Source: an uncultured Christensenellaceae bacterium (GTDB lineage: Bacteria; Bacillota; Clostridia; Christensenellales; Aristaeellaceae). From it: a DNA stretch of 64,000 nucleotides. Below, piece by piece: positions 1 through 64,000 of the stretch. Under the pieces are notes generated by a model that ran no database searches, was not told where the DNA came from, and saw only the letters and a program-made list of their open reading frames with translations. Position numbers and translations under genes: made by a program. The stretch's first letter is position 1. Each line of letters begins with the position of its first letter. The stretch spans positions 9,915-73,914 of the forward strand of contig CAJOJQ010000032.1 in assembly GCA_905234985.1 (NCBI GenBank). Direction: 5' to 3'.

Positions 1-2547
1 TACCGCTTCTTCTTCATGAAAGCGCTGGGGCAGTACACCCTGCAATTCACCGACGGCAACGGCTTTAGCAAGACTGTGCTGGTTCGCGTAGAGACGCCCG
101 CTACAGCCATTCATCCTGAACAGGACACGGTCGTCGTCCAGGTAGGGCAGACCGTGCCCGTCCGGTACACAATGGAGGGCGGAACGTATTACGATCCCTT
201 TCCAAACTACACTTCAAGCGCCCTTTTCTTTGATCCGGCGGGCGAAACGCCCACCGTCACCGGCCTGCGGACGGGCTTCTATCAGGTCACGGCCAGAGAT
301 CGGCTCGCTTCCTTCGGCGTTTTTGTGGTGGACGCCTGCGAAGGGGTGAAGCTGCATATGCCGTATGACAAAGGCACCGTAGGCTATTCCTTTCCCATCA
401 CGACCACGGACCGGCAGGGAAAAACGGTCTATGCCCGCGTTGAACTGACCGAGGGGGAAGACTGCGCCGAGCTCTGCCGCGATGGCGGCAGTATCAGCCT
501 GAAGGGAAAAGCGGCGGGCTGGGTCACCGTGAAAGCCTACGGCACGGACGGCAGCACGGACGAAGCGCGCCTGCGGATTTACGAATCGCCCACCGATGTG
601 CATGTCACCCTTTCTTCCCAAACGATTCCCGCGGGGGAACGCCTTACGGTCAGCGCCGAGTACGAGCCCGCGGGCGCCTGGTATCCTCTGAAAATAAGCA
701 GTCATAACCCCGACGCAGAAGGACTGGAGGGCCCTGTGGCCGTCGTTGACGGCAACGTGATCATCGGGATCACGCCCGGCGTCTGCACCTTGGAGGTCTA
801 CGCCGCCGGCTCCCGTGAGTATTATCCCATCAAGGTAACCGACAGCGATCAGGCCCTGGTTTTTGACCGTCCGCAGCCCTATCTGAATTATGGGAAACCT
901 TATCAGCTTTCCGTTCATACCCGGGCGGGCGAGCTCGTTCCCGCCGAATACAGCGTGGAGGGCGCTTCCGTCAGCGTGACCGGGGACGGCCTGCTGTCCG
1001 CCTCCACTTCCCATGCGATCGGCTATGTAACGGTAACGCTGCAAAGCGGCCTTACCTACAGATTTCGCGTGGAGGCGGCGGAATGTCCCGCGTGGCTGGC
1101 CCCGGAAGCAGAGATCATCTCCATGCCCATCGATATCATCAGCTGTGATATGTGCTGTATCAAGTCCGACATGTCGGACATCGTGTCCATTACGGATCTG
1201 GTGCTTTGCAGCAGCGATGAATCGGTCGTGAAGGTGGATAACTGGCGCATCTATCCCCAATCCGTCGGCACGGCCACGCTGACGGTGTGGAGCCAATACA
1301 ACGATGTTTCCTGCACGGTGCCGGTCGTCGTCACAGAACCGTACGGGCGGCTGTTTGTGGACGGCGTGCCGGACGACGCCTCCATCAGCATCGCCTATAA
1401 CACCACGGTGCCCCTGCCCACCGTGACGGATTATTGGGGCAATCCGGTGAAGGTCACCTGGGAAATCACCCACCAGAGCAGCTACCCCAGCGGCAAGCGC
1501 GTGGTGCAGATCGTAAATGGCAAAAGCCTGAAATGCACCTATTACGACGGCTCCGCGGAGCTGTATGCCACGGCGGCCAGCGGGCAGACGCTTCATTTGA
1601 CCGTGTTCGCCTACCAGCGCGACACCACCTGCTCCTTCCGGGAAAGCGAGTACACGGTGACCACAGGCTCCTTTGTCCAGGTGGATTTCCAATACGGCAA
1701 TGATCTGAGCAACCCCAAGACGCTGGAGCCGCAGGACGTGACCTTCACCGTGACGGGGGATACGGACTGCGTGATCGTGGATTCCCAGTTTTCCCATCAT
1801 ACCTTTACCGGCCTGCGGGAAGGCACCGTAACGCTGACGGCCAAGCTGTACAACGGCAAAACGGCCAAGGCGGTGATCCATGTGGTCCTGCCCGAAAGCT
1901 GCAAGAACGGCCACGATCCCGAATGGTACGTGCGGGAGGCGCCCACCGCCATCCTGAACGGCGTGCGGGCGCTTCGATGCAGCCGCTGCCGCGTCCCGCT
2001 GGGGCAGGAGGAAGCCATTCCCTGCACGGGTGCGCTGGGCTTTGCGCTGCCGGACGTCTATCTGAAGGAAGGCGGGGTCGCTGTGCTGACCGCCACCCTG
2101 AACGGCAACCCCAAAGAGTCCTTTACCTACCGTTCCTCCAATCCTGACGCCGCGCGGGTGGTGGGCAGCGTGGTGATGGGCGTCGGTCTTGGCACGGCGG
2201 ACATTACCGTCACCAAAGGCGACTGCGAGCCCGCTGTGTGCCGGGTACACGTCATTCCGGTCACCACGCTGACGCTGCCCGCCGGGCTGCTTCATATTGA
2301 GGACGGCGCTTTCCAGGGCGTATCCGTGACCCGCATCGTCCTGCCCGAGCATGTGACAGCCATCGGCGCTTACGCCTTCGCGGACTGCCCCCGCCTGATG
2401 GAACTGGCCATCCCGGTCAGCGTGACGCAGATCGGGGAAAACGCCTTTGCCCATGACCCGTTCCTCACGCTCACCGTTACCCCCGGAAGCTTCGCGGAGC
2501 AGTACTGCATCGCCCGTAAGCTGGCCTATCGGTATGCGGGCGACTGA
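1..2547 (+). CDS. Cell-surface protein with Ig-like beta-rich repeats and C-terminal BspA-type leucine-rich repeats; 5' partial
   Basis: Track ORF 16..2547; the same frame has no stop back to base 1. C-terminus carries repeated LPxxLxxIxxxAFxxC-type LRR units. Confidence 0.7.
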   Translation, partial: YRFFFMKALGQYTLQFTDGNGFSKTVLVRVETPATAIHPEQDTVVVQVGQTVPVRYTMEGGTYYDPFPNYTSSALFFDPAGETPTVTGLRTGFYQVTARDRLASFGVFVVDACEGVKLHMPYDKGTVGYSFPITTTDRQGKTVYARVELTEGEDCAELCRDGGSISLKGKAAGWVTVKAYGTDGSTDEARLRIYESPTDVHVTLSSQTIPAGERLTVSAEYEPAGAWYPLKISSHNPDAEGLEGPVAVVDGNVIIGITPGVCTLEVYAAGSREYYPIKVTDSDQALVFDRPQPYLNYGKPYQLSVHTRAGELVPAEYSVEGASVSVTGDGLLSASTSHAIGYVTVTLQSGLTYRFRVEAAECPAWLAPEAEIISMPIDIISCDMCCIKSDMSDIVSITDLVLCSSDESVVKVDNWRIYPQSVGTATLTVWSQYNDVSCTVPVVVTEPYGRLFVDGVPDDASISIAYNTTVPLPTVTDYWGNPVKVTWEITHQSSYPSGKRVVQIVNGKSLKCTYYDGSAELYATAASGQTLHLTVFAYQRDTTCSFRESEYTVTTGSFVQVDFQYGNDLSNPKTLEPQDVTFTVTGDTDCVIVDSQFSHHTFTGLREGTVTLTAKLYNGKTAKAVIHVVLPESCKNGHDPEWYVREAPTAILNGVRALRCSRCRVPLGQEEAIPCTGALGFALPDVYLKEGGVAVLTATLNGNPKESFTYRSSNPDAARVVGSVVMGVGLGTADITVTKGDCEPAVCRVHVIPVTTLTLPAGLLHIEDGAFQGVSVTRIVLPEHVTAIGAYAFADCPRLMELAIPVSVTQIGENAFAHDPFLTLTVTPGSFAEQYCIARKLAYRYAGD

Positions 2548-2570
2548 TATGATCCGACAAAGCATCCATG

Positions 2571-2605
2571 AAAAAAACGCTGATCCGCGCGGGTCAGCGT
2601 TTTTT
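2571..2605. terminator. Bidirectional intrinsic terminator between convergent genes
   Basis: AAAAAAACGCTGA-TCCGCGCGGG-TCAGCGTTTTTT: a stem flanked by an A-run and a T-run. Confidence 0.7.
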
Positions 2606-2621
2606 CATAGATCGTTCCGCT

Positions 2622-3377
2622 TTACGCCTGCAATACCAGCTCCACCGGGCAATGGTCAGAGCCGAAAATTTCCGGGTGGATGCACGCGGAAACCAGCCGG
2701 GGGGTGAGGGCCTGGGACACGATGAAGTAATCGATGCGCCAGCCGGCGTTGTTTTCCCGGGCGTGGAAGCGGTAGCTCCACCAGCTGTAAGCGCCGGTCG
2801 CGTCGGGGTGGAAATGGCGAAAAGTGTCCACGAAGCCGCTGTCCAGCAGGGCGGTCATTTTGTCCCGTTCCTCCTGGGTAAAGCCCGCGTTGCGGATATT
2901 TGCTTTGGGGTTCTTGATGTCGATTTCCCGGTGGGCCACGTTCAGGTCGCCGCAGAACACCACGGGCTTTTCCTGTTCCAGGCCTTTCAGATAAGCCAAG
3001 AAAGCGTCCTCCCACTGCATGCGGTAGGGCAGGCGGGCCAGGCCGTCCTGGGAATTGGGGGTGTACACGGTGATGAAAAAGAAGTCCGGGAACTCCAGGG
3101 TGATCACCCGGCCCTCGTGGTCAAATTCATCCACGCCGATGCCATACTTGACGGACAGGGGTTCCTGCCTGGTGAACACCGCCGTGCCGGAATAGCCCTT
3201 CTTTTCGGCGTAATTCCAGTATTGATGATAGCCCGGCAGGTCCAGCGCGATCTGCCCGGCCTGCAGCTTGGTTTCCTGGAGGCAGAAAATGTCCGCGTCC
3301 AGGGCGCTGAACGTATCCTGAAAGCCCTTGCCCATCACAGCCCGCAGGCCGTTCACGTTCCATGAAATCAGCTTCAT
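2622..3377 (-). CDS. xth: Exodeoxyribonuclease III (AP endonuclease)
   Basis: 251 aa. MKLISWNVNGLRA...CLQETK...GDLNVAHxEIDxxN...SDHCPV are hallmark ExoIII/EEP motifs. Confidence 0.92.
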   Translation of the reverse strand: MKLISWNVNGLRAVMGKGFQDTFSALDADIFCLQETKLQAGQIALDLPGYHQYWNYAEKKGYSGTAVFTRQEPLSVKYGIGVDEFDHEGRVITLEFPDFFFITVYTPNSQDGLARLPYRMQWEDAFLAYLKGLEQEKPVVFCGDLNVAHREIDIKNPKANIRNAGFTQEERDKMTALLDSGFVDTFRHFHPDATGAYSWWSYRFHARENNAGWRIDYFIVSQALTPRLVSACIHPEIFGSDHCPVELVLQA

Positions 3378-4030
3378 ACTTTTACCTCTTTCCAGCGCAC
3401 CGTTTCCATCTCCGGCGCGGCTTTCCGCAGGGCTTTTTTAGGGTTCACCTGCACTGGATGGCCGCACAGAAGCAGCATGGGCAGGTCGCTTTTGCTGTCG
3501 CCATAGGCAAAGGAGGCGGCAAAGTCCGCTTCCCGGCCCGTATCCCGCAGCCAGTCCCGGATGCGGCGGGGCTTTTCTTCCCCTTTGCAATTTTCGCCCA
3601 CGGTGCCGTCGGGGTTCAGGGGCGTGGCCAGCAGGGCGGAAAAGCCCAGCGCCTCCGCCGCAAAACGCATATAGTTTTCCGTGGAGGCGGTCACCAGCAC
3701 AGTTTCGCGGCCCGCCTGCCGGTGAAGGTCAAGGCAGGCTTTCCCCCGGGGATAGACCCGGGGCAGCAGACAGTCCCGCACAAAGTCCCGTTCCAGGGCT
3801 TCCCGATCCGCCGGGCTCAGCTTCATGCGAAAGCGCAGGGCGGCGTTTTTGCTGTCCGCCGCGTTTTTTACGCCCAGCACGAAGCCCGCCGCCGCCAGCA
3901 TTGTCCGCGCATATTCCTTCCGGGGCATGAATCCCCGTTTCCGGGCATAGCGCACAAAGGCGACGATGCTGTCCCCCGAAATCAGGGTGCCGTCAAAGTC
4001 AAAAAAAGCGAACGACTGCGTTTCTTTCAT
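3374..4030 (-). CDS. HAD-superfamily hydrolase, subfamily IB-like
   Basis: FDFDGTL motif I at the N-terminus and GDSxSDLPML motif IV. 4-nt ATGA overlap with xth. Confidence 0.8.
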   Translation of the reverse strand: MKETQSFAFFDFDGTLISGDSIVAFVRYARKRGFMPRKEYARTMLAAAGFVLGVKNAADSKNAALRFRMKLSPADREALERDFVRDCLLPRVYPRGKACLDLHRQAGRETVLVTASTENYMRFAAEALGFSALLATPLNPDGTVGENCKGEEKPRRIRDWLRDTGREADFAASFAYGDSKSDLPMLLLCGHPVQVNPKKALRKAAPEMETVRWKEVKV

Positions 4031-4110
4031 ACAGCGAAAACCTCTTTGCCGCTCGCCATTAACCCCATTGGGAAAAATGACGGAGTTGGGGATCGCAGGG
4101 GGATTGTTAA

Positions 4111-4436
4111 GGGGAGCGCCCCTTGACTGAAATCCGCACCGGCGGCGTGTACGCCGGGAGGACGGAAAATTTCAGGAAGGAGCGAAGACGACTGGATGAA
4201 ATTTTCCTGCCTTGCGGTTTTTCCGCCCGGGAGCCCTTAGCGTCGAGCGAAGCGAGACTGCGGGCGAGAGGAAAAACCGTAGGGGACGAACCGCCGATGA
4301 CCGCCTGCGGCGGGAATCTCATCGGCGGTGAGATCAGCCGAAAGGGAGCAATCTCCCCATGAAGGGGAGTTGCGACCTTTATTCCGTAAGGGGGAAGGAT
4401 TCCCCCTTACGCGCCATTCAGCGCAAGCTGAATGGC
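4111..4436 (+). ncRNA. Unclassified structured RNA of about 330 nt (copy A of a 4-member family in this window)
   Basis: No credible ORF. Nested hairpins. Alignable along its whole length to the reverse complement of 35545..35871 with compensatory stem changes (GGAAAAUUUC/GAAAUUUUCC vs GAAAAAUUUC/GAAAUUUUUC; CUCCCC/GGGGAG vs GUCCGC/GCGGAC). Confidence 0.5.
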
Positions 4437-4438
4437 AA

Positions 4439-7426
4439 TTACTTTGCCATAGCCTGGGTGATTTCCCAGCCCCAGTTGATTTCGTTCTGGTGGCTGACGG
4501 CGTAGGGGCCGGTGGCTTCCGCCTCGGACATTTTCCGGGGGAAGTGGAGGCAGATATGGCCTGCCAGGTCGTTATTGGGGGTATGGTCCACCTCATGGCC
4601 GTGGCTGTGGATGGAGCCGATATACACCTGCCCGTCGGGGAAGATGACCCACACATACTTGGGCGTCCAGTTGTTCACGCCCACGATCTGGTTCAGGATG
4701 GCGGTATCCGCCGCGGTGGGGGGTTCGGAATCGGCATGCTTGCCGAAGGAGAACATATGCAGGTTAAAGTGCAGGCCGGAGTCCGGATCGTAAATCACCA
4801 CGTCGGGCATGCTGCGGGCGATGGGGCGGATCACGCTCTCCCAGTTGGCGTACTTCACCCGGGAAGCGGCGGGGGCGGTAAAGGCCGTGCTGCCGCTGTT
4901 ATTCGTATTGGTATTCGTACCCGTATTGGTGCTGGGCAGACCCGCCACGCCGGAGGCGGGCACGGCGCTGCTGGAGCTGATGCGATTCAGGGTCATGGTA
5001 CCCGCGATGCCGTCGGAGGTCAGGCCGTTCTGCTTCTGGAAGGCCGCCACGGCGTTCACGGTCTTGGGTCCGTAAATGCCGTCCGCCGCGGTCAGGTAGC
5101 CCAGCTGCACCAGGCGCTGCTGCAAAGCCTTGACCGCCGCGCCGCTGTCGCCCCTTTGCAGGAGCTTGGCGTTGATCTTGACCGCCGTGGCGGCAGAGGT
5201 GGCGGAGGGCTTGGGCGTGGCCGTGGGCTTGGGGGTGGCGGCGGCAATCGCCGTGCCGCTGACGTACAGGCGGGTCAGGGTCTGAGAGCCTGCCACGCCG
5301 TCGGGGTTGAGGCCGTTGGCCCGCTGGAAGTTCTTCACCGCCTGGGCGGTGCCGCTGCCGTACTGGCCGTCCACGGTGCCGGTAAAGTAGCCCAGGGCTT
5401 TCAGCCGGGTTTGCAGGGCGGAGACCAGCTCGCCGCTGCTGCCGGTTTTCAGGGTCTGGTTCACGGGATAAGGCGTGCTGGCCACGATGGGCGTGGGCGA
5501 TACGGAGGCCACGGGCAGGGGCGTGAAGGCGGCCACGGCGGAGGCGGCGTACAGGGCCTGCTGGGTCGCCAGACCGGCCACGCCGTCCACGGAGAGGCCG
5601 TTCTTGCGCTGGAATTCCTTGACGGCTTCGATTTCGTCGCTGTCATATACGCCGTCGGCGCGGCAGTTGTAGTAGCCCAGCTCCATGAGCCGGTATTGCA
5701 GCTTGGTCACTTCCGTGCCCTTGGTGCCGTTCTTCATCACCACCACGTTCTTGGCCGTCAGGGGGGTGGAGGTGGCGGCGGGAACGACGGCGGCGGCCTT
5801 CGGGGAGGGCGTGGGGGTGACGGCCAGCAGGCTCAGCAGGCGCATGGTTTTTTTGCCCGCCACGCCGTCCACGGTCAGCTTATGGTCGGTCTGGAATTTC
5901 TTCACCGCGTTCTGGGTGGCGGCGTCGTACACGCCGGAGGGGGTGGCGGCGGTATAATAGCCCAGGGCTTTCAGGGTGTTTTGCAGCTCGGTCACCTGCC
6001 AGCCCTTATCGCCCACGCTGAATTCCTCCACGGCGTAATTGGGCAGGATGGCCACGCTGACCTTCTTGCCCCGGGCGTTCAGGGGCTTGCCCTCAAAAAT
6101 CAATTTCTGCACCTCGGGGGAAGCGACGCTGTCCTGCCGGATGCCGTTCTTCTTCTGGAACGCCTTCACAGCGGCGGCGGTGTTGGCCCCGTAGCTGCCG
6201 TCCGCCGCCCCGGCGTAAAACTCCAGCTCCCTTAAGGCTTCCTGGAGTACGGACACGTTTTTGCCCGTGCTGCCGGTTTGCAGATAGGCGTAATGCTGCT
6301 GGGCGTCGGCGTCGGTGGACAGCGCCTTGCCGGGGGCGTACTGGGCGGGCACGTGGGCATAATCGGCCACGATGTAGCCCGTATAGGATTTATATTTGAC
6401 GTTCAGGAAATCCCCGGTGATCGCCAGCACCGAAATTTCCGCGCCCTTGGGCACGGTGAGCAGGCGCTGGGAGGAGGTGGAGGCGGATTTCCGCAGGTTC
6501 ACGGAGGCGGTGGTGTAGGTGGTAAAGGGGAAGGTGGCCTTGCCTTCCGTGGGGGGATTGGTGGGAATGGTGGTGGGGGTGGCGGTGGGCTTGGGCGTGG
6601 CGGTGGCCTTGGCGCTGATGGCCGTGGCCGCGTACAGCGCCCTCTGGGTGGCCGCGTCCGCCGTGCCGGTCTGGGTCAGGCCGTTCTTTTTCTGGAACGC
6701 CTTGATGGCGCTCACCGTGGCGCTGCCCGCCGCGCCGTCCACCGTGCCGGTGTAATAGCCCAGCTCTTTCAGCCGGTTTTGCAGGCGCGTCACCGCGTCG
6801 CCCTTGCTGCCGGAGGAGATGGACGCGCCCTCCACGTAGGACACCGTTTTCACAGCGGCGGCCTTGCCCTTGCTGTTCTTGGGCTTTCCTTCAAACAGCA
6901 GGGTCTGGGTGGCGCTGTCCGCCGTGCCGGTCTGGGAAAGGCCGTTCATGCTCTGGAAGGCGGTCACAGCGCCGCGGGTGCCGGAGCCGAAGCTGCCGTC
7001 CACCGCGCCGGTATAAAAGCCTAATTCCTTCAGCGCTTCCTGCACGGCCTTCACCGCGTCCCCCTTGCTGCCGGAATAGAGCAGCTTATAGGCGGAGGAC
7101 GCTCCGGCGGCGGCGGCGGGGGTGGGGGTAATGGCGGGCACGTCGGCGTTTCCGCTGGACGTTTGCAGATACTGCTTCAAGGCGTAGCCCTGTACGCCCT
7201 CATAAACGGCGATATAATAGCCGCCGCTTTCTCCGGTGATCACCGCCATATCCCCGGCGGGGATGGTGGTAAGCACTTTCGCGGAGCTGCTGGGCGACTG
7301 GCGCAGGTTCAGCGCTTCGGTAACGTAGGCCGTGAAGGGATAAGTATCCCCCATCGCGGGCACGGCCCCCAGCAGCAAAGCGGCTGCGATCAGAAAAGCG
7401 CAAACGCGGACGGTAACGGTACGCAT
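4439..7426 (-). CDS. Secreted cell-wall protein: signal peptide, 2 SH3-like domains, 7 peptidoglycan-binding (PG_binding_1-type) repeats, and a C-terminal His-rich domain of unknown type
   Basis: Track ORF 4439..7507. Start moved to the ATG at 7426, preceded by GGAGG and followed by a hydrophobic signal sequence. Seven units match G(S/D)xGxxVxxLQxxLxxLGYYxG...DGxxG. Confidence 0.8.
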   Translation of the reverse strand: MRTVTVRVCAFLIAAALLLGAVPAMGDTYPFTAYVTEALNLRQSPSSSAKVLTTIPAGDMAVITGESGGYYIAVYEGVQGYALKQYLQTSSGNADVPAITPTPAAAAGASSAYKLLYSGSKGDAVKAVQEALKELGFYTGAVDGSFGSGTRGAVTAFQSMNGLSQTGTADSATQTLLFEGKPKNSKGKAAAVKTVSYVEGASISSGSKGDAVTRLQNRLKELGYYTGTVDGAAGSATVSAIKAFQKKNGLTQTGTADAATQRALYAATAISAKATATPKPTATPTTIPTNPPTEGKATFPFTTYTTASVNLRKSASTSSQRLLTVPKGAEISVLAITGDFLNVKYKSYTGYIVADYAHVPAQYAPGKALSTDADAQQHYAYLQTGSTGKNVSVLQEALRELEFYAGAADGSYGANTAAAVKAFQKKNGIRQDSVASPEVQKLIFEGKPLNARGKKVSVAILPNYAVEEFSVGDKGWQVTELQNTLKALGYYTAATPSGVYDAATQNAVKKFQTDHKLTVDGVAGKKTMRLLSLLAVTPTPSPKAAAVVPAATSTPLTAKNVVVMKNGTKGTEVTKLQYRLMELGYYNCRADGVYDSDEIEAVKEFQRKNGLSVDGVAGLATQQALYAASAVAAFTPLPVASVSPTPIVASTPYPVNQTLKTGSSGELVSALQTRLKALGYFTGTVDGQYGSGTAQAVKNFQRANGLNPDGVAGSQTLTRLYVSGTAIAAATPKPTATPKPSATSAATAVKINAKLLQRGDSGAAVKALQQRLVQLGYLTAADGIYGPKTVNAVAAFQKQNGLTSDGIAGTMTLNRISSSSAVPASGVAGLPSTNTGTNTNTNNSGSTAFTAPAASRVKYANWESVIRPIARSMPDVVIYDPDSGLHFNLHMFSFGKHADSEPPTAADTAILNQIVGVNNWTPKYVWVIFPDGQVYIGSIHSHGHEVDHTPNNDLAGHICLHFPRKMSEAEATGPYAVSHQNEINWGWEITQAMAK

Positions 7427-7645
7427 GGGCTTGAACCTCCATACAGCGGCGCGCGAAAAACGCGCCGGAATCCATTCTTTGGGCAAAAAGTGTGGATAAT
7501 GATCCAAGTCTATTTTATTTCAATACCGTAACAATGTCAAGATTTTTATCGCTTTTGCGTAATAATTTTGAAACAAATTCAACTCCCACATCAAGAAAGC
7601 CGCCGGAAAACTCCGACGGCTGGGTATTATCGAATGTAAGGCGGA

Positions 7646-9100
7646 TCAGATTTCCTGCTTGGAACGCACCTGATCGAACAGCTTCACCACGTCCTCGCCG
7701 GGGGCTTTGCCCATGAGCGACACCGCCACGGCGGCCAGGCAGCCGCACAGGAAGCCGGGCACGATCTCGTACACGCCCGTGGAGCTTAAGAACGCCAGCC
7801 ACAGGATATCCACCGCCGCGCCCACCACGATGCCCGCCACGGCGCCGCCGAAGGTGAACCGACGCCAGAACAGGGAAAGCAGGATGACCGGGCCGAAGGC
7901 CGCGCCGAACACGCCCCAGGCGTTGGAAACCAGGTCCATGATGCTGCCGCTGTCCGGGTTGGAAGCGATCAGCAACGCGGCAACAGCCACGGCCAGCACC
8001 ACCGCGCGGCCCATCCACAGCATTTCCTTGTCGCTGGCCTTGCCCTTGCGGATCACGGGCTTATACACGTCGCTGGCAAAGGCGGAGGCGCTGGAAAGCA
8101 GCTGGCTGTCCGCCGTGGACATGGAGGCCGCCAGAATAGCGGACAGCAGCACGCCGCTGATGACCGGCGGGAACATTTTGCGCACCATCTGGATGAACAC
8201 GGTGGACGTATCGGCGATTTCGCCTAAGTACATGCGGCCGATCAGACCGGCGATGACGGCGAAGCCTAAGATCAGCACCGTCCAGGAGATGCCGATGGCG
8301 GCGCTCTTTTTCATGTCCTTATCGGAGCGCACAGCCATGAAGCGGATGATGATGTGGGGCATGCCAAAGTAGCCCAGGCCCCAGCCCAGGCCGGACACCA
8401 CGTCCTGCCAGTTGGTGAACAGCTTCCAGTAGCCCGCGCCCACCTGATCCATGGCGGACGCGCCCTGGCCGGACTGCACCAGCGCCAGGGCGAAAATGGG
8501 GGCGATCAGCAGGGCCGCCAGCATGAGCATGCCCTGGAAGAAATCGGTCCAGGACACGGCGGAGAAGCCGCCGAGGAAGGTGTAGGAAACGATGATCACC
8601 GCCGCCACGTACATGGCCGCGTTGGCATCCACGCCCACCACCGTGTTGAACAGCGTGCCGCAGGCCTTGATGCTGCTGGCCGCGTAAACGGTGTAGGCCA
8701 CCAGGAAAATCACCGCGCAGATCACCTGCATGACCTTGCTCTTGGACAGGAAACGGTTGGTCAGGTATTGGGGAATGGTGATGGAATCCTTGGCCGCGAT
8801 GGAATAGCGGCGCAGGCGGGGCGCTTCCAAAATCCAGCTCAGGGCATAGCCGATGGCTAGGCCGATGGCGATCCACGTCTGCCCCATGCCCAGGGCGTAC
8901 ACCGACGCGGGCAGGCCCATGAGGGACCAAGCGCTCATATCCGACGCGCCCGCGCTCAGGGCCGACACCCACGGCCCCATCTGACGGCCGCCCAAGAAGT
9001 AATCCTTTTCGCCGCCGCTGCGCATGCGCAGGAAGAAATATACGCCGATCCCTAACATAAAAATCAGGTATACGATGAATACGATGAGTTCAATGTTCAT
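7646..9100 (-). CDS. putP: Sodium:solute (proline) symporter, SSF family
   Basis: 484 aa polytopic membrane protein. N-terminus ...DYFLGGRxMGPWVSALSAGASDMSAW is typical of PutP. Confidence 0.85.
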   Translation of the reverse strand: MNIELIVFIVYLIFMLGIGVYFFLRMRSGGEKDYFLGGRQMGPWVSALSAGASDMSAWSLMGLPASVYALGMGQTWIAIGLAIGYALSWILEAPRLRRYSIAAKDSITIPQYLTNRFLSKSKVMQVICAVIFLVAYTVYAASSIKACGTLFNTVVGVDANAAMYVAAVIIVSYTFLGGFSAVSWTDFFQGMLMLAALLIAPIFALALVQSGQGASAMDQVGAGYWKLFTNWQDVVSGLGWGLGYFGMPHIIIRFMAVRSDKDMKKSAAIGISWTVLILGFAVIAGLIGRMYLGEIADTSTVFIQMVRKMFPPVISGVLLSAILAASMSTADSQLLSSASAFASDVYKPVIRKGKASDKEMLWMGRAVVLAVAVAALLIASNPDSGSIMDLVSNAWGVFGAAFGPVILLSLFWRRFTFGGAVAGIVVGAAVDILWLAFLSSTGVYEIVPGFLCGCLAAVAVSLMGKAPGEDVVKLFDQVRSKQEI

Positions 9101-9259
9101 TCTTTCCCCCGTCCTTTCGTAAAAACATGCATAAAATGCATATTATTCATTATAGAGCTTTTCCAGAAGATTACAAGGGCAGAACAAAAAAGATACATTC
9201 CCGCAGACGGCAGGTTTATTTTTCCCGTTTCCGCACACAATAGAGCCGGAAAGGATGGG

Positions 9260-9922
9260 ATGACGGTGAAAAGGAAACGGGTGGCGCTATTGCTTTCACT
9301 GCTTTGCCTGACGGTGTGGACGGGGGCGGCCAGCGCCGCCGTGGCCTGGGGCGACCGGGGGGCGGACGTGACGAAGATCCAGCAGCGCCTGCGGCAATAC
9401 GGCTACATGGACGCTCCGGCGGACGGCATTTACGGCCAGGCCACCTATGAGGCGGTGGTGTGGTTTCAGCGGAAAAACGGTCTGAAAGCCGACGGGGTGG
9501 TGGGGCCTGCCACGGCGGCGGCATTGGGCGTCACCCTGAACGGCGGCAGCGCGGCAGCCGCCAGCGCCAGCGACAGCGAAATCTATACTCTGGCCCGGCT
9601 GGTTCACGCCGAGGCCCGGGGCGAACCCTATTTGGGCAAGGTGGCGGTGGCGGCGGTGGTGCTGAACCGGGTGCGCTCCGCTTCCTTCCCCAACACCATC
9701 AGCGGGGTGATTTACCAGGCCGGGGCCTTTGACTGCGTGGCGGACGGCCAAATCAATTTGGCCCCGGACAATGATTCCCTCCGCGCCGCCCGGGACGCCA
9801 TGAACGGCTGGGACCCCACCGGCGGATGCGTGTATTACTACAACCCCGCCACCGCCACCAGCGCCTGGATCTGGAGCCGGGAGGTCAGATTGAGCATTGG
9901 GGCGCATAGCTTTGCCGTATGA
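9260..9922 (+). CDS. sleB: Spore cortex-lytic enzyme SleB (PG-binding domain plus Hydrolase_2 domain)
   Basis: Signal peptide, PG-binding repeat, then ARLVHAEARGEPYxGKVAVAAVVLNRV...VIYQxGAF motifs. Confidence 0.88.
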   Translation: MTVKRKRVALLLSLLCLTVWTGAASAAVAWGDRGADVTKIQQRLRQYGYMDAPADGIYGQATYEAVVWFQRKNGLKADGVVGPATAAALGVTLNGGSAAAASASDSEIYTLARLVHAEARGEPYLGKVAVAAVVLNRVRSASFPNTISGVIYQAGAFDCVADGQINLAPDNDSLRAARDAMNGWDPTGGCVYYYNPATATSAWIWSREVRLSIGAHSFAV

Positions 9923-9930
9923 CACATTAA

Positions 9931-10054
9931 GCAGGTAGGAGGTAGGAAGTAGGAGGTAGGAGGTTTATTTTGCTCAAAAGTCCAAGCAAGGTGCCGGGTT
10001 CCTTTGGTAGACTATATAAAACTTCCTACCTCCTACCTCCTACTTCCTACCTGC
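9931..10054. repeat. Heptad-armed long hairpin element, GTAGGAG family (copy H1)
   Basis: Left arm gcaGGTAGGAGGTAGGAAGTAGGAGGTAGGAGGT; right arm is its near-complement. About 56-nt loop ending in GACTATATAAAA. Confidence 0.85.
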
Positions 10055-10086
10055 TATAAATCATCAGTTATTACGAGGTGCATCCT

Positions 10087-11382
10087 ATGGCAAAAAGCCG
10101 TTTTTCCTTGGGCGTTTTCGCCCTGCTTTTAGCGTTGGCGGCGGTGTCCGGGCTGGCGTTCCGGTTCAAGGGCGAGCGGGACGGGTACGCGGCGCGTCTG
10201 CGGGAGGTATACGACGGGACGGTGCTTTCGGCCCTTAGGCAGATGGAAGATATGGAATTGGCCTTAGGCAAGGCCTTGCTGTCCCAGGCCGACGGGGCGG
10301 AAAACCAATACCTGAATCAGGTGAGCGCCGGGGCGGCCCAGGTGCAGCGCAGTTTGTCCCTGCTGCCCCTGTCCCACACCGCCACCCAGCGGGCCATGAA
10401 GTTCGCCAATCAGGCGGCGGATTACAGCGGCGCGCTGCTCCGGGCGGGGGAAATCACCCCGGAGGACGCGGCGAAGCTGAACAGCCTCCTGTCCGCATGC
10501 CGGGAATACGCTTCCGCCCTTGCCCAGAGCCGGGAAAGCCTGACGGCCCAGGCCAGCGCGGGGACCGCCGCCTTTTATCCCGTGGGCAGCGAACCGGAAG
10601 CCCCGGCCTATGACAGCGCCGTGAGCTACCCCACCTTGATTTACGACGGGCCTTTTTCCGACGCCCGGCAGACCGGCCAGGCCCTGGCCTTGGGCACCAA
10701 GGTGATCTCCCAGGAGGAGGCTATGACCATCGCCCGGGATTTCGTGGGCGACCGGGTGAAGCGGGCCGCGCCGGGGGCGTCCACCGGCGGCAGCATCCCC
10801 TGCTGGGGCGTGACGCTGGATTTGGGCGACGTGACCCTCCAGGCCGCCGTGACCCGGCAGGGCGGCAAAATTCTGTGGATGGCCCCGGACGCGGCGGATT
10901 TCCCCGTGGAAAAGAGCGTGGAGGAATGCAGGGAAAACGCCCTGCTGTTCCTGGAAGCCCGGGGCTTTCAAAGCATGAAAGCCACCTACTTCCAGGTATA
11001 TCAGGGCGTTGCGGTGATTTCCTTCGCCGCCTCCCAGGGCGATACGCTGCTGTACCCCGATCTCATCAAGGTGCAGCTGCGCATGGACACCGCCCAGGTG
11101 GTGGGCGTCGAGGCCCGGAATTACTGGCAGAACCATGCCGCCCGGGGGCTGCTGGCCCCCACCCTCACCGAGGAGGAGGCGAGAAGCCGCGTGGGCCAGC
11201 GCTTGAACGTGCAGTCCGGTCAGCTGTGCCTGATCCCCACGGAAAGCGGCGAAAGGCTGTGCTACGAGTTCAAGGGCGAGTTCGGCGGCCACACCTATCT
11301 GAGCTACATCAGCGCCCTGGACGGAAAACAGGAGGAGCTGTTAAAAGTGGTGGAAAGCGATACGGGGCTGGAAACAGTGTAA
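10087..11382 (+). CDS. ypeB: Germination protein YpeB (PepSY domains)
   Basis: Directly follows sleB. N-terminal TM segment. ATG at 10087 preceded by GAGGTG. Length and position are typical of YpeB. Confidence 0.82.
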   Translation: MAKSRFSLGVFALLLALAAVSGLAFRFKGERDGYAARLREVYDGTVLSALRQMEDMELALGKALLSQADGAENQYLNQVSAGAAQVQRSLSLLPLSHTATQRAMKFANQAADYSGALLRAGEITPEDAAKLNSLLSACREYASALAQSRESLTAQASAGTAAFYPVGSEPEAPAYDSAVSYPTLIYDGPFSDARQTGQALALGTKVISQEEAMTIARDFVGDRVKRAAPGASTGGSIPCWGVTLDLGDVTLQAAVTRQGGKILWMAPDAADFPVEKSVEECRENALLFLEARGFQSMKATYFQVYQGVAVISFAASQGDTLLYPDLIKVQLRMDTAQVVGVEARNYWQNHAARGLLAPTLTEEEARSRVGQRLNVQSGQLCLIPTESGERLCYEFKGEFGGHTYLSYISALDGKQEELLKVVESDTGLETV

Positions 11383-11384
11383 AT

Positions 11385-11423
11385 GAACAAAGCCGGAGAG
11401 CGTCGCGCTCTCCGGCTTTGTTC
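11385..11423. terminator. Bidirectional intrinsic terminator
   Basis: GAACAAAGCCGGAGAGCG-TCGC-GCTCTCCGGCTTTGTTC between convergent ypeB and 11433..11816. Confidence 0.75.
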
Positions 11424-11432
11424 ATTGATCTG

Positions 11433-11816
11433 TTATTCTTCCGCCCCGTAGGTGCACAGGCTGCCGAAATCGAAATCGGCGATGTTCATGATTTCCACGC
11501 CGCCCTCTAAGTTTTCATACAGGAATACCACCTTCCAGGCGGGCTGAGCGCCGGGATATACCACCGTGGTCTGGCACAGGATGGCGTGATTGGTACCGGC
11601 TACCACCTGGGAACCCAAGTAAGCCACGGGCACGTAATTCACGCCCACCAGGCCTTCCATGGCCTTGTCAAACAGGGCGCGCACATCTTCCGTAATCGCG
11701 GCGTCTTCGGCAGCCGTCCAGCCGCCCATCAAAGGAGTTTCCGCCAGGGCGCAGCCCATCGTCAGAGAGGATGCCAGGATCATTACGGTAAGCATCAAAG
11801 CGAAAATCTTCTTCAT
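11433..11816 (-). CDS. Lipoprotein with stefin/cystatin-like domain (QVVAG motif)
   Basis: Lipobox LTMGC. ...YLGSQVVAGTNHAIL... and PAW further on parallel the cystatin QxVxG and PW motifs. Confidence 0.6.
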   Translation of the reverse strand: MKKIFALMLTVMILASSLTMGCALAETPLMGGWTAAEDAAITEDVRALFDKAMEGLVGVNYVPVAYLGSQVVAGTNHAILCQTTVVYPGAQPAWKVVFLYENLEGGVEIMNIADFDFGSLCTYGAEE

Positions 11817-11975
11817 TTGTTTCTCTTCTTTCCGCGCGCAGGCGCTTTTTCTCGTGGCCTATCGGTCACATTCTATTATACGCATAAAAACCAAAAATGT
11901 TCCATGTTTTTAAAAATTTTTTCACGCTTCGACAAAAAGAGACGCCGGGGCTTCGCGGCTCCGGCGTCTCTCGTT

Positions 11976-14219
11976 TTACTGATTGTGATTCCGGACTTTC
12001 ATGATGACCAGAATCGCCGCGATCAGGGCCGCGGCGCAGACGGCCACCTGGATCCACAGGCCGGTTTGATCCGCCTGCTGTTCAAAGCCGCCGGGGAAGG
12101 ACATACCGCCGGGCATATTGCCGGGCATGCCGCCCTCTCTGGAGAAGCCGCCCCGGCTTTCCCGGGAGGGCTTTTCCGTGGCGTTTTCGGCTGCCGCCGA
12201 TTCCTCGGGCTGGGCCGTGGCGCTGTCGGTGGGCACAGTTTGGTCAGGCTGAGCTGTGGCGTCGGCGTCCGCGCCCGTTGGGGCGGCGCTGCTGCCCGGC
12301 ATGGAACCCGGAGAGAAGGAACCCCTGTCCGGCATGCCCTCGGGCTTGGTAAAGCTGCCGCCGCCCGGCATGGTGAAACCGCCGCCGCTGCTGTCGCCGC
12401 TGTCGGGTCTGGAGAACCCGCCGCTGCCGCCGCCACCGGGCATCGTCATGCCGCCGCCGTTTGTGCTGTTCATGCTGCCCATATCCGCCGTGGAAATTTC
12501 ACTGGCGTCGATGAGAGCGCTGCTGCTGCGCTGTTCGCTGCTGGTGGAGGGAATGGTCCCGTCCAGCTGGCCCCGAACGCTTTCGCCGCGCTTTGCGCAG
12601 AAGGTTTGCAGCGTTTCGATGGCCTTGTTGAATTCATCCATGGTGTAGAAGGCCGAAGGGTCGTTTTCCACGTAGGAAGAGATCATGGCCTGCACCCGGG
12701 CAATTTCGCTTTCCAGCCAGCCGCTTTCGACGCATTCCGCAATGAATCGGCTGTAAGTTTCGTGGTACTGGGCCAGGGCGTCTTCGTCGCTGAAGATCCA
12801 GGCGATCAGGGGCCGGGAGCCGGTGGTGCCGCTGCTCACGGGAGAATCAATGGGAGAGTTCACCGTGGACGTGGCGCTGGAGGAAGCGGAGAAGCCGCCG
12901 AAGGCTAAATTGTAGTCCCAGGGCAGGATGGACAGCTTGCCGTCTTCCTCGTACAGGTAATAGTTATGCACCATCATGCCGGTATAGCTGTCGTCGTTGC
13001 ACAGGAAGTTGTGTACCGCCAAATAGGTGATGACCTCGTCCTTGTTGACCACGCTGTCCAGGTCTTCCTGGGCGTTCAGCTTGCGGATGGACTCGATCAG
13101 GCGGGCCTTGTCCTTCTTGCTCACGTCGGTCTTGGCGTTGTTGAAGATGTTGGAATAGCTGTCGAAATCGTCGTCGGTATAGACCAGCTTCACGTCGTCG
13201 CTGCCCATGCCGAAGTTGAACCCGCCGAAGCCGCCGCCCCCGCCGCTGAACAGGCTGCTGGGGTCAAAATCGCCGCTGGGGGCTTCGCCCATTTCGGGCA
13301 TGTTCTCCGGCATGGTGAACCCCTCACCGCCGCCGGGGAAGGAGAAATTCCCGCCGGACATATCAGGAAAACTCATGCCGCTGGGCATTTGGGGCCTGGA
13401 CCCGCTGTCCGAACCGCTTCCGGGCATGCCGGGGAAATTGCCGAAGGACATGCCGCCCGTTTGACTGGGCGCGGTCGTGGCTTCGGGCGCGGCGGTAGCT
13501 TCCGTTTCCAGCGCGGCGGTGGCGCTTTCCCCGGTTTCCTCGTCGTCCTTCACCCGGAACTGCTCCATATCGAAATCCCGGCCATTGCCGCGGCCGCCGC
13601 CGAAGCTCAGGCTGTCGGGCTTGTACAGCTCGCCCTTAGTCATCCCATTGCGTTCCATGAAGGCGTCTTCCAGGCCCTCCACCGCAAGGTACAGGCCCCA
13701 GGACTCGCCGTTGACGCTGATCTGCACATAGCTGCACAGGGAGGAGGGCACGCCCATTTTGTTCATCAGGGTGTAGGCTAAATAGTCCTTCATCATGGTG
13801 GCGTCCTGGATCATGTTGTTCAGGCTCAGCTTATCCAGGCCGTGGTAGGTCATGCCCTCCACGTAGTGGTCAAATTCCACCTTGAAGGAATACCGTTCAG
13901 AGTTCAGGGTCGCCACGGAGGACAGGGAGGTGTTGCCCTTGGCGCGGATGGCCACGTGGTTATACTTTTCCCCGTCGATGGTGATGTTGCAGTCCACATA
14001 TTCCTCGGCTGTGGCATTGGCGATGAATTCGTCCCAGCCGTCCATGGTGATGTCAATGGTATGCACGACGCTCTGATCGAACAGGAGGCTTTCGTACCCC
14101 ACGGTATGGCTGCCGTCCCCGCGCACAGATTCCACCACGCCCCACAGCGCCAGCGACAGCACCAGCATCAGCGCCGTAGCCGCGCAGCAGACGCGGTCCA
14201 TGGTTTTCGTTTTCAGCAT
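11976..14219 (-). CDS. CotH-family protein (spore-coat kinase-like) with long low-complexity G/S/P/M-rich C-terminal half and C-terminal TM anchor
   Basis: N-terminal half matches the CotH signature (...RAKGNTSL...YSFKVEFDHY...LSLNNMIQDATMMKDYLAY...). The ATG at 14219 has GGGGTG upstream. The track start is a GTG at 14228. Confidence 0.82.
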   Translation of the reverse strand: MLKTKTMDRVCCAATALMLVLSLALWGVVESVRGDGSHTVGYESLLFDQSVVHTIDITMDGWDEFIANATAEEYVDCNITIDGEKYNHVAIRAKGNTSLSSVATLNSERYSFKVEFDHYVEGMTYHGLDKLSLNNMIQDATMMKDYLAYTLMNKMGVPSSLCSYVQISVNGESWGLYLAVEGLEDAFMERNGMTKGELYKPDSLSFGGGRGNGRDFDMEQFRVKDDEETGESATAALETEATAAPEATTAPSQTGGMSFGNFPGMPGSGSDSGSRPQMPSGMSFPDMSGGNFSFPGGGEGFTMPENMPEMGEAPSGDFDPSSLFSGGGGGFGGFNFGMGSDDVKLVYTDDDFDSYSNIFNNAKTDVSKKDKARLIESIRKLNAQEDLDSVVNKDEVITYLAVHNFLCNDDSYTGMMVHNYYLYEEDGKLSILPWDYNLAFGGFSASSSATSTVNSPIDSPVSSGTTGSRPLIAWIFSDEDALAQYHETYSRFIAECVESGWLESEIARVQAMISSYVENDPSAFYTMDEFNKAIETLQTFCAKRGESVRGQLDGTIPSTSSEQRSSSALIDASEISTADMGSMNSTNGGGMTMPGGGGSGGFSRPDSGDSSGGGFTMPGGGSFTKPEGMPDRGSFSPGSMPGSSAAPTGADADATAQPDQTVPTDSATAQPEESAAAENATEKPSRESRGGFSREGGMPGNMPGGMSFPGGFEQQADQTGLWIQVAVCAAALIAAILVIMKVRNHNQ

Positions 14220-14224
14220 GGGAA

Positions 14225-14896
14225 TCACCCCATATAATCGCCGTTGTAGCTTACCAGCACTGCGCTGCTGACGCCCTCCATCTGGGACAGCTCGGTCACG
14301 AAAGCGGTGTCGTTATTTTTCAGCGTCACTTCGTAGCTCAGTTCGATGTTGCCCGCCTGAGCGCTCTTGCTCTTGACCACGGTCTTGCCGGTGTGGGCGG
14401 TCAGGTACTCGGCCACTTTCTTTTCAGCCGCGCCGTCCGCGCAGTTGATGACGGCGATGAAGGGCTTCTGGATGGCTTTGCGGTTGCAGAACACGATCAT
14501 GATGAGGCCGATGATGATGCTGCCCACGATGGCCAACGGGATCATACCGGCGGCCAGCACGATGCCGCCCGCGATGGACCAGAACAGGAACGCGATGTCC
14601 ATGGGTTCTTTAATGGCGGTACGGAAGCGGACAATGGACAGGGCGCCCACCATGCCCAGGGACAGCACCACGTTGGAGGTGACGGCCAGAATCACCATGG
14701 TGGTGATCATGGTCATGGCGATCAAAGCGCCGCCAAAGGCCCGGGAGAACATGACGCCGGAATAGGTCTTCTTGTACACGAAGTAGATGAACAGGCCCAA
14801 ACAGAAGGACAGCACCAGGGCCAGGGCCATATCGGTGAGGGAAACGGCGGTCACGTTTTCCAGGAACGAGGACTTGAAGATGTCATTGAAGGTCAT
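14225..14896 (-). CDS. DUF4956-like membrane protein
   Basis: 223 aa with 4-5 TM segments. Conserved position between the VTC-domain and CotH genes. Confidence 0.75.
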   Translation of the reverse strand: MTFNDIFKSSFLENVTAVSLTDMALALVLSFCLGLFIYFVYKKTYSGVMFSRAFGGALIAMTMITTMVILAVTSNVVLSLGMVGALSIVRFRTAIKEPMDIAFLFWSIAGGIVLAAGMIPLAIVGSIIIGLIMIVFCNRKAIQKPFIAVINCADGAAEKKVAEYLTAHTGKTVVKSKSAQAGNIELSYEVTLKNNDTAFVTELSQMEGVSSAVLVSYNGDYMG

Positions 14897-14956
14897 GGCT
14901 TCATTCTCCTATCTTTTTATGATTTCTTTCTATATAATATTGGGAACACTTTAGGT

Positions 14957-15066
14957 CAGGTAGGAAGTAGGAGGTAGGAGGTAGGAAGTATATATAGTCC
15001 ATAAAGAGATGAACCCATGCTTCTTGATGAACATGATAAAACCTCCTACTTCCTGCCTCCTACCTG
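14957..15066. repeat. Heptad-armed long hairpin element, GTAGGAG family (copy H2; loop inverted relative to H1)
   Basis: Arms cAGGTAGGAAGTAGGAGGTAGGAGGTAGGAAGT / ACCTCCTACTTCCTGCCTCCTACCTG. Loop begins with TATATATAGTCC, the reverse complement of the shared motif. Confidence 0.85.
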
Positions 15067-15102
15067 CCGTAAAACGACCTTTGGCGCTAAGGCTGGACTT
15101 TT

Positions 15103-15774
15103 TCAGCAGTACACCCTGCACGCCGCGTATTTGGAAAACGCCGTGGGGGTGCGGCCTTTGAGCGCCGCGGCTTGCCGGATGATGGTGGGCAGATATTCGT
15201 CCCACTTGACCTCCAGCAGGGTCACGTCGTCCTCGATGGGCAGGGTCAGGCCCTTGGGGTCCAGGAAATCCCGAGGCGCGCCGGTGCGGATGTCCCAGTC
15301 GATGGTGACGCGCACATTGCCGGGGCCGTATACGAAGGGCACCCGCCGGTACTGCACCACAGTCTTGGGCTGCAAATGGCGCACCTTCATATCCACATAC
15401 AGGGCGACCAGCAGGGGCTTGCCGCTGGCCACCATCCAGCCGATATCGCCCTGGATGATGCGCTGGGTTTCCTCCAGGGTCAGGCGTTCCTGGGGCTTGC
15501 AGCCCACGCCATCCCGCTTCATCTTGCACTCCAGCATTATATAGGAAAGATCGTCGTTGTAATACCGGATGCGGAACTTCCGGCGCTCGTTCACGCCGTC
15601 TAACTTTTCATGCAGGGCCGTATCCAACGGATCGTCAAAGTACAGGCTGCGGATGCAGTAATGGCCGCGTTCCCGGGCGTGGGAATCCAGCTTCGCCACC
15701 GCGGTCAAATTGGCGCGAATGGCCGCCGCGTCCCCAGGGGAAATCATGTGCTTGATTTCATGCCGGTAATCCAT
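15103..15774 (-). CDS. VTC-domain protein (polyphosphate-polymerase-like domain)
   Basis: Start moved to the ATG at 15774 with GGAGG upstream. MDYRHEIKH... N-terminus and its position upstream of DUF4956/CotH. Confidence 0.78.
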   Translation of the reverse strand: MDYRHEIKHMISPGDAAAIRANLTAVAKLDSHARERGHYCIRSLYFDDPLDTALHEKLDGVNERRKFRIRYYNDDLSYIMLECKMKRDGVGCKPQERLTLEETQRIIQGDIGWMVASGKPLLVALYVDMKVRHLQPKTVVQYRRVPFVYGPGNVRVTIDWDIRTGAPRDFLDPKGLTLPIEDDVTLLEVKWDEYLPTIIRQAAALKGRTPTAFSKYAACRVYC

Positions 15775-15883
15775 GGTTCTTACCTCCTTTCCCGAGCATG
15801 GCCCCATGATAGACGCGGAACCTTAGACGAGTCTTAAGAAACGAACAAATTTGAAATATTTTTGGTTCAACGAAAAAGTGAAT

Positions 15884-15924
15884 GGGGGAAACCGCTCTTT
15901 GGATGCCAAAGAACGGTTTCCCCC
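15884..15924. repeat. REP-like hairpin GGGGGAAACCNNTCTTTGG / CCAAAGANNGGTTTCCCCC (full copy)
   Basis: 19-bp arms and a 3-nt loop. A second full copy lies at 45317..45357 with similar flanks in the opposite orientation. Confidence 0.8.
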
Positions 15925-15965
15925 ACACCCCTTTCCGAGAAAGCAACAAAGGAATCCGTTAAAAA

Positions 15966-16043
15966 AGAGTTCAGCGTTCAGATGATATAGCCAACTTGAC
16001 GGACTATATTCATCTCAACGCTCAACTATCCACTCTGAACTTT
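15966..16043. repeat. Heptad-armed hairpin element, GAGTTGA family (degenerate copy H3)
   Basis: Arms AGAGTTCAGCGTTCAGATGA / TCATCTCAACGCTCAACTATCCACTCTGAACT. Loop contains GGACTATATTC. Confidence 0.6.
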
Positions 16044-16049
16044 GTTTTC

Positions 16050-16886
16050 TTAAAAACCCACGATCAGCCCGTGGCGTTCGGCGTAGAAGCTGTCCAGACC
16101 CCGGGTGGGCAGGACGTCGATGACCGCCTGGGGGAACGCGGCAAGCAGCGCGTCCTTAAGCTGCCCCGCCGCTTCCTCGTTCTGGCAATGGGAAATGACG
16201 ATTTCCTTCCCCGCCAGACCGATTTTTTTGATCTCCTCCGCCATGACGCGGATCATGTTCTTCTGGCCCCGGGCCTTGCCGCGCATGGCGATTTCGCCCT
16301 GCTCGTCGCCGACGCCGATGCCCCAGAAGCCCAAATGCCCGGCCAGCAGGCCCACCAGACGGTTCACCCGCCCGTTCTTCATCAGATTGTGATAGGAGGC
16401 CAGGGCAAAAATGATGTGGGTTTTTTCCGCCGTTTCATTCAACTTTTTGACGATCTGGTCGAAGGCCGCGCCGCTTTTGATCAGCTCGCAGGCTTTGCGG
16501 ATGATCAGCACCGTTTCCGGGCCGGTGGCCTTGGTGTCGATCACGGCGATTTTTTTGTCCGGCTCGTCTTCCTGGATCATCTTTTGGGCCGTACACGCGC
16601 TGTTATAGCTGCCGGACAGATTGCTGGAAATGGTAAAGGCCAGCACGTTTCCCTGGGGCGCGAATTTCTCCGCCCAGTCCTGGGGGCCGGGGCAGGCCGT
16701 GCGTCCTGCTTCCCGGCTGTTTTCATTGGCCGTCAGCATTTTATCAACGGAAATATCCGGGGTATCAATATATTCGTTTTCGCCGATGCGGATGGAAAAA
16801 GGAACGGCGGCAAAATCCGTGTCCGGTGTTTCCACAGGCAGGTCGAATAAATCACAGCTGGTGTCCGCCACAATGTGCCAGTTCAT
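16050..16886 (-). CDS. DegV-family fatty-acid-binding protein
   Basis: MNWHIVADTSCDL... and overall length about 278 aa. ATG at 16886. Confidence 0.85.
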   Translation of the reverse strand: MNWHIVADTSCDLFDLPVETPDTDFAAVPFSIRIGENEYIDTPDISVDKMLTANENSREAGRTACPGPQDWAEKFAPQGNVLAFTISSNLSGSYNSACTAQKMIQEDEPDKKIAVIDTKATGPETVLIIRKACELIKSGAAFDQIVKKLNETAEKTHIIFALASYHNLMKNGRVNRLVGLLAGHLGFWGIGVGDEQGEIAMRGKARGQKNMIRVMAEEIKKIGLAGKEIVISHCQNEEAAGQLKDALLAAFPQAVIDVLPTRGLDSFYAERHGLIVGF

Positions 16887-17049
16887 AAAGCAAATCTCCC
16901 TTCGCTGATGGCTCGCGGACATTATACAATAAATGGATATTCATTGCAAGGCGGGAAACGCCGGAAATACGGCGGAAATAGGGCGAAGAAATCGCTTTGC
17001 AAAGCCCCGCGATCATGCTACAATAGCATCAGCTTTTCAGAAGGGCGGT

Positions 17050-17481
17050 ATGATTATGAACAATTTGGAACGGTCCTGCGGCGCTATCGTGTTTACCCGG
17101 AAGGAGGGCCGGCCCCTTTTCGTGATCGTGCGGGAAATGGCGGGGGCGTACAGCTTCCCCAAGGGGCACATGGAGGGAAACGAAACGGAAGAAGAAACAG
17201 CCCGCCGGGAAATCTTTGAGGAAACCGGCCTGCGTCCCCGGTTCCTGCCCGGCTTCACGCAGCAGGACGAATATGACTTAGCCGAAAGGCCCGGGTTCCG
17301 CAAGCGCGTCACCTATTTCCTGGCGGAATTTGAGGGCGGGACTCTCGCACCCCGTCCCGGCGAGATCCGGGAGATCCTGCTGCTGCCCTACGAGCAGGCC
17401 CTGACTTATTTCGAGCATGAAAGCACCCGGCGCATCCTGGCCGCGGCTAATGATTTTCTGACTGTGGTTCACCCCGTATAA
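17050..17481 (+). CDS. NUDIX hydrolase
   Basis: Nudix box GHMEGNETEEETARREIFEETGL. Confidence 0.85.
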   Translation: MIMNNLERSCGAIVFTRKEGRPLFVIVREMAGAYSFPKGHMEGNETEEETARREIFEETGLRPRFLPGFTQQDEYDLAERPGFRKRVTYFLAEFEGGTLAPRPGEIREILLLPYEQALTYFEHESTRRILAAANDFLTVVHPV

Positions 17482-19145
17482 TCCGCGCTGCGCATCCATT
17501 GGGCGGCTTTCATGACGGCGGGGATCAGCTGCTTTTTCCGGGAGACCACGCCAGGCAAATGGAACGCGCCGTTTTCCGGCTGGGTCTTGAACGCCACGGA
17601 AATGAGCTTTTCGCTGTCCTGGCCGTAATAGATCAGCTCGGTGGATTCCTCCAAAATGTTGGTGAGCATGAAGTACACCTTGGGTACCCGCTGCTTTTCG
17701 CTTTCCGTTTTCAGGAAGGGGGTCAGCTTTTCCCGGATCATGCGCAAATCGTCCTCGTCCATGGAGCTGATCTGGCCCACCCCGAACACCAAATCCCCTT
17801 CGGCGGTGAAGCGCTTGAAATCTTGATAGAAGATCTGATCCTGGGTTTTGCCGCCTAAGTTGCTGCCCGCCCGGAACATTTCTTTGGCCAGCTGGGTGAT
17901 TTCCACCCCTGCGTTCAGGGCCAAGGCTCCCGCCGCCATCTTGTCGAAGATGGTGCAGGTGGGGGAGCGGAACATGAGGGTGTCCGAAATGATGGCGGAA
18001 CAGAGCAGGCCCGCGATATTCGGCGGGATATCCAGCTTCTGTTCGCCGTACATCTGGTACATGATGGTGCAGGTGCAGCCCACGGGCTGATTGCGGAAGG
18101 TGATGGGCGTCATGGTTTCCAGAGAGCCTAACTTGTGGTGGTCGATGATCTCCAAAATATCCGCGTTGTCGGCGTTGTCCGCAGCCTGGTCTTTTTCGTT
18201 GTGATCCACTAAGATGATCTTCTTTTTCTTGGGGTCGATCAGGTTGCGCCGGGAGATGGTGCCCACGCACTTTCCCTGGGGATCCAGCACGGGGAAGGCG
18301 TGGAACCGGCTGTTTTTCATGGTGTCGTGAATGTCCTCTGTGAAATCCTCCGTGGAAAAGGTGATCAGGTGATCCCGGATCATCACGTAGCCCACGGGGA
18401 TGCTCTGGTTGATCAGCCGGGCGATGGTGAAGGTGTCCAGCACGGAGGAAATGACCACCACGCCCTTTTCCGCCGCCAGGGCCAGCACCCGGTCGGAGAT
18501 TTCCATGTTCAGGCCCACCACGATGCAGCTCACGTTCTGGTTCACGGCCTCCAGCTGATCCCCTTCCCGGTCGCCGAGGATCACCATATCCCCTTCTTCT
18601 AAAATGGCGCTGAGCAGCTCGGGGTTGGCCGTGCCCACCAGCACGCGGCCCCGGGTGAAGAACCGGTTTTCGTCCCCCACCCGGACGTCGCCTCGGATGG
18701 TTTCGGCGATCCAGCGGTACTGGGTTTGGGCATTGGAGAGCAGCAGGCTGTCCTCCGTATCCATAAACACCCGGGAAATATCGTTGTCCGTAATGATGCC
18801 TTCCAGATGGCCGTCCCCGTCCACCACGGGCAGGGTGCTGATCCCGTTTTCCTTCATCATATCCCACGCCCGCTTGATGGACATGGTTTTTTCCAGGCGG
18901 GGCGTGCGGTAAATGTCCGTATCCTTCACCTGGGTGCCCACGTTGGGCATATAGCCGGGCTGGGAAAAGCCGAAACGCTTGAGTACATACTCCGTTTCTT
19001 CGTTGATCTGCCCGGCCCGCCGGGGAATGAAGGCTTCGCCCTTGGACGTTCTGTTTCGGATATCGGCATAGGCGATGGCGGAGCAAATGGAGTCCGTATC
19101 GGGGTTCTTATGGCCGAGGATATACACGTTTTCCTGCTGCGGCAT
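17469..19145 (-). CDS. CBS-domain-containing family II (DHH/DHHA2) inorganic pyrophosphatase
   Basis: N-terminal YILGHKNPDTDSICSAIAY (DHH), an internal CBS pair, and ...DHHKLG... / DHHA2 at the C-terminus. Confidence 0.85.
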   Translation of the reverse strand: MPQQENVYILGHKNPDTDSICSAIAYADIRNRTSKGEAFIPRRAGQINEETEYVLKRFGFSQPGYMPNVGTQVKDTDIYRTPRLEKTMSIKRAWDMMKENGISTLPVVDGDGHLEGIITDNDISRVFMDTEDSLLLSNAQTQYRWIAETIRGDVRVGDENRFFTRGRVLVGTANPELLSAILEEGDMVILGDREGDQLEAVNQNVSCIVVGLNMEISDRVLALAAEKGVVVISSVLDTFTIARLINQSIPVGYVMIRDHLITFSTEDFTEDIHDTMKNSRFHAFPVLDPQGKCVGTISRRNLIDPKKKKIILVDHNEKDQAADNADNADILEIIDHHKLGSLETMTPITFRNQPVGCTCTIMYQMYGEQKLDIPPNIAGLLCSAIISDTLMFRSPTCTIFDKMAAGALALNAGVEITQLAKEMFRAGSNLGGKTQDQIFYQDFKRFTAEGDLVFGVGQISSMDEDDLRMIREKLTPFLKTESEKQRVPKVYFMLTNILEESTELIYYGQDSEKLISVAFKTQPENGAFHLPGVVSRKKQLIPAVMKAAQWMRSADYTG

Positions 19146-19284
19146 ATGCGCTTCTCCTTTCCGTTTCCTGTGGAGTGGGGCAGACCTTATTGATGGGGTA
19201 TGAAGGTATAAGCATCGCTTCTTTAATCAATTCCAGTATAGCATAAAATGGCGGGCGCTACAACTGCCGCAATGAAATGATTGC

Positions 19285-19313
19285 TTGACAGGGAAAGTGT
19301 TTTCGTCTAAAAT
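19285..19313 (+). promoter_or_regulatory. Sigma-A-type promoter for 19357..20574
   Basis: TTGACA-17 nt-TAAAAT, followed by the inverted repeat TTCGTCT...AGACGAA. Confidence 0.55.
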
Positions 19314-19356
19314 AATATTGAATATTAAATGAGACGAATTTTCAGGAGGCAATGGC

Positions 19357-20574
19357 ATGTATATCAGGCGGCACGCGGAAGCGACCATACAGGCTTTGGC
19401 GAAGCAATTCGGCGCGGTACTGGTGACGGGACCCCGGCAAGTAGGCAAAACCACCATGCTGCAAAATATCTTAGACGATATAAATTACGTCACCATGGAC
19501 GACGCCATCCTTCGGGCGGCAGCGGTGGAAAACACCAACACGTTCATCAAGGACAACCCGCCGCCGCTGTTCATCGACGAGGTTCAGAAAGCGCCGGAAG
19601 TATTTCCGGCCATCAAAATGTCCCTGGACGCCAGCCGGAAAAAGGGACAATTCTTCCTCACCGGTTCCCAACAGTTCAGGATGATGAAGCACGTCAGCGA
19701 ATCGTTAGCCGGGCGGGTCGGCATCCTGAATCTGTTGGGGCTGTCCATGCGGGAAATCAGCGGCGTGGAGGATCAAACAACCTTCCTTCCCACCGAGGAT
19801 TATTTTTCCAGCCGCAAAAAGCAATTGTCCCCCTTGGATTACGACGCCGTTTGGAAGCTGATTTGGCGGGGGTGTATGCCGGAACTGACCGCGAATCCAG
19901 AATTTGACTGGCAGATGTTTTACGGGGCGTATGTGACCACCTATGTGGAGCGGGACGTGAAGGAACTGGCCCAGGTGGGGGATGAAGTGAAATTCACCCG
20001 CTTCATGACGGTGCTGGCGGCCCGCAACGGGCAATTGCTGAACCTGCACTCCGCCGCTAATGACGTTGGCATCAGCCAGCCCACCGCCGACCGGTGGCTA
20101 TCCATCCTGAAAGCTTCTCATATCGTGTATCTGCTCCCGCCCTATTCCAACAACCGCACCACCCGGGCGGTGAAATCGCCCAAAATGTATTTCCTGGATA
20201 CCGGGCTGGCGGCCTATCTCAGCCGCTGGAACACGGTGGAAACCCTGAAAAACGGGGCCATGGCCGGGGCGTTCTTTGAGGCGTTCGTGCTTTCGGAAAT
20301 CGTGAAGAGCTATTACAACCGGGGCGTTCTGGAGCCGCCTCTGTATTTCTATCGGGACAAGGACAAGAAGGAAATCGACGTCCTGATCGAAGAAAACGGC
20401 GTCCTGTACCCCCTGGAAGTAAAAAAACACGCCGACCCCAGCGTTCACGACCTGGACAATTTCAGCGTGCTGGATCGCTTCGCCGACCGAGGCCCCGGCG
20501 GCGTGATTTGTCTGTATGACCGGCTCATCACCCTGCGGGGGCAGGATCGAGCGATTCCCGTTTGTTATCTTTAA
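19357..20574 (+). CDS. AAA+ ATPase with C-terminal DUF4143-like domain (paralog 1)
   Basis: Walker A GPRQVGKTT, Walker B LFIDEVQ. The C-terminal half resembles the DUF4143 architecture. Confidence 0.8.
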   Translation: MYIRRHAEATIQALAKQFGAVLVTGPRQVGKTTMLQNILDDINYVTMDDAILRAAAVENTNTFIKDNPPPLFIDEVQKAPEVFPAIKMSLDASRKKGQFFLTGSQQFRMMKHVSESLAGRVGILNLLGLSMREISGVEDQTTFLPTEDYFSSRKKQLSPLDYDAVWKLIWRGCMPELTANPEFDWQMFYGAYVTTYVERDVKELAQVGDEVKFTRFMTVLAARNGQLLNLHSAANDVGISQPTADRWLSILKASHIVYLLPPYSNNRTTRAVKSPKMYFLDTGLAAYLSRWNTVETLKNGAMAGAFFEAFVLSEIVKSYYNRGVLEPPLYFYRDKDKKEIDVLIEENGVLYPLEVKKHADPSVHDLDNFSVLDRFADRGPGGVICLYDRLITLRGQDRAIPVCYL

Positions 20575-21033
20575 TCTTTTACCGCAAAGCACAGCCGAAA
20601 TCCCTGCTTTTCCTTGCAAATCGCTTGCATAAATTTTTCCAGCTTCAACTATTGCCTTAGAGTAAACCTCAAGGTTTAAGATGGGAACAACAGGAAATCT
20701 TCTCCTTGTTCGTCCTGATTTTCAACCGTTGAAAGGGGTTAAAGTCATGTATCTGACGCGAACGTCTTTTATTCGGAAGGAGAAAAAAACGATGGGCAAT
20801 TACCGGCGTTTTACCTTGACCACCTATTTCGTGGCCCACGCCGCCGCCCGGGTAACGGAAGCGCAGTTGGAGGAACTCGGGTACACGTAAAAGGCGCCTC
20901 CGCCCTGCGCGTCCCCGGAAAGGAAAAGACGATCCCGCCCCTGTACCGGGACGGCGAAGACGCCGTGTTCGAGCTGCCCGCCATGCCGGGCAGGTTCACG
21001 GTGTATCAAAAAACGAAGCAGCCTTCCTCTTAT

Positions 21034-21069
21034 GGCTTTCTTGGGCCTGGGGGGGAAACCTTCTTTGGG
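21034..21069. repeat. Truncated (left-half) copy of the GGGGGAAACC REP-like hairpin
   Basis: GGCTTTCTTGGGCCTGGGGGGGAAACCTTCTTTGGG matches the flank plus left arm of 45290..45335. The right arm is missing. Confidence 0.6.
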
Positions 21070-21110
21070 TTAATTAATTTCAAGTGTTCCAACAAATCAT
21101 AAAATAGCAA

Positions 21111-21139
21111 TTGACACCATTCGACAATTCCTATACAAT
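21111..21139 (+). promoter_or_regulatory. Consensus promoter of small-ORF transcript B
   Basis: TTGACA-17 nt-TACAAT. Confidence 0.7.
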
Positions 21140-21145
21140 AAAATT

Positions 21146-21323
21146 GCCCCTTCGGGGGCCGAGAGTGAACACAAACGCGCAGGTGGACGAACCGCCGATG
21201 ACCGCCTGTGGCGGGAATTTCATCGGCGGTGAGATCAACCGAAACAAGCAATGTCCGCATGAAGCGGACTTGCGCCGATTGAGGTTGCGGAACGCTCCAT
21301 CCTCCCGAAAGGAGGTGGTGCGA
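21146..21323 (+). ncRNA. Structured 5' leader (copy B of the RNA family) ending in an SD-sequestering hairpin
   Basis: GCCCCUUCGGGGGC hairpin. Conserved core GACGAACCGCCGAUGACCGCCUG...GGUGAGAUCA...GCAAU-stem-CAUGAAG-stem-UUGCG. CCAUCCUCC-CGAAA-GGAGGUGG pairs the SD. Confidence 0.5.
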
Positions 21324-21416
21324 ATGCGTCTTACTTTTCATGTATGGAAGTACACGATAACGATTGTTATTCGTGAAACGCATCGCAAAAAGAACAACCG
21401 CCACTCTGCCAAGTGA
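21324..21416 (+). CDS. 30-aa cationic small protein (candidate type I toxin-like peptide), copy B
   Basis: GGAGGTGGTGCGA-ATG. MRLTFHVWKYTITIVIRETHRKKNNRHSAK. Paralog at 21759..21851 differs mostly by conservative substitutions. Confidence 0.45.
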   Translation: MRLTFHVWKYTITIVIRETHRKKNNRHSAK

Positions 21417-21489
21417 CGGTTGAACTTGCGATGTAGCATCGCGACCTAAACCTAACTTCAAGAGCAACCGCGTGCGTGGTTCACTCTTC
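21386..21489 (-). ncRNA. Predicted cis-antisense RNA to the 3' end of ORF B (about 105 nt)
   Basis: Bounded by the promoter at 21496..21523 and the hairpin AACCGUCACU-UGGCAG-AGUGGCGGUU plus GUUCUUUUU. Confidence 0.45.
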
Positions 21490-21500
21490 GCTTTTATTAT
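21459..21500 (+). terminator. Intrinsic terminator of transcript B
   Basis: AAGAGCAACC-GCGTGCG-TGGTTCACTCTT followed by CGCTTTTATTAT. Confidence 0.6.
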
Positions 21501-21523
21501 ACCCGCTTTTGCGAACTTGTCAA
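21496..21523 (-). promoter_or_regulatory. Consensus promoter of antisense RNA B
   Basis: Minus strand reads TTGACA-16 nt-TATAAT. Confidence 0.7.
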
Positions 21524-21648
21524 GTGCCGCGCGTTGCCGGAACGTTCTTTTCCTCCCCCTGAAACGCCCGAAAATCCCGCCCCCCTGCCCAAATGCGTTA
21601 ATTCTCAAAGCAAGCAGCGGAAAAGCCAGCAAAAACCACGTGCAACCA

Positions 21649-21676
21649 TTGACATTTCTTCAAATTTGGTTATAAT
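21649..21676 (+). promoter_or_regulatory. Consensus promoter of antisense RNA C
   Basis: TTGACA-16 nt-TATAAT. Confidence 0.7.
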
Positions 21677-21713
21677 TAATAACGAAGAGCGAACCACGCA
21701 CGCGGTTGCTCGT
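21672..21713 (-). terminator. Intrinsic terminator of transcript C
   Basis: Minus strand GAGCAACC-GCGTGCGT-GGTTCGCTC then TTCGTTATTAATT. Confidence 0.55.
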
Positions 21714-21787
21714 CAGTGCAAACTTATCGTCGTGATCTTGCGATCACAGGGACAGCCGTCACTTGGCAGAGTGGCGGTTGTTCTTTT
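21683..21787 (+). ncRNA. Predicted cis-antisense RNA to the 3' end of ORF C (about 105 nt)
   Basis: Starts after the promoter at 21649..21676. Ends at AGCCGUCACU-UGGCAG-AGUGGCGGUU plus GUUCUUUUC. Confidence 0.45.
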
Positions 21788-21851
21788 CGCGATGCGTTTT
21801 CTGGATGACAATCGTCACCGTGTACTTTCCAATGTGGAAGGTAAGACGCAT
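21759..21851 (-). CDS. 30-aa cationic small protein, copy C
   Basis: GGGGGTGATGCGT-ATG. MRLTFHIGKYTVTIVIQKTHREKNNRHSAK. Confidence 0.45.
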   Translation of the reverse strand: MRLTFHIGKYTVTIVIQKTHREKNNRHSAK

Positions 21852-22030
21852 ACGCATCACCCCCTTTCGGGAGGATGGAGCGTTCCGCAACCTCAATCGG
21901 CGCAACTCCCCTTCATGGGGAGATTGCTTGTTTCGGTTGATCTCACCGCCGATGAAAATCCCGCCACAGGCGGTCATCGGCGGTTCGTCCGCCTGCGCGT
22001 TTGTGTTCACTCTTCGGCCCCCGAAGGGGC
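21852..22030 (-). ncRNA. Structured 5' leader (copy C of the RNA family)
   Basis: Mirror image of 21146..21323 with the same core and an SD-pairing hairpin. Confidence 0.5.
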
Positions 22031-22036
22031 GCTTCC

Positions 22037-22065
22037 ATTGTATAGGAAATGTCGATTGGTGTCAA
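22037..22065 (-). promoter_or_regulatory. Consensus promoter of small-ORF transcript C
   Basis: Minus strand TTGACA-17 nt-TACAAT. Confidence 0.7.
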
Positions 22066-22100
22066 TTGCTTTTTCGTCATCGTTTCGGGAATCATCTTGC

Positions 22101-22129
22101 AAAAAACGCCCGCCATGACAGCGGGCGCT
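22101..22129 (-). terminator. Intrinsic terminator downstream of the Rpn-like gene
   Basis: Minus strand CAGCGCCCGC-TGTCAT-GGCGGGCG-TTTTTT. Confidence 0.7.
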
Positions 22130-22246
22130 GAATGTTTTTGGGGAAGCGGTTCAGGCAATTCCCTATTCCTTGGACAGTTTCATCGTCAAACAGCACCATT
22201 GTAGTATGAGCCATGTTATCCTCCGGTTGTTATCGCTTCAAGCGGT

Positions 22247-23215
22247 TCACGCGATACCCAATTCCTTGCAAAGTTTTTCCCTGTATTCAGGATCGTTGGC
22301 GGCTTTTTCCAAATCTTTTGCCCGTCCCAGGGAAAGCAGCCTGGAAATCAGCGTGGACATTTTGCTTTCACCTTCCGCTCTGCCTTCCACTTTGCCCTCC
22401 GCTCTTCCTTCCGCTCTTCCTTCCGCTCTTCCTTCCGCTCTTCCTTCCGCTCTTCCTTCCGCTCTGCTTTCCCGCCGGATTTGCGCGTCGTGATTTCTCA
22501 TGACGGTTTCATCGTCAAACAACAGCATCATAAGGCTTGTTACCTCCTCTATTCCTTTGGTCAGCAAATAATTTTTCAGGGCGTTATGCTCCACGCAGTA
22601 GTGATATGTTGCCCGCATCGCCTCCGGTGCGTAGCCATATTTCTGAATGTTCTGATCCAGCGTGTGGGCAAACGTCATATACTGGTCGATGATGTCCCCT
22701 TCTTTTCCTTGCTGCACGATTTTAGCGGTGATCTCCACATCGGGCGTATCGCCCGGAAAGAACTCCCTGGCAAAGGACAGCTGTTCAGGCCGTTCTCCCT
22801 TTCCCGTATATATCACGAAAAATTCCGGCTTGGGCAGGGATACGCGCTTCTCGCTGTACACGTCCAGCTCGTGGGCGGTGATGTAGTTTTTGTAGGTGTA
22901 CGCCAGATAGATCAGGATGCGGATCAGGATGTTCACGGACCAGGTGGATTGCGCTTCCACCAGGATCACGAATTTATCCCGCGCCAGAATGCCCAGGTCG
23001 TTATAGGACTTGTTGGTCAGGATATTTCTGATCGTTACGGTGGAAATATCATCCTCCGTGTAATCCGAAAGCTCCGGGTGGAGGGCTTTCAGCAATTCCA
23101 GGCCGTAAGCGGGCGTGCCGAATACCTCCGTGAAAATGGACGCCTTTGCTTCGCGTTTGGCGGTCATACCATCGCCGTTGTTCATCAGCTCGATGAACCG
23201 TTCCTCGTGCTGCAT
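22247..23215 (-). CDS. Rpn-family (YhgA-like, PD-(D/E)XK) recombination-promoting nuclease / putative transposase
   Basis: Start moved to the ATG at 23215 behind GGGGGGTGGA. The family assignment rests on the overall look of the N-terminal region plus the C-terminal (AEGR)n low-complexity tail that I recall as typical of this family. No catalytic residues were identified. Confidence 0.65.
   Translation of the reverse strand: MQHEERFIELMNNGDGMTAKREAKASIFTEVFGTPAYGLELLKALHPELSDYTEDDISTVTIRNILTNKSYNDLGILARDKFVILVEAQSTWSVNILIRILIYLAYTYKNYITAHELDVYSEKRVSLPKPEFFVIYTGKGERPEQLSFAREFFPGDTPDVEITAKIVQQGKEGDIIDQYMTFAHTLDQNIQKYGYAPEAMRATYHYCVEHNALKNYLLTKGIEEVTSLMMLLFDDETVMRNHDAQIRRESRAEGRAEGRAEGRAEGRAEGRAEGKVEGRAEGESKMSTLISRLLSLGRAKDLEKAANDPEYREKLCKELGIA
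22371..22472. repeat. 12-bp tandem repeat (CCTTCCGCTCTT)n encoding (AEGR)n
   Basis: About 8 consecutive near-identical units inside the Rpn-like CDS. Confidence 0.85.
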
Positions 23216-23354
23216 TTCGTCCACCCCCCTTTTTCCACCATCCTGTGGCTTTATTATACCTCTTTGAGCAGAATTATTCAAGGCCTTTGATTTTTCCGGA
23301 TAAAAAAGCCGCTCGGACAGGTTCTTTATGTGAACCCTCCGCGCGGCGTTTTGT

Positions 23355-23909
23355 TTACTGCTCCATTTGGCGGCCAACGATGCCTGCCGCCGTTTCCGCT
23401 ACCTTGATTTCCGTATCGCCCATGCGCGCGCCCTGCTCCCGGGAAAGCAGCAGCACCGCGCCGATGGCCTCCCCGTCCGCGATGATGGGGGACACCACCT
23501 GGGCCGTGTAGCCGGACACGTCCTCCTCGTTGGTCACGGGCACGATTTTGCCGCCGCCCGTGCGGTTGCTGCTCACCGTCTGCCGCGCCTGAATGGCGCT
23601 TTCCAAATCGGGGCTGATGGGCTTATCCCACAGCTCTTTTTTGCTCACGCCGCTGGCCGCCACCACTTGATCCCGGTCCACGATGCACGCGATGTGCCCC
23701 AGGGAGCGGAACAACGATTCCGTGTAGTCCTTGGCAAAGGAACTCATCTCCCCAATGGGGGAATACTTCTTCAAAATCACTTCGCCGTCCCGATCTGTGT
23801 AAATTTCCAGCGGGTCACCCTCGCGGATGCGCAGGGTGCGGCGGATTTCCTTGGGGATCACCACGCGGCCCAGCTCGTCAATCCTTCTTACGATACCTGT
23901 CGCTCGCAA
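23355..23909 (-). CDS. spoVT: Stage V sporulation protein T (AbrB-family regulator)
   Basis: MRATGIVRRIDELGRVVIPKEIRRTLRIREGDPLEIY... SpoVT/AbrB swapped-hairpin N-terminus plus a GAF-like C-terminus. Confidence 0.9.
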   Translation of the reverse strand: MRATGIVRRIDELGRVVIPKEIRRTLRIREGDPLEIYTDRDGEVILKKYSPIGEMSSFAKDYTESLFRSLGHIACIVDRDQVVAASGVSKKELWDKPISPDLESAIQARQTVSSNRTGGGKIVPVTNEEDVSGYTAQVVSPIIADGEAIGAVLLLSREQGARMGDTEIKVAETAAGIVGRQMEQ

Positions 23910-24105
23910 TTTCTCGCGCCTCCTTGACTGTTATCAGCCATAGGTTTTCCATGGAAACGGGTTTTATGCGAAAGGAAAGGGCGGGAAGATTTGGAAAGCT
24001 GGGGAACAAAAGACAAGAAAGAAAACGTAAGTTTCGTTTGAAAAGATAGCCGAAAAATTTGAGGGCAGCGGCGCATCCAGGGCGGAACGTGCCTACAAAC
24101 GAGCC

Positions 24106-24441
24106 GTGGAAAACCTGTTGCTGGAACTGGTCAGACTTGGTCAGCTTCATTGCGTGCGCCTCAAGCAAATCTCCGTGCAGCATGAAGACAAAAAAACAAC
24201 CGCCGCCGTCTACGCTTATCAGGTAGACAACAGCGGAGAATGGGTTGAGATTCAATTCGATCTGGAGAAAGGCACGGCCTGGGTGGAGACATTCGCGGAG
24301 AATGATCCCTGTGATACATTGGGTCGTGATTTTTCAAGATTTCCTTCGGCAGTTTTTTGTGTTGAACAAAAATCAGCCGAAAACACTTTTGCTGAGGGAT
24401 CGTATTGTCGGATAAAATGTCTGAAAATCATCCAAAAATGA
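24106..24441 (+). CDS. Hypothetical protein (GTG start; weak call)
   Basis: Only an ORF. The frame stays open upstream into the repeat at 24037..24108. Confidence 0.25.
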   Translation: MENLLLELVRLGQLHCVRLKQISVQHEDKKTTAAVYAYQVDNSGEWVEIQFDLEKGTAWVETFAENDPCDTLGRDFSRFPSAVFCVEQKSAENTFAEGSYCRIKCLKIIQK

Positions 24442-24509
24442 TTGAAAATAGAGCTTCGATTTGCTATAATCATCCTATAAGTTATAATAAGTAAATGAGG
24501 AGAAAAACT

Positions 24510-24779
24510 ATGGCGGTATGTTATAAAAAGCTGTGAAAGCTACTCATCGACAAAGACATGAAAAAGAGCGATCTTGAGCGCGAAGCCAAGATTTCTCATT
24601 ATGCTTTGGGGAAGCTGTCTCAGGGGAAGGATGTTTCTACAGAAGTTTTGGGGAAAATCTGTGAAACGCTTCATTGCACCATTGACGATATTATGGAATT
24701 CGTACCAGAGGAAGGGAAAAGACATGCGATCAATAGAATTGTCCAGTATCAAGATCAACCACCAAAAGAGAACATATAG
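24510..24779 (+). pseudogene. XRE-family HTH regulator with in-frame TGA at codon 9 (Trp position)
   Basis: GGAG-N8-ATG GCG GTA TGT TAT AAA AAG CTG TGA AAG CTA CTC ATC GAC AAA GAC ATG... The track ORF 24558..24779 is the part downstream of the stop. Confidence 0.55.
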
Positions 24780-25063
24780 AACAGGTTGAAATCAAAGGGA
24801 CAACATTCCCATTAGGGGAAATATGGTGCTTTTGCATGTAAATATGGAGGAATTATATATGGAAATAAACGATATTCAGTATAACGAGAATGGTGAAATC
24901 ATTGATGTCAAAAGCTGATTTACAGATACGGGACGATGGATTTGATTCGATGATCTGATGGCGGAAAGGGATTTGACCAAGGATTCGTTGTTGTAACTTA
25001 TACAACAACTGCGGCGGACGGGATCATGACCAAGACGGGAATTTGAAAAGGGAGAAAAACACG

Positions 25064-25669
25064 ATGGGTTCCTGCGATTGGGGCTTCGCCTTTGAAGCCA
25101 TGAAAACATACCACGACACTGAATGGGGCGTGCCGGTACACGACGACCGGGTGATGTTTGAACATCTTATGATGGAGGCTATGCAATGCGGCCTCAGTTG
25201 GAGCCTGATGCTCAAGAAGCGGGAGATTTTTCGCGCCTGCTTTGACGGCTTCGATTATGACAAAATCGCCGCTTACACCGCAGACGACATAGAACGCATC
25301 CTGAATTTTGACGGCATGATCCGCTCCCGCCGGAAGATCGAAGCGGTGATCAACAACGCCCGGTGCTTCCAGAAAATCCAGCGGGAACACGGCAGCTTTT
25401 GCGATTGGCTGTGGGCCCATTCCGGCAGGAAGACCATCCTGTATATAGGCCACGAAAAGGGAAAAATCCCCGTCAGCAACGGCCTGTCCGACCAGATCGC
25501 CAAGGAGCTGAAGGCATACGGCTTTAAATATATGGGCACGGTGACGGTGTATGCCCACCTGCAGGCCTGCGGCATCGTCAACGATCATGGCGACGCCTGC
25601 CCTTGCTATCATGCCATCAACGCGCAATACCCTACGGCTCGGAAAAGGCGGCATCTGGAAAAGCCATAA
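25064..25669 (+). CDS. tag: DNA-3-methyladenine glycosylase I
   Basis: ...YHDxEWGVPVHDDRxxFExLxxExxQxGLSW... hallmark Tag motifs. Confidence 0.9.
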   Translation: MGSCDWGFAFEAMKTYHDTEWGVPVHDDRVMFEHLMMEAMQCGLSWSLMLKKREIFRACFDGFDYDKIAAYTADDIERILNFDGMIRSRRKIEAVINNARCFQKIQREHGSFCDWLWAHSGRKTILYIGHEKGKIPVSNGLSDQIAKELKAYGFKYMGTVTVYAHLQACGIVNDHGDACPCYHAINAQYPTARKRRHLEKP

Positions 25670-25772
25670 AAAGCGGGGAAGCATCCCTTTATACTGATAC
25701 ATAAACTGTCATGTTGAATTCCATACTATAGAATACCGGAACAGCTTTCGGTATTTTTGTTACGCTCTGCTT

Positions 25773-25814
25773 TTATTGAGAAGTTACGACGCAAACGGTC
25801 TTAATTCTCAATAA
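25773..25814. promoter_or_regulatory. Operator-like repeat 1 (contains inverted TTATTGAGAA...TTCTCAATAA)
   Basis: TTATTGAGAAGTTACGACGCAAACGGTCTTAATTCTCAATAA. A near-repeat lies at 25850..25886. Confidence 0.5.
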
Positions 25815-25819
25815 AAGTA

Positions 25820-25848
25820 TTGACATTCCCTCCTCGTTGCCTTATCAT
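25820..25848 (+). promoter_or_regulatory. Promoter of 25903..27183
   Basis: TTGACA-17 nt-TATCAT, sandwiched between the two operator-like repeats. Confidence 0.6.
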
Positions 25849-25849
25849 C

Positions 25850-25886
25850 TTATTGAGAGGTTACGACGTAACGGACGTTCATTCTC
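25850..25886. promoter_or_regulatory. Operator-like repeat 2
   Basis: TTATTGAGAGGTTACGACGTAACGGACGTTCATTCTC, immediately after the -10. Confidence 0.5.
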
Positions 25887-25902
25887 TGTCAGGAGGTGCC
25901 TT

Positions 25903-27183
25903 ATGATCGCAAGAGATTTATACCTGCGCCAGCTGATCGACTACATGGGAGACGGACAGATCAAGGTTATCACCGGTATTCGCAGGTGCGGAAAATCCGT
26001 GCTTTTGTTCCATCTTTTTTATGATTATCTGATCGCGTCCGGTGTGCCTGCCGATCATATCCTGCAAATCGCCCTGGACAAACGAAAGGACGCAAAGTAC
26101 AGGAACCCGATCGCCCTTTCCGACAAGGTCAGCGAGTGGGTCAGGGAAGATGAAGGGAAATACTATCTTTTTATCGACGAAATCCAGATGGCCTATTCCG
26201 TGCCCGATCCGGACAATCCCGGCCACGAGATCACGGTTTATGACATGCTGAACGAGCTGAAGGATTATCCCAATTTAGATGTGTACGTGACCGGCAGCAA
26301 TTCCAAAATGCTGTCCAGGGATATCGCCACCCAGTTTCGGGGGCGGGCTTCGCACGTGCATGTGTACCCGCTTTCCTTTTCCGAGTATCACCAAGCCGTG
26401 GGCGGCGATAAGCGCGATAACTTTGACCGCTTTCTGATTTACGGCGGCATGCCCTACCTTCTGAACCTCAAGACGGACCGGCAGCGGCAGGATTATCTGA
26501 CCTCCCTCTTTCAGGAGGTGTACATCAGCGATATCGTGGAACGGAATCACCTGGAACGCCGGGATGTGCTGGAAGACATGCTGGATTTCTTAGGTTCTTC
26601 CATCGGTTCTCTCACCAATCCCACGAACATCGCAAATACCCTGAACAGCGTCAAGCACGCCGGCGTCAGCGGCAATACAGTCAGCGCCTATTTGGGATTT
26701 ATCATGGATGCGTTTCTGGTCTGCGAAGCGCGCCGGTATGATATCAAGGGGAAGTCCTATTTTGATTTTCCCAACAAGTATTATTTCACCGACGTTGGCC
26801 TGCGCAACGCCCGGCTCAGCTTTCGCCAGATCGATCCGGGACATATGATGGAAAACGTGATTTACATGGAGCTGCTGCGCCGTGGGTACGCCGTGGATGT
26901 GGGCGTGGTGACAGACCGGCGGAACGGCCAGAACAAGCAGAAGGAAGTGGATTTTGTCGTCAACAGCGGCGATAAGCGCATGTATATCCAATCCGCATGG
27001 CAGATGCCGGAAGACAAAAAAGAAATCGCGGAGACTGATTCGCTTCGTCTCACAAACGATTTCTTCAAACGCATCATCATTCAATCCGACATTCCCGGCG
27101 TGATCACCGATGAGGAAGGCATCATTCACTGCAACATCATTGATTTCCTGATGAGCGATGATGAAAACGCAGGGTTCATTTGA
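25903..27183 (+). CDS. AAA+ ATPase with C-terminal DUF4143-like domain (paralog 2)
   Basis: AGGAGG-N7-ATG at 25903. Walker A GIRRCGKS, Walker B LFIDEIQ. Confidence 0.8.
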   Translation: MIARDLYLRQLIDYMGDGQIKVITGIRRCGKSVLLFHLFYDYLIASGVPADHILQIALDKRKDAKYRNPIALSDKVSEWVREDEGKYYLFIDEIQMAYSVPDPDNPGHEITVYDMLNELKDYPNLDVYVTGSNSKMLSRDIATQFRGRASHVHVYPLSFSEYHQAVGGDKRDNFDRFLIYGGMPYLLNLKTDRQRQDYLTSLFQEVYISDIVERNHLERRDVLEDMLDFLGSSIGSLTNPTNIANTLNSVKHAGVSGNTVSAYLGFIMDAFLVCEARRYDIKGKSYFDFPNKYYFTDVGLRNARLSFRQIDPGHMMENVIYMELLRRGYAVDVGVVTDRRNGQNKQKEVDFVVNSGDKRMYIQSAWQMPEDKKEIAETDSLRLTNDFFKRIIIQSDIPGVITDEEGIIHCNIIDFLMSDDENAGFI

Positions 27184-27297
27184 AGGACTGGCCGGTAAAC
27201 AAGATCGAAAACGTGGGATTTATTTGAAGGGCTGGCCGAAAAACAATTCGAGGGCGGCGGCGCGTTCGGAGCGGAACGGGCGAACAAAAAGCAGCGG

Positions 27298-28692
27298 TTA
27301 CGGTGCTTCGCCGATCAGCAAGATTTCGCCCGCCGCGCCTGTCTGAAATTCCACCCGCATTTCGGAAACTGTACGGGCTTTAAAGGGCAGGATCACGGCC
27401 TGGCCGGGCTTCCCGTCCGCAGGCAGGGAAAAGGAGGCGGTCAGCGTGCCGTTGAAGGTGACTTTTCCTGAAAGGGCCTGGCCGGGAGCGGGGTAGATGA
27501 TCAGCAAATCGGCGCTGACCGGTTCATCCCAGCGGTAGGACACGCTGCTTCCCCGCCATATATAGGCTTCCGAGGCGGCGCTTATGCAGTAATCGCCGTC
27601 GGTGAGCAGGCCCTGGGCGTCTCTCGCACAGGCGGCCAGGGGCAGCACGTTCCGGCAGCCGATCTCCTTGAGGGGTCGAAGCTGCGGGGCCAGGGTGGGG
27701 CCGTTGATGAAGGCCGTGCCGTCGGCGTGAAACCCGGCCCGATCCACGCACAATTGCCGGTTGCCCGAAGGGGCCTGGGGATAAGTGTGGGTATGGTAGG
27801 AAGTGAACAACTCATCCCCCACAGTAAAGAAGGCGTTGTGGCCGGGGCCGGATACCGTTACGCCCTTTTCGTTCTCCGCGTATACCAGCAAGGGATTGTT
27901 TTCTTGCTTCGTGTAAGGCCCCAGGGGCGCGTCCGCCACAGCCACGCTGACGGAATATTCCTTCATCCAATAGCCGTTGACGCTGTAAAACAGATAATAC
28001 TTGCCGTCGTGCTTCACCACCGCGGGGCCTTCGTTCCACAGGGGATCGCCGGACCGGGTTTCCCATTCTCCCTCGGGCTTCAGCAGCAGCACCGGGTCCC
28101 CCTGCACGGACAGCAGATCGTCCGAAAGGCGCACGCCGTAAATATGGCTTTCCTGGCGCCCGTTTTCAAAGTTTTCCGAGCAGTCCCGCACATAGATCAG
28201 ATAGGGATTTCCCGCGTCGTCCCAGCTCAGGGTGGCGTCGATAGTGGCGTAGCCGAAATCCATCAGAGGCTTTCCCAGCGGGTCTTCATAGGGGCCTTGG
28301 GGGGAACTGGCAAAGGCGACGCCGGTGCGCAGGCTGCCGTTTTCCCGCATGCGGGCGGTGAACAGCATCACGTATTGTTCGCCCACCTTGTAGACCTCCG
28401 GCGCCCAGTAATCCCCAGACGCCCAATTGACTTTTTTCAGCGCTTTGGATTTCTCAAAGGTGCGCAAATTCCCGCTGCGCCACACGTTGAAGCCGATGGA
28501 GCCGCCGGTGGCGAACAGGTAATAGCCGCTTCCCTCCGCCAAAACAAAGGGGTCGCCGATATCCTTCACGTCACGGGGATTGGACACGAAGCGGTTTTTC
28601 ACCGCGCTGTAATCCAGTACCCGCAGGTTTTCTCCCTGGGCGCTCAGAGGCAGCAGCAGCAAAACCGACAGCAAGATCAACATATTCCGCAT
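27298..28692 (-). CDS. Secreted glycoside hydrolase family 43-like (beta-xylosidase / arabinofuranosidase type) with C-terminal beta-sandwich
   Basis: Signal peptide. DPFVL...YYLFATG..., DYWAPEV..., and five-bladed propeller-type repeats. Confidence 0.8.
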   Translation of the reverse strand: MRNMLILLSVLLLLPLSAQGENLRVLDYSAVKNRFVSNPRDVKDIGDPFVLAEGSGYYLFATGGSIGFNVWRSGNLRTFEKSKALKKVNWASGDYWAPEVYKVGEQYVMLFTARMRENGSLRTGVAFASSPQGPYEDPLGKPLMDFGYATIDATLSWDDAGNPYLIYVRDCSENFENGRQESHIYGVRLSDDLLSVQGDPVLLLKPEGEWETRSGDPLWNEGPAVVKHDGKYYLFYSVNGYWMKEYSVSVAVADAPLGPYTKQENNPLLVYAENEKGVTVSGPGHNAFFTVGDELFTSYHTHTYPQAPSGNRQLCVDRAGFHADGTAFINGPTLAPQLRPLKEIGCRNVLPLAACARDAQGLLTDGDYCISAASEAYIWRGSSVSYRWDEPVSADLLIIYPAPGQALSGKVTFNGTLTASFSLPADGKPGQAVILPFKARTVSEMRVEFQTGAAGEILLIGEAP

Positions 28693-28707
28693 AACGATTC
28701 CTCCTGA

Positions 28708-29589
28708 TTATCCCTTCACGCCCGCCTGCACGGAAATGCCTTGCAGGAAATACTTCTGGGCCACCAGATACAGGATGAAGGGCGGCAGCATGGACACCAG
28801 GCACGAGGCGATCATGTGCGCCCATTTCTGTTCGTACTGGCCGCTGAGCAGGCGCAGACCGGCGGTGAGCGTCTGATTCTGCACGTCGGTCATGACGATG
28901 GAGGGCCAGAGGAAATCGTTCCACGCGCCGTTGAAGGAGAACAGCGCCACCACGATCATCACCGGGAAAATAGAGGGCAGGATCACGTGGATGTATACCT
29001 GCAGGCTGTTGGCCCCGTCGATGGTGGCGGCCTCGTCCAGCACCTTGGGAATGCCCCGCATGAAATTGCGGATCAGGAAAATATTGAATACCCCGGCCAG
29101 GCTGGGCCAGATCAGGGCGTTCAGGTTGTTGATCCACCCCAGAGCGTTGGCGATGCGGAACATGGGCAGCAGGTTCACAACGTTGGGGAACATGCTCATG
29201 TACATCAGCGCCCAGAAAATCTTTTCCCCGCCCTTGAAATGCAGCCGCTCATAGGCGTAGGCGGACAGGGAGGTGATGAACACGGCGCACACCGTGACGG
29301 TAACGGACACGATGAAGGAATTTTTGAACATGGACAGGATGTTGGCGGTGGTATTGGTGCCGCTGCCGCCCACGAACATTTCGATATAATTGACCACCGT
29401 CCACTGCCGGGGCACCAGGCGGGTGAGATAATCCCAGGGGCCGGTGACCGTGGCGAAGGACGTGATGAAATCCGAATCCGTCTTAAAGGAGTTCAGCACC
29501 AGCCACAGGATGGGCACGATCCACGCCACGCCCAAGAGAATCATGAAGGTCAGCGCCGCGCGCTTTCCCGCTTTTCCGGATACCATCAA
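28708..29589 (-). CDS. Carbohydrate ABC transporter permease (MalG-type)
   Basis: 6 TM segments. EAA-like loop ...LDEAATIDGAN... Confidence 0.88.
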   Translation of the reverse strand: MMVSGKAGKRAALTFMILLGVAWIVPILWLVLNSFKTDSDFITSFATVTGPWDYLTRLVPRQWTVVNYIEMFVGGSGTNTTANILSMFKNSFIVSVTVTVCAVFITSLSAYAYERLHFKGGEKIFWALMYMSMFPNVVNLLPMFRIANALGWINNLNALIWPSLAGVFNIFLIRNFMRGIPKVLDEAATIDGANSLQVYIHVILPSIFPVMIVVALFSFNGAWNDFLWPSIVMTDVQNQTLTAGLRLLSGQYEQKWAHMIASCLVSMLPPFILYLVAQKYFLQGISVQAGVKG

Positions 29590-29604
29590 TCAGCCCCTCC
29601 TTTC

Positions 29605-30990
29605 TCAATCGGGCGCGTTGGAGCGCATGAGCTTCAGCTGGAAGAACGAAACGATCATGATGCACACGCCCAGCACCAGCGCCATGGCGGCGGACATGCC
29701 CGCCACCTGCTTTTTCACGGCGTTTTCCTGAATGTACATCAGCAGCACCGCGTTGGCTTCCCGATTGGCAAAGCCGGTGAGGATCAGGGGCTGGCCGTAG
29801 ATGTTGAACTGGGCCACCACGGAGGTGACGAAGGTGTACATCAGGGGATAGCGCATGCCGGGCAGAGTGATATGCAGGAATTTCTGCCACGCGCCCGCGC
29901 CGTCCACGGAGGCGGCCTCGTAATGATCCTGGGGGATGGAGGCCAGGGCGCTCTGGTAAATGACCATGGTGGAGCCTGTACACCACCACACCGTGACCAC
30001 CACGATCACGATCCAGGAATAGGGCGGGGTGAACCAGTTTTCCGTGGAGCCGAAGAAGCGGTTCATCACGCCGTAGTCCGGGCTGAACATATAGCGCCAG
30101 CTCAGGGTCACGGTGGTGATGGACAGCAGACTGGGGAAATAATAGATGGCCTGGAAGAACTTGCTTCCCTTCGCTTTCGCGTGCAGGGCCAGGGCCAGGG
30201 TCAGCGGCACGGCGATGCAGAAGGGCACGGAATAAAGCACGAACTTCACCGTGTTCCACAGGCCGTTCCTCAGCTGCCGGTAATACGTGTTCTGGCTGTC
30301 AAAGAGCATGGTTTTGAAGTTGTCCAGCCCGATGAACACAGGCTCGTTGAACAGATCCCACTTGGTAAAGGCGGCGTAAACGCCGTAGACCGCCGGGGTG
30401 ATGAAGAAAATGATGAAAAAGAATAGATGGGGAGCGATGTAGGCGTAGGGCAGCAGATCGTGCCCCACGCGCCGCCACTCCTGCTCCTTGCGCCACTTCG
30501 GCATGCACAGCAGGGCGGTCAGCCCGCACGCGGCCAGGGCCATAAACGCGCCGGGTGAAAAGGAAGTTTCGATGCCCTTTACGTCCCGCTTCTTGAATTT
30601 CACGCCCGCGTTCTTCAGCGCCTCGCTCAGGGGCGTATACAGGGCGGAGTTCATTTGTTCCCTGGAAAAGAAAATCAGGAACAGGCCGAAGGCCAGGAAG
30701 GCGACCAGCGAAAACATCATGGCCACGTTCCGCTGACGGCCCACTGTGGCGATCAGGGTACACAGCATGCACACCAGCGCCACGGGGATCAGCAGGATGC
30801 TGGCGCTGGACAGGGAGAAGAAAAGCTGGGGCAGCGGCATGGACGTGCTGACCGTGGTTTCCTTCAAGGTGGTGCTGGCATTCACGCCCGACAGGGCGAA
30901 GAAAACGAAGAAGGCCAGCGCCAACAGGATCGCGCCCAGCGCGTTTGGCGTCATCGCCTGTTTCCTGGCGGCGGATACCGTCTGACTCAT
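29605..30990 (-). CDS. Carbohydrate ABC transporter permease (MalF-type, extended N-terminus)
   Basis: ATG at 30990. ...YEAASVDGAGAWQKFxxITLP... EAA motif. Confidence 0.85.
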   Translation of the reverse strand: MSQTVSAARKQAMTPNALGAILLALAFFVFFALSGVNASTTLKETTVSTSMPLPQLFFSLSSASILLIPVALVCMLCTLIATVGRQRNVAMMFSLVAFLAFGLFLIFFSREQMNSALYTPLSEALKNAGVKFKKRDVKGIETSFSPGAFMALAACGLTALLCMPKWRKEQEWRRVGHDLLPYAYIAPHLFFFIIFFITPAVYGVYAAFTKWDLFNEPVFIGLDNFKTMLFDSQNTYYRQLRNGLWNTVKFVLYSVPFCIAVPLTLALALHAKAKGSKFFQAIYYFPSLLSITTVTLSWRYMFSPDYGVMNRFFGSTENWFTPPYSWIVIVVVTVWWCTGSTMVIYQSALASIPQDHYEAASVDGAGAWQKFLHITLPGMRYPLMYTFVTSVVAQFNIYGQPLILTGFANREANAVLLMYIQENAVKKQVAGMSAAMALVLGVCIMIVSFFQLKLMRSNAPD

Positions 30991-31076
30991 CCGGGAAACA
31001 CCTCTTTCCAAAGCGGTTGGGAATTCAAAGGAGGGGGCGAAGGGAGTTCCCTTCGCCCCGAAAACGGTTTGTAGTA

Positions 31077-32315
31077 TTACTGCGCGGCGATGGCGTCGGC
31101 GATTTCCTGGTCGATCTGGGCCAGCGCGTCGTCAATGGAGATGGTGCCGTCCACGAAGTCCCAGCCTACGCGGGAGAACGCAGTGTCGAACAGGCCCCAG
31201 TACAGATACTTGTAGATGGCCAGCTCGTCGGAACGGGCGGGATCAGCCAGGAAGGCCTGGGGATATTCGGTGAATTCCGCCACGTCGTTGATGGACAGGT
31301 GGGCGGGGCACTGGCCGGCGTCCTTGGCCCACGTCAGGCTGTTTTCGCCCATGAAGTTGATGAACTTGGCCACGGCCAGGTCTTCTTCTTCGGTACGGTT
31401 TTCATCGGCGAACTGCACGAAGTTGTGAGAGGAGGTCCAGCTCATGCAGGTTTCGGGGGTGTAGCAGATGGCGGGCAGCATGCCAAATTCGATGCCGGCG
31501 TCCACCACGGCGGCCTTCATCCAGATGCCTTCGGACCACACCAGCATGTTGCCGGAATAGAATTCAGAGGAATAGTCCGTGTTCTTGACGGAGGTGTAGC
31601 CGCCTTCCCACAGTTCCTTCATGGTCTCGAAAACCTTGCGCATGTTGGCGTTGTTGATGGAGGGATTCACGCCGTCTTCGCTCAGGGTCAGGTTGGGATC
31701 CAGCTGGCCGTAGTAGCACAGCAGCTGCGCGCGCATCCAGCCCAGGTCGGTCACATAGCCGGTGAAGCCCGCGGCCTTGGCCTTGTCGCCCAGCTCCTTC
31801 ACTTCGTCGAAGGTCAGGTAGCCGTCTTCCACATAGCTGTTCAGGTCATACTGGGCAAACAGGTCCTTGTTGTAATAGGTCACATAGGAGTGTACGTCCA
31901 GCGGGATGCCGTAATGCTCGCCGTCGATATCGGTGCGGGCCCAGGCGGCGGCGTTATAGTTTTCTTCCTTCACGCCCGCTTCGGCAATCAGGTCCAGGTC
32001 ATAGGAATACAGCATTTCCTGGTTCACAAAGTTGGGGATGCGCTCGATGTGTACGATGCACACGGAGGGGATGCCGGTGCCGGTCTGCACGGTGAGGGGG
32101 ATTTTCTGGTACAGGTCGTCGGCGGTCATGGGGGTGTGGGTCACATGCACTTCATCCTGGGACGCGTTGAACGCGTCTACCATGGCCTGCATGGTCGCGC
32201 CGTCCGCGCCGGTGAATACGGACCAGTAGGTGATTTCGATGGGTTCCGCGTGGGCCACAGCGGCCAGGGACAGCACCATCATCAGGGACAGTACCAGGGC
32301 CAGGAACTTTTTCAT
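31077..32315 (-). CDS. ABC transporter extracellular solute-binding protein (family 1)
   Basis: Signal peptide MKKFLALVLSLMMVLSLAAVAHA. Position in the operon with the two permeases. Confidence 0.88.
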   Translation of the reverse strand: MKKFLALVLSLMMVLSLAAVAHAEPIEITYWSVFTGADGATMQAMVDAFNASQDEVHVTHTPMTADDLYQKIPLTVQTGTGIPSVCIVHIERIPNFVNQEMLYSYDLDLIAEAGVKEENYNAAAWARTDIDGEHYGIPLDVHSYVTYYNKDLFAQYDLNSYVEDGYLTFDEVKELGDKAKAAGFTGYVTDLGWMRAQLLCYYGQLDPNLTLSEDGVNPSINNANMRKVFETMKELWEGGYTSVKNTDYSSEFYSGNMLVWSEGIWMKAAVVDAGIEFGMLPAICYTPETCMSWTSSHNFVQFADENRTEEEDLAVAKFINFMGENSLTWAKDAGQCPAHLSINDVAEFTEYPQAFLADPARSDELAIYKYLYWGLFDTAFSRVGWDFVDGTISIDDALAQIDQEIADAIAAQ

Positions 32316-32366
32316 GGGGATACCTCCTTTTATTTTCTACCGCGTTCTTCGCGGTAAAATACGATA

Positions 32367-34175
32367 TTAGGATACCTGATTGGTATTCACGTCCGGATTG
32401 CGGTTCAGGGCGGCGAAGCGCTTGGGGTCGATCTTGGGCTTGCGGTCCGGGGTGACCAGGCCGTTTACTTCCTGCATCACGTCGGTCAATTGGGTGTAGC
32501 AGTAGCCCTGGCAGTAGGGGATGCGCCGGATGGCGTCGGTGACGCTTTGGAACCGGGCGAAGAAGGCCTCTTCATCCGTCACCTTGTCGTGATAGCCCCA
32601 GCTTTCCATGCCGCCCGCGTCGCCCTGCAGGCCGATGCTGGAGAAGGCGATGCCGCCGTATTCCGTCACGAGAAAGGCTTCCTTTCCCGTGGGCTGAACG
32701 CCCAGGGCGTAGCAGGGCCGCCAGTCGCAGGCGTGCTTTTCCACCTGCTCCCGGGAGGCGAAGTGGGCCGCGATCACCGCGCCCTCCGCCGCGTAATCGT
32801 GCAGGGCGCAGATGTCCGTTTCCACCTGCTCCCAGCCGTCGTTGACGGACACCAGCCGCGTGCCGTCCAGGGCCTTGGCGGTATGGTACAGCATCCGGGC
32901 CAGGGCCTGCTGGCGTTTGTCGGTGTAAATTTGCCTTACGCCCCAGCTTTCGTTCAGGGGCACCCAGGCGATAATGGAGGGATGGTTGAAATCCCGGTCG
33001 ATGAAGCCGCTTAAGGTTTCATACAGATTGTTGACGGAATCGTCGCAGAATTCATAGGGGCTGGGGATCTCGCCCCACACCAGCAGGCCCATTTTGTCCG
33101 CCCAGTAGTAGTAGCGGGGGTCTTCTAACTTTTGGTGCTTCCGGGCGCCGTTGTAGCCGAAGGTTAGCGTCAGGCGAATATCCTCCTGAATGGCTTCGTC
33201 GCTGGGCGGGGTGATGAGGGAATCGGGCCAGTAGCCCTGATCCAGCACCAGCCGCTGGTACAGGGGGCAGTTGTTCAGGTACACCTTGCCGTCCTTGACT
33301 TCGACTTTGCGCATGCCGAAGTAGGTGCGCACATGGTCGATCGCTTCGTTTCCCCGCCGGAGGAAAATATCTACGTCGTACAGATCGGGATGATCCGGCG
33401 TCCATACGTGCAAAGGCTCCAGGGAACCCTGCACGATCAGGTCCATGGGGATGGAAACGCGGCGGGACTGCTCTTTCATCCGCAGGGAGCGCACGGGCCG
33501 CCCTTCAAAGCTCAAGGCCACCTCAATGTCCAGCGCTTCTTCCGGCGTCCGGTCCAGCTCCAAGTCCACGGTACACTGGTGCCGGTCAAAATCCGGGGTG
33601 ACGTGGGCGCGGGTCAGGGCCGTTTCGCCCACCGCTTCCAGGTACACCGTCTGCCAGATGCCGCTGACCGGGGTGTACCAGCAGCCCATCAGGCCCCGCT
33701 GCCAGTATTGCTTGCCCCGGGGCTGGGCGCAGTCGGGCCGGTCCTCCACCCGCAGGCACAGGTCGTTTTCCCCCGCCTTCAGCAGGGCGGTGATATCGAA
33801 GCCGAAGGGGGTGTAGCCGCCCCGGTGGCTGCCCGCCAGCTGGCCGTTCACATAGACCCGGGCCTCAAAGTCCACCGCGCCGAAGCGCAGCAGCACCCGT
33901 TGGCCCGCCATGGCCTGGGGAACTGCAAAGGAACGCCGGTACCACAGGATGGGGTGGAGTTCGTCCGTGGGCCCGATGCCGCTCAGCTTCGTCTGATACG
34001 CGAAGGGCACGGTGATCCGCTGGTCAAAAGCGCGGCCCTGCGCGTACCACCGGGAAGAAAGCCCCTCGTCCCCGTCGTCAAAGGCAAACTGCCATTCGCC
34101 GTTCAAGTTTTCAAAGGCGTCTCGCTGGAAATCGGGACGGGGATGCTCCGGGCGAAATATGGAATGAATATTCAT
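32367..34175 (-). CDS. Glycoside hydrolase family 2-like
   Basis: ATG at 34175 behind GGAGG. Sugar-binding, Ig-like and TIM-barrel order, with ...NHPSIIAWxxxNE... motif. Confidence 0.8.
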   Translation of the reverse strand: MNIHSIFRPEHPRPDFQRDAFENLNGEWQFAFDDGDEGLSSRWYAQGRAFDQRITVPFAYQTKLSGIGPTDELHPILWYRRSFAVPQAMAGQRVLLRFGAVDFEARVYVNGQLAGSHRGGYTPFGFDITALLKAGENDLCLRVEDRPDCAQPRGKQYWQRGLMGCWYTPVSGIWQTVYLEAVGETALTRAHVTPDFDRHQCTVDLELDRTPEEALDIEVALSFEGRPVRSLRMKEQSRRVSIPMDLIVQGSLEPLHVWTPDHPDLYDVDIFLRRGNEAIDHVRTYFGMRKVEVKDGKVYLNNCPLYQRLVLDQGYWPDSLITPPSDEAIQEDIRLTLTFGYNGARKHQKLEDPRYYYWADKMGLLVWGEIPSPYEFCDDSVNNLYETLSGFIDRDFNHPSIIAWVPLNESWGVRQIYTDKRQQALARMLYHTAKALDGTRLVSVNDGWEQVETDICALHDYAAEGAVIAAHFASREQVEKHACDWRPCYALGVQPTGKEAFLVTEYGGIAFSSIGLQGDAGGMESWGYHDKVTDEEAFFARFQSVTDAIRRIPYCQGYCYTQLTDVMQEVNGLVTPDRKPKIDPKRFAALNRNPDVNTNQVS

Positions 34176-34474
34176 TCGCACATCTACCTCCATTCAGGCG
34201 TTCGTTTTCGATAGCTCCATGAATAATGTATTAGTAAGGCTGTTTATTGCAGAAATTGTTCAAATAAACGCCGTTTGACGCTTGTTTGCAACAAGTTTTC
34301 TGTTGATAAGAGAATAGCACGAATGATTTGGGCTGTCAATAGGTTTTTGGAATTCCATAAAACTCGTATATTCAAACACATTAAGTTCAAAAATCATGGA
34401 GTAAATGACGACAAAAAAAGAACCCAACCCTGTTTGGAAGAACAGGATCAGGTTCTCGTCATTTTGCAGGCCGG

Positions 34475-35422
34475 TCAGCCGTGGAAGTGATAGCCCACGC
34501 GCAGCTTCAGCGCCTGGGGATAATCGCCGAATTTTTCGCCGAACAGGTTCAGGCCGCCCACGTTCTCCGCGTCCGCGGGCACGCCGATGCGCACGCTGAT
34601 ATAATGGTACGGGTCCAGCGCCAGATCCTGAATACGCACGTCGCTGATCTTCTGGTTATCCAAATAGCTGCCGCTGCCGTCCACCCGCCAGATTTTCAGG
34701 AAGCCGAATTGGGTGCTTGATTCGCTCCACCATTCCGGGGTCAGGATGCCCCGGCGGCCGCCGCAGTCGCAGGGGGAGGTCCAAATGCCCAAGCGCTTAC
34801 CATTCACCTCCACCGCGATGTCGCTCTTCCAGGGATCCCGGTACATGGGGGCCTCCGAGCAGGCTTCAAAAGAGATTTCCAGCCAGTCCACGCCGGTATA
34901 TAGGGGATCCACGGCGGAAAACCGGTATTCCAGAAAGCCCTGCTGCATCCAGATCAGCTGGGCGGAAAAGCGCTCCGGCAGATAAAAGGAGGCGGGCACA
35001 TCCATCATGCCGATCAGGGTGTTGGCCCCCGCCAGGCCGCAGGTGGGCTTCACCCCCTCGGCCATGCTGTAGCCGCCAATGGGCATACTGTAGGCGATGC
35101 TCTGCTCCGGCGAGTCGTCCGGCAGATCCAGGCTGATGTTCACCCGGTCCAGCCGCCGGGAACACAGCTTCATGGTGCCGCGCATGCCGGGCTGGTTTTC
35201 CGTGGTGATCACCCCTGCCTTTTTCAGCACCTGCACCGCCAGCGCGGCGGTGGACATGGGCAGATCCAGCGCCTCCGCGATTTCCCCGATGCTCATGCTT
35301 TTCCGCCCCAGCAGCCGCATCACGTCCAGCCGGATAGGGGACGACAGCGCGTGGCAGATGGCGGCGAGGGTTTCCGGATCATCCAGCCCTAATTGGGCGA
35401 TTTTTCCTTGGATATCACTCAC
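34475..35422 (-). CDS. ArsR-type HTH transcriptional regulator with large C-terminal domain
   Basis: GTG at 35422 behind GGAGG. ...LSSPIRLDVMRLLGRKSMSIGEIAEALDLPMSTAALAVQVLKKAG... Confidence 0.72.
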   Translation of the reverse strand: MSDIQGKIAQLGLDDPETLAAICHALSSPIRLDVMRLLGRKSMSIGEIAEALDLPMSTAALAVQVLKKAGVITTENQPGMRGTMKLCSRRLDRVNISLDLPDDSPEQSIAYSMPIGGYSMAEGVKPTCGLAGANTLIGMMDVPASFYLPERFSAQLIWMQQGFLEYRFSAVDPLYTGVDWLEISFEACSEAPMYRDPWKSDIAVEVNGKRLGIWTSPCDCGGRRGILTPEWWSESSTQFGFLKIWRVDGSGSYLDNQKISDVRIQDLALDPYHYISVRIGVPADAENVGGLNLFGEKFGDYPQALKLRVGYHFHG

Positions 35423-35496
35423 GTTTTGAAGCCTCCAATGCGCCCGCACACGGCAGGCAAATCCCCAAATCAATCAGCCTTGATTTCCGTTCCATT

Positions 35497-35565
35497 CTAC
35501 CACAAAAGCCTGGCCGCATCAAGCGCCTTGCAAGGGCGGACACGGTTCACGCATGAATGAGAAGT
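35497..35565. repeat. Left copy of an imperfect direct repeat of about 70 bp flanking the EPS island
   Basis: CTACCACAAAAGC...CAAGCGCC...GCGGACACGGTTCACGCATGAATGAGAA. Compare 44638..44706. Confidence 0.55.
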
Positions 35566-35871
35566 TACCATTCAGCCTGCGGGTTCATAGTAACGCGCGG
35601 GCGGGTATTGCATACCCCCCGCGAATCCGCAGGCTCAATAGTCGCAAGTCCGCTTCATGCGGACATTGCTCCTTTTCGCCTGATCTCACCACAGGCGGTC
35701 ATCGGCGGTTCGTCCCCCCGCCCGGTTTTTCCTAAAATCCCTATGGGATTTCCGGGCGGAAAAACCGCAAGGTAGAAAAATTTCCTTTGGTCGTCTTCGT
35801 TCCCTTCAGAAATTTTTCGTCCTCCCGGCGTACACGCCGCCGGCGCGGATTACAGTCGGGGGAGTACCCCC
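35545..35871 (-). ncRNA. Unclassified structured RNA (copy D of the family; long form)
   Basis: Its reverse complement aligns with 4111..4436 end to end. It lacks about 20 nt of the core hairpin present in copies A-C. Confidence 0.5.
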
Positions 35872-36013
35872 GACGCCCCCCTCCGATGGTATGCCGCTTG
35901 ACTGTTATTCAGATACGTGAATGGTTACAATGAGAAATTGAGAGTTGACGGGGAGAGGGTAATGAGGTTGATGATCGCCATCAGGAGGCGGGCATTTTCC
36001 ATCCGGGCGCGAA

Positions 36014-37528
36014 TTACCTGCCGGATGTGATCAAACGCTTAATAAACTGACGTAATTCCAAGCATTCTTTTCTGTAGAAAAGCAAAGAGACGCCGCCGAC
36101 GATGGCAAAGCATCCCAGACAAATCAGGCATGAGAAAAGGCCCCAGGATAAATAGCTCGAAAAAGAAACCGCCGGGATCAGCTTCGCAAATAATATGATG
36201 AGACCGATTTCAAGGGCGGTGATCCCCGCCCGGAGGATTTCTGATTTTAACCCTTCCTTGTCTTGCAAGAGCTTCACTTGATAGTACCAGATATACTGAA
36301 CCGTTCTGAAAAGCATCGAAACCAGCGTTCCGATGGCGACGCCGATCAGGCCATAGTAAAACACGAGTATGACGGAGAGAACGATATTCAATACCGCTTC
36401 CAAAATGGCGCCGTTTCTCGTCTGCTTAAAATGCCCGGCGGCATACACCGCCGATTGATAGGGCAGCCGTACACAGTAAAAACCCTCCGCGATCAGCATG
36501 ACGACACCGAACGCAGGCCGTAAATAGTTTACGTCCGTGACCCCTCGGGTGTAGAGCTTTATGAAGGGCGAAACCGCAATCGCCGCTGTGGAAAAGAGAA
36601 TGACGGCGATCTGGATCGTTAATGTGGAGCAAAGCCGGACTCTTTTCTTCAGCGTTTCTTTCTCGCCCTTTGCGATCATGTTTCCAAAAGCCGGTTCCAG
36701 GCTGGATGAAAAGATGTTCACAACCTTTGAACATCCTGAAACCGCCAGCATATACACAGAATATACGGACACTTCCTTTACATTGGCCAGAACGGTCAAT
36801 ACGGCGATATCCGTGTTCTTATGAATGAAGAACGCTATATGCTGCGCCAGGCCGTCCCAGCGCTGCTTCAAAATCTCGTTTCGAGGCTTTGCCTTTTTAT
36901 CCAGCCGATAATGGCGTTTGACATAGCAGTAGAGTACCATGGGCCGGATCGCGTAGGCTGCCGCGGACCCGATTTTTACCGTGTGAACGCTTGCCCCAAG
37001 CCGGATCATGACGATGGTAAGGATCATATTCAGGAAAAGCGTGAGCGCCTGCAGAAGCGAAACGATGTATTTTCTTTGGTCGGCCTGAATGACCGTCTGA
37101 TGCGTGATTCCGAAGTAGTACTGGATAAACGTGCTGAAGGCAAGAATGACAATGAGCGCCGCTGTATACAGCCAGTCAAAGTCCTGATTGACCAGAAGGG
37201 GAAACAGAACCGAAAGAACAGCGACGTAAAGAAGAAAGATATAGGAGACCCTTCGATAAAAGTTTTCCAGGGCCCTGGCGTTTCCGCTCAGGGCAGCCGT
37301 GTCCTTTTCCGCCAAAGGCTTGTACAGGCTTGCCCGCCCGATAGCCCCGATCCCGGACTCTATCAGGGCGATATAGCTCAAAAACTGCGTAATGGAGGAA
37401 ATCAGTCCATTGACGCCGGAGCCGTATGTCAGAATGATATAATGCGGAACGACGAAACTGGTAACGGTCGCAACGATCAATTCCGCAATGGCCGCCAGAA
37501 AATTATAAAACGCTTTTTTGCTTCTCAT
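36014..37528 (-). CDS. Polysaccharide flippase (Wzx / MOP superfamily)
   Basis: 504 aa, about 14 TM segments, in the EPS cluster. Confidence 0.78.
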   Translation of the reverse strand: MRSKKAFYNFLAAIAELIVATVTSFVVPHYIILTYGSGVNGLISSITQFLSYIALIESGIGAIGRASLYKPLAEKDTAALSGNARALENFYRRVSYIFLLYVAVLSVLFPLLVNQDFDWLYTAALIVILAFSTFIQYYFGITHQTVIQADQRKYIVSLLQALTLFLNMILTIVMIRLGASVHTVKIGSAAAYAIRPMVLYCYVKRHYRLDKKAKPRNEILKQRWDGLAQHIAFFIHKNTDIAVLTVLANVKEVSVYSVYMLAVSGCSKVVNIFSSSLEPAFGNMIAKGEKETLKKRVRLCSTLTIQIAVILFSTAAIAVSPFIKLYTRGVTDVNYLRPAFGVVMLIAEGFYCVRLPYQSAVYAAGHFKQTRNGAILEAVLNIVLSVILVFYYGLIGVAIGTLVSMLFRTVQYIWYYQVKLLQDKEGLKSEILRAGITALEIGLIILFAKLIPAVSFSSYLSWGLFSCLICLGCFAIVGGVSLLFYRKECLELRQFIKRLITSGR

Positions 37529-37572
37529 TGTTCCTTACCATTTCCGGTGAATTTCATCACAGCGCGAAAGGG

Positions 37573-38871
37573 CTATTTCACCCGTTTTTTGTTTCCCATG
37601 CACGCCAGGCGGCAAAGGAAAATTGACAGAAACACGACGCGGACCGTTGAAACGAACAAGGTGTTCAGGGATTCTCTGAACGAAAAAACGACCGTCGTGA
37701 TGGTATAGATATATGCGCACAGACCGTATATGCCATGCGTGGACCGTTTATAAATCGTGCGTACAAACAATCCAACGACAACAAAAACGACGATGACCCC
37801 CAACAGTCCGTCTATGATATATCCCGTCCCGACCAGGGTGAAAGCATATCCTTTGAACGTTCCTGTATGGACTTCATAATTAAACCAGCGATCCGGATTG
37901 AAGAATAATCCGCCCGGAACAAAGGGATATAACATCTCCGTAAGGATCAGCAGGTAATTTCGGCAGCCCTTCGTCCAGGGGTTGTTCAATAAATACTGAA
38001 AATTTCTGCCCTGAGAGATAAAATCGGTTTTTAAAAACTGGTATAATATGCCGCCATCTCGATCCGCGGTATTGATTATGCCGGAGGAAAAGTAATACTT
38101 AAAATACACAGATAAGATCATTACCAGGACGAAAAGCGGAATAAGAATCAGAAAATGCCTTTTCTTTATGATTTTCAAGTAGAAAAGAGCGAACACGATC
38201 ACAACGGTAAATCTTATGAACGCGTCTCTTTCTCCCGTATATAAGGTAAACAAAAGGGTAGGCAGGGCAAAGAGCAGGATTTGCAGCTTTCCGTTCTTAA
38301 AGCGATCCTTCTTTTTTATGGAGGAGCATACTTTAAGCAGAACAAAAAAAGTCAGGTATCTCGCGCAATAAACGCCGATCCGATAAAAAGGATCGTTCGC
38401 CTGCTTCATCTCGGATTTTCCGCCGTATCCGGATAAAACAAGGGCAGCCACGCAGGCAAACAGCAAGGCTGTCAATATCCAAGAGCATACATCCACAAAC
38501 TTATAGGGAAATTTCGCGTTCAGATCAATATCCTTCACCTTATAGGATTTGTCGCCCATGGCTGTTAAGGCGACAAGCATGGCGATCATAGGATACAAGA
38601 CATTTTCTTTATTATAGCCGTTGGTCGCCAGGCCCATGCAGTACACCATCGCATATGCCGTACTGTACAGCGTGAAGCCCCCGGAAAACCATACGAAGGG
38701 ATGCGACAGCTCAAATTTTATCGACGCCATCGCCACAATACAAAACGCCCACATCACGCAGATATGGATGATGGCGTCGTCAAGACACCACGCGGCAAAA
38801 CAGCTTAACACCCCAACCAATATGACCAGTAAAAAACGGAGCTTTTTCTTCGTCCATGCCATTTTCGGCAA
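37573..38871 (-). CDS. O-antigen/EPS polymerase-like polytopic membrane protein (Wzy-like)
   Basis: 432 aa, more than 10 TM segments, with a large loop. Called from context. Confidence 0.6.
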   Translation of the reverse strand: MPKMAWTKKKLRFLLVILVGVLSCFAAWCLDDAIIHICVMWAFCIVAMASIKFELSHPFVWFSGGFTLYSTAYAMVYCMGLATNGYNKENVLYPMIAMLVALTAMGDKSYKVKDIDLNAKFPYKFVDVCSWILTALLFACVAALVLSGYGGKSEMKQANDPFYRIGVYCARYLTFFVLLKVCSSIKKKDRFKNGKLQILLFALPTLLFTLYTGERDAFIRFTVVIVFALFYLKIIKKRHFLILIPLFVLVMILSVYFKYYFSSGIINTADRDGGILYQFLKTDFISQGRNFQYLLNNPWTKGCRNYLLILTEMLYPFVPGGLFFNPDRWFNYEVHTGTFKGYAFTLVGTGYIIDGLLGVIVVFVVVGLFVRTIYKRSTHGIYGLCAYIYTITTVVFSFRESLNTLFVSTVRVVFLSIFLCRLACMGNKKRVK

Positions 38872-38923
38872 CTCCTCTAAATCGTCAGCTTCTGAGGCCG
38901 GCGTGGTCGCAAACAGCGAACGT

Positions 38924-39805
38924 CTATTTGACGAATTTCTTTTTCCAATACGCGCCCAGGGCGATTCCGGGCAGATACGCGATTTTGCTGAACGCCTTCA
39001 AATATTCGTTGCCCTGCACGTTCTTTCCGCCGATGGAAGCGTAGGCGTATCCCATGGCCGAGTATTTCAGCCTGTTGAAAAAAGAGGAACCGTTTCCCTG
39101 CATCAGCCCGCAATACTCCACCATGCCGTTGGGGCTTTTTACTTTGAGCCTGCGCCCCTGCTTCGTTATGCCGCCTTCGAGAAATTCCGTGGTTCCAATG
39201 ATTTCGCGGCACCAAAGCAGCCGCTGATTCTTCGCCGTGGCTTTCATCATCAGGGTAGAGGGCGCGATGTACCTTTCACCTTTATAAATGGTAAAACGCA
39301 CTCCCCCTAACTTCTTCACAAAATAGCCGATATAGCCGCCCGTCGTCCTTTTCCTGGAGATGTGTTCCTGCACGGACATGAAATAATCCTGATCGACGTA
39401 GGGGGCCGGCGCAATTCCGCCCTTTTCATCCCGTCGGCAGAAATTCATGGCAACGCAGTCAGAATCCCTGTACGTCTCCGCATATTTCCAGATCACATCC
39501 ACCGCGCTTGGAGACAGAACCTCATCGTCGTCGATCACCGCAAAAAATTCCACCTCAGGCGTCAGCACGTCAATGGCCGTGTTGGTCGCCCTCCCCTTCC
39601 CCGAATTTTCCTGTTTCATCACGAAGACGTCCAGCAGCTTCTCTTTTTGTATTTCCCTGCACACTTCTTCCGTTTCAGGCCCGCTTCCGTCGTCTACGAT
39701 GACCCAGGAAAATTCTTTCTTCTCCTGATTCAGCAGGGATTTGTACAGCTCCCGGAGCTGATCGGGGTGGTTGTAGGTGGCGGTGAAAATAACGATTGGT
39801 TTCAT
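38924..39805 (-). CDS. Glycosyltransferase family 2
   Basis: ...FTATYNHPDQL...VIVDDGS...DDDE... GT-A motifs. Confidence 0.82.
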   Translation of the reverse strand: MKPIVIFTATYNHPDQLRELYKSLLNQEKKEFSWVIVDDGSGPETEEVCREIQKEKLLDVFVMKQENSGKGRATNTAIDVLTPEVEFFAVIDDDEVLSPSAVDVIWKYAETYRDSDCVAMNFCRRDEKGGIAPAPYVDQDYFMSVQEHISRKRTTGGYIGYFVKKLGGVRFTIYKGERYIAPSTLMMKATAKNQRLLWCREIIGTTEFLEGGITKQGRRLKVKSPNGMVEYCGLMQGNGSSFFNRLKYSAMGYAYASIGGKNVQGNEYLKAFSKIAYLPGIALGAYWKKKFVK

Positions 39806-39809
39806 TTGC

Positions 39810-41015
39810 TTATGTCCCTCCGTTCCCGCGGCGGCGTCTTCCCCAATGTACGAGCTTTCTTATGAAATTATGGATATGAAGCAAATGCAGCGCGCGCCTT
39901 GCTCCGCGCTTCAATCTGACGCTGAAATTGATAGGCGTGTATTTCTTAACGAACTGTTTCGGCGTCAGTGAATCGCAGTCCTGATACAGCGTTTTCATAT
40001 CGGTTTTCGCCCGGCCCAGCGGTTTTCTGTTCAGCTTGTCTTTCACAGAATCCAGGGGTATTTCCTTATACCGCATGTACCCGACGGACGAAGCGACCAG
40101 CTCGCCGCCCTTTTTCGTCCAAACCGCCATGGCTGTCGTGCCCTTGTTGTCGTTCCACTCCGGCGCGTAGTTCTGGACGTCCCAGCAATCCCAAATCGTT
40201 ATATCGGATGCTCTTGTACCCGTCTGATAAGGACACCCATAGCACAATTCCCGATTGCAGAAGCCGCCTAAGAACAGGCGATACCAGGGGTCTGATTCGC
40301 TGCTGCCCCTGTACAATACCTTTTCTCCCTGGCAGAGCGCCATGCAGGAATAGAAATAACCGCGGCTCTTATCCCTAAAGAAGATGCGGTCGAAGGTAGG
40401 ATACTTTTCTTTCTGATACGCCAAATACTTCTGAAACACTTTCGGCGACGGCGCCGACTTGCACACAAGGTCCACGGTGAACAGGTTCTCATACTCCCTG
40501 CCCAAATACCGCTTCAAGCCGTATATCTGGCAGGGCGTGCCGCTGAAGCAGACCGGCCTGCCCGCCTGCAGGAGCTTTTCCGCCTCCCTGTACGTCAGGC
40601 CAATCCAGCTCTGCACATATTTGGAGCCGCGGAACCGGGCCAAATCGCTTTCCCTGTCCGCGCAAACGTGGGAAACCCTGCCGTCTTTGTCTATGGCCGC
40701 CCCGAAAACCGCTCCGCCCTTTTCGATCACGGCCTTCGCAAGGGCCGTAAAGGCTCCGCCGCTTGAGGACTGTCTGCGAATTTCTTCCTCTTTATTCTGG
40801 ACAATATACGCTTTCGGCGCTTCGCTCTGATATGCGGGCTTTTCCAAAGCGGGGCATGCCCGCGCGCACGCGCCGCATTCCACGCATTTTTCCTGCGCGA
40901 TGACCGGGAACCAGAAGCCCGTTTCGTCGGGTTCCATGGAAAGAGCGCCCGTCTTACAGGCGTTCAGGCACGCGGAACAGCCGCTGCATTTTTCTTTCGG
41001 AACAAGTGCGATCAT
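39810..41015 (-). CDS. FrhB/FdhB-like (coenzyme F420 hydrogenase beta-like) 2x[4Fe-4S] protein
   Basis: CSGCSACLNAC and CVECGACARACP ferredoxin motifs, then an FrhB-like body. ATGA overlap with the pyruvyl transferase gene. Confidence 0.78.
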   Translation of the reverse strand: MIALVPKEKCSGCSACLNACKTGALSMEPDETGFWFPVIAQEKCVECGACARACPALEKPAYQSEAPKAYIVQNKEEEIRRQSSSGGAFTALAKAVIEKGGAVFGAAIDKDGRVSHVCADRESDLARFRGSKYVQSWIGLTYREAEKLLQAGRPVCFSGTPCQIYGLKRYLGREYENLFTVDLVCKSAPSPKVFQKYLAYQKEKYPTFDRIFFRDKSRGYFYSCMALCQGEKVLYRGSSESDPWYRLFLGGFCNRELCYGCPYQTGTRASDITIWDCWDVQNYAPEWNDNKGTTAMAVWTKKGGELVASSVGYMRYKEIPLDSVKDKLNRKPLGRAKTDMKTLYQDCDSLTPKQFVKKYTPINFSVRLKRGARRALHLLHIHNFIRKLVHWGRRRRGNGGT

Positions 41016-42199
41016 TGCTTTTCACCATTCTCCAACGCGTTCTTAAGATAGTCCATTGATTCGGCTCTTTTCATGGCGACCCTATTCAGCGCTTCCTGCC
41101 AGGCCGCGGGCATTTTCATGCACGTCTTTACGTCTTCATCCCCCCGAAGCATCCGTTCAGTAAGCCCGGTCCACGTAAGAAGCGTATACAGCCGGTCGTT
41201 GGTGGAAAACCCGCTGCCGTCCTCAAACCGCCTGAACGTGAAGAAGGGCGTGCAGTTCAGGATGGAAAAAACCGTGCCATGGAAGGAGTCTGTACACATG
41301 TATTTGGCGTGGCGGATGAGATTGACGAATTCCCCCGGCCCCACGTTGTACGGCTCCTCATCCGCCAGGCCCTCATCCGAAGGCACATAGGTCGCCCCGT
41401 GCATCAGCCCGACGATCTTGTACCCCGTCTCCGCCTTGAGCTTCTTTACAAATTCCCTGTGCAGCGGGTTGTCCCCCATAAAATAGACCAGGATATAGTC
41501 GCCGTCCATAAAAGGCTTTTCCGCCTGGATTTCGCGCCACTGCTCCGCGTCCAGCAGCATGGTGGGATCGCAGACCACGGGCACGTCCCGCCCCGTAAGC
41601 GCCTGAACGATCTTCTTCCCGGTTTCCTCGCGCACGCTGATGCTGTCGATGCGGTTCAGGAATTGGGCGGCATGCCTGCGAAGCCCTTTGGGCAGCTCGC
41701 TGACGCCGAAGGAGGTGGACAGGGCGATTTTGTCCACGGTATCGGGAACAAATTCCAGGGTGAAATAGCCGCCCGCAATATTGGAGGGCCGCCACAGCTG
41801 ATCGGAGCCGACCACCACGTGGCCGCACCCGGCGCTCTGCTGGCGAAGCGCGTTCCATCCGTTGACCCTGGGCAGGAATTTCAGCCGCATTTTATTGAAA
41901 TCCTGATACATCTGATGGCGGATGCGCATGTTTTCGGCGTACCTGTCGCTGAACACGTTCGTTTTCTTTCTTCCGCGGCTCAAAAGGCTGTCCAGCAGGT
42001 ACTTCCTTTCATCCTTTTGAAAAATCCGGGTGAGATAGTACCCGATCTTTTTCCTGTTGACGTCGCGATGAACCCCTTGAATATCAAAAATGCCCGTTTC
42101 GTAGCCCAAATCGTTCAGCACGCGCTGCGTCGCGTAGGTTTGCAGCGCGCTGCCGAAGTTGTCCTTGTAGGTGACAACCGCCAATCCGACCGTTTGCAT
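41012..42199 (-). CDS. Polysaccharide pyruvyl transferase
   Basis: ATG at 42199 behind GGAGGA. ...NFGSALQTYA...GSDQLW... motifs. Confidence 0.8.
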   Translation of the reverse strand: MQTVGLAVVTYKDNFGSALQTYATQRVLNDLGYETGIFDIQGVHRDVNRKKIGYYLTRIFQKDERKYLLDSLLSRGRKKTNVFSDRYAENMRIRHQMYQDFNKMRLKFLPRVNGWNALRQQSAGCGHVVVGSDQLWRPSNIAGGYFTLEFVPDTVDKIALSTSFGVSELPKGLRRHAAQFLNRIDSISVREETGKKIVQALTGRDVPVVCDPTMLLDAEQWREIQAEKPFMDGDYILVYFMGDNPLHREFVKKLKAETGYKIVGLMHGATYVPSDEGLADEEPYNVGPGEFVNLIRHAKYMCTDSFHGTVFSILNCTPFFTFRRFEDGSGFSTNDRLYTLLTWTGLTERMLRGDEDVKTCMKMPAAWQEALNRVAMKRAESMDYLKNALENGEKQ

Positions 42200-42218
42200 T
42201 GCTTTCCTCCAGCCAGGG

Positions 42219-43376
42219 TCAGGCGTCCCTGATTTTTTTCGCTTCCGCATAGAGCGCCAAATGTCCTGATATATTCTTTTCGAGCGAGTATGCTTCCCTC
42301 ACCCGCCGGAAATTTCGCTCTTTCTCCATCGCTAATTTCTCTTTGTCCCGGGACCAAATCAGCATATGATCCGCAAATTCCTTCGCGGTGCTGTGTACCG
42401 TGGCGGGATTGTTCACCACCTCCACAGCGCCTCCGGCGTCGGTGGTCAAAACGGCGGTTTTGCGGCTCATGGCTTCCGCCAGCGTCCTGCCAAAGGACTC
42501 CGTTTGGGGCCGTGAGGTGAGAATGAACACGTCGATATCGTAGTAAAAATCCTCCATCTCTTTGAACGGAACGTTGATCCTTCCCCGGAATCTGTCGCCG
42601 TATTTGGATTTCATTCTTTCAAACATCGCCCGGGTTTTTGCTTCATCCGCCGCGTCGAAGCATACGACGTACATCACATAATGGGCGGCGGGATCGTTCC
42701 GATCCGTTTCTTCACAGATGCGCTCGGCCAGGGGCCAATCCTTCCAATCGCACATTCTTCCCGCAAATCCGATCGTCAGGTAATCGTTGTTTGGCAGACT
42801 GGCCTCGTCGATCGTCTCATAGATTTCGCCCGCCGTATTCCCAATGACCGCATACAGCAGCTTGATTCCCTTCTTCCGGTTCGCTTCCTCCCAGCACCGC
42901 CTGTTGAATTCCGTCGTGGTGACAAGCACGTCCAAATATCTGAAGGAAAACTGAAACAGCCATCGAAAGAATCCGTTGTATTTGGTGTAAAGGCCTCTGT
43001 CCGTATGAATGAACACGATGTCTCTGGGTATTCTTCTCAATCTGCACAGCAGCATCACCATAAAGAAGCTGACCTGACTGTTGGTATGAATCACCCTCGG
43101 ATCAATTTCCCGGATCCGTCTGCCCACTTTAAAGATATAAGAGATAAAAGCAAACGGATGCTTGATCAAATACTTCGTTCTTTCATATTTCGTTTCGTGA
43201 TAAAACGGCACGTTTGACGGGCTTTCGTCATGGGAACCGGGCTGAATGACGGCCAGCTTATATTTTTGCGACACCCCGTTGAGAATGATCGTCAGGGATT
43301 CTTTTTCGCCGCCTTCGATTTTCATGCTGTTATCCGTTAAATAAACGATATCCGCATGTTTATTGCTTTCGCTCAT
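42219..43376 (-). CDS. Glycosyltransferase family 4 (GT-B)
   Basis: C-terminal ...ESFGRTLAEAMSxxTAVLTTDAGG... E-x7-E-type motif. Confidence 0.82.
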   Translation of the reverse strand: MSESNKHADIVYLTDNSMKIEGGEKESLTIILNGVSQKYKLAVIQPGSHDESPSNVPFYHETKYERTKYLIKHPFAFISYIFKVGRRIREIDPRVIHTNSQVSFFMVMLLCRLRRIPRDIVFIHTDRGLYTKYNGFFRWLFQFSFRYLDVLVTTTEFNRRCWEEANRKKGIKLLYAVIGNTAGEIYETIDEASLPNNDYLTIGFAGRMCDWKDWPLAERICEETDRNDPAAHYVMYVVCFDAADEAKTRAMFERMKSKYGDRFRGRINVPFKEMEDFYYDIDVFILTSRPQTESFGRTLAEAMSRKTAVLTTDAGGAVEVVNNPATVHSTAKEFADHMLIWSRDKEKLAMEKERNFRRVREAYSLEKNISGHLALYAEAKKIRDA

Positions 43377-43525
43377 TTAGCATGCTGTCCTTTCTGTGCT
43401 TGATGCAAAGGAATGATCCCAAAATCTGATAAAAAGCAGATAAGGCCCCGCGCCTTTTTCGTTCCAGCGACGCTGAACGCGAAAGACGCGGCAGCCCGGG
43501 CCGAAATGAAACGGGAACGGAGCCT

Positions 43526-44329
43526 TTAGAGAATGTCGTCTTCTTTCCAGAACACGTGAAAGCTGCCCAGGCAGCATTTGCAATCCATTTTGAAGCTCAA
43601 ATGCTTCGTATACTCCCCGTCCAGCCTGGACTTTTCCGGAATTTCAAGCCTGTCCCGACCATTGATCTGCGCCCAGCCGGTGAGGCCGGGCTTGATGTCG
43701 TTCGCGCCCCACTTATCCCTTTCCGCCGTAAGCAGCTCCTGATTCCACAGCCCGGGGCGCGGCCCGACGATGCTCATGTTTCCGATGAAGATATCCCATA
43801 ATTGAGGAAGCTCGTCCAGGCTGTGCGCGCGCATGAACCGTCCCGATTTTGTCAGATATTGTTCCGATTTTTTCAGCATGTGCGTGGGAACGTTATGGGG
43901 CGCGTCGCGCTTCATGGACCTGAATTTGTGCAGCTTGAAATACTGCTTGTCCTTCCCGATTCTTTTCTGGGTGAATATGACGGCTCCCGGGTCTTCGATC
44001 AGGATCCAGAGGGAAAGAAAAAGAAATACGGGCGAAAGAATAATCATTCCGCAAAAAGACACAATAATATCCAGCATTCGCTTGAATACTTTTTCATACA
44101 GGCCGGCCTGATGACAGCTGTTTCCAACCGCCTCCAGATGCCCCCTCACACCGTCGGCATTTTCTTCTTCCGCTTCGTTCTCCACAAACCGAACCATCTT
44201 CCCCTGCATGGGGTTCTGCTGGCTTTTATCATTCTTATATACGCTTCCCGGCTTTTTGAGGACGGCCACGATCCCCATCAATACAAAAAGCCCGGCGATT
44301 ATCCATAAAAATACGAACCACGGGTTCAT
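43526..44329 (-). CDS. Undecaprenyl-phosphate sugar phosphotransferase (bacterial sugar transferase, priming enzyme)
   Basis: ...KRxxDIxxS...PxFxQxRxGxxGxxFxxxKFRSM...DELPQLWxxxxGxMSxVGPRP... Confidence 0.88.
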   Translation of the reverse strand: MNPWFVFLWIIAGLFVLMGIVAVLKKPGSVYKNDKSQQNPMQGKMVRFVENEAEEENADGVRGHLEAVGNSCHQAGLYEKVFKRMLDIIVSFCGMIILSPVFLFLSLWILIEDPGAVIFTQKRIGKDKQYFKLHKFRSMKRDAPHNVPTHMLKKSEQYLTKSGRFMRAHSLDELPQLWDIFIGNMSIVGPRPGLWNQELLTAERDKWGANDIKPGLTGWAQINGRDRLEIPEKSRLDGEYTKHLSFKMDCKCCLGSFHVFWKEDDIL

Positions 44330-44637
44330 ATGCTTTCCATCCTGTTCTAAAATTTTCCCTGCATACCCAAAGGCTTTCCGCAGGCGCTCCCTTGCGCCTC
44401 TATGCAAAATAGCTTCGCCATAACGGCAGGGCGATCCCCGCCGCGAAGCGACCCTATGAATGGAATGCCTGTCAATCCGGCAAGTGTCATCGGTATTGCA
44501 GCATCATCCCGCTTGATTTCAGAATTTGCGCCGCTGTCCATTGGCGGGATGCCCGCATCCGGCCCTTCGCCTCCCTTCTTCCCGCGTTTTGCAAACGCGC
44601 CGTGCCATGAATGCATTACATATAAATACATCTTATT

Positions 44638-44706
44638 TTACCACATCCGCAAAAGCAAGTCAACCGCCGCGCCGCTCTGCGGCACGGCTCACGCATGAAT
44701 GAAAAA
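44638..44706. repeat. Right copy of the imperfect direct repeat of about 70 bp flanking the EPS island
   Basis: TTACCACATCCGCAAAAGC...CAACCGCC...GCGGCACGGCTCACGCATGAATGAAAA. Confidence 0.55.
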
Positions 44707-44772
44707 TCACGCATGAACAGCGTTTTTCCGGGCATGCTAAGGGGTGAAAACAAGGAAGGAGGCGAAAAGCGC

Positions 44773-44976
44773 ATGGTGGATAAAATCGCGCTGCTGCTGG
44801 TGATCATCGGGGCCGTCAACTGGGGGCTGATCGGTGTGTTCCAGTTCGATCTGGTGTCCTACATTTTCGGCGGCCAAGGCGCGCTGATCAGCCGCATCAT
44901 CTATACGCTGGTGGGCGCAGCAGGCCTGTGGAGCATTTCTCTGCTGTTCCGGGATCGGGACCCGGTAAAAGACTGA
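44773..44976 (+). CDS. DUF378-like small membrane protein
   Basis: GGAGG-N9-ATG. MVDKIALLLVIIGAVNWGLIGxFxFDLV... is typical. Confidence 0.78.
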   Translation: MVDKIALLLVIIGAVNWGLIGVFQFDLVSYIFGGQGALISRIIYTLVGAAGLWSISLLFRDRDPVKD

Positions 44977-44993
44977 CGGACAGCAAAAACAAA

Positions 44994-45022
44994 CCCGCCG
45001 GGCGCGTTCCGGCGGGCTTTTT
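44994..45022 (+). terminator. Intrinsic terminator
   Basis: CCCGCCGG-GCGCGTT-CCGGCGGG-CTTTTT. Confidence 0.75.
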
Positions 45023-45042
45023 GCGTATCTCGCATGAATTGC

Positions 45043-45255
45043 TCAAGGCAGTTCTGAATAGCTCATATCCTTGTTGTCCCCGCGCAATGACGGCGGAATA
45101 ATCTCCCCGGTTATTTGAAAGCGCGGCTCCTCGTACAGCAGCCCCTTCGGATATTTCTTTGAGAATTCTTCCCACTCTCTGTCGAATGCTTGAAGGGCTT
45201 CTTCCTCCGTCATTTTCTCCAATTCCTCGGGCGTGACTTCCTTGTACTTCTTCAT
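45043..45255 (-). CDS. Hypothetical acidic small protein
   Basis: ORF only. ATG at 45255 behind GGAGAG. Confidence 0.35.
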   Translation of the reverse strand: MKKYKEVTPEELEKMTEEEALQAFDREWEEFSKKYPKGLLYEEPRFQITGEIIPPSLRGDNKDMSYSELP

Positions 45256-45316
45256 TTCAATACGTCTCTCCATGAGGAAATTGCCTTTCCTTTACGGCTT
45301 TCTTGGATGGGGGTCT

Positions 45317-45357
45317 GGGGGAAACCATTCTTTGGCCCCCAAAGAATGGTTTCCCCC
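45317..45357. repeat. REP-like hairpin GGGGGAAACCATTCTTTGG / CCAAAGAATGGTTTCCCCC (full copy)
   Basis: 19-bp perfect arms and a 3-nt loop, just downstream of the dnaA stop. Confidence 0.8.
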
Positions 45358-45366
45358 AGAAAAATC

Positions 45367-46689
45367 CTATCGTTCCTGAAGCTGCTGCGTCAGGTCGCTG
45401 ACCAGGGTGGTGAGGGCGGGGGAGGTTTTCATATCACCGGATACCTTCTGGCAGGCGTGGTTCACGGTGGAATGGTCGCGCCCGCCGAAGGAATCGCCGA
45501 TGAGGGTCAGGGGCGCGCCCACGATTTCCCTTGCGATATACATGGCGATCTGCCGGGGCACGGCCACGTCGCGGCTGCGGCGGGGGCCTTTCAAATCGTC
45601 CACGGACACGCTGTAATAAGCGGCCACAGCCTCCATCACGTCGTCGCAGGTGACGCGGCGGGGTTCGGAGCGGGCGAAGATTTCCCGAAGCGCGTCCTCA
45701 GCCAGGCGCTGATCCACGGGCTTGCCCGTTAGGGAGGAATAGGCCACCAGGCGGGTGAGGCACCCTTCCAGCTCCCGCACGTTGTTGGAAACCCGCTCGG
45801 CGATCATGGTAAGGACGGCGTTATCCACTTTCATCAGTTCTTCATCGGCCTTCTGCCGAAGGATGGCCACCCGGGTCTCCAGGTCAGGCTTGGAAATATC
45901 GGCCACCAGGCCCCACTCAAAGCGGCTGCGGAGCCGTTCTTCTAACTTGGCGATTTCCCGGGGCGGCTTGTCCGAGGATAGGATGATCTGCTTTCCGGCG
46001 GTATGCAGGGCGTTGAAGGTGTGGAAAAATTCTTCCTGGGTGCCCGCTTTGCCAGTGAGGAACTGAATATCGTCCACCATCAGCACGTCGATGTTCCGGT
46101 ATTTTTCCCGGAACTCGGCCTGGGTCTTTTTGTTCAGGGAGTTCACCATTTCGTTCATGAACAGCTCGCAGGTGACGTACTTCACCCGCAGCGTGGGCTT
46201 CTGGGACAGCATGTAGTGCCCGATGGCGTGCATCAGGTGGGTCTTGCCCAGCCCCACGCCGCCGTAAATGAACAGGGGATTGTAAGCGTCCGCCGGGGAT
46301 TCCGCCACCGCCAGCGCCGCCGCGTGGGCAAAGCGGTTATTATTGCCCACCACGAAGGTGTCGAAGGTATACTTGGGGTTCAGGCTGCTGTCATCCGCCG
46401 GTTTTTCGCCAGGGGTCACGCCCGCCCGGTACTCATCCGCCTGGGCGGGGGTCAGGAAAATAGCCTTCAGGGGCCGTCCCGCCGCCTCGGACAGGGAATT
46501 GCTCACCAGCACGGCGTAGCGCGGCACCACGAACTGATGGTAGAAATCCGTTACCGCTTCGATAAAGAATTGATCGCCGGAAACGCCCAGCGGACGCAGG
46601 GCGGTGCGGATCCAGGTATTAAAGGTTACTTCCGTCATTTCCAGGTGCATGATCTGGCATGCCTGATCCCAAAGAGCCTGTTTATCCAA
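45367..46689 (-). CDS. dnaA: Chromosomal replication initiator protein DnaA
   Basis: 440 aa. ...NPLFIYGGVGLGKTHLMHAIG... and the C-terminal DnaA-box-binding ...IAMYIAREI...GGRDHSTV.... Confidence 0.95.
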   Translation of the reverse strand: MDKQALWDQACQIMHLEMTEVTFNTWIRTALRPLGVSGDQFFIEAVTDFYHQFVVPRYAVLVSNSLSEAAGRPLKAIFLTPAQADEYRAGVTPGEKPADDSSLNPKYTFDTFVVGNNNRFAHAAALAVAESPADAYNPLFIYGGVGLGKTHLMHAIGHYMLSQKPTLRVKYVTCELFMNEMVNSLNKKTQAEFREKYRNIDVLMVDDIQFLTGKAGTQEEFFHTFNALHTAGKQIILSSDKPPREIAKLEERLRSRFEWGLVADISKPDLETRVAILRQKADEELMKVDNAVLTMIAERVSNNVRELEGCLTRLVAYSSLTGKPVDQRLAEDALREIFARSEPRRVTCDDVMEAVAAYYSVSVDDLKGPRRSRDVAVPRQIAMYIAREIVGAPLTLIGDSFGGRDHSTVNHACQKVSGDMKTSPALTTLVSDLTQQLQER

Positions 46690-47150
46690 TGTGCGTCTCT
46701 CCGCTTCTGTTCCATGACTTGTGCATGTTTATTGGGGCGCAAGGCCGCGGCAAACGTGGAAAAAACAAAACCCGCCGGGCAAACGCCCAACGCGGGGTGT
46801 GGATAACTTTTTGTGGAAAACTTATCGTTCCCCAGCCGCTGCCTTATCATAGCAGATTTTCCGCCGTTTTTCAAGGGCGCTTTTGGGGGCCTCTCCGCGT
46901 TCGCGTTCATGCAGCCGGAAAAACTGTTGATAACTTTCCTCCGCTATCCCTTGTGGTACGTTCGCTTACGCACTACAAGCCATGGCGGAAAAGAAAGTTC
47001 GAGATAGAATTTTTATTCATTATTTGCATTTATATGCGCAATGTTCAGGGAAGATTCTTTCAAAAAACCTATTTTGACCCCCGCCCTGCGCCAATTTTCA
47101 AAAGGTGAAACAAAACCGTATCAAAGTGGAAAACATATGTAATGGAAATG
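46690..47150. other. Putative oriC (DnaA boxes plus AT-rich unwinding stretch)
   Basis: Perfect TGTGGATAA at 46798..46806. One-mismatch boxes at 46812..46820 (TGTGGAAAA) and 46925..46933 (TGTTGATAA). AT-rich run at about 47005..47075. Immediately upstream of dnaA. Confidence 0.6.
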
Positions 47151-47352
47151 AAAAATGTGTTCTTATTGATGCGGGGTACGTTGGGGGCGCTCCGCCCCCA
47201 AGCCCCCGACCAGGGGCGTGACGCCCCTGGACCCTCGCTTGCGGAAATATCTTGATGCTTTTGTACAAGTTATTTCGCCAGGTGTGGGTCCAGGGAGGTC
47301 ACCTCCCTGAGCGTCTTCCCCTTGCTTTTTTCGTCAGCAGCCTCCGTCCGGG

Positions 47353-47381
47353 TTGACAATTGGCAAAAATGGGCATATACT
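47353..47381 (+). promoter_or_regulatory. Promoter of the mgtE leader
   Basis: TTGACA-17 nt-TATACT. Confidence 0.6.
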
Positions 47382-47507
47382 GAAAACAGCAAAATACATG
47401 GGAGGTGACAGTCAATGGGCGACGGCGAGAGATGCACAGTGAGCGAAGGCGTGCCGCGATCGTGGACGGCGCGCTCGTTGGCGCGTCATTCATAATTCGG
47501 TTCGTCC

Positions 47508-47568
47508 CCCTCTTGCATCGCTGAACGTCGTAACAGCGGGAAAGGCATAGCACGAAGAGGGCTTTTTT
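47508..47568 (+). terminator. Leader terminator/attenuator upstream of mgtE
   Basis: CCCTCTT...(internal hairpin CGCTG/CAGCG)...AAGAGGG followed by CTTTTTT, about 60 nt before the mgtE start. Confidence 0.5.
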
Positions 47569-47630
47569 GCGTGCGTGCGTTTCCTATGATCTGCGGGTTC
47601 GTGTTCAAAAGAAAAGGGGAGGTGAATCCC

Positions 47631-49016
47631 ATGGAGTGGGAAGCCATTCAGAAACGCCTGAACGACCTGTTGGAGAAGGGGCGGCACGGCGAGCTTCGCG
47701 GAGCGATGATGATGCTCAACGAAGTGGACATCGCCCAATACATGGAAGGGCTGGATAAGGAAAAGCTGCTGCTGGTATTCCGCATCCTGCCCAAGGATAT
47801 TTCGGCGGACGTGTTCAGCTACATGTCCGACGAGCAGAAGCAGACACTGATCGAGTCCATCGGCGATCAGGAGATCCGCGCCCTGATCGACGATATGTTC
47901 CTGGACGACGCGGTGGACTTTTTGGAGGAAATGCCCTCCAGCGTGGTGCGGCGCGTATTGCAGACCACCGACACGGAAAAGCGCAACCTGATCAACCAGT
48001 TCCTGCGCTATCCCGATAATTCCGCCGGATCCCTGATGACCATCGAATACCTGGAATTTTTCAGCGACGTCACCGTTCGGGGAGCCATGGACATTATTCG
48101 CCGCGAGGGCCTGGACAAGGAAACCATTTACACCCTGTACATCGTCGACAGCACCCATCACCTGATCGGCACCCTGGCCCTGCGGAGAATGATCCTGGCC
48201 AGCGAGGACACGGTGCTGTCCGATATCATGGACCGCAATCCCGTATTCGTTCACACCCTGGACGACCAGGAAAAGGTCGCCGAGGTGGTGCGCCATTACG
48301 ACTTGATGGCTATTCCCGTGGTGGATAAGGAAGACCGATTGGTTGGTATCATCACGGCGGACGACATCATGGACGTCATCGAAGAAGAGACCACGGAAGA
48401 CTTTGAAAAGATGGCCGCTTTGACGCCGTCCGACGACGAATACCTGAAAACGTCCCCCTTCAAGCTGGCGCTGAACCGTATTCCCTGGCTGCTGGTCATG
48501 GCCATCATCGCCATTTTTACCGGCCTGATCATCACCCAGTACGAGGACGTGCTGCAGGCCACCGGCAGCGTGGGCATCATCCTCACCTCCTGCATCCCCA
48601 TGCTGATGGATACGGGCGGCAACTGCGGCGCGCAAAGCTCCACCCTGATCATCCGCGGCCTTTCCCTGGGTCAGATCACCTTGAAGGATTTCTTTAAGGC
48701 CCTGTGGAAGGAATTCCGGGTGGCGGTCATCGTGGGCGCGGTGCTGTTCGTGTTCACGCTGTTCCGGGTGAAGTTCATCAATCCCCTGTTCATGGAGGAC
48801 GGCAGCGGCATTACCTGGGCGGTGGCGTTCGTGGTGGCGGCGGCGCTGTTTGGCACCATCATGCTGGCGAAGGCCTTGGGCTGCGCTATGCCTATGCTGG
48901 CCAAGCGCCTGAAGCTGGACCCCGCCCTCATGGCCAGCCCCATGATCACCACCGTGGTGGATATGAGTTCCCTGTTCATTTATTTCTCGATTGCAAAGGC
49001 CGTATTAAAGATTTGA
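47631..49016 (+). CDS. mgtE: Magnesium transporter MgtE
   Basis: GGGGAGG-N8-ATG. MgtE N-domain, CBS pair, 5 TM segments with ...MDTGGNxGxQSST.... Confidence 0.92.
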   Translation: MEWEAIQKRLNDLLEKGRHGELRGAMMMLNEVDIAQYMEGLDKEKLLLVFRILPKDISADVFSYMSDEQKQTLIESIGDQEIRALIDDMFLDDAVDFLEEMPSSVVRRVLQTTDTEKRNLINQFLRYPDNSAGSLMTIEYLEFFSDVTVRGAMDIIRREGLDKETIYTLYIVDSTHHLIGTLALRRMILASEDTVLSDIMDRNPVFVHTLDDQEKVAEVVRHYDLMAIPVVDKEDRLVGIITADDIMDVIEEETTEDFEKMAALTPSDDEYLKTSPFKLALNRIPWLLVMAIIAIFTGLIITQYEDVLQATGSVGIILTSCIPMLMDTGGNCGAQSSTLIIRGLSLGQITLKDFFKALWKEFRVAVIVGAVLFVFTLFRVKFINPLFMEDGSGITWAVAFVVAAALFGTIMLAKALGCAMPMLAKRLKLDPALMASPMITTVVDMSSLFIYFSIAKAVLKI

Positions 49017-49040
49017 AAGGCTGGTATTCAGCAGGGTAAG

Positions 49041-49190
49041 AAAAGGCGCTTGAAGTCAGAGTTGAGAGCGGAGAGTTGAGAGTTGAGATGATATAGTGTT
49101 TCAAGAGAATCCTGTTTGATCGACTATATAAAATCTCAACTCTTCACTCTCAACGCTCAACTCTTTCGCTGACTGAAAGCGCCCCTTTTC
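49041..49190. repeat. Heptad-armed long hairpin element, GAGTTGA family (copy H4)
   Basis: AAAAGGCGCT..CAGAGTTGAGAGCGGAGAGTTGAGAGTTGAGAT / ATCTCAACTCTTCACTCTCAACGCTCAACTCT..AGCGCCCCTTTT. Loop carries GACTATATAAAA. Confidence 0.85.
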
Positions 49191-49212
49191 AATACTCTGG
49201 TTAAACAATGCT

Positions 49213-49989
49213 ATGAAAAAGGGATTTACAGAATTTCTGCGCTCCCTCCTGCCCCGCATGACGGCGCTGCCGGGGGAAATCAGCGTATACGGCAAGGATC
49301 TAAAAACCGATGAAAAATGGGCGTATCAGGCGGACATTTCCCTGGTGGCGGCAAGCGTGATCAAGCTGCCCATCTTGGTGGAAGCGTTTCGTCAGGCCCG
49401 GGACGGCCTGGTTTCCATGGACGAAAGCGTGTCCATTCGCCCGGAGCAGAAAATGCCCTCCTGCGGGGCGCTGACCTACCTGCACGACGGGCTGACCGTC
49501 ACCCTGCGGGACCTGTGTGTACTCATGATGATTGTCAGCGACAACACCGCCACTAATATCCTGATCCAGCGGCTGGGCATGGAAAACGTAAACGCCGGGA
49601 TGCGCAAATTGGGCCTTCAAAAATCCACCCTGCGCCGCCTGCTGTTCGATTCCGAGGCGTCTGCAAGGGGCCTGGAAAACACCGTCACGGCCTGGGAAAT
49701 GGGCCAATTGCTGGAAATGCTGTACAAGGGCGAATGCGTGTCTCCCGAGGCCGACGCGGAGATGCTGAGTATCCTTCGGGATCAGCGGCTCAACGGCAAA
49801 ATGCCCTTCTTCCTCCACAATCTAAAAATCGCCCACAAAACCGGCGAGGACGACGGCATCACCCATGACGTGGGCATTGTGTACGCCGACCATCCCCTAA
49901 TCCTGTGCTTCGCCTCCAACCATACCGACGTGCCCGCCTTTGAGCGCTTCATTCAGGACGCGGCGCGGGACTTTATTCAGTGGATATGA
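49213..49989 (+). CDS. Class A beta-lactamase-like serine hydrolase
   Basis: SVIK (SxxK), SDN and KTG motifs in canonical order. Confidence 0.78.
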   Translation: MKKGFTEFLRSLLPRMTALPGEISVYGKDLKTDEKWAYQADISLVAASVIKLPILVEAFRQARDGLVSMDESVSIRPEQKMPSCGALTYLHDGLTVTLRDLCVLMMIVSDNTATNILIQRLGMENVNAGMRKLGLQKSTLRRLLFDSEASARGLENTVTAWEMGQLLEMLYKGECVSPEADAEMLSILRDQRLNGKMPFFLHNLKIAHKTGEDDGITHDVGIVYADHPLILCFASNHTDVPAFERFIQDAARDFIQWI

Positions 49990-49998
49990 CATGCTATT

Positions 49999-50116
49999 AA
50001 GGTAGGAGGTAGGAAGTAGGAGGTTTATTTTGTGGAAACAAATACACAAAATTGGACTTGGTTCATTTTGGAGGACTATATAAAACCTCCTACTTCCTAC
50101 CTTCTACCTCCTACCT
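49999..50116. repeat. Heptad-armed long hairpin element, GTAGGAG family (copy H5)
   Basis: AAGGTAGGAGGTAGGAAGTAGGAGGT / ACCTCCTACTTCCTACCTTCTACCTCCTACCT. Loop is similar to H1 and ends in GGACTATATAAAA. Confidence 0.85.
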
Positions 50117-50152
50117 CTCCAAATTCCAATTAGTAAATCTTAGTGGTGTGAT

Positions 50153-50569
50153 ATGATTTTATTTGTATGTACGGGCAACACCTGCCGGAGTCCCATGGCC
50201 TGCGCCCTGGCACGGGCCGCCGGGGTGGACGCCCAATCCGCCGGGCTGCACGCCTTTCCCGGCGCGCCCGCCTCGCCCAAGGCCATTCGCGCCGCCAAGC
50301 TGTACGGGGCCGATCTCACGGGCCATAAGGCGCGCATGCTGGATGAAAGCATGCTGCGGGACGCGGAGGAAGTGTGGGTCATGACCGAGGCCCACGAAGC
50401 GATGCTGAACATGATGTTTCCCCAATACTCCCGCAAAATCAGCGTGCTTTGGCCCCCCATCCCCGACCCCTACGGCGGCGATGACAGGGACTATGAGAAG
50501 TGCGCTAAGAGGTTGATGGAAGCGATGCAAAGGGCGGGAATACTGCCGAAAGACAGAGTTGAGAGTTAA
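50153..50569 (+). CDS. Low-molecular-weight protein tyrosine/arginine phosphatase
   Basis: VCTGNTCRSPMA (CX5R-S) P-loop at the N-terminus. DPYG motif. Confidence 0.85.
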   Translation: MILFVCTGNTCRSPMACALARAAGVDAQSAGLHAFPGAPASPKAIRAAKLYGADLTGHKARMLDESMLRDAEEVWVMTEAHEAMLNMMFPQYSRKISVLWPPIPDPYGGDDRDYEKCAKRLMEAMQRAGILPKDRVES

Positions 50570-50655
50570 GAGTTGAGAGTTGAGATTTATATGGCCGGAA
50601 TATCCAGAATCTGCAATGTGCGGACCGCAATATCTCAACTCTCCGCTCTCAACTC
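50555..50655. repeat. Heptad-armed long hairpin element, GAGTTGA family (copy H6, loop inverted)
   Basis: AGAGTTGAGAGTTAAGAGTTGAGAGTTGAGAT / ATCTCAACTCTCCGCTCTCAACTC. The left arm overlaps the last 5 codons and the stop of the phosphatase gene. Confidence 0.8.
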
Positions 50656-50711
50656 GCCTTATCAAAAAGGACTGCCGCAACCGCGACAGCCCTTTTCATG
50701 ATATGCTTGTT

Positions 50712-52214
50712 TTAGTCCTCCCTGGCTTCCTGTTCCGCCTGAATTTCGGGGAAAGCGGAATACATGGGTTCCAGGTCGGGCTGTTTTTTGGTGATCTTGC
50801 GGTCGGAGTAGTTCTTGGTGATCCTCACCACCAGGCCGCTCAAGCACACCACGCCGATCAGGTTGGGGATGGCCATGAGGCCGTTGAAGGTATCGGAGAG
50901 GTCGATAGCCAGGGACACGTCGATGATCGCGCCCACAGCGACCATGGCGATGAAAGCGATTTTATAGGCCAGGGTGGATTTGGTGCCGAAGAGGTATTCC
51001 CAGGCCTTGGTGCCGTAGTAGCTCCAGCCTAAGATGGTGGTGAAGGCGAACAGGCACACGGCTACGGACAGGAACACGCCGCCGAAGGTGCCGAAGGTCT
51101 TGGTAAAGGCTTCCGTCGCCAGACCTAACTTGGTCGCGCCGGAGAGGGACGCGCCGGTTTCCATGTCCACCACGCCGGAGGTGAGGATCACCAGGGCGGT
51201 GCAGGTACACACGATGATGGTATCAGCGAACACTTCAAAGATGCCCCACAGGCCCTGCACCACCGGCTCCTTCACGTTGGAGGCGGAGTGTACCATGACG
51301 GAGGAGCCGAGGCCCGCTTCGTTGGAGAACACGCCGCGCTTGAAGCCCCAGGTCATGGCCTGGGCGATGATGGCGCCGCCCACGCCGCCGGCGGCGGACT
51401 TGAAGTTGAACGCGCCCGCGAAAATCGCGCCGAAAGCGGCGGGCACCTTGGCGATGTTCAGGATGATGATGATCAGGGAGCCAATGACGAAGAACACGGC
51501 CATGAAGGGCACGATGCGCTCGTTGGTGGTGGCGATGCGCTTGAGGCCGCCCAAGATCACCAGGGACGCCAGCACGATGATCACCAGGGCGGTGAACAGG
51601 TTCACGGTGGTGGGTTCCACGGGGATCAGGGTGTTGATGCTCTCGGTGATGGAAACCACCTGGCCCATGTTGCCGATGCCGAAGGAGGCGATGACGGCAA
51701 AGAATGAGAACAGGGCCGCCAGTACCGTGCCGGCCGCCTTGCCGTACTTCATCTTGCCCACGCCGTCTTTCAGGTAGTACATGGCGCCGCCGCTCCATTC
51801 GCCTTTTTCGTTCCGGCGGCGGAAGAAGATGCCCAGCACGTTTTCGGAATAGTTGGTCATCATGCCCACGATGGCGGCGATCCACATCCAGAACACGGCG
51901 CCGGGGCCGCCCATGGTGATGGCGTAGGCCACGCCCGCGATGTTGCCCGTGCCGATGGTGGCGGACAGGGCGGTGCATAGGGACTGGAACTGGGAAATGG
52001 AATGCTTATCCTTGCTTTGGGTAATGCTCTTGTTGCTGAACAGGCCGCCGATGGTGTTTTTCCACATGTGGCCAAAGCGCCGGAACTGGAAGAATTTCGT
52101 CAGTACCGTCATCAGCACGCCGGTGCCGATGAGCAGAACCAGGGCGGGTACGCCCCATACGATGCCGTTTACCGCGTCGTTGACCGATGCGATGTTCTGG
52201 GTGATGCTGTCCAT
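50712..52214 (-). CDS. Alanine/glycine:cation symporter (AGCS family)
   Basis: ATG at 52214. ...FxSxxTALSATIGTGNIAGVAxAIxxGGPGAxFWMW.... Confidence 0.88.
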   Translation of the reverse strand: MDSITQNIASVNDAVNGIVWGVPALVLLIGTGVLMTVLTKFFQFRRFGHMWKNTIGGLFSNKSITQSKDKHSISQFQSLCTALSATIGTGNIAGVAYAITMGGPGAVFWMWIAAIVGMMTNYSENVLGIFFRRRNEKGEWSGGAMYYLKDGVGKMKYGKAAGTVLAALFSFFAVIASFGIGNMGQVVSITESINTLIPVEPTTVNLFTALVIIVLASLVILGGLKRIATTNERIVPFMAVFFVIGSLIIIILNIAKVPAAFGAIFAGAFNFKSAAGGVGGAIIAQAMTWGFKRGVFSNEAGLGSSVMVHSASNVKEPVVQGLWGIFEVFADTIIVCTCTALVILTSGVVDMETGASLSGATKLGLATEAFTKTFGTFGGVFLSVAVCLFAFTTILGWSYYGTKAWEYLFGTKSTLAYKIAFIAMVAVGAIIDVSLAIDLSDTFNGLMAIPNLIGVVCLSGLVVRITKNYSDRKITKKQPDLEPMYSAFPEIQAEQEARED

Positions 52215-52322
52215 GATGCACGATCCTTTCCAAATGAGAATAAAAAGAAGAGCCCGCCGAAGCAAAGCTCCCTCAAACCAATGCGACAAAACGATTTCGA
52301 TCCAAAACGGAAAGGATCGTCG

Positions 52323-52488
52323 CCTCTGTCCTTTTGCCTGAGAGATTAGCCCTTTTCGGGCTTTGCACCTTCGGCCCCCGGTCTTTCTCCGGGCTTCTCC
52401 AGAGTGTCATCCGCATACAGTCCCGCCGCCCTTGGCAGCGCCTGAGAGTGTTGCTCCTTCGGCTATCCTTTGGGATATTTCCTGCATG
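52323..52488 (-). ncRNA. Tandem glycine riboswitch
   Basis: Minus strand, aptamer I: CAUGCAG-GAAA-UAUCC..GGAUA-GCCGAAGGAGCAAC-ACUCUCAGGC..GGGACUGUAUG. Aptamer II: CUCUGGAGA..GCCGAAGGUGCAA..CUCUCAGGCAAAAGGACAGAG. Upstream of an AGCS transporter gene. Confidence 0.8.
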
Positions 52489-52506
52489 CTTCGCATGACA
52501 GAATGT

Positions 52507-52535
52507 ATTTTACTATACAGAAAAACACCGGTCAA
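52507..52535 (-). promoter_or_regulatory. Promoter of the glycine-riboswitch transcript
   Basis: Minus strand TTGACC-17 nt-TAAAAT. Confidence 0.55.
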
Positions 52536-52554
52536 GAGGAAAAGGCCCTTGACC
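52521..52554 (-). terminator. Intrinsic terminator after the ATPase cassette
   Basis: Minus strand GGTCAAG-GGCCTTTTCCT-CTTGACC-GGTGTTTTT. Confidence 0.7.
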
Positions 52555-52608
52555 GATGTTTTTTCCCTGTACTGCGCTGTCATTGAGGCGTCGCGGACGA
52601 TACCGCGA

Positions 52609-53037
52609 TCAGAAAGCATGCTTCAGGGAAAACTTGGTTTTCCCGTCGGCGGTCGAGCTGTCCAACTCCATCATATCTTCCTGGCTGAGCATCAGCCCCG
52701 TTGGGTTTCTGCCGATCAGGATATACTGATTTTTCCCATCCGTGGCAATATACCAGCGCATGGCGTCGTCCAGAAGAATGTCGGCGTTGTCGATAATAAA
52801 CAGTTTTTCTTTTGAGCGCTTGATGGAGGTCTTATATCCCTTTTTCTGGTCAAGATAATTGAAGCACAGGATGGACTTGTTTTCCGCCGCCATTTCCTGA
52901 AGGAAGGAATAAACGGCGGATTTCCCTGTGCCCGAATCCCCGATGATAAAGGTGACGTTGTTTTCGATGGCAAAATCGACTTCAAACGACGTATGATTCG
53001 TTTGAATCCGGTCAAACAGGATCGGTTTCATTTTCAT
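52609..53037 (-). CDS. Minimal P-loop ATPase (142 aa)
   Basis: Walker A GDSGTGKS and Walker B KLFIIDNAD. 26-nt overlap with the upstream gene. Confidence 0.65.
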   Translation of the reverse strand: MKMKPILFDRIQTNHTSFEVDFAIENNVTFIIGDSGTGKSAVYSFLQEMAAENKSILCFNYLDQKKGYKTSIKRSKEKLFIIDNADILLDDAMRWYIATDGKNQYILIGRNPTGLMLSQEDMMELDSSTADGKTKFSLKHAF

Positions 53038-53467
53038 TCGCCCACCACGCCTTCAATTCCTCGTAGGAGTCGATCTCACGAACGCCCTTTTTGCCGCCGA
53101 TCTTCACTTTCTCCATTTCAAACGAAATGAGCGGGTAATCGCAGTATACGTTTCCGCACGGCAAAGCGTAAATCACATCCAGCGCGTTGTCGCCGCATTC
53201 CCGGATATCAAACACCTTGTCCTGATTGTACAGCACGTTCAGGGCCGTCTTGCATCCGGTGGAAAGCTTATCAATGTTTAACGCCATACCGTCGAACCTT
53301 GAACGGATTTGGAACGGACTGAGCAGCTCGGAATGGTCGATCCTTCGGATGATTTCCGCCGCCCTGCCGTCAAGACGCAGCGCGGTGCTTTTGTTAAAGA
53401 ACAGATCGTTTAGAGCAACCAGCTCCAAACTTTTGGGCACCGTCCCTTTTTTATAAACCGTGATCAT
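53012..53467 (-). CDS. ABC-signature-like small protein (recalls DUF4869; unverified)
   Basis: ...DKLSTGCKTALNVL...VFDIRECGDNALD..., i.e. an LSGGQ-like motif plus an acidic Walker-B/D-loop-like motif without a P-loop. Confidence 0.55.
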   Translation of the reverse strand: MITVYKKGTVPKSLELVALNDLFFNKSTALRLDGRAAEIIRRIDHSELLSPFQIRSRFDGMALNIDKLSTGCKTALNVLYNQDKVFDIRECGDNALDVIYALPCGNVYCDYPLISFEMEKVKIGGKKGVREIDSYEELKAWWANENETDPV

Positions 53468-54157
53468 TTACAAGCCCGCCCCTTCAAAAGCTTCTTTCAG
53501 CACAGAACGCTCCACCAATAGCTTTGCCTTTTCATCCGCGCTTATTCTATGGGCGTCAAGTCCGCAGTGATCGTCGCTTTGGCGGCCGTCCCGTTCACAG
53601 CAGGAAAGGATAAAGCAATCGCCCAGGCGGGTCTTGCCCGTTTCAAAACCCGTGTTCCGCGTGATTTCAAACAGCAGCTTTGCCGCGATTTGTTCAGAAT
53701 TCTTGCTTTCATACGCGTCAAACGCTTCCCTGAACGCCTGTAAATCAGCGCCGTTTCCACCGGACGAAAAAAGCCTGATAAACAGCTTTCTGGCGTTCAG
53801 CAGCGCCTGCCTTTTATCCCGCAGAGGATCTCCCGGCGCAAATATCCACTGTTCCAGCAATTCAAAGGATAAAAGCGCGTATTCAAAGGAATGCAGACGG
53901 ATGGCGCGGACATTGCTCTTTCCCGCGATACAGGCGTTTAGGCGTTTTGTTTCTCTGAGTACGTCGGGATTATCCAGCGCCGCGTCCATGATCAGATAGT
54001 ATTCATTTCCGTCGGCTGTGATTTTTTCCGCGGCTTTTCTCAATCTTGTGTTGCTGCCCTTGGTTTCCACGGTAAAATCCGGGAAAAGAACGCCGAAAAC
54101 CGCGTGCCAGAACTGATAGCCCGATTTGCTGTCCTCACACCATAAGAACTTACGCAT
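53468..54157 (-). CDS. Hypothetical protein with Toprim-like N-terminal signature
   Basis: Start placed at the ATG at 54157 (MRKFLWCEDSKSGYQFW...YYLIMDAALDN...), which overlaps the purA stop as ATGCGTAA. The longer track ORF would overlap purA by about 125 nt. Confidence 0.5.
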   Translation of the reverse strand: MRKFLWCEDSKSGYQFWHAVFGVLFPDFTVETKGSNTRLRKAAEKITADGNEYYLIMDAALDNPDVLRETKRLNACIAGKSNVRAIRLHSFEYALLSFELLEQWIFAPGDPLRDKRQALLNARKLFIRLFSSGGNGADLQAFREAFDAYESKNSEQIAAKLLFEITRNTGFETGKTRLGDCFILSCCERDGRQSDDHCGLDAHRISADEKAKLLVERSVLKEAFEGAGL

Positions 54158-55433
54158 TTTTCCGATAAATGATCTCTTCCCGCTTGGGGCCGTTGGAGAG
54201 CATGGTGAGGGGACATTCGATTTCCTTTTCGATGAATTCCACGTACTGGCGGCATTTTTCAGGCAGGTCGGCATAATTGGTCAGGCCCCGGATATCCTGC
54301 TTCCAGCCGGGCAGCGTGACGTAGACGGGCTTGGCCTTATCCAGCAGGGGGGTAACGGGGAAATCCCGCACTTCTTTGCCGTCGATCTCGTAGGCCACGC
54401 ACACCTTGATTTCATCCAGGTAGCCCAGCACGTCCAAATTGGTCATCACGCAGTCCGTTGCCCCCTGCACCATGCAGCCGTAGCGGGTAGCCACCGCGTC
54501 GAACCAGCCCACGCGCCGGGGACGGCCCGTTTTCGCGCCGTACTCGCCCGCGTCGCCGCCGCGCTTGCGCAGCTCTTCCGCCTCGTCCCCGAACAGCTCG
54601 GTGGTGAAGGGGCCTGCGCCCACGCAGGAGGAATAGGCCTTGGTCACGGCAATCACCTGTTCAAAGGCGGTCACCGGCAGGCCCGCGCCCACCGCGCCGA
54701 AGCCTGCCAGGGGCGAGGAGGAGGTGGTGAAGGGAAAAATGCCGTGGTCCGGGTCCCGCAGGGTCCCCAGCTGGCCTTCCAGCAGGATGCGCTTGCCCTC
54801 CTTCACGGCCTTGTGCAGGTACTGGGCCACGTCGCCCACCATGGGTTCGATCTGCTTGGCCAAAGCGTAATACTTTTCGGTCAAAGCGTCCACGTCCAGC
54901 AGGGGCTTGTGGTACAGGCTTTCCAGCATGGCGTTTTTCAGCTTCGCCGCGTTGGTCAGCCGCTGGCGCAAAATCTCCTTGTCCAGCATCTGGCACACCT
55001 GCACGCCGATCTTCATGTACTTGTCCCCATAAAACGGCGCGATGCCGCTCTTGGTGCTGCCGAAGGAGGCCTTGCCAAGCCGTTCTTCCTCGTAGCAGTC
55101 GAAAGCCACGTGGTATTCCATCAGCACCTGCGCCCGGTCGGAGATCAGCAGCTTGGGCGCAGGCACGCCGCGATCCGTCAGCGTTTTGATTTCGCTGAGC
55201 AGCGCCTCGATGTCCAGCGCCACGCCGGGGCCGATCACGTTCAGCACGTGGCTGTGGCACGCCCCGGAGGGCAGCAGATGCAGGGCGAACTTGCCGTAGT
55301 TGTTGATGATGGTGTGGCCCGCGTTGGCCCCGCCCTGAAACCGGATCACGATGTCGCTGTTCTCCGCCAACATATCGGTGATTTTGCCTTTTCCTTCGTC
55401 GCCCCAATTGGCGCCCACGATTGCCCGTACCAT
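54150..55433 (-). CDS. purA: Adenylosuccinate synthase
   Basis: ...GANWGDEGKGKITD...GGANAGHT... hallmark motifs. Confidence 0.95.
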   Translation of the reverse strand: MVRAIVGANWGDEGKGKITDMLAENSDIVIRFQGGANAGHTIINNYGKFALHLLPSGACHSHVLNVIGPGVALDIEALLSEIKTLTDRGVPAPKLLISDRAQVLMEYHVAFDCYEEERLGKASFGSTKSGIAPFYGDKYMKIGVQVCQMLDKEILRQRLTNAAKLKNAMLESLYHKPLLDVDALTEKYYALAKQIEPMVGDVAQYLHKAVKEGKRILLEGQLGTLRDPDHGIFPFTTSSSPLAGFGAVGAGLPVTAFEQVIAVTKAYSSCVGAGPFTTELFGDEAEELRKRGGDAGEYGAKTGRPRRVGWFDAVATRYGCMVQGATDCVMTNLDVLGYLDEIKVCVAYEIDGKEVRDFPVTPLLDKAKPVYVTLPGWKQDIRGLTNYADLPEKCRQYVEFIEKEIECPLTMLSNGPKREEIIYRKNA

Positions 55434-55484
55434 AAACTCACCTCATAAAAGTATTTCCGGAGGATAAAGAATCTGCTATAAGGG

Positions 55485-55781
55485 TTATATTGCCATTTCG
55501 TCGTATGCGAAGCTGTCAGCATACATGGTTTCCGGGGCGATGTCGATTTCCCCGTCCATCCATGTGACCACGCCGTGGTCTACCTGAACCGCCCGGAACA
55601 CGTTCTCATCCCGCAGGGGCTGAAACGCTGGAAAGGAAAGCAGCGGGGTCACGTCGTACAGCCGCTTTTCGCCGGGAGAAAACGTAACAAGCAGCATCCC
55701 ATCCGCCAAAGGTTTTACGGCAAGCACCCTTTTGTCCGTACCTGCGGTTCCAGCGTATGCGATTCCGTTTAGAATGTACAT
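55485..55781 (-). CDS. DUF2442-like protein
   Basis: 98 aa. ...VKPLxDxxLLVTFSxGExRLYDV...IDIAPE... pattern. Confidence 0.75.
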   Translation of the reverse strand: MYILNGIAYAGTAGTDKRVLAVKPLADGMLLVTFSPGEKRLYDVTPLLSFPAFQPLRDENVFRAVQVDHGVVTWMDGEIDIAPETMYADSFAYDEMAI

Positions 55782-55793
55782 ACAGAAAACCTC

Positions 55794-56060
55794 CTATTCC
55801 AAGGGCTTGATTTTGTCAAAAGGTTCGTTCCGTACTGCTTTATTCCAGGCGGCATATGCTTCCTCCTCGTGCATTGCCAGCCACCCGATCACCATTTTTA
55901 ACTGCCTGACGGGCAGGGAACCCGCCAACAGCTCTCCATCAATTCCGACGGATGCTTCATATTCCCCATAGTAGACATGCACATGGGGCTTATGATGCTG
56001 TTTGGTATCGTCGAACAGCATTTTGATGATGATTCCAGCGAATCGGCTCAGTTCCGGCAT
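55794..56060 (-). CDS. DUF4160-like protein
   Basis: GGAGGAAAAAA-ATG. MPELSRFxGIIIxMxxxDxxxHHxPHVHVxYGEYEA... Confidence 0.75.
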   Translation of the reverse strand: MPELSRFAGIIIKMLFDDTKQHHKPHVHVYYGEYEASVGIDGELLAGSLPVRQLKMVIGWLAMHEEEAYAAWNKAVRNEPFDKIKPLE

Positions 56061-56095
56061 TTTTTTCCTCCACAATTATTCAGTAGGGGCAATCT

Positions 56096-57304
56096 TTACA
56101 GCACATCCACGATTCTACGAACGGCTTCCCTCGTCTTTTCCAGCGTATTGAACGCGGTCAACCGGAAGTACCCCGCGCCGCTGGGGCCGAAGCCCTCGCC
56201 GGGGGTGCCCACCACGTGGGCTTTATCCAGCAGCAGGTCGAAGAAATCCCAGCCGGAGAGGCTGCCGGGGGTTTTGAGCCAGATATAGGGGGCGTGTTCT
56301 CCGCCGAACACCCGCATGCCCGCGCTGGCGAGGCCCTCCCGGATCACCTTGGCGTTTTCCCGGTAGTAGGCGATGTTTTCCATGATCTGCTTTTGGCCCG
56401 CCTCGGTGTACACGGCGGCGGCGGCCTTCTGGGTCACGTAGGACACGCCGTTGAACTTGGTGGCCTGGCGGCGGCCCCAGATGCGGTTCAGGGAAACGCC
56501 GTCGAACACCAATTCCTTGGGCACCACGGTGTAGGCGCAGCGGGTGCCGGTAAAGCCCGCCGTCTTGGAGAAGGAGCAGCACTCCACGGCGCACTGCTTC
56601 GCGCCGGGAATTTCATAAATGCTCCGGGGAACGTCGGGGCCGCTGATAAACGCCTTGTAGGCCGCGTCGTACACGATCAGGGCGTTGTGGGCCTGCGCCC
56701 AGTCCACGAAGACCTTTAACTGCTCCTTGGTCAGCACCGTGCCGGTGGGGTTGTTGGGGTAGCACAGATAAACAACGTCAATATCATCCTCGGGCAGCGG
56801 GGGCACGAAGCTGTTTTCCGCCGTGCAGGGCAGATAATTGAGGTTCGTCCACTGGCCGTTTTCATAAGCGCCTAAGCGGCCCGCCATGGCGTTGGAATCC
56901 ACGTAAACGGGATAGACCGGGTCGGTCACGGCGATTTTGGCGTCCGGGCCGAACAGCTCCTGCAAATTGCCCACGTCGGACTTGGCGCCATCAGAGACAA
57001 AAACTTCATCCCGGCCCATTTCGATGCCCCGGCTGGCATAATCCCCGGCGATGATGGCGTCGATGAGCCAGTCGTAGCCGAAATCCGGGCCGTAGCCGTG
57101 GAAGCCGGACAGGGTGCCCATTTCATCGGCGGCGACTTTCATGGCGTCCACCACGGCGGGCACAAGGGGCAGGGTCACGTCGCCGATACCCAGGCGCAAA
57201 ATGTCGGCGTCGGGATGGGCAGCGGAATATTCCTTCACGCGCTTGGCGATCTCGGCAAATAAGTATCCGGCGGGCAGCGCGGCAAGGTTCTGGTTGATTT
57301 TCAT
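56096..57304 (-). CDS. dapL: LL-diaminopimelate aminotransferase
   Basis: [23 protein letters not shown]... and the ...[15 protein letters not shown]... PLP-lysine motif. Confidence 0.88.
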
Positions 57305-57455
57305 GGGACAGCCTCCCTTAATTTTTTGGAAAGCCGAAACCCATGGTTTTCGATTTCGGTCAGACCTTATTTAGTATATCTCACAATTCGCTGAAAAGAA
57401 ACCACCGGACGGTTCTTTTTTGGTATTGCTTTTACCATCAAAACGGCCAAATCTA

Positions 57456-58487
57456 TCAGCAGAATATTTCTTTAAAGATATTTGCCAAACTGTTTGCTAA
57501 CTTATCGACGGCACGATCCACCCGAAGGAGTATAAACAATCGCAAACGAATGACATCAATCAATAAGCATACCAGAAAAATTCCCAGTGAGCAACCTAAA
57601 ACCAAGGGAATCAAAATCCATGGGCTTGAGGATGCAATCCAGGCAAAGGAGCCGCAAAAATAATAGTCCCAAATTACAAAATGTAAATGAATCAAATATA
57701 CGCCAAATGCGGAAGGAGCAAAAAAACGAATCAACTTTTGACATTTTTCATTGAAAGATAATGTGCAAAAAAAACAAATACAGCACACTGAAGCCAGTAA
57801 CATGGTAGGGCTAATATTATTTATAAGCTTTTCGGGAATAACTGGTGAAAATATTTTCCAAAGCCAAGTAAGTATAATACATCCAAAGAAAATGAGAATC
57901 CACATAACAGGTTTCATTTTATTATAAATCTTGTTGATCTTTATCCAAGCGCCAATTACATACAGGAAGACCAGCCATGCGAAGCTTTTACCACCATTCA
58001 TCTCGAAAGTGTCTTTAATTGTCCCGAACACAGCAAGAAGGAATAGAGTGATTGCCAACATAGTACATTCTTTTTTTGATAAGTTGCGCAGTAGTTTATT
58101 CAGCCAGGGGATAACAAAAAACAAGCCTGTATAAGCACGAAAATACCAATAATACCCCGTTAAAACAGGAAAACCAGATTTGAGCAATGTTTTTAACGAT
58201 ACCGGTTCTTGTGACGGCAATCTAAATAAATAAAAAATGAAAGTAATTCCGAAATTGTAAATAAATACCTGTAGCCAAAATAAAATATATTTTCGGTAAC
58301 GATAGCGCCTTTCCTGCTCCGTATAGCCGACAAATCCACTAATGAGGCCAAAGCAATTAACAGCGCAATAAGCACCAATTTCTTGCAGCCATGCCAATGA
58401 ATAATTTAAATCCTTTGCATTATTTAATACTCCGCCTTGCCCCAATACATGTAAAATCAAGATCAGGAACATGGAGTATAAACGCAA
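57456..58487 (-). CDS. Acyltransferase family 3 (O-acyltransferase), N-terminus interrupted by (GACA)9; coordinates are the track ORF (TTG start)
   Basis: 10-TM acyltransferase_3-like protein. The frame continues upstream through NSGIDLL and the repeat to a TAG at 58544..58542. AT-rich relative to its neighbours by eye. Confidence 0.7.
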   Translation of the reverse strand: MRLYSMFLILILHVLGQGGVLNNAKDLNYSLAWLQEIGAYCAVNCFGLISGFVGYTEQERRYRYRKYILFWLQVFIYNFGITFIFYLFRLPSQEPVSLKTLLKSGFPVLTGYYWYFRAYTGLFFVIPWLNKLLRNLSKKECTMLAITLFLLAVFGTIKDTFEMNGGKSFAWLVFLYVIGAWIKINKIYNKMKPVMWILIFFGCIILTWLWKIFSPVIPEKLINNISPTMLLASVCCICFFCTLSFNEKCQKLIRFFAPSAFGVYLIHLHFVIWDYYFCGSFAWIASSSPWILIPLVLGCSLGIFLVCLLIDVIRLRLFILLRVDRAVDKLANSLANIFKEIFC

Positions 58488-58506
58488 TAAATCAATGCCG
58501 GAATTA

Positions 58507-58544
<38 letters not shown>

Positions 58545-58572
58545 ATTATATCACGAATCATTGCTTAGTCAA
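58545..58572 (-). promoter_or_regulatory. Consensus promoter directly abutting the (GACA)9 tract
   Basis: Minus strand TTGACT-16 nt-TATAAT. The -10 ends 2 nt before the first GACA. Confidence 0.55.
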
Positions 58573-58661
58573 TTCCTTTTGTAAAATTTTAATAAAATCA
58601 TTTGAAAAAATGAATACATTTTATTCGATATTTTTGCGTATTTTAACAGGAAAACAGGATA

Positions 58662-58719
58662 CGCTTATGGCTTTTTTGGAAGGAGTTCTGGGGGGAAACC
58701 ATTTCAATCAGTCCCCCAG
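58662..58719. repeat. Variant copy of the GGGGGAAACC REP-like element overlapping the dapF stop
   Basis: ATGGCTTTTTTGGAAGGAGTTCTGGGGGGAAACCATTT matches the flank plus left arm. The right side is replaced by CAATCAGTCCCCCAG. Confidence 0.5.
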
Positions 58720-59544
58720 CCATTCCCCATCATAAACAAACGCCGCGGGGCCGGTCTGGTACACGTGGTTATCCTCGGCGCTCCATTGCAATTGCAGGTT
58801 GCCGCCGGAGAGCTTCATTTGCACCGTGCGGTTGGAAAGGCCCCCCAGCACGGCGGCCACCAGGGACGCGCACGCGCCGGTGCCGCAGGCCAGGGTTTCG
58901 CCCGCGCCGCGCTCCCACACGCGCATTTGCAGGATGTTGCGGTCGATGACCCGCACGAATTCCACGTTGGTGCGACGGGGGAACAGAGGATGATGCTCGA
59001 TCATGGGGCCGATGGTGGGCAGGTCGATGACTTCCGGGTCGCGGACGAAGACCACGGAATGGGGGTTGCCCATGTTGACGCAGGTGATGAACCAGGTCTG
59101 GCCCAAAATTTGCAGCCGATGGCGCAACACCAGTTCCCCGGGCAAATCCACGGGGATCAGGCGGGGGTTCAGCTCCGGCGTGCCCATATCGGCTTTGACG
59201 CGGGCCACCTTGCCGTTTTCCACGGTCAGCCACAGCTGCTTCACGCCGCCCTTGGTTTCAATGGTCAGCTCGGTTTTGTCGGTCATGCCCCGATCGTACA
59301 CGTACTTGCCGATGCAGCGCAGGGCGTTGCCGCACATTTCGGCCTCGCTGCCGTCGGCGTTGAAGATGCGCATGGCGAAATCCGCCCCGTCCGCCGGTTC
59401 GATCAGCACTATGCCGTCCGCCCCCGCGCCGAAATGGGGTTTGGACATGACGATGGCCATCCGCTCCGGGTTTTCGATCACTTCCTCAAAACAGTTGACG
59501 AACAGATAATCGTTGCCGATGCCGTGCATTTTCGTGAATTTCAT
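58708..59544 (-). CDS. dapF: Diaminopimelate epimerase
   Basis: ATG at 59544 behind GGGGGG. MKFTKMHGxGNDY...CGNALRC...ACGTGA catalytic Cys motifs. Confidence 0.93.
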   Translation of the reverse strand: MKFTKMHGIGNDYLFVNCFEEVIENPERMAIVMSKPHFGAGADGIVLIEPADGADFAMRIFNADGSEAEMCGNALRCIGKYVYDRGMTDKTELTIETKGGVKQLWLTVENGKVARVKADMGTPELNPRLIPVDLPGELVLRHRLQILGQTWFITCVNMGNPHSVVFVRDPEVIDLPTIGPMIEHHPLFPRRTNVEFVRVIDRNILQMRVWERGAGETLACGTGACASLVAAVLGGLSNRTVQMKLSGGNLQLQWSAEDNHVYQTGPAAFVYDGEWLGD

Positions 59545-59566
59545 GTCACGAACCCCCCTTTTAAGC

Positions 59567-59655
59567 AGAGTGGAGAGTTGAGAGTGGAGAGTTGAGATTA
59601 ATAGCGGAATATCAGACAAAATCAATCTCAACTCTCAACTCTCAACTCTCAACTC
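59567..59655. repeat. Heptad-armed hairpin element, GAGTTGA family (copy H7, short loop)
   Basis: AGAGTGGAGAGTTGAGAGTGGAGAGTTGAGAT / ATCTCAACTCTCAACTCTCAACTCTCAACTC with a 26-nt loop. Confidence 0.85.
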
Positions 59656-59690
59656 CCATGATATTCTGTATGCTGTGCAGGACTTTTAGG

Positions 59691-61403
59691 TTACATGCGT
59701 TCCGGCGCGTCCAGCCCGATCAGGTACAGGCCGGTCTTGATGGTCTGGCGGCAGGCGTCGGTCAATTGCAGGCGCGCGGCCGTGGCGGCGGGATCGTCGT
59801 CTAAGATGCGATGCTCGTAGTAATATTTGTTGTACGCCTTGGCGATTTCCGTGGTGGCGCGGGTGACGATGGAGGGTTCGTTGCGCAGGCACGCTTCCGC
59901 CACCGCCTCCGGGAACCGGGAAAGCAGCCGCAGCAGCGCCTGGGCCTCGTCGTCGGTCAGCGCCGCGTAATCGGGGGCCGCCGTGGTTTCCGGGGCTTTG
60001 CGCAGCACGGAGCAGCACCGGGCGAAGGTGTACTGCACATAGGGACCCGTTTCGCCGTCGAAGTTCAGGGCGCGATCCCACCAGAAGTCGATGTCCTTGA
60101 TGCGGTTGTTTTGCAGGGTCGCGTACACCACCGCGCCCACGCCCACCTGCCGGGCCACTTCTTCCTTGTTTTCCAGGCCGGGGGACTTTTCGTTGATGAT
60201 GTCCAAAGCCCGCTCTTGGGCGCGGGTGAGCAATTCGTCCAGCAGGATCATCACGCCCTTGCGGGTGGAAAGCGCCTGCCCCTCGTAGCTGACCATGCCG
60301 AAAGCCACGTGCTTGCACTGGTCCTTGGCCCAATCGTAGCCCATCAGCTCCAGCACCTTGAAAAGCTGCTTGAAATGCAGATCCTGCTGGTACGCCACCA
60401 CATACAGGCACTGGTCGAAATGATAGGTGTCCTTGCGATACAGGGCGGCCGCCAGGTCCCGGGTGTGGTACAGGGTAGCCCCGTCGGATTTCAGGATCAG
60501 GCAGGGCGGCATGCCGTATTCTTCCAGATCCACGATCTTGGCCCCGTCGGAATCCCTGAGCAGGCCCTTTTCCTCCAGCTCCCGCACCACGCGGCCCGTC
60601 TTGTCCGCGTAAAAGCTTTCCCCGGCATAGCTGTCAAAATGCACGCCCAGGATATCGTACACCCGCAGGGCGTCCTTGAGGGTGACCTCCTTGAACCAGC
60701 GGAAAATCTCCATGGCCTCGGGATCGCCCTGTTCAATTTTTTTGAACCAAGCCCGCCCCTCGTCCTCCAGCTCGGGATGCTGCTCGGCCTCCTTGCCGAA
60801 GAGGACGTAGAGCCGGGTCATTTCGTCCACGCCGCCCGCCTCCACCGCGGCCTTGTCGCCCCAATGCTTGTAGGCGGCGATCATTTTGCCGAACTGGGTG
60901 CCCCAGTCCCCCAAATGGTTGATGGACACGGTCTGCCAGCCCTGGAAATCGTAGATGCGCTTCAGGGAATTGCCGATCACCGTGGTGGACAGGTGGCCAA
61001 TATGAAACCGCTTGGCGATATTGATGCTGGAATAATCCAGGCACACCGTTTTGCCTTCGCCGTCCCGGCTTGCGCCCCACTTTTCCGGCGCGGCCATGAT
61101 GGCGGAAAGCAGCTCCCGGGCGAAGTTTTCCCGGTTGAAAAAGAAATTCAGATAGCCGCCCACGCATTCCACCCGGGCGATTTCCGGCTTGTCCGCCGCC
61201 GCCGCCAATCTTTGGGCGATCATGGGCGGGCCCATGCGCAGGGCCTTGCTCAATTTAAAGCAGGGAAAGGCGTAATCCCCCATGCTCTTTTCCGGGGGCA
61301 CCTCCAAAAGCGCCGCTAAATCCTCCGGCAGCCCCTGGGCCTCCGGAAACGCCGCATGCAGCATTTCGCCCGCCAAATCGCCGATGCGCTGTCTCATATC
61401 CAT
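59691..61403 (-). CDS. argS: Arginine--tRNA ligase
   Basis: ATG at 61403 behind GGGAGGA. HIGH-type ...FHIGHL... and the C-terminal anticodon-binding domain. Confidence 0.95.
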   Translation of the reverse strand: MDMRQRIGDLAGEMLHAAFPEAQGLPEDLAALLEVPPEKSMGDYAFPCFKLSKALRMGPPMIAQRLAAAADKPEIARVECVGGYLNFFFNRENFARELLSAIMAAPEKWGASRDGEGKTVCLDYSSINIAKRFHIGHLSTTVIGNSLKRIYDFQGWQTVSINHLGDWGTQFGKMIAAYKHWGDKAAVEAGGVDEMTRLYVLFGKEAEQHPELEDEGRAWFKKIEQGDPEAMEIFRWFKEVTLKDALRVYDILGVHFDSYAGESFYADKTGRVVRELEEKGLLRDSDGAKIVDLEEYGMPPCLILKSDGATLYHTRDLAAALYRKDTYHFDQCLYVVAYQQDLHFKQLFKVLELMGYDWAKDQCKHVAFGMVSYEGQALSTRKGVMILLDELLTRAQERALDIINEKSPGLENKEEVARQVGVGAVVYATLQNNRIKDIDFWWDRALNFDGETGPYVQYTFARCCSVLRKAPETTAAPDYAALTDDEAQALLRLLSRFPEAVAEACLRNEPSIVTRATTEIAKAYNKYYYEHRILDDDPAATAARLQLTDACRQTIKTGLYLIGLDAPERM

Positions 61404-61689
61404 AAAAACCAATTCCTCCCAGAATCCATAATGGAAAATACGCTTTCATGATACCATATTGTGCCCCGTTTCGCAACAGCGCAAACGGCGGAAATTGCGG
61501 AAAATGCACGGTTTTGCAATGTTTCCAATTCCTCATACGCGATTGTCGTCTTATTTTCTTTTTCGTACACAGAGCGAAAATAAATCCGCTTGACAAAAAA
61601 ATATTGGCCCCGTATGGCTTTGCGACCTCTTCCCGACCATTTTGCCGTCAAACTCCCGGCCAATTCCGTGCCAATTCTTCCTTCAACAC

Positions 61690-61718
61690 TTGCCAATTTG
61701 GGGCAGTTGTAGTATAAT
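61690..61718 (+). promoter_or_regulatory. Promoter of 61846..62394
   Basis: TTGCCA-17 nt-TATAAT. Confidence 0.55.
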
Positions 61719-61845
61719 ATGGAATGGATGATTGTCTTGCGTTTTCGGACTGTCTGCACCCAGTTTCATCAAATGCCCGGCGGTCGCCCGATGCGCCCGG
61801 ATCTGACCGTTTATCTGCCGACCGATTCAGGAAAGGAGGAACAAG

Positions 61846-62394
61846 ATGAAAAGCCGCATAGCGTCTTTGCTTTTTCTCTCGGCAATCATATTGCTCCTCT
61901 GCCTTGGAACGGCGGCGGGAGAGGAAGGGCCGGTCTTTATTCTTCCCGCAGGGCTGCAGGAAATCGAGGAAGGCGCGTTTTCGGGAACGGCGGTTCAGAA
62001 CGTCGTTCTGCCCGACGGCCTGCAAAGCGTTGGAGACAATGCCTTTGAAAACGCCGAAGAACTAAAGGACGTATACGTTCCCTCCTCCGTGGAGACGCTG
62101 TCGGATTCGGCCTTCCCCGAGAACGAGAAGCTGGTGATCCACGGCACGGAGGGGAGCGCCGCCCAGAAATGGGCGGAAAAGCACCGCGTCGCCTTTGCGC
62201 CGAGGAACGCCTGGCGGACAACGGCCCAGGACGAAAAACAAAAAGATCCTCCCGATACAGGGATCGGCTTCCTCCGGAAGGGAGACGGCCTTCCAGGGCC
62301 AGAGAACAGGTTCTCCCGGGCGAGGGCCGACGGAAAGAGTATGCGCCCCCAGGATCGGGCGGAGCTGAACCCCATTGATTACAAGTTCCCGTGA
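61846..62394 (+). CDS. Secreted BspA-type leucine-rich-repeat protein
   Basis: Signal peptide. LPAGLQEIEEGAFSG..., LPDGLQSVGDNAFEN... LRR_5-like units. Confidence 0.68.
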   Translation: MKSRIASLLFLSAIILLLCLGTAAGEEGPVFILPAGLQEIEEGAFSGTAVQNVVLPDGLQSVGDNAFENAEELKDVYVPSSVETLSDSAFPENEKLVIHGTEGSAAQKWAEKHRVAFAPRNAWRTTAQDEKQKDPPDTGIGFLRKGDGLPGPENRFSRARADGKSMRPQDRAELNPIDYKFP

Positions 62395-62485
62395 CCTCCT
62401 GCATGTGAGAAACCCGCTCGTGCGCGGGGAGCCGCGTACCGGCTCAATCCAAACCGCGCATCCATTGCATGATAAGGAGATTTCA

Positions 62486-64000
62486 ATGAAAAACAACCGT
62501 TTATTGAGTTTGATCCTCTCTCTTATGATGCTGTTCACCGTCGTTTTCCCCACCGGCGTGTACGCTGAGGAGCCGGAAGGACAGGAAATCGTCGCCGAAG
62601 CGCAGCCTGCTGCCCCGGAAGCGAAGCCCGCTGCTGAAGAGCAGCCTGCTGCCGAGGAACAGCCCGCTGCTCAGGAGCAGCCCGCCGCTCAGGAACAGCC
62701 CGCCGCTCAGGAGCAGCCCGCCGCCCAGGAGCAGCCCGCCGCCCAGGAGCAGCCCGCCGACGAAGAACAGCCCGCCGCTCAAGAGCAGCCCGCTGCTGAA
62801 GAGCAGCCTGCTGACGAAGAACAGCCCGCTGACGAACAGCAGCCCGCTGACGAACAGCAGCCCGCTGACGAACAGCAGCCCGCTGACGAAGAACAGCCCG
62901 CTGACGAAGAGCAGCCCGCTGATGAAGAACAGCCCGCTGACGAAGAGGCGGAAGAAGAACCCGCGCTTTTTGAACGCGGCTATGTCCGCATGGCGAACGG
63001 CGCGACCACCGTTTACGCTTCCGAATCCAGGCGCGATGAACTGGGCACGCTGGCCGGCGGCTCCGTGGTGTACGCCGTGGTTTCTTCCCGCGCGGCCGAC
63101 GAAGCGGATACCTGGCTGAGGATCGTCTTTGACACCAAGGAAGCCAGGGAAGCGGACGGCGCGCTGGTGAGCGGCTATGTGCAGTTCAAGAGCGTTTCCG
63201 TGCTGTCCGAGGAAGCGGTCGCCCAGCTGCAGCAGTCCCTGAAAAACGATCACGCGGTCCGCAGCTATGGCGACAATCCGCTGCCTGCGGTTTCCTTCAC
63301 TCTGAAAGTGGAAGAAGCTGTTGAACAGCAGCCCGCTGACGAAGAGCAGCCCGCTGACGAACAGCAGCCCGCTGACGAAGAACAGCCCGCTGACGAACAG
63401 CAGCCCGCCGACGAACAGCAGCCCGCTGACGAACAGCAGCCTGCTGACGAAGAGCAGCCCGCCAACGAAGAACAGCCCGCTGACGAACAGCAGCCCGCTG
63501 CTGAAGAGCAGCCCGCTGACGAACAGCAGCCCGCTGCTGAAGAGCAGCCCGCTGACGAACAGCAGCCCGCTGACGAACAGCAGCCCGTCGACGAAGAAGA
63601 ACCCGACGATGATGAAGACGAAGACGACGACGGAGAACCGACCATTGTGATTGGCGCGCTGGAAGGAGAAACGGTAACGGATGATCCGATGGGTTCTCCC
63701 GCCGCTAAGCCCCAATTCACTATCCAGCCGGAAGCCACTATGGTCGAATTAGGCGCAGAAGTCACTTTCACCGCCGCCGCGTCCGACGCTACCAGCTATC
63801 AGTGGCAGATCGACAAGAACAACGGCAAGGGCTGGACCAAGCTGAGCAACGGCACCACCTGGCGGATCGCCGTCACCGACGAAGGAACAACGACTCTTGC
63901 CTTTGACTCGACCGCTGCCAGAGCGACCTACAAATACCGCTGCGTTGCCACCAATTCAAACGGCAGCACCGGCTCCGACGAAGCGACCTTCACCATTGGC
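62486..64000 (+). CDS. Secreted repeat protein: two (E/Q)EQPA(D/A/E) hexapeptide arrays, an SH3-like module, then Ig-like domain(s); 3' partial
   Basis: AAGGAG-N7-ATG. Signal peptide MKNNRLLSLILSLMMLFTVVFPTGVYA. The frame is open to the window end, so it is absent from the ORF track. Confidence 0.75.
   Translation, partial: MKNNRLLSLILSLMMLFTVVFPTGVYAEEPEGQEIVAEAQPAAPEAKPAAEEQPAAEEQPAAQEQPAAQEQPAAQEQPAAQEQPAAQEQPADEEQPAAQEQPAAEEQPADEEQPADEQQPADEQQPADEQQPADEEQPADEEQPADEEQPADEEAEEEPALFERGYVRMANGATTVYASESRRDELGTLAGGSVVYAVVSSRAADEADTWLRIVFDTKEAREADGALVSGYVQFKSVSVLSEEAVAQLQQSLKNDHAVRSYGDNPLPAVSFTLKVEEAVEQQPADEEQPADEQQPADEEQPADEQQPADEQQPADEQQPADEEQPANEEQPADEQQPAAEEQPADEQQPAAEEQPADEQQPADEQQPVDEEEPDDDEDEDDDGEPTIVIGALEGETVTDDPMGSPAAKPQFTIQPEATMVELGAEVTFTAAASDATSYQWQIDKNNGKGWTKLSNGTTWRIAVTDEGTTTLAFDSTAARATYKYRCVATNSNGSTGSDEATFTIG
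62600..62946. repeat. 18-bp tandem repeat array 1 (GAA/CAG CAG CCC GCT GAC GAA type)
   Basis: About 19 consecutive units read directly. Confidence 0.85.
63323..63594. repeat. 18-bp tandem repeat array 2
   Basis: About 15 consecutive units of the same type. Confidence 0.85.

Follow-up and report, generated by a model that had tools for sequence, protein, structure and literature searches.

What are three small, closely spaced genes doing directly behind purA, and do they belong to purA or form a module of their own? The question arises in a 64,000-nucleotide stretch of DNA from an uncultured Christensenellaceae bacterium (the window), in which these genes, here P1, P2 and P3, had been read from sequence alone as a candidate defence cassette: a Toprim-like protein and an ABC/OLD-type ATPase split into two polypeptides. 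The locus has the following features.

55433..54150, minus strand: purA, directly upstream of P1
54150..54157, minus strand: purA stop overlapping P1 start, sequence ATGCGTAA
54157..53468, minus strand: P1, 229 aa (ORF call)
53467..53012, minus strand: P2, 151 aa (ORF call)
53037..52609, minus strand: P3, 142 aa (ORF call)
52520..52562, minus strand: intrinsic terminator, hairpin and U-run, which ends the purA-P1-P2-P3 transcription unit
52316-52412: glycine riboswitch, downstream of the cassette

Layout and composition of the cassette

The three minus-strand ORFs after purA are as tightly packed as had been described. The P1 ATG (54157-54155) lies in AATGCGTAA, which also contains the purA stop, so that 8 nt at the 3' end of purA are shared with P1; P1 is followed without a gap by P2 (stop and start read TAAATG), and a further 26 nt (53012-53037) are common to P2 and P3. 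The terminator reported after the third gene was confirmed: ~50-90 nt past the P3 stop lies a G+C-rich hairpin of 14 bp with a U-run behind it. The fold energy is -41.4 kcal/mol, and shuffled sequences give -24.6 +/- 3.2 (z = -5.2). A promoter-like TTGACC-17-TAAAAT at 52535..52507 overlaps the terminator and serves the downstream glycine-riboswitch/symporter unit. No promoter-like site was detected in the purA-P1 interval, which together with the overlap of the purA stop and P1 start implies that the cassette is transcribed from purA by read-through or coupled expression. The purA-P1 arrangement is identical in all contigs of the window species.

The segment is indeed AT-richer than its flanks. 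P1, P2 and P3 have a G+C of 0.47-0.51, purA, the aminotransferase and the symporter one of 0.62, and GC3 is likewise lower (0.58-0.65 in the cassette genes, 0.82-0.88 in the flanks). By composition the cassette is foreign and, to judge from this, horizontally acquired. The ORFs are, on comparative evidence, real genes and not chance, because full-length homologues of matching size number in the hundreds for every one of them, the 229-aa P1 start is the one used across the P1 family, and the order of genes and their overlaps are kept across species.

Conservation, distribution and genomic neighbourhood

We fetched 80 cassette loci from other (GTDB) species. P2 and P3, whose co-occurrence elsewhere the sequence-only reading had called for, are adjacent in all 80, with an 11-nt overlap in 73. 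P1 lies directly upstream of them in 65 loci, 55 of which join the two genes without a gap or with 4 nt in common; P1 is missing in 15 and shortened in 9, so P2-P3 can persist without P1. Judged by these junctions, P1-P2-P3 is a conserved, translationally coupled unit. The cassette was found in 189 of about 185,000 species representatives; its hosts are gut and rumen bacteria and include Oscillospiraceae, Lachnospiraceae, Anaerolineaceae and one Bacteroides MAG. IMG/VR gave a single match, and a search of 72,556 plasmids gave none. Adjacency to purA is confined to the window species (0 of 79 other species loci). The "welding" onto purA is thus peculiar to one species, and the universal conservation beside purA that would mark a housekeeping role was not found. 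The cassette moves as a conserved unit and is no accessory of purA.

Which genes lie beside the cassette depends on the species, with many restriction and defence genes among them. In some species the cassette sits between hsdS and hsdR of type I restriction-modification (R-M) operons. One context places SocA/AAA_15-21/HipA beside it, another serine recombinases/RE_NgoBV/NB-ARC, and further ones AAA_21+RloB, Abi_2, helicase-PLD and type III Res; in loci such as L029, AAA_21+RloB pairs adjoin P2-P3 or canonical DUF4869. Other neighbours across species are Res helicases, AbiL/AriA-like ATPases, type III/IV restriction genes and recombinases. Among the 135 immediate neighbours, Pfam identified ResIII (7), PLDc_2 (4), AAA_21 (4) and AEP-TOTE (3), and PADLOC identified PbeA (6), mREase_IV (5), mad3 (4), REase_I (2), AbiLi (2), AriA (2), REase_III (1) and JetD (1). 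Many contexts show no obvious defence link, and at most loci, this window included, no R-M genes adjoin the cassette.

P3 and P2 as proposed parts of an ABC-type ATPase

P3 contains the Walker A (GDSGTGKS, G33-S40) and Walker-B-like (LFIIDNAD, LFIID83-N84-A85-D86) motifs quoted earlier, the latter on its own strand. The predicted lack of a signature holds: only 38 residues separate the two motifs, which leaves no room for one, and the helical subdomain is absent as well. QYIIIGRNP stands at the H-loop position, with R110 replacing the H-loop His. N84 occupies the position of the catalytic Glu of ABC ATPases, so P3 may bind rather than hydrolyse ATP. P3 does not provide a complete AAA_15/AAA_21-type ABC ATPase, with Walker A, signature, Walker B and H-loop, in one cassette protein. 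It scored 18 bits against AAA_15 (cutoff 32.1), had no match to Pfam AAA_21 and gave only generic ABC matches in NCBIfam, well under cutoffs. The ABC/OLD-type assignment agrees with its weak matches, which comprise AAA_22, AAA_15, ABC_tran, AriA, PtuA, GajA and ATPase-Toprim_I-B, and with the best PDB profile match, the retron Ec83 ATPase (E = 0.06). An hhalign comparison aligned residues 4-140 to an ABC transporter ATPase (probability 82%, E = 1e-5). By these sequence features P3 is a minimal ABC-type P-loop core without a signature.

P2 belongs to Pfam DUF4869 (PF16163), a family that had been suggested for checking, with 37.6 bits over a cutoff of 28.9 (E = 2.3e-9, residues 34-99). Canonical members score 190-210 bits, and by sequence P2 is a divergent DUF4869 branch. 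We collected 525 P2 homologues; homologues also carry a precomputed PF16163 match, and P2 and canonical DUF4869 have LS.G.KT ... F..x.CG(D)N motifs in common. They differ in their partners, which are separate P3 and P1 genes for P2 and a fused 320-aa protein for canonical members. No paper mentioning DUF4869/PF16163 was found in the literature searched.

The quoted P2 motifs LSTGCK and VFDIRECGDNALD are both present. In the AF2 model (pLDDT 85.3), LSTGCK opens helix 70-80 and strand 84-87 comes next; the signature-like LS(T/G)G.K is thus placed at a helix N-terminus, ahead of a beta strand and an invariant CG(D)N. P2 has no P-loop, and, in line with the earlier ABC-like assignment, nearly all of its top 50 Foldseek matches are ABC/SMC/Rad50 heads, Smc3 and Rad50 being the best (best E = 3.3e-3, TM about 0.3-0.4, sub-threshold). 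The link to ABC heads rests on these sub-threshold matches, and sequence profiles gave none: profiles A2 and A6 retrieved nothing relevant among PDB sequences, and hhalign of A2 with an ABC transporter ATPase and with AAA_21 proteins was not significant. In its entirety P2 resembles a complete but degenerate nucleotide-binding-domain-like protein in which only the signature-like motif remains. The proposal of one ABC domain split in two, with the P-loop in P3 and the signature-like motif in P2, is probably too simple, as P3 has its own Walker-B-like strand.

P1 as a putative effector, and a two-gene sister system

P1 has 143 homologues, nearly all 229-230 aa long, and a distant family of 469 representatives (E <= 1e-3 in a library of 1.8 billion proteins). 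It is predicted to consist of an N-terminal Toprim-like alpha/beta domain (residues ~1-100), a helical middle and a Cys cluster (C181, C186, C187, C198). The cysteines and the acidic residues E8/D9, D58 and E92 are conserved over the 469 distant representatives, D62 is a further acidic residue of the N-terminal domain, and the FLWCEDSKSG and YYLIMDAALDN patterns that had suggested a Toprim/DUF4435-type domain are present. The AF2 model (pLDDT 90.6) has the topology b1-a1-b2-a2-b3-a3-b4; E8 follows b1 and D58 follows b3, in agreement with Toprim; the modelled topology of the N-terminal domain is equally compatible with a receiver-like fold. Searches of Pfam, NCBIfam, PHROGs, PADLOC and PDB sequences, with the single sequence and with profiles A1 and A4, gave nothing meaningful for P1. 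Foldseek against PDB and BFVD returned generic Rossmann/receiver folds, none at E <= 1e-3; Ts OLD ranked 14 (E = 0.11, not significant). Comparison of profile A1 with the RloB protein from locus L029 by hhalign was negative (probability 0.1%). Two of 66 distant family members matched Pfam DUF4435 (best E = 6.4e-6), and neither was among the 20 broad-family members scanned singly. P1 is a candidate Toprim/DUF4435 protein: the model topology agrees with Toprim and two relatives touch DUF4435, but P1 itself has no Pfam match and no significant fold match.

A sister system encodes canonical DUF4869 followed by one 320-aa protein composed of a P3-like ATPase and a P1-like domain. These 320-aa proteins, known from loci L030, L033 and L050, match profile A3 at residues 6-133 (E ~1e-9 to 1e-12) and also match the P1 family (E = 6.6e-13 for L050, 1.2e-3 for L030). 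Their domain order is ATPase then P1-like, as in OLD/PARIS. ATPase and putative effector are genetically linked, as adjacent genes or by fusion. Two other proteins, P0504 (P1 N-terminus plus an AAA_21 C-half) and P0471 (with GIDA), were discarded as fusion evidence; with the same N-terminus and differing tails, they are probably assembly chimeras or pseudogenes.

A candidate conflict module and its alternatives

We think it rather probable that P1-P2-P3 is a horizontally acquired conflict module, most likely anti-phage, that follows the logic of OLD, PARIS and AbiL/RloAB. Its occurrence elsewhere among restriction and anti-phage genes makes it most likely an as yet undescribed miniature relative of OLD/PARIS/AbiL. 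An ABC-type ATPase would sense or gate and a Toprim-like metal-dependent nuclease would execute, the two functions being spread over three small polypeptides. P2 and P3 would pair such that the LS(T/G)G.K motif of P2 completes the P3 Walker A site, yielding one asymmetric composite ATP site or a dimerising split domain. This ATPase head would keep P1 inactive; a phage cue would shift the nucleotide state and free or activate P1, whose acidic cluster (E8/D9, D58, E92) would cut DNA or RNA and so abort infection.

A more far-reaching version, which we advance with considerable doubt, would make DUF4869 cassettes a new anti-phage family that comes either split over three genes or, by fusion, in two. 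The signature-less P3 and the signature-only pseudo-domain P2 would build a composite ATP site, the smallest OLD/PARIS-like sensor known, which would gate a divergent Toprim-like zinc-binding nuclease. In this family-wide version, the recurrent hsdS-hsdR insertion would mean that the cassette forms a second line behind type I restriction, for instance through detection of anti-restriction proteins, as in PARIS. Confirmation of the defence role as such would assign a function to DUF4869, a Pfam family so far uncharacterised, and to the P1 family with its hundreds of distant members. It would also add a compact (~1.5 kb) member to the ATPase+Toprim defence class, of a size handy for structural and mechanistic work, and show, as an experiment of nature, how far an ABC ATPase can be pared down or complemented in trans with the nuclease still gated. 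The cassette further shows capture into a housekeeping transcript (purA) of a rumen Clostridia species.

In 24 of the 80 loci P2-P3 are intact and P1 is lost or shortened, as would be expected of a toxic gene. P1 could be the toxin, and P2-P3 the ATP-dependent neutraliser, of a selfish toxin-antitoxin or addiction module that stabilises host islands or R-M operons and has no dedicated anti-phage role. The small, translationally coupled genes, the patchy distribution, the low GC3 and the associated recombinases are in keeping with this, and the AAA_21 annotation is that of the AbiEii/type IV toxin-antitoxin toxin domain. Toxin-antitoxin and abortive-infection defence overlap, which makes the module hard to tell from the defence reading. 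Stabilisation of mobile replicons is not obvious, however, from one IMG/VR match and no plasmid, and the neighbours are rich in restriction and defence genes; we judge a pure addiction module unlikely.

The recurrent hsdS-hsdR insertion and the Smc3 and Rad50 heads as best fold matches of P2 would also suit an accessory of R-M or DNA transactions. A RecF/RecR-like or SMC-like head and a Toprim-and-zinc protein would then process DNA ends or modulate type I R-M, not confer autonomous immunity. P1 contributes a Toprim-like topology and a conserved Cys cluster, a combination reminiscent of RecR with its Toprim and C4 zinc finger. This role appears less likely again: most loci, the window among them, have no adjoining R-M genes, NCBIfam, which includes RecR and RecF models, matched neither P1 nor P2, and presence in only 189 species representatives is far too patchy for a repair function. 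Outright RecF/RecR identity was rejected, with no NCBIfam RecR match for P1 and generic ABC matches only for P3.

A housekeeping partnership with purA or purine metabolism, as the start-stop overlap in all contigs of the window species and the shared transcript might suggest, is hardly credible and effectively refuted by the context survey, purA being near none of the other 79 species loci, the composition foreign (low GC3) and the contexts elsewhere unconnected to purine metabolism.

Comparison with known defence systems

Set against known systems, the anti-phage module that we favour is recognised by no PADLOC 2.0 model. P1 and P2 had no matches there, and P3 matched only at the P-loop level (AriA, PtuA, GajA and LmuB, E 1e-3 to 1e-5). 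Menshen (NsnABC) was rejected: NsnA with ParB-DUF262 and NsnC with inactive-PIN and nuclease domains, as described (PMC12065111), have domains that are not in P1-P3, and the sole link is a weak NsnB match of the fused relative (E = 1.9e-5).

The OLD family (P2 Old, Ts OLD, Gabija GajA) resembles the cassette in the ATPase-then-Toprim order of the fused relatives, in the weak P3 matches to GajA and ATPase-Toprim_I-B, and in the rank of Ts OLD for the P1 fold, all of these matches being below significance. Each OLD protein, however, unites a complete ABC domain and a canonical Toprim (E...DxD) in one chain of 500-600 aa, whereas the cassette parts are split and reduced, in the gene order P1-P2-P3. 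AbiL and RloA-RloB ('restriction-linked ORFs') likewise combine an ATPase (AAA_21) with a small acidic-motif partner (the Toprim-like RloB) and often lie inside type I R-M loci, as the cassette does. They differ in that profile comparison finds no resemblance of P1 to RloB, RloA/AbiLi are three times as large as P3, and the cassette has an additional DUF4869 component.

The ABC ATPase of PARIS, AriA, keeps hold of the DUF4435/Toprim protein AriB up to the point at which an ATP-dependent trigger is recognised (PMC11464382). AriA is about 55 kDa, with signature and coiled-coil insertions, and P3 is 16 kDa and signature-less; the DUF4869 protein has no PARIS counterpart, and P1, at 229 aa with its Cys cluster, is not recognised by the DUF4435 model. 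The AriA and AriB models gave no significant match to the cassette; P3 matched AriA weakly in PADLOC (E = 2.6e-4), beside the two DUF4435-matching P1 relatives. The two-function logic is alike, an ABC-type ATPase plus a Toprim-like effector, and both have separate components that are fused on occasion, as in the 320-aa relatives. PARIS occupies defence hotspots and guards against an anti-restriction protein, and the cassette is often found inside type I R-M operons.

Three genes downstream of purA form a unit

Three minus-strand genes, encoding a putative effector (P1), a DUF4869 protein (P2) and a minimal ABC-type P-loop ATPase (P3), lie downstream of purA in the window.

55433..54150, minus strand: purA, directly upstream of P1
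54157..53468, minus strand: P1, 229-aa ORF
53467..53012, minus strand: P2, 151-aa ORF
53037..52609, minus strand: P3, 142-aa ORF
52535..52507: promoter-like site TTGACC-17-TAAAAT, overlapping the cassette terminator (together spanning 52507-52562) and serving the next unit
52316-52412: glycine riboswitch (single aptamer, 55.8 bits), preceding the Na+/alanine symporter gene

ORF lengths and junctions match the sequence-only reading exactly: the last purA codons contain the P1 ATG (...AATGCGTAA), the P1 stop abuts the P2 start as TAAATG, and P2 and P3 overlap by 26 nt. The terminator it placed after the third gene was recovered as a 14-bp G+C-rich hairpin followed by a U-run, ~50 nt 3' of the P3 stop, with an energy of -41.4 kcal/mol versus -24.6 ± 3.2 in shuffles (z = -5.2). 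A promoter scan gave no promoter-like site between purA and P1, and the cassette is therefore apparently transcribed from purA in this genome. The AT-richness noted earlier also held, the cassette having a G+C content of 0.47-0.51 versus 0.62 in the purA, aminotransferase and symporter genes and a GC3 of 0.58-0.65 versus 0.82-0.88 in the flanks; these values clearly point to a foreign origin.

The three ORFs are real genes forming one unit. Each has hundreds of full-length homologues of equal size (143, 525 and 356 clusters for P1, P2 and P3 at E ≤ 1e-3). Scanning a P2 alignment against one genome per GTDB species identified relatives in 189 species; 80 loci were fetched and all their ORFs were searched with HMMs. 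P2 and P3, which had been proposed to act as a pair, were neighbours in all 80, with a constant 11-nt overlap in 73. P1 was located immediately 5' of the pair in 65 loci (gap 0 or 4-nt overlap in 55), missing from 15 and truncated in 9. A goat-reticulum Clostridia MAG (L017; P2 identity 100%, DNA identity 97%) matches the window organism. Hosts are chiefly Oscillospiraceae, Ruminococcus and Lachnospiraceae of gut and rumen, together with Anaerolineaceae and one Bacteroides MAG, a spread indicative of lateral transfer. The cassette is essentially chromosomal; it had zero matches among 72,556 plasmids, one in an IMG/VR contig and a weak one in a phage record.

P3 is a stripped ATPase core and P2 carries a signature-like motif

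The P3 family alignment revealed an invariant Walker A motif (G33, G36, G38, K39 at at least 90%, S40), a Walker-B-like D83-N84-A85-D86 after a hydrophobic strand, and a third invariant block, Q104-Y-I-I-I-G109-R110-N111-P112. The two Walker motifs lie only 38 residues apart; P3 therefore lacks the helical subdomain and, as had been read from its sequence, the signature motif. N84 occupies the catalytic-Glu position of ABC proteins; D-E or E-E is kept there in the fused relatives described below. Database matches were all weak and centred on the P-loop: AAA_22, AAA_15, SMC_N and ABC_tran in Pfam; AriA, PtuA, GajA, LmuB and ATPase-Toprim_I-B in PADLOC; ABC transporter equivalogs in NCBIfam; and the retron Ec83 ATPase as top PDB profile match (E = 0.06). 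Hhalign aligned residues 4-140 with an ABC transporter ATPase (probability 82%, E = 1e-5). These similarities consistently point to ABC/OLD-type ATPases.

P2 scored above the Pfam threshold for DUF4869, the family suggested at the outset, and is a divergent branch of it. Canonical members in these loci score 190-210 bits, carry the motif LSGGVKT and have Asn in place of the Walker-B-like acidic residues; they share with P2 the invariants L-S-x-G-x-K-T, then a hydrophobic strand and C-G-(D)-N. In the AF2 model (pLDDT 85.3), helix 70-80 begins with LSTGCK; after it come strand 84-87, a further helix and strand, a hairpin and a C-terminal helix. ABC, SMC and Rad50 heads are ordered as signature, Walker B strand, D-loop helix and H-loop strand, which we take to be the order in P2 as well. 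Nearly all of the top 50 Foldseek matches in the PDB were nucleotide-binding domains of ABC, SMC and Rad50 proteins; the best was the Smc3 head (E = 3.3e-3), none being individually significant (TM-scores 0.3-0.4). The signature-like motif and the missing P-loop thus stand from the sequence-only reading, while PDB profile searches and hhalign gave no support for ABC-head kinship. Taken together, there is moderate support for reading P2 as a degenerate ABC-like domain retaining only the signature-like motif.

P1 is a putative effector that is fused to the ATPase in some relatives

Invariants of the close P1 family include W6, C7, E8, D9, G13, D58, N63, R68, E69, F91, E92, C181, C186 and C198. 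An exhaustive profile search retrieved 469 representatives at E ≤ 1e-3; in a diverse set of 66 members, D58 and E92 never vary, and E8, D9, C181, C186 and C198 are conserved at ≥ 90%. The P1 model (pLDDT 90.6) has an N-terminal b1-a1-b2-a2-b3-a3-b4 unit, in which E8/D9 follow b1, D58 follows b3 and S90-F91-E92 follows b4, then a helical region and, modelled with lower confidence, a Cys-rich loop. The modelled arrangement of acidic residues would fit a Toprim-like metal site; the Cys cluster may bind zinc. For the proposed Toprim/DUF4435 identity, the sole bridge is a match of two of these 66 distant members to Pfam DUF4435 (best E = 6.4e-6). Direct tests did not confirm it: P1 had no match in Pfam, NCBIfam, PHROG, PADLOC or PDB sequences, Foldseek returned generic Rossmann or receiver folds only (Ts OLD at rank 14, E = 0.11), and hhalign against a RloB protein was negative. 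Four database proteins (P0504, P0471, P0462 and P0459) share one P1-like N-terminus (KYLWTEDTGAGLHFW...) on unrelated C-termini, GIDA in P0471 and the C-terminal half of AAA_21 in P0504, and are probably chimeric assemblies or decayed genes.

In loci L030, L033 and L050 (partly L046 and L029), a ~320-aa protein is encoded after a canonical DUF4869 gene. By profile, its N-terminal half is P3-like (residues about 6-133, E 1e-9 to 1e-12), and its C-terminal half matches the P1 family (E = 6.6e-13 with profile A4 in L050, about 1e-3 in L030 and L033), carrying the P1 motifs in the form TEDSNSGYEFF, ADAAALGS and PESFEW. There are therefore two architectures, P1/P2/P3 and P2/(P3-P1 fused). The fusion independently supports cooperation between P3 and P1. 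L029 9541-11329 also holds a P2-P3 pair without P1, flanked by two near-identical canonical DUF4869 genes (9541-9978, 10892-11329), just 3' of an AAA_21 + RloB pair and 5' of a 443-aa ORF. The arrangement suggests that a DUF4869 gene in an AbiL-like locus either received an insertion or was duplicated.

Loss or truncation of P1 while P2-P3 stay (24/80 loci) fits a toxic gene. The cassette being a TA or addiction module is an unlikely reading, which moreover overlaps with abortive infection.

The cassette is patchily distributed and linked to defence islands

The trio lies between hsdS and hsdR of type I R-M operons in L001-L003 and L098/L099. Neighbours are SocA_Panacea, an AAA_15/21 ATPase and HipA in L006; serine recombinases, RE_NgoBV and an NB-ARC NTPase in L100; and elsewhere AAA_21+RloB pairs, Abi_2, a helicase-PLD protein, AAA-ATPase_like-PDDEXK_9 and a type III Res subunit. 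The 135 genes immediately bordering the cassette in ~70 species included, by Pfam, ResIII (7), DEAD (7), PRiA4_ORF3 (5), AAA_21 (4), PLDc_2 (4), AEP-TOTE (3) and phage integrase (2), and, by PADLOC (E ≤ 1e-10), PbeA (6), type IV REase (5), mad3 (4), type I REase, AbiLi, AriA and PDC-S06 (2 each), and type III REase and JetD (1 each). The remaining contexts were unremarkable. R-M-embedded copies have an extra Pfam-negative gene of 130-163 aa between hsdS and P1 (L001 5418-5909, L098 7558-7950, L018 8862-9260), which is missing from the window. Directly 3' of P2-P3 pairs without P1, L045 8407-10403 and L048 1755-3614 contain AAA_21 ATPases followed by Pfam-negative proteins (205 and 170 aa). These genes could supply P2-P3 with alternative effectors or constitute AbiL-like systems of their own.

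The position between hsdS and hsdR, the Smc/Rad50-like character of P2 and the RecR-like combination of a Toprim-like topology and cysteines in P1 could indicate an accessory of R-M or DNA transactions; however, most loci have no R-M genes and NCBIfam shows no RecR or RecF similarity, making this improbable. A purA-linked function is ruled out by the survey of contexts: purA adjoins the cassette only in window-species contigs (L009-L017) and in 0/79 loci of other species, so the trio is not universally conserved beside it. The patchy, island-linked distribution is that expected for a defence or conflict module and refutes a housekeeping tie to purine metabolism.

Further segments near the cassette stand out by strain variation or by composition. 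A ~330-bp segment (55770-56101) with a 93-aa minus-strand ORF (55794-56075; MWRKKMPELSRF...HHKPHVHVYYGEYE...) sits between the aminotransferase gene and a 98-aa DUF2442 gene (55485-55781); it is missing from three conspecific contigs (L009, L010, L017), where the flanks are joined directly. Both genes have a GC3 of 0.60-0.64, below the flanks, and may be a strain-variable two-gene module. At 57400-58800, where an ORF for a multi-pass membrane protein of 343 aa lies (57456-58487, minus strand), G+C falls sharply to 0.35-0.38 (window mean 0.565); this stretch seems to have been acquired horizontally in a separate event. Conspecific L010 carries at 6726-10209, between the symporter and LMW phosphatase genes, an insertion of three genes (GGDEF response regulator, HTH response regulator, histidine kinase); it is absent from the window (~50570-50700), and the whole neighbourhood is therefore strain-variable.

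A predicted mechanism and comparison with known systems

With a signature missing from P3, a P-loop missing from P2 and both genes always inherited together at a fixed overlap, the simplest model is a P2-P3 pair in which LS(T/G)G.K of P2 would complete the P3 ATP site, as a single asymmetric site or as a split domain that then dimerises. The parts list resembles that of systems in which recognition of a phage cue ends the restraint of a Toprim effector by an ABC ATPase; P1 would be the effector here. In PARIS, AriA binds its trigger ATP-dependently and then releases AriB, which cleaves tRNA with E26 as catalytic residue (PMC11464382).

The DUF4869 family and the split, miniaturised architecture deserve an experiment, although predictions of defence cassettes are common. 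A literature search found no paper mentioning DUF4869 or PF16163 in the library covered. The suggested PADLOC scan was negative, no curated model recognising the cassette, and PADLOC 2.0 has no model matching DUF4869 or the fusion C-terminal domain.

Unlike the OLD/PARIS/AbiL class of ATPase + Toprim-type anti-phage systems, the cassette has no complete AAA_15/21 ATPase, its P1 is not recognised by Toprim, DUF4435 or RloB models, and curated defence models do not match it. On these grounds we assign the cassette to no named system. The fused relatives share the ATPase-then-Toprim order with OLD and merged AriAB; on its parts list, the cassette is predicted to work like this class, to which it is probably distantly related.
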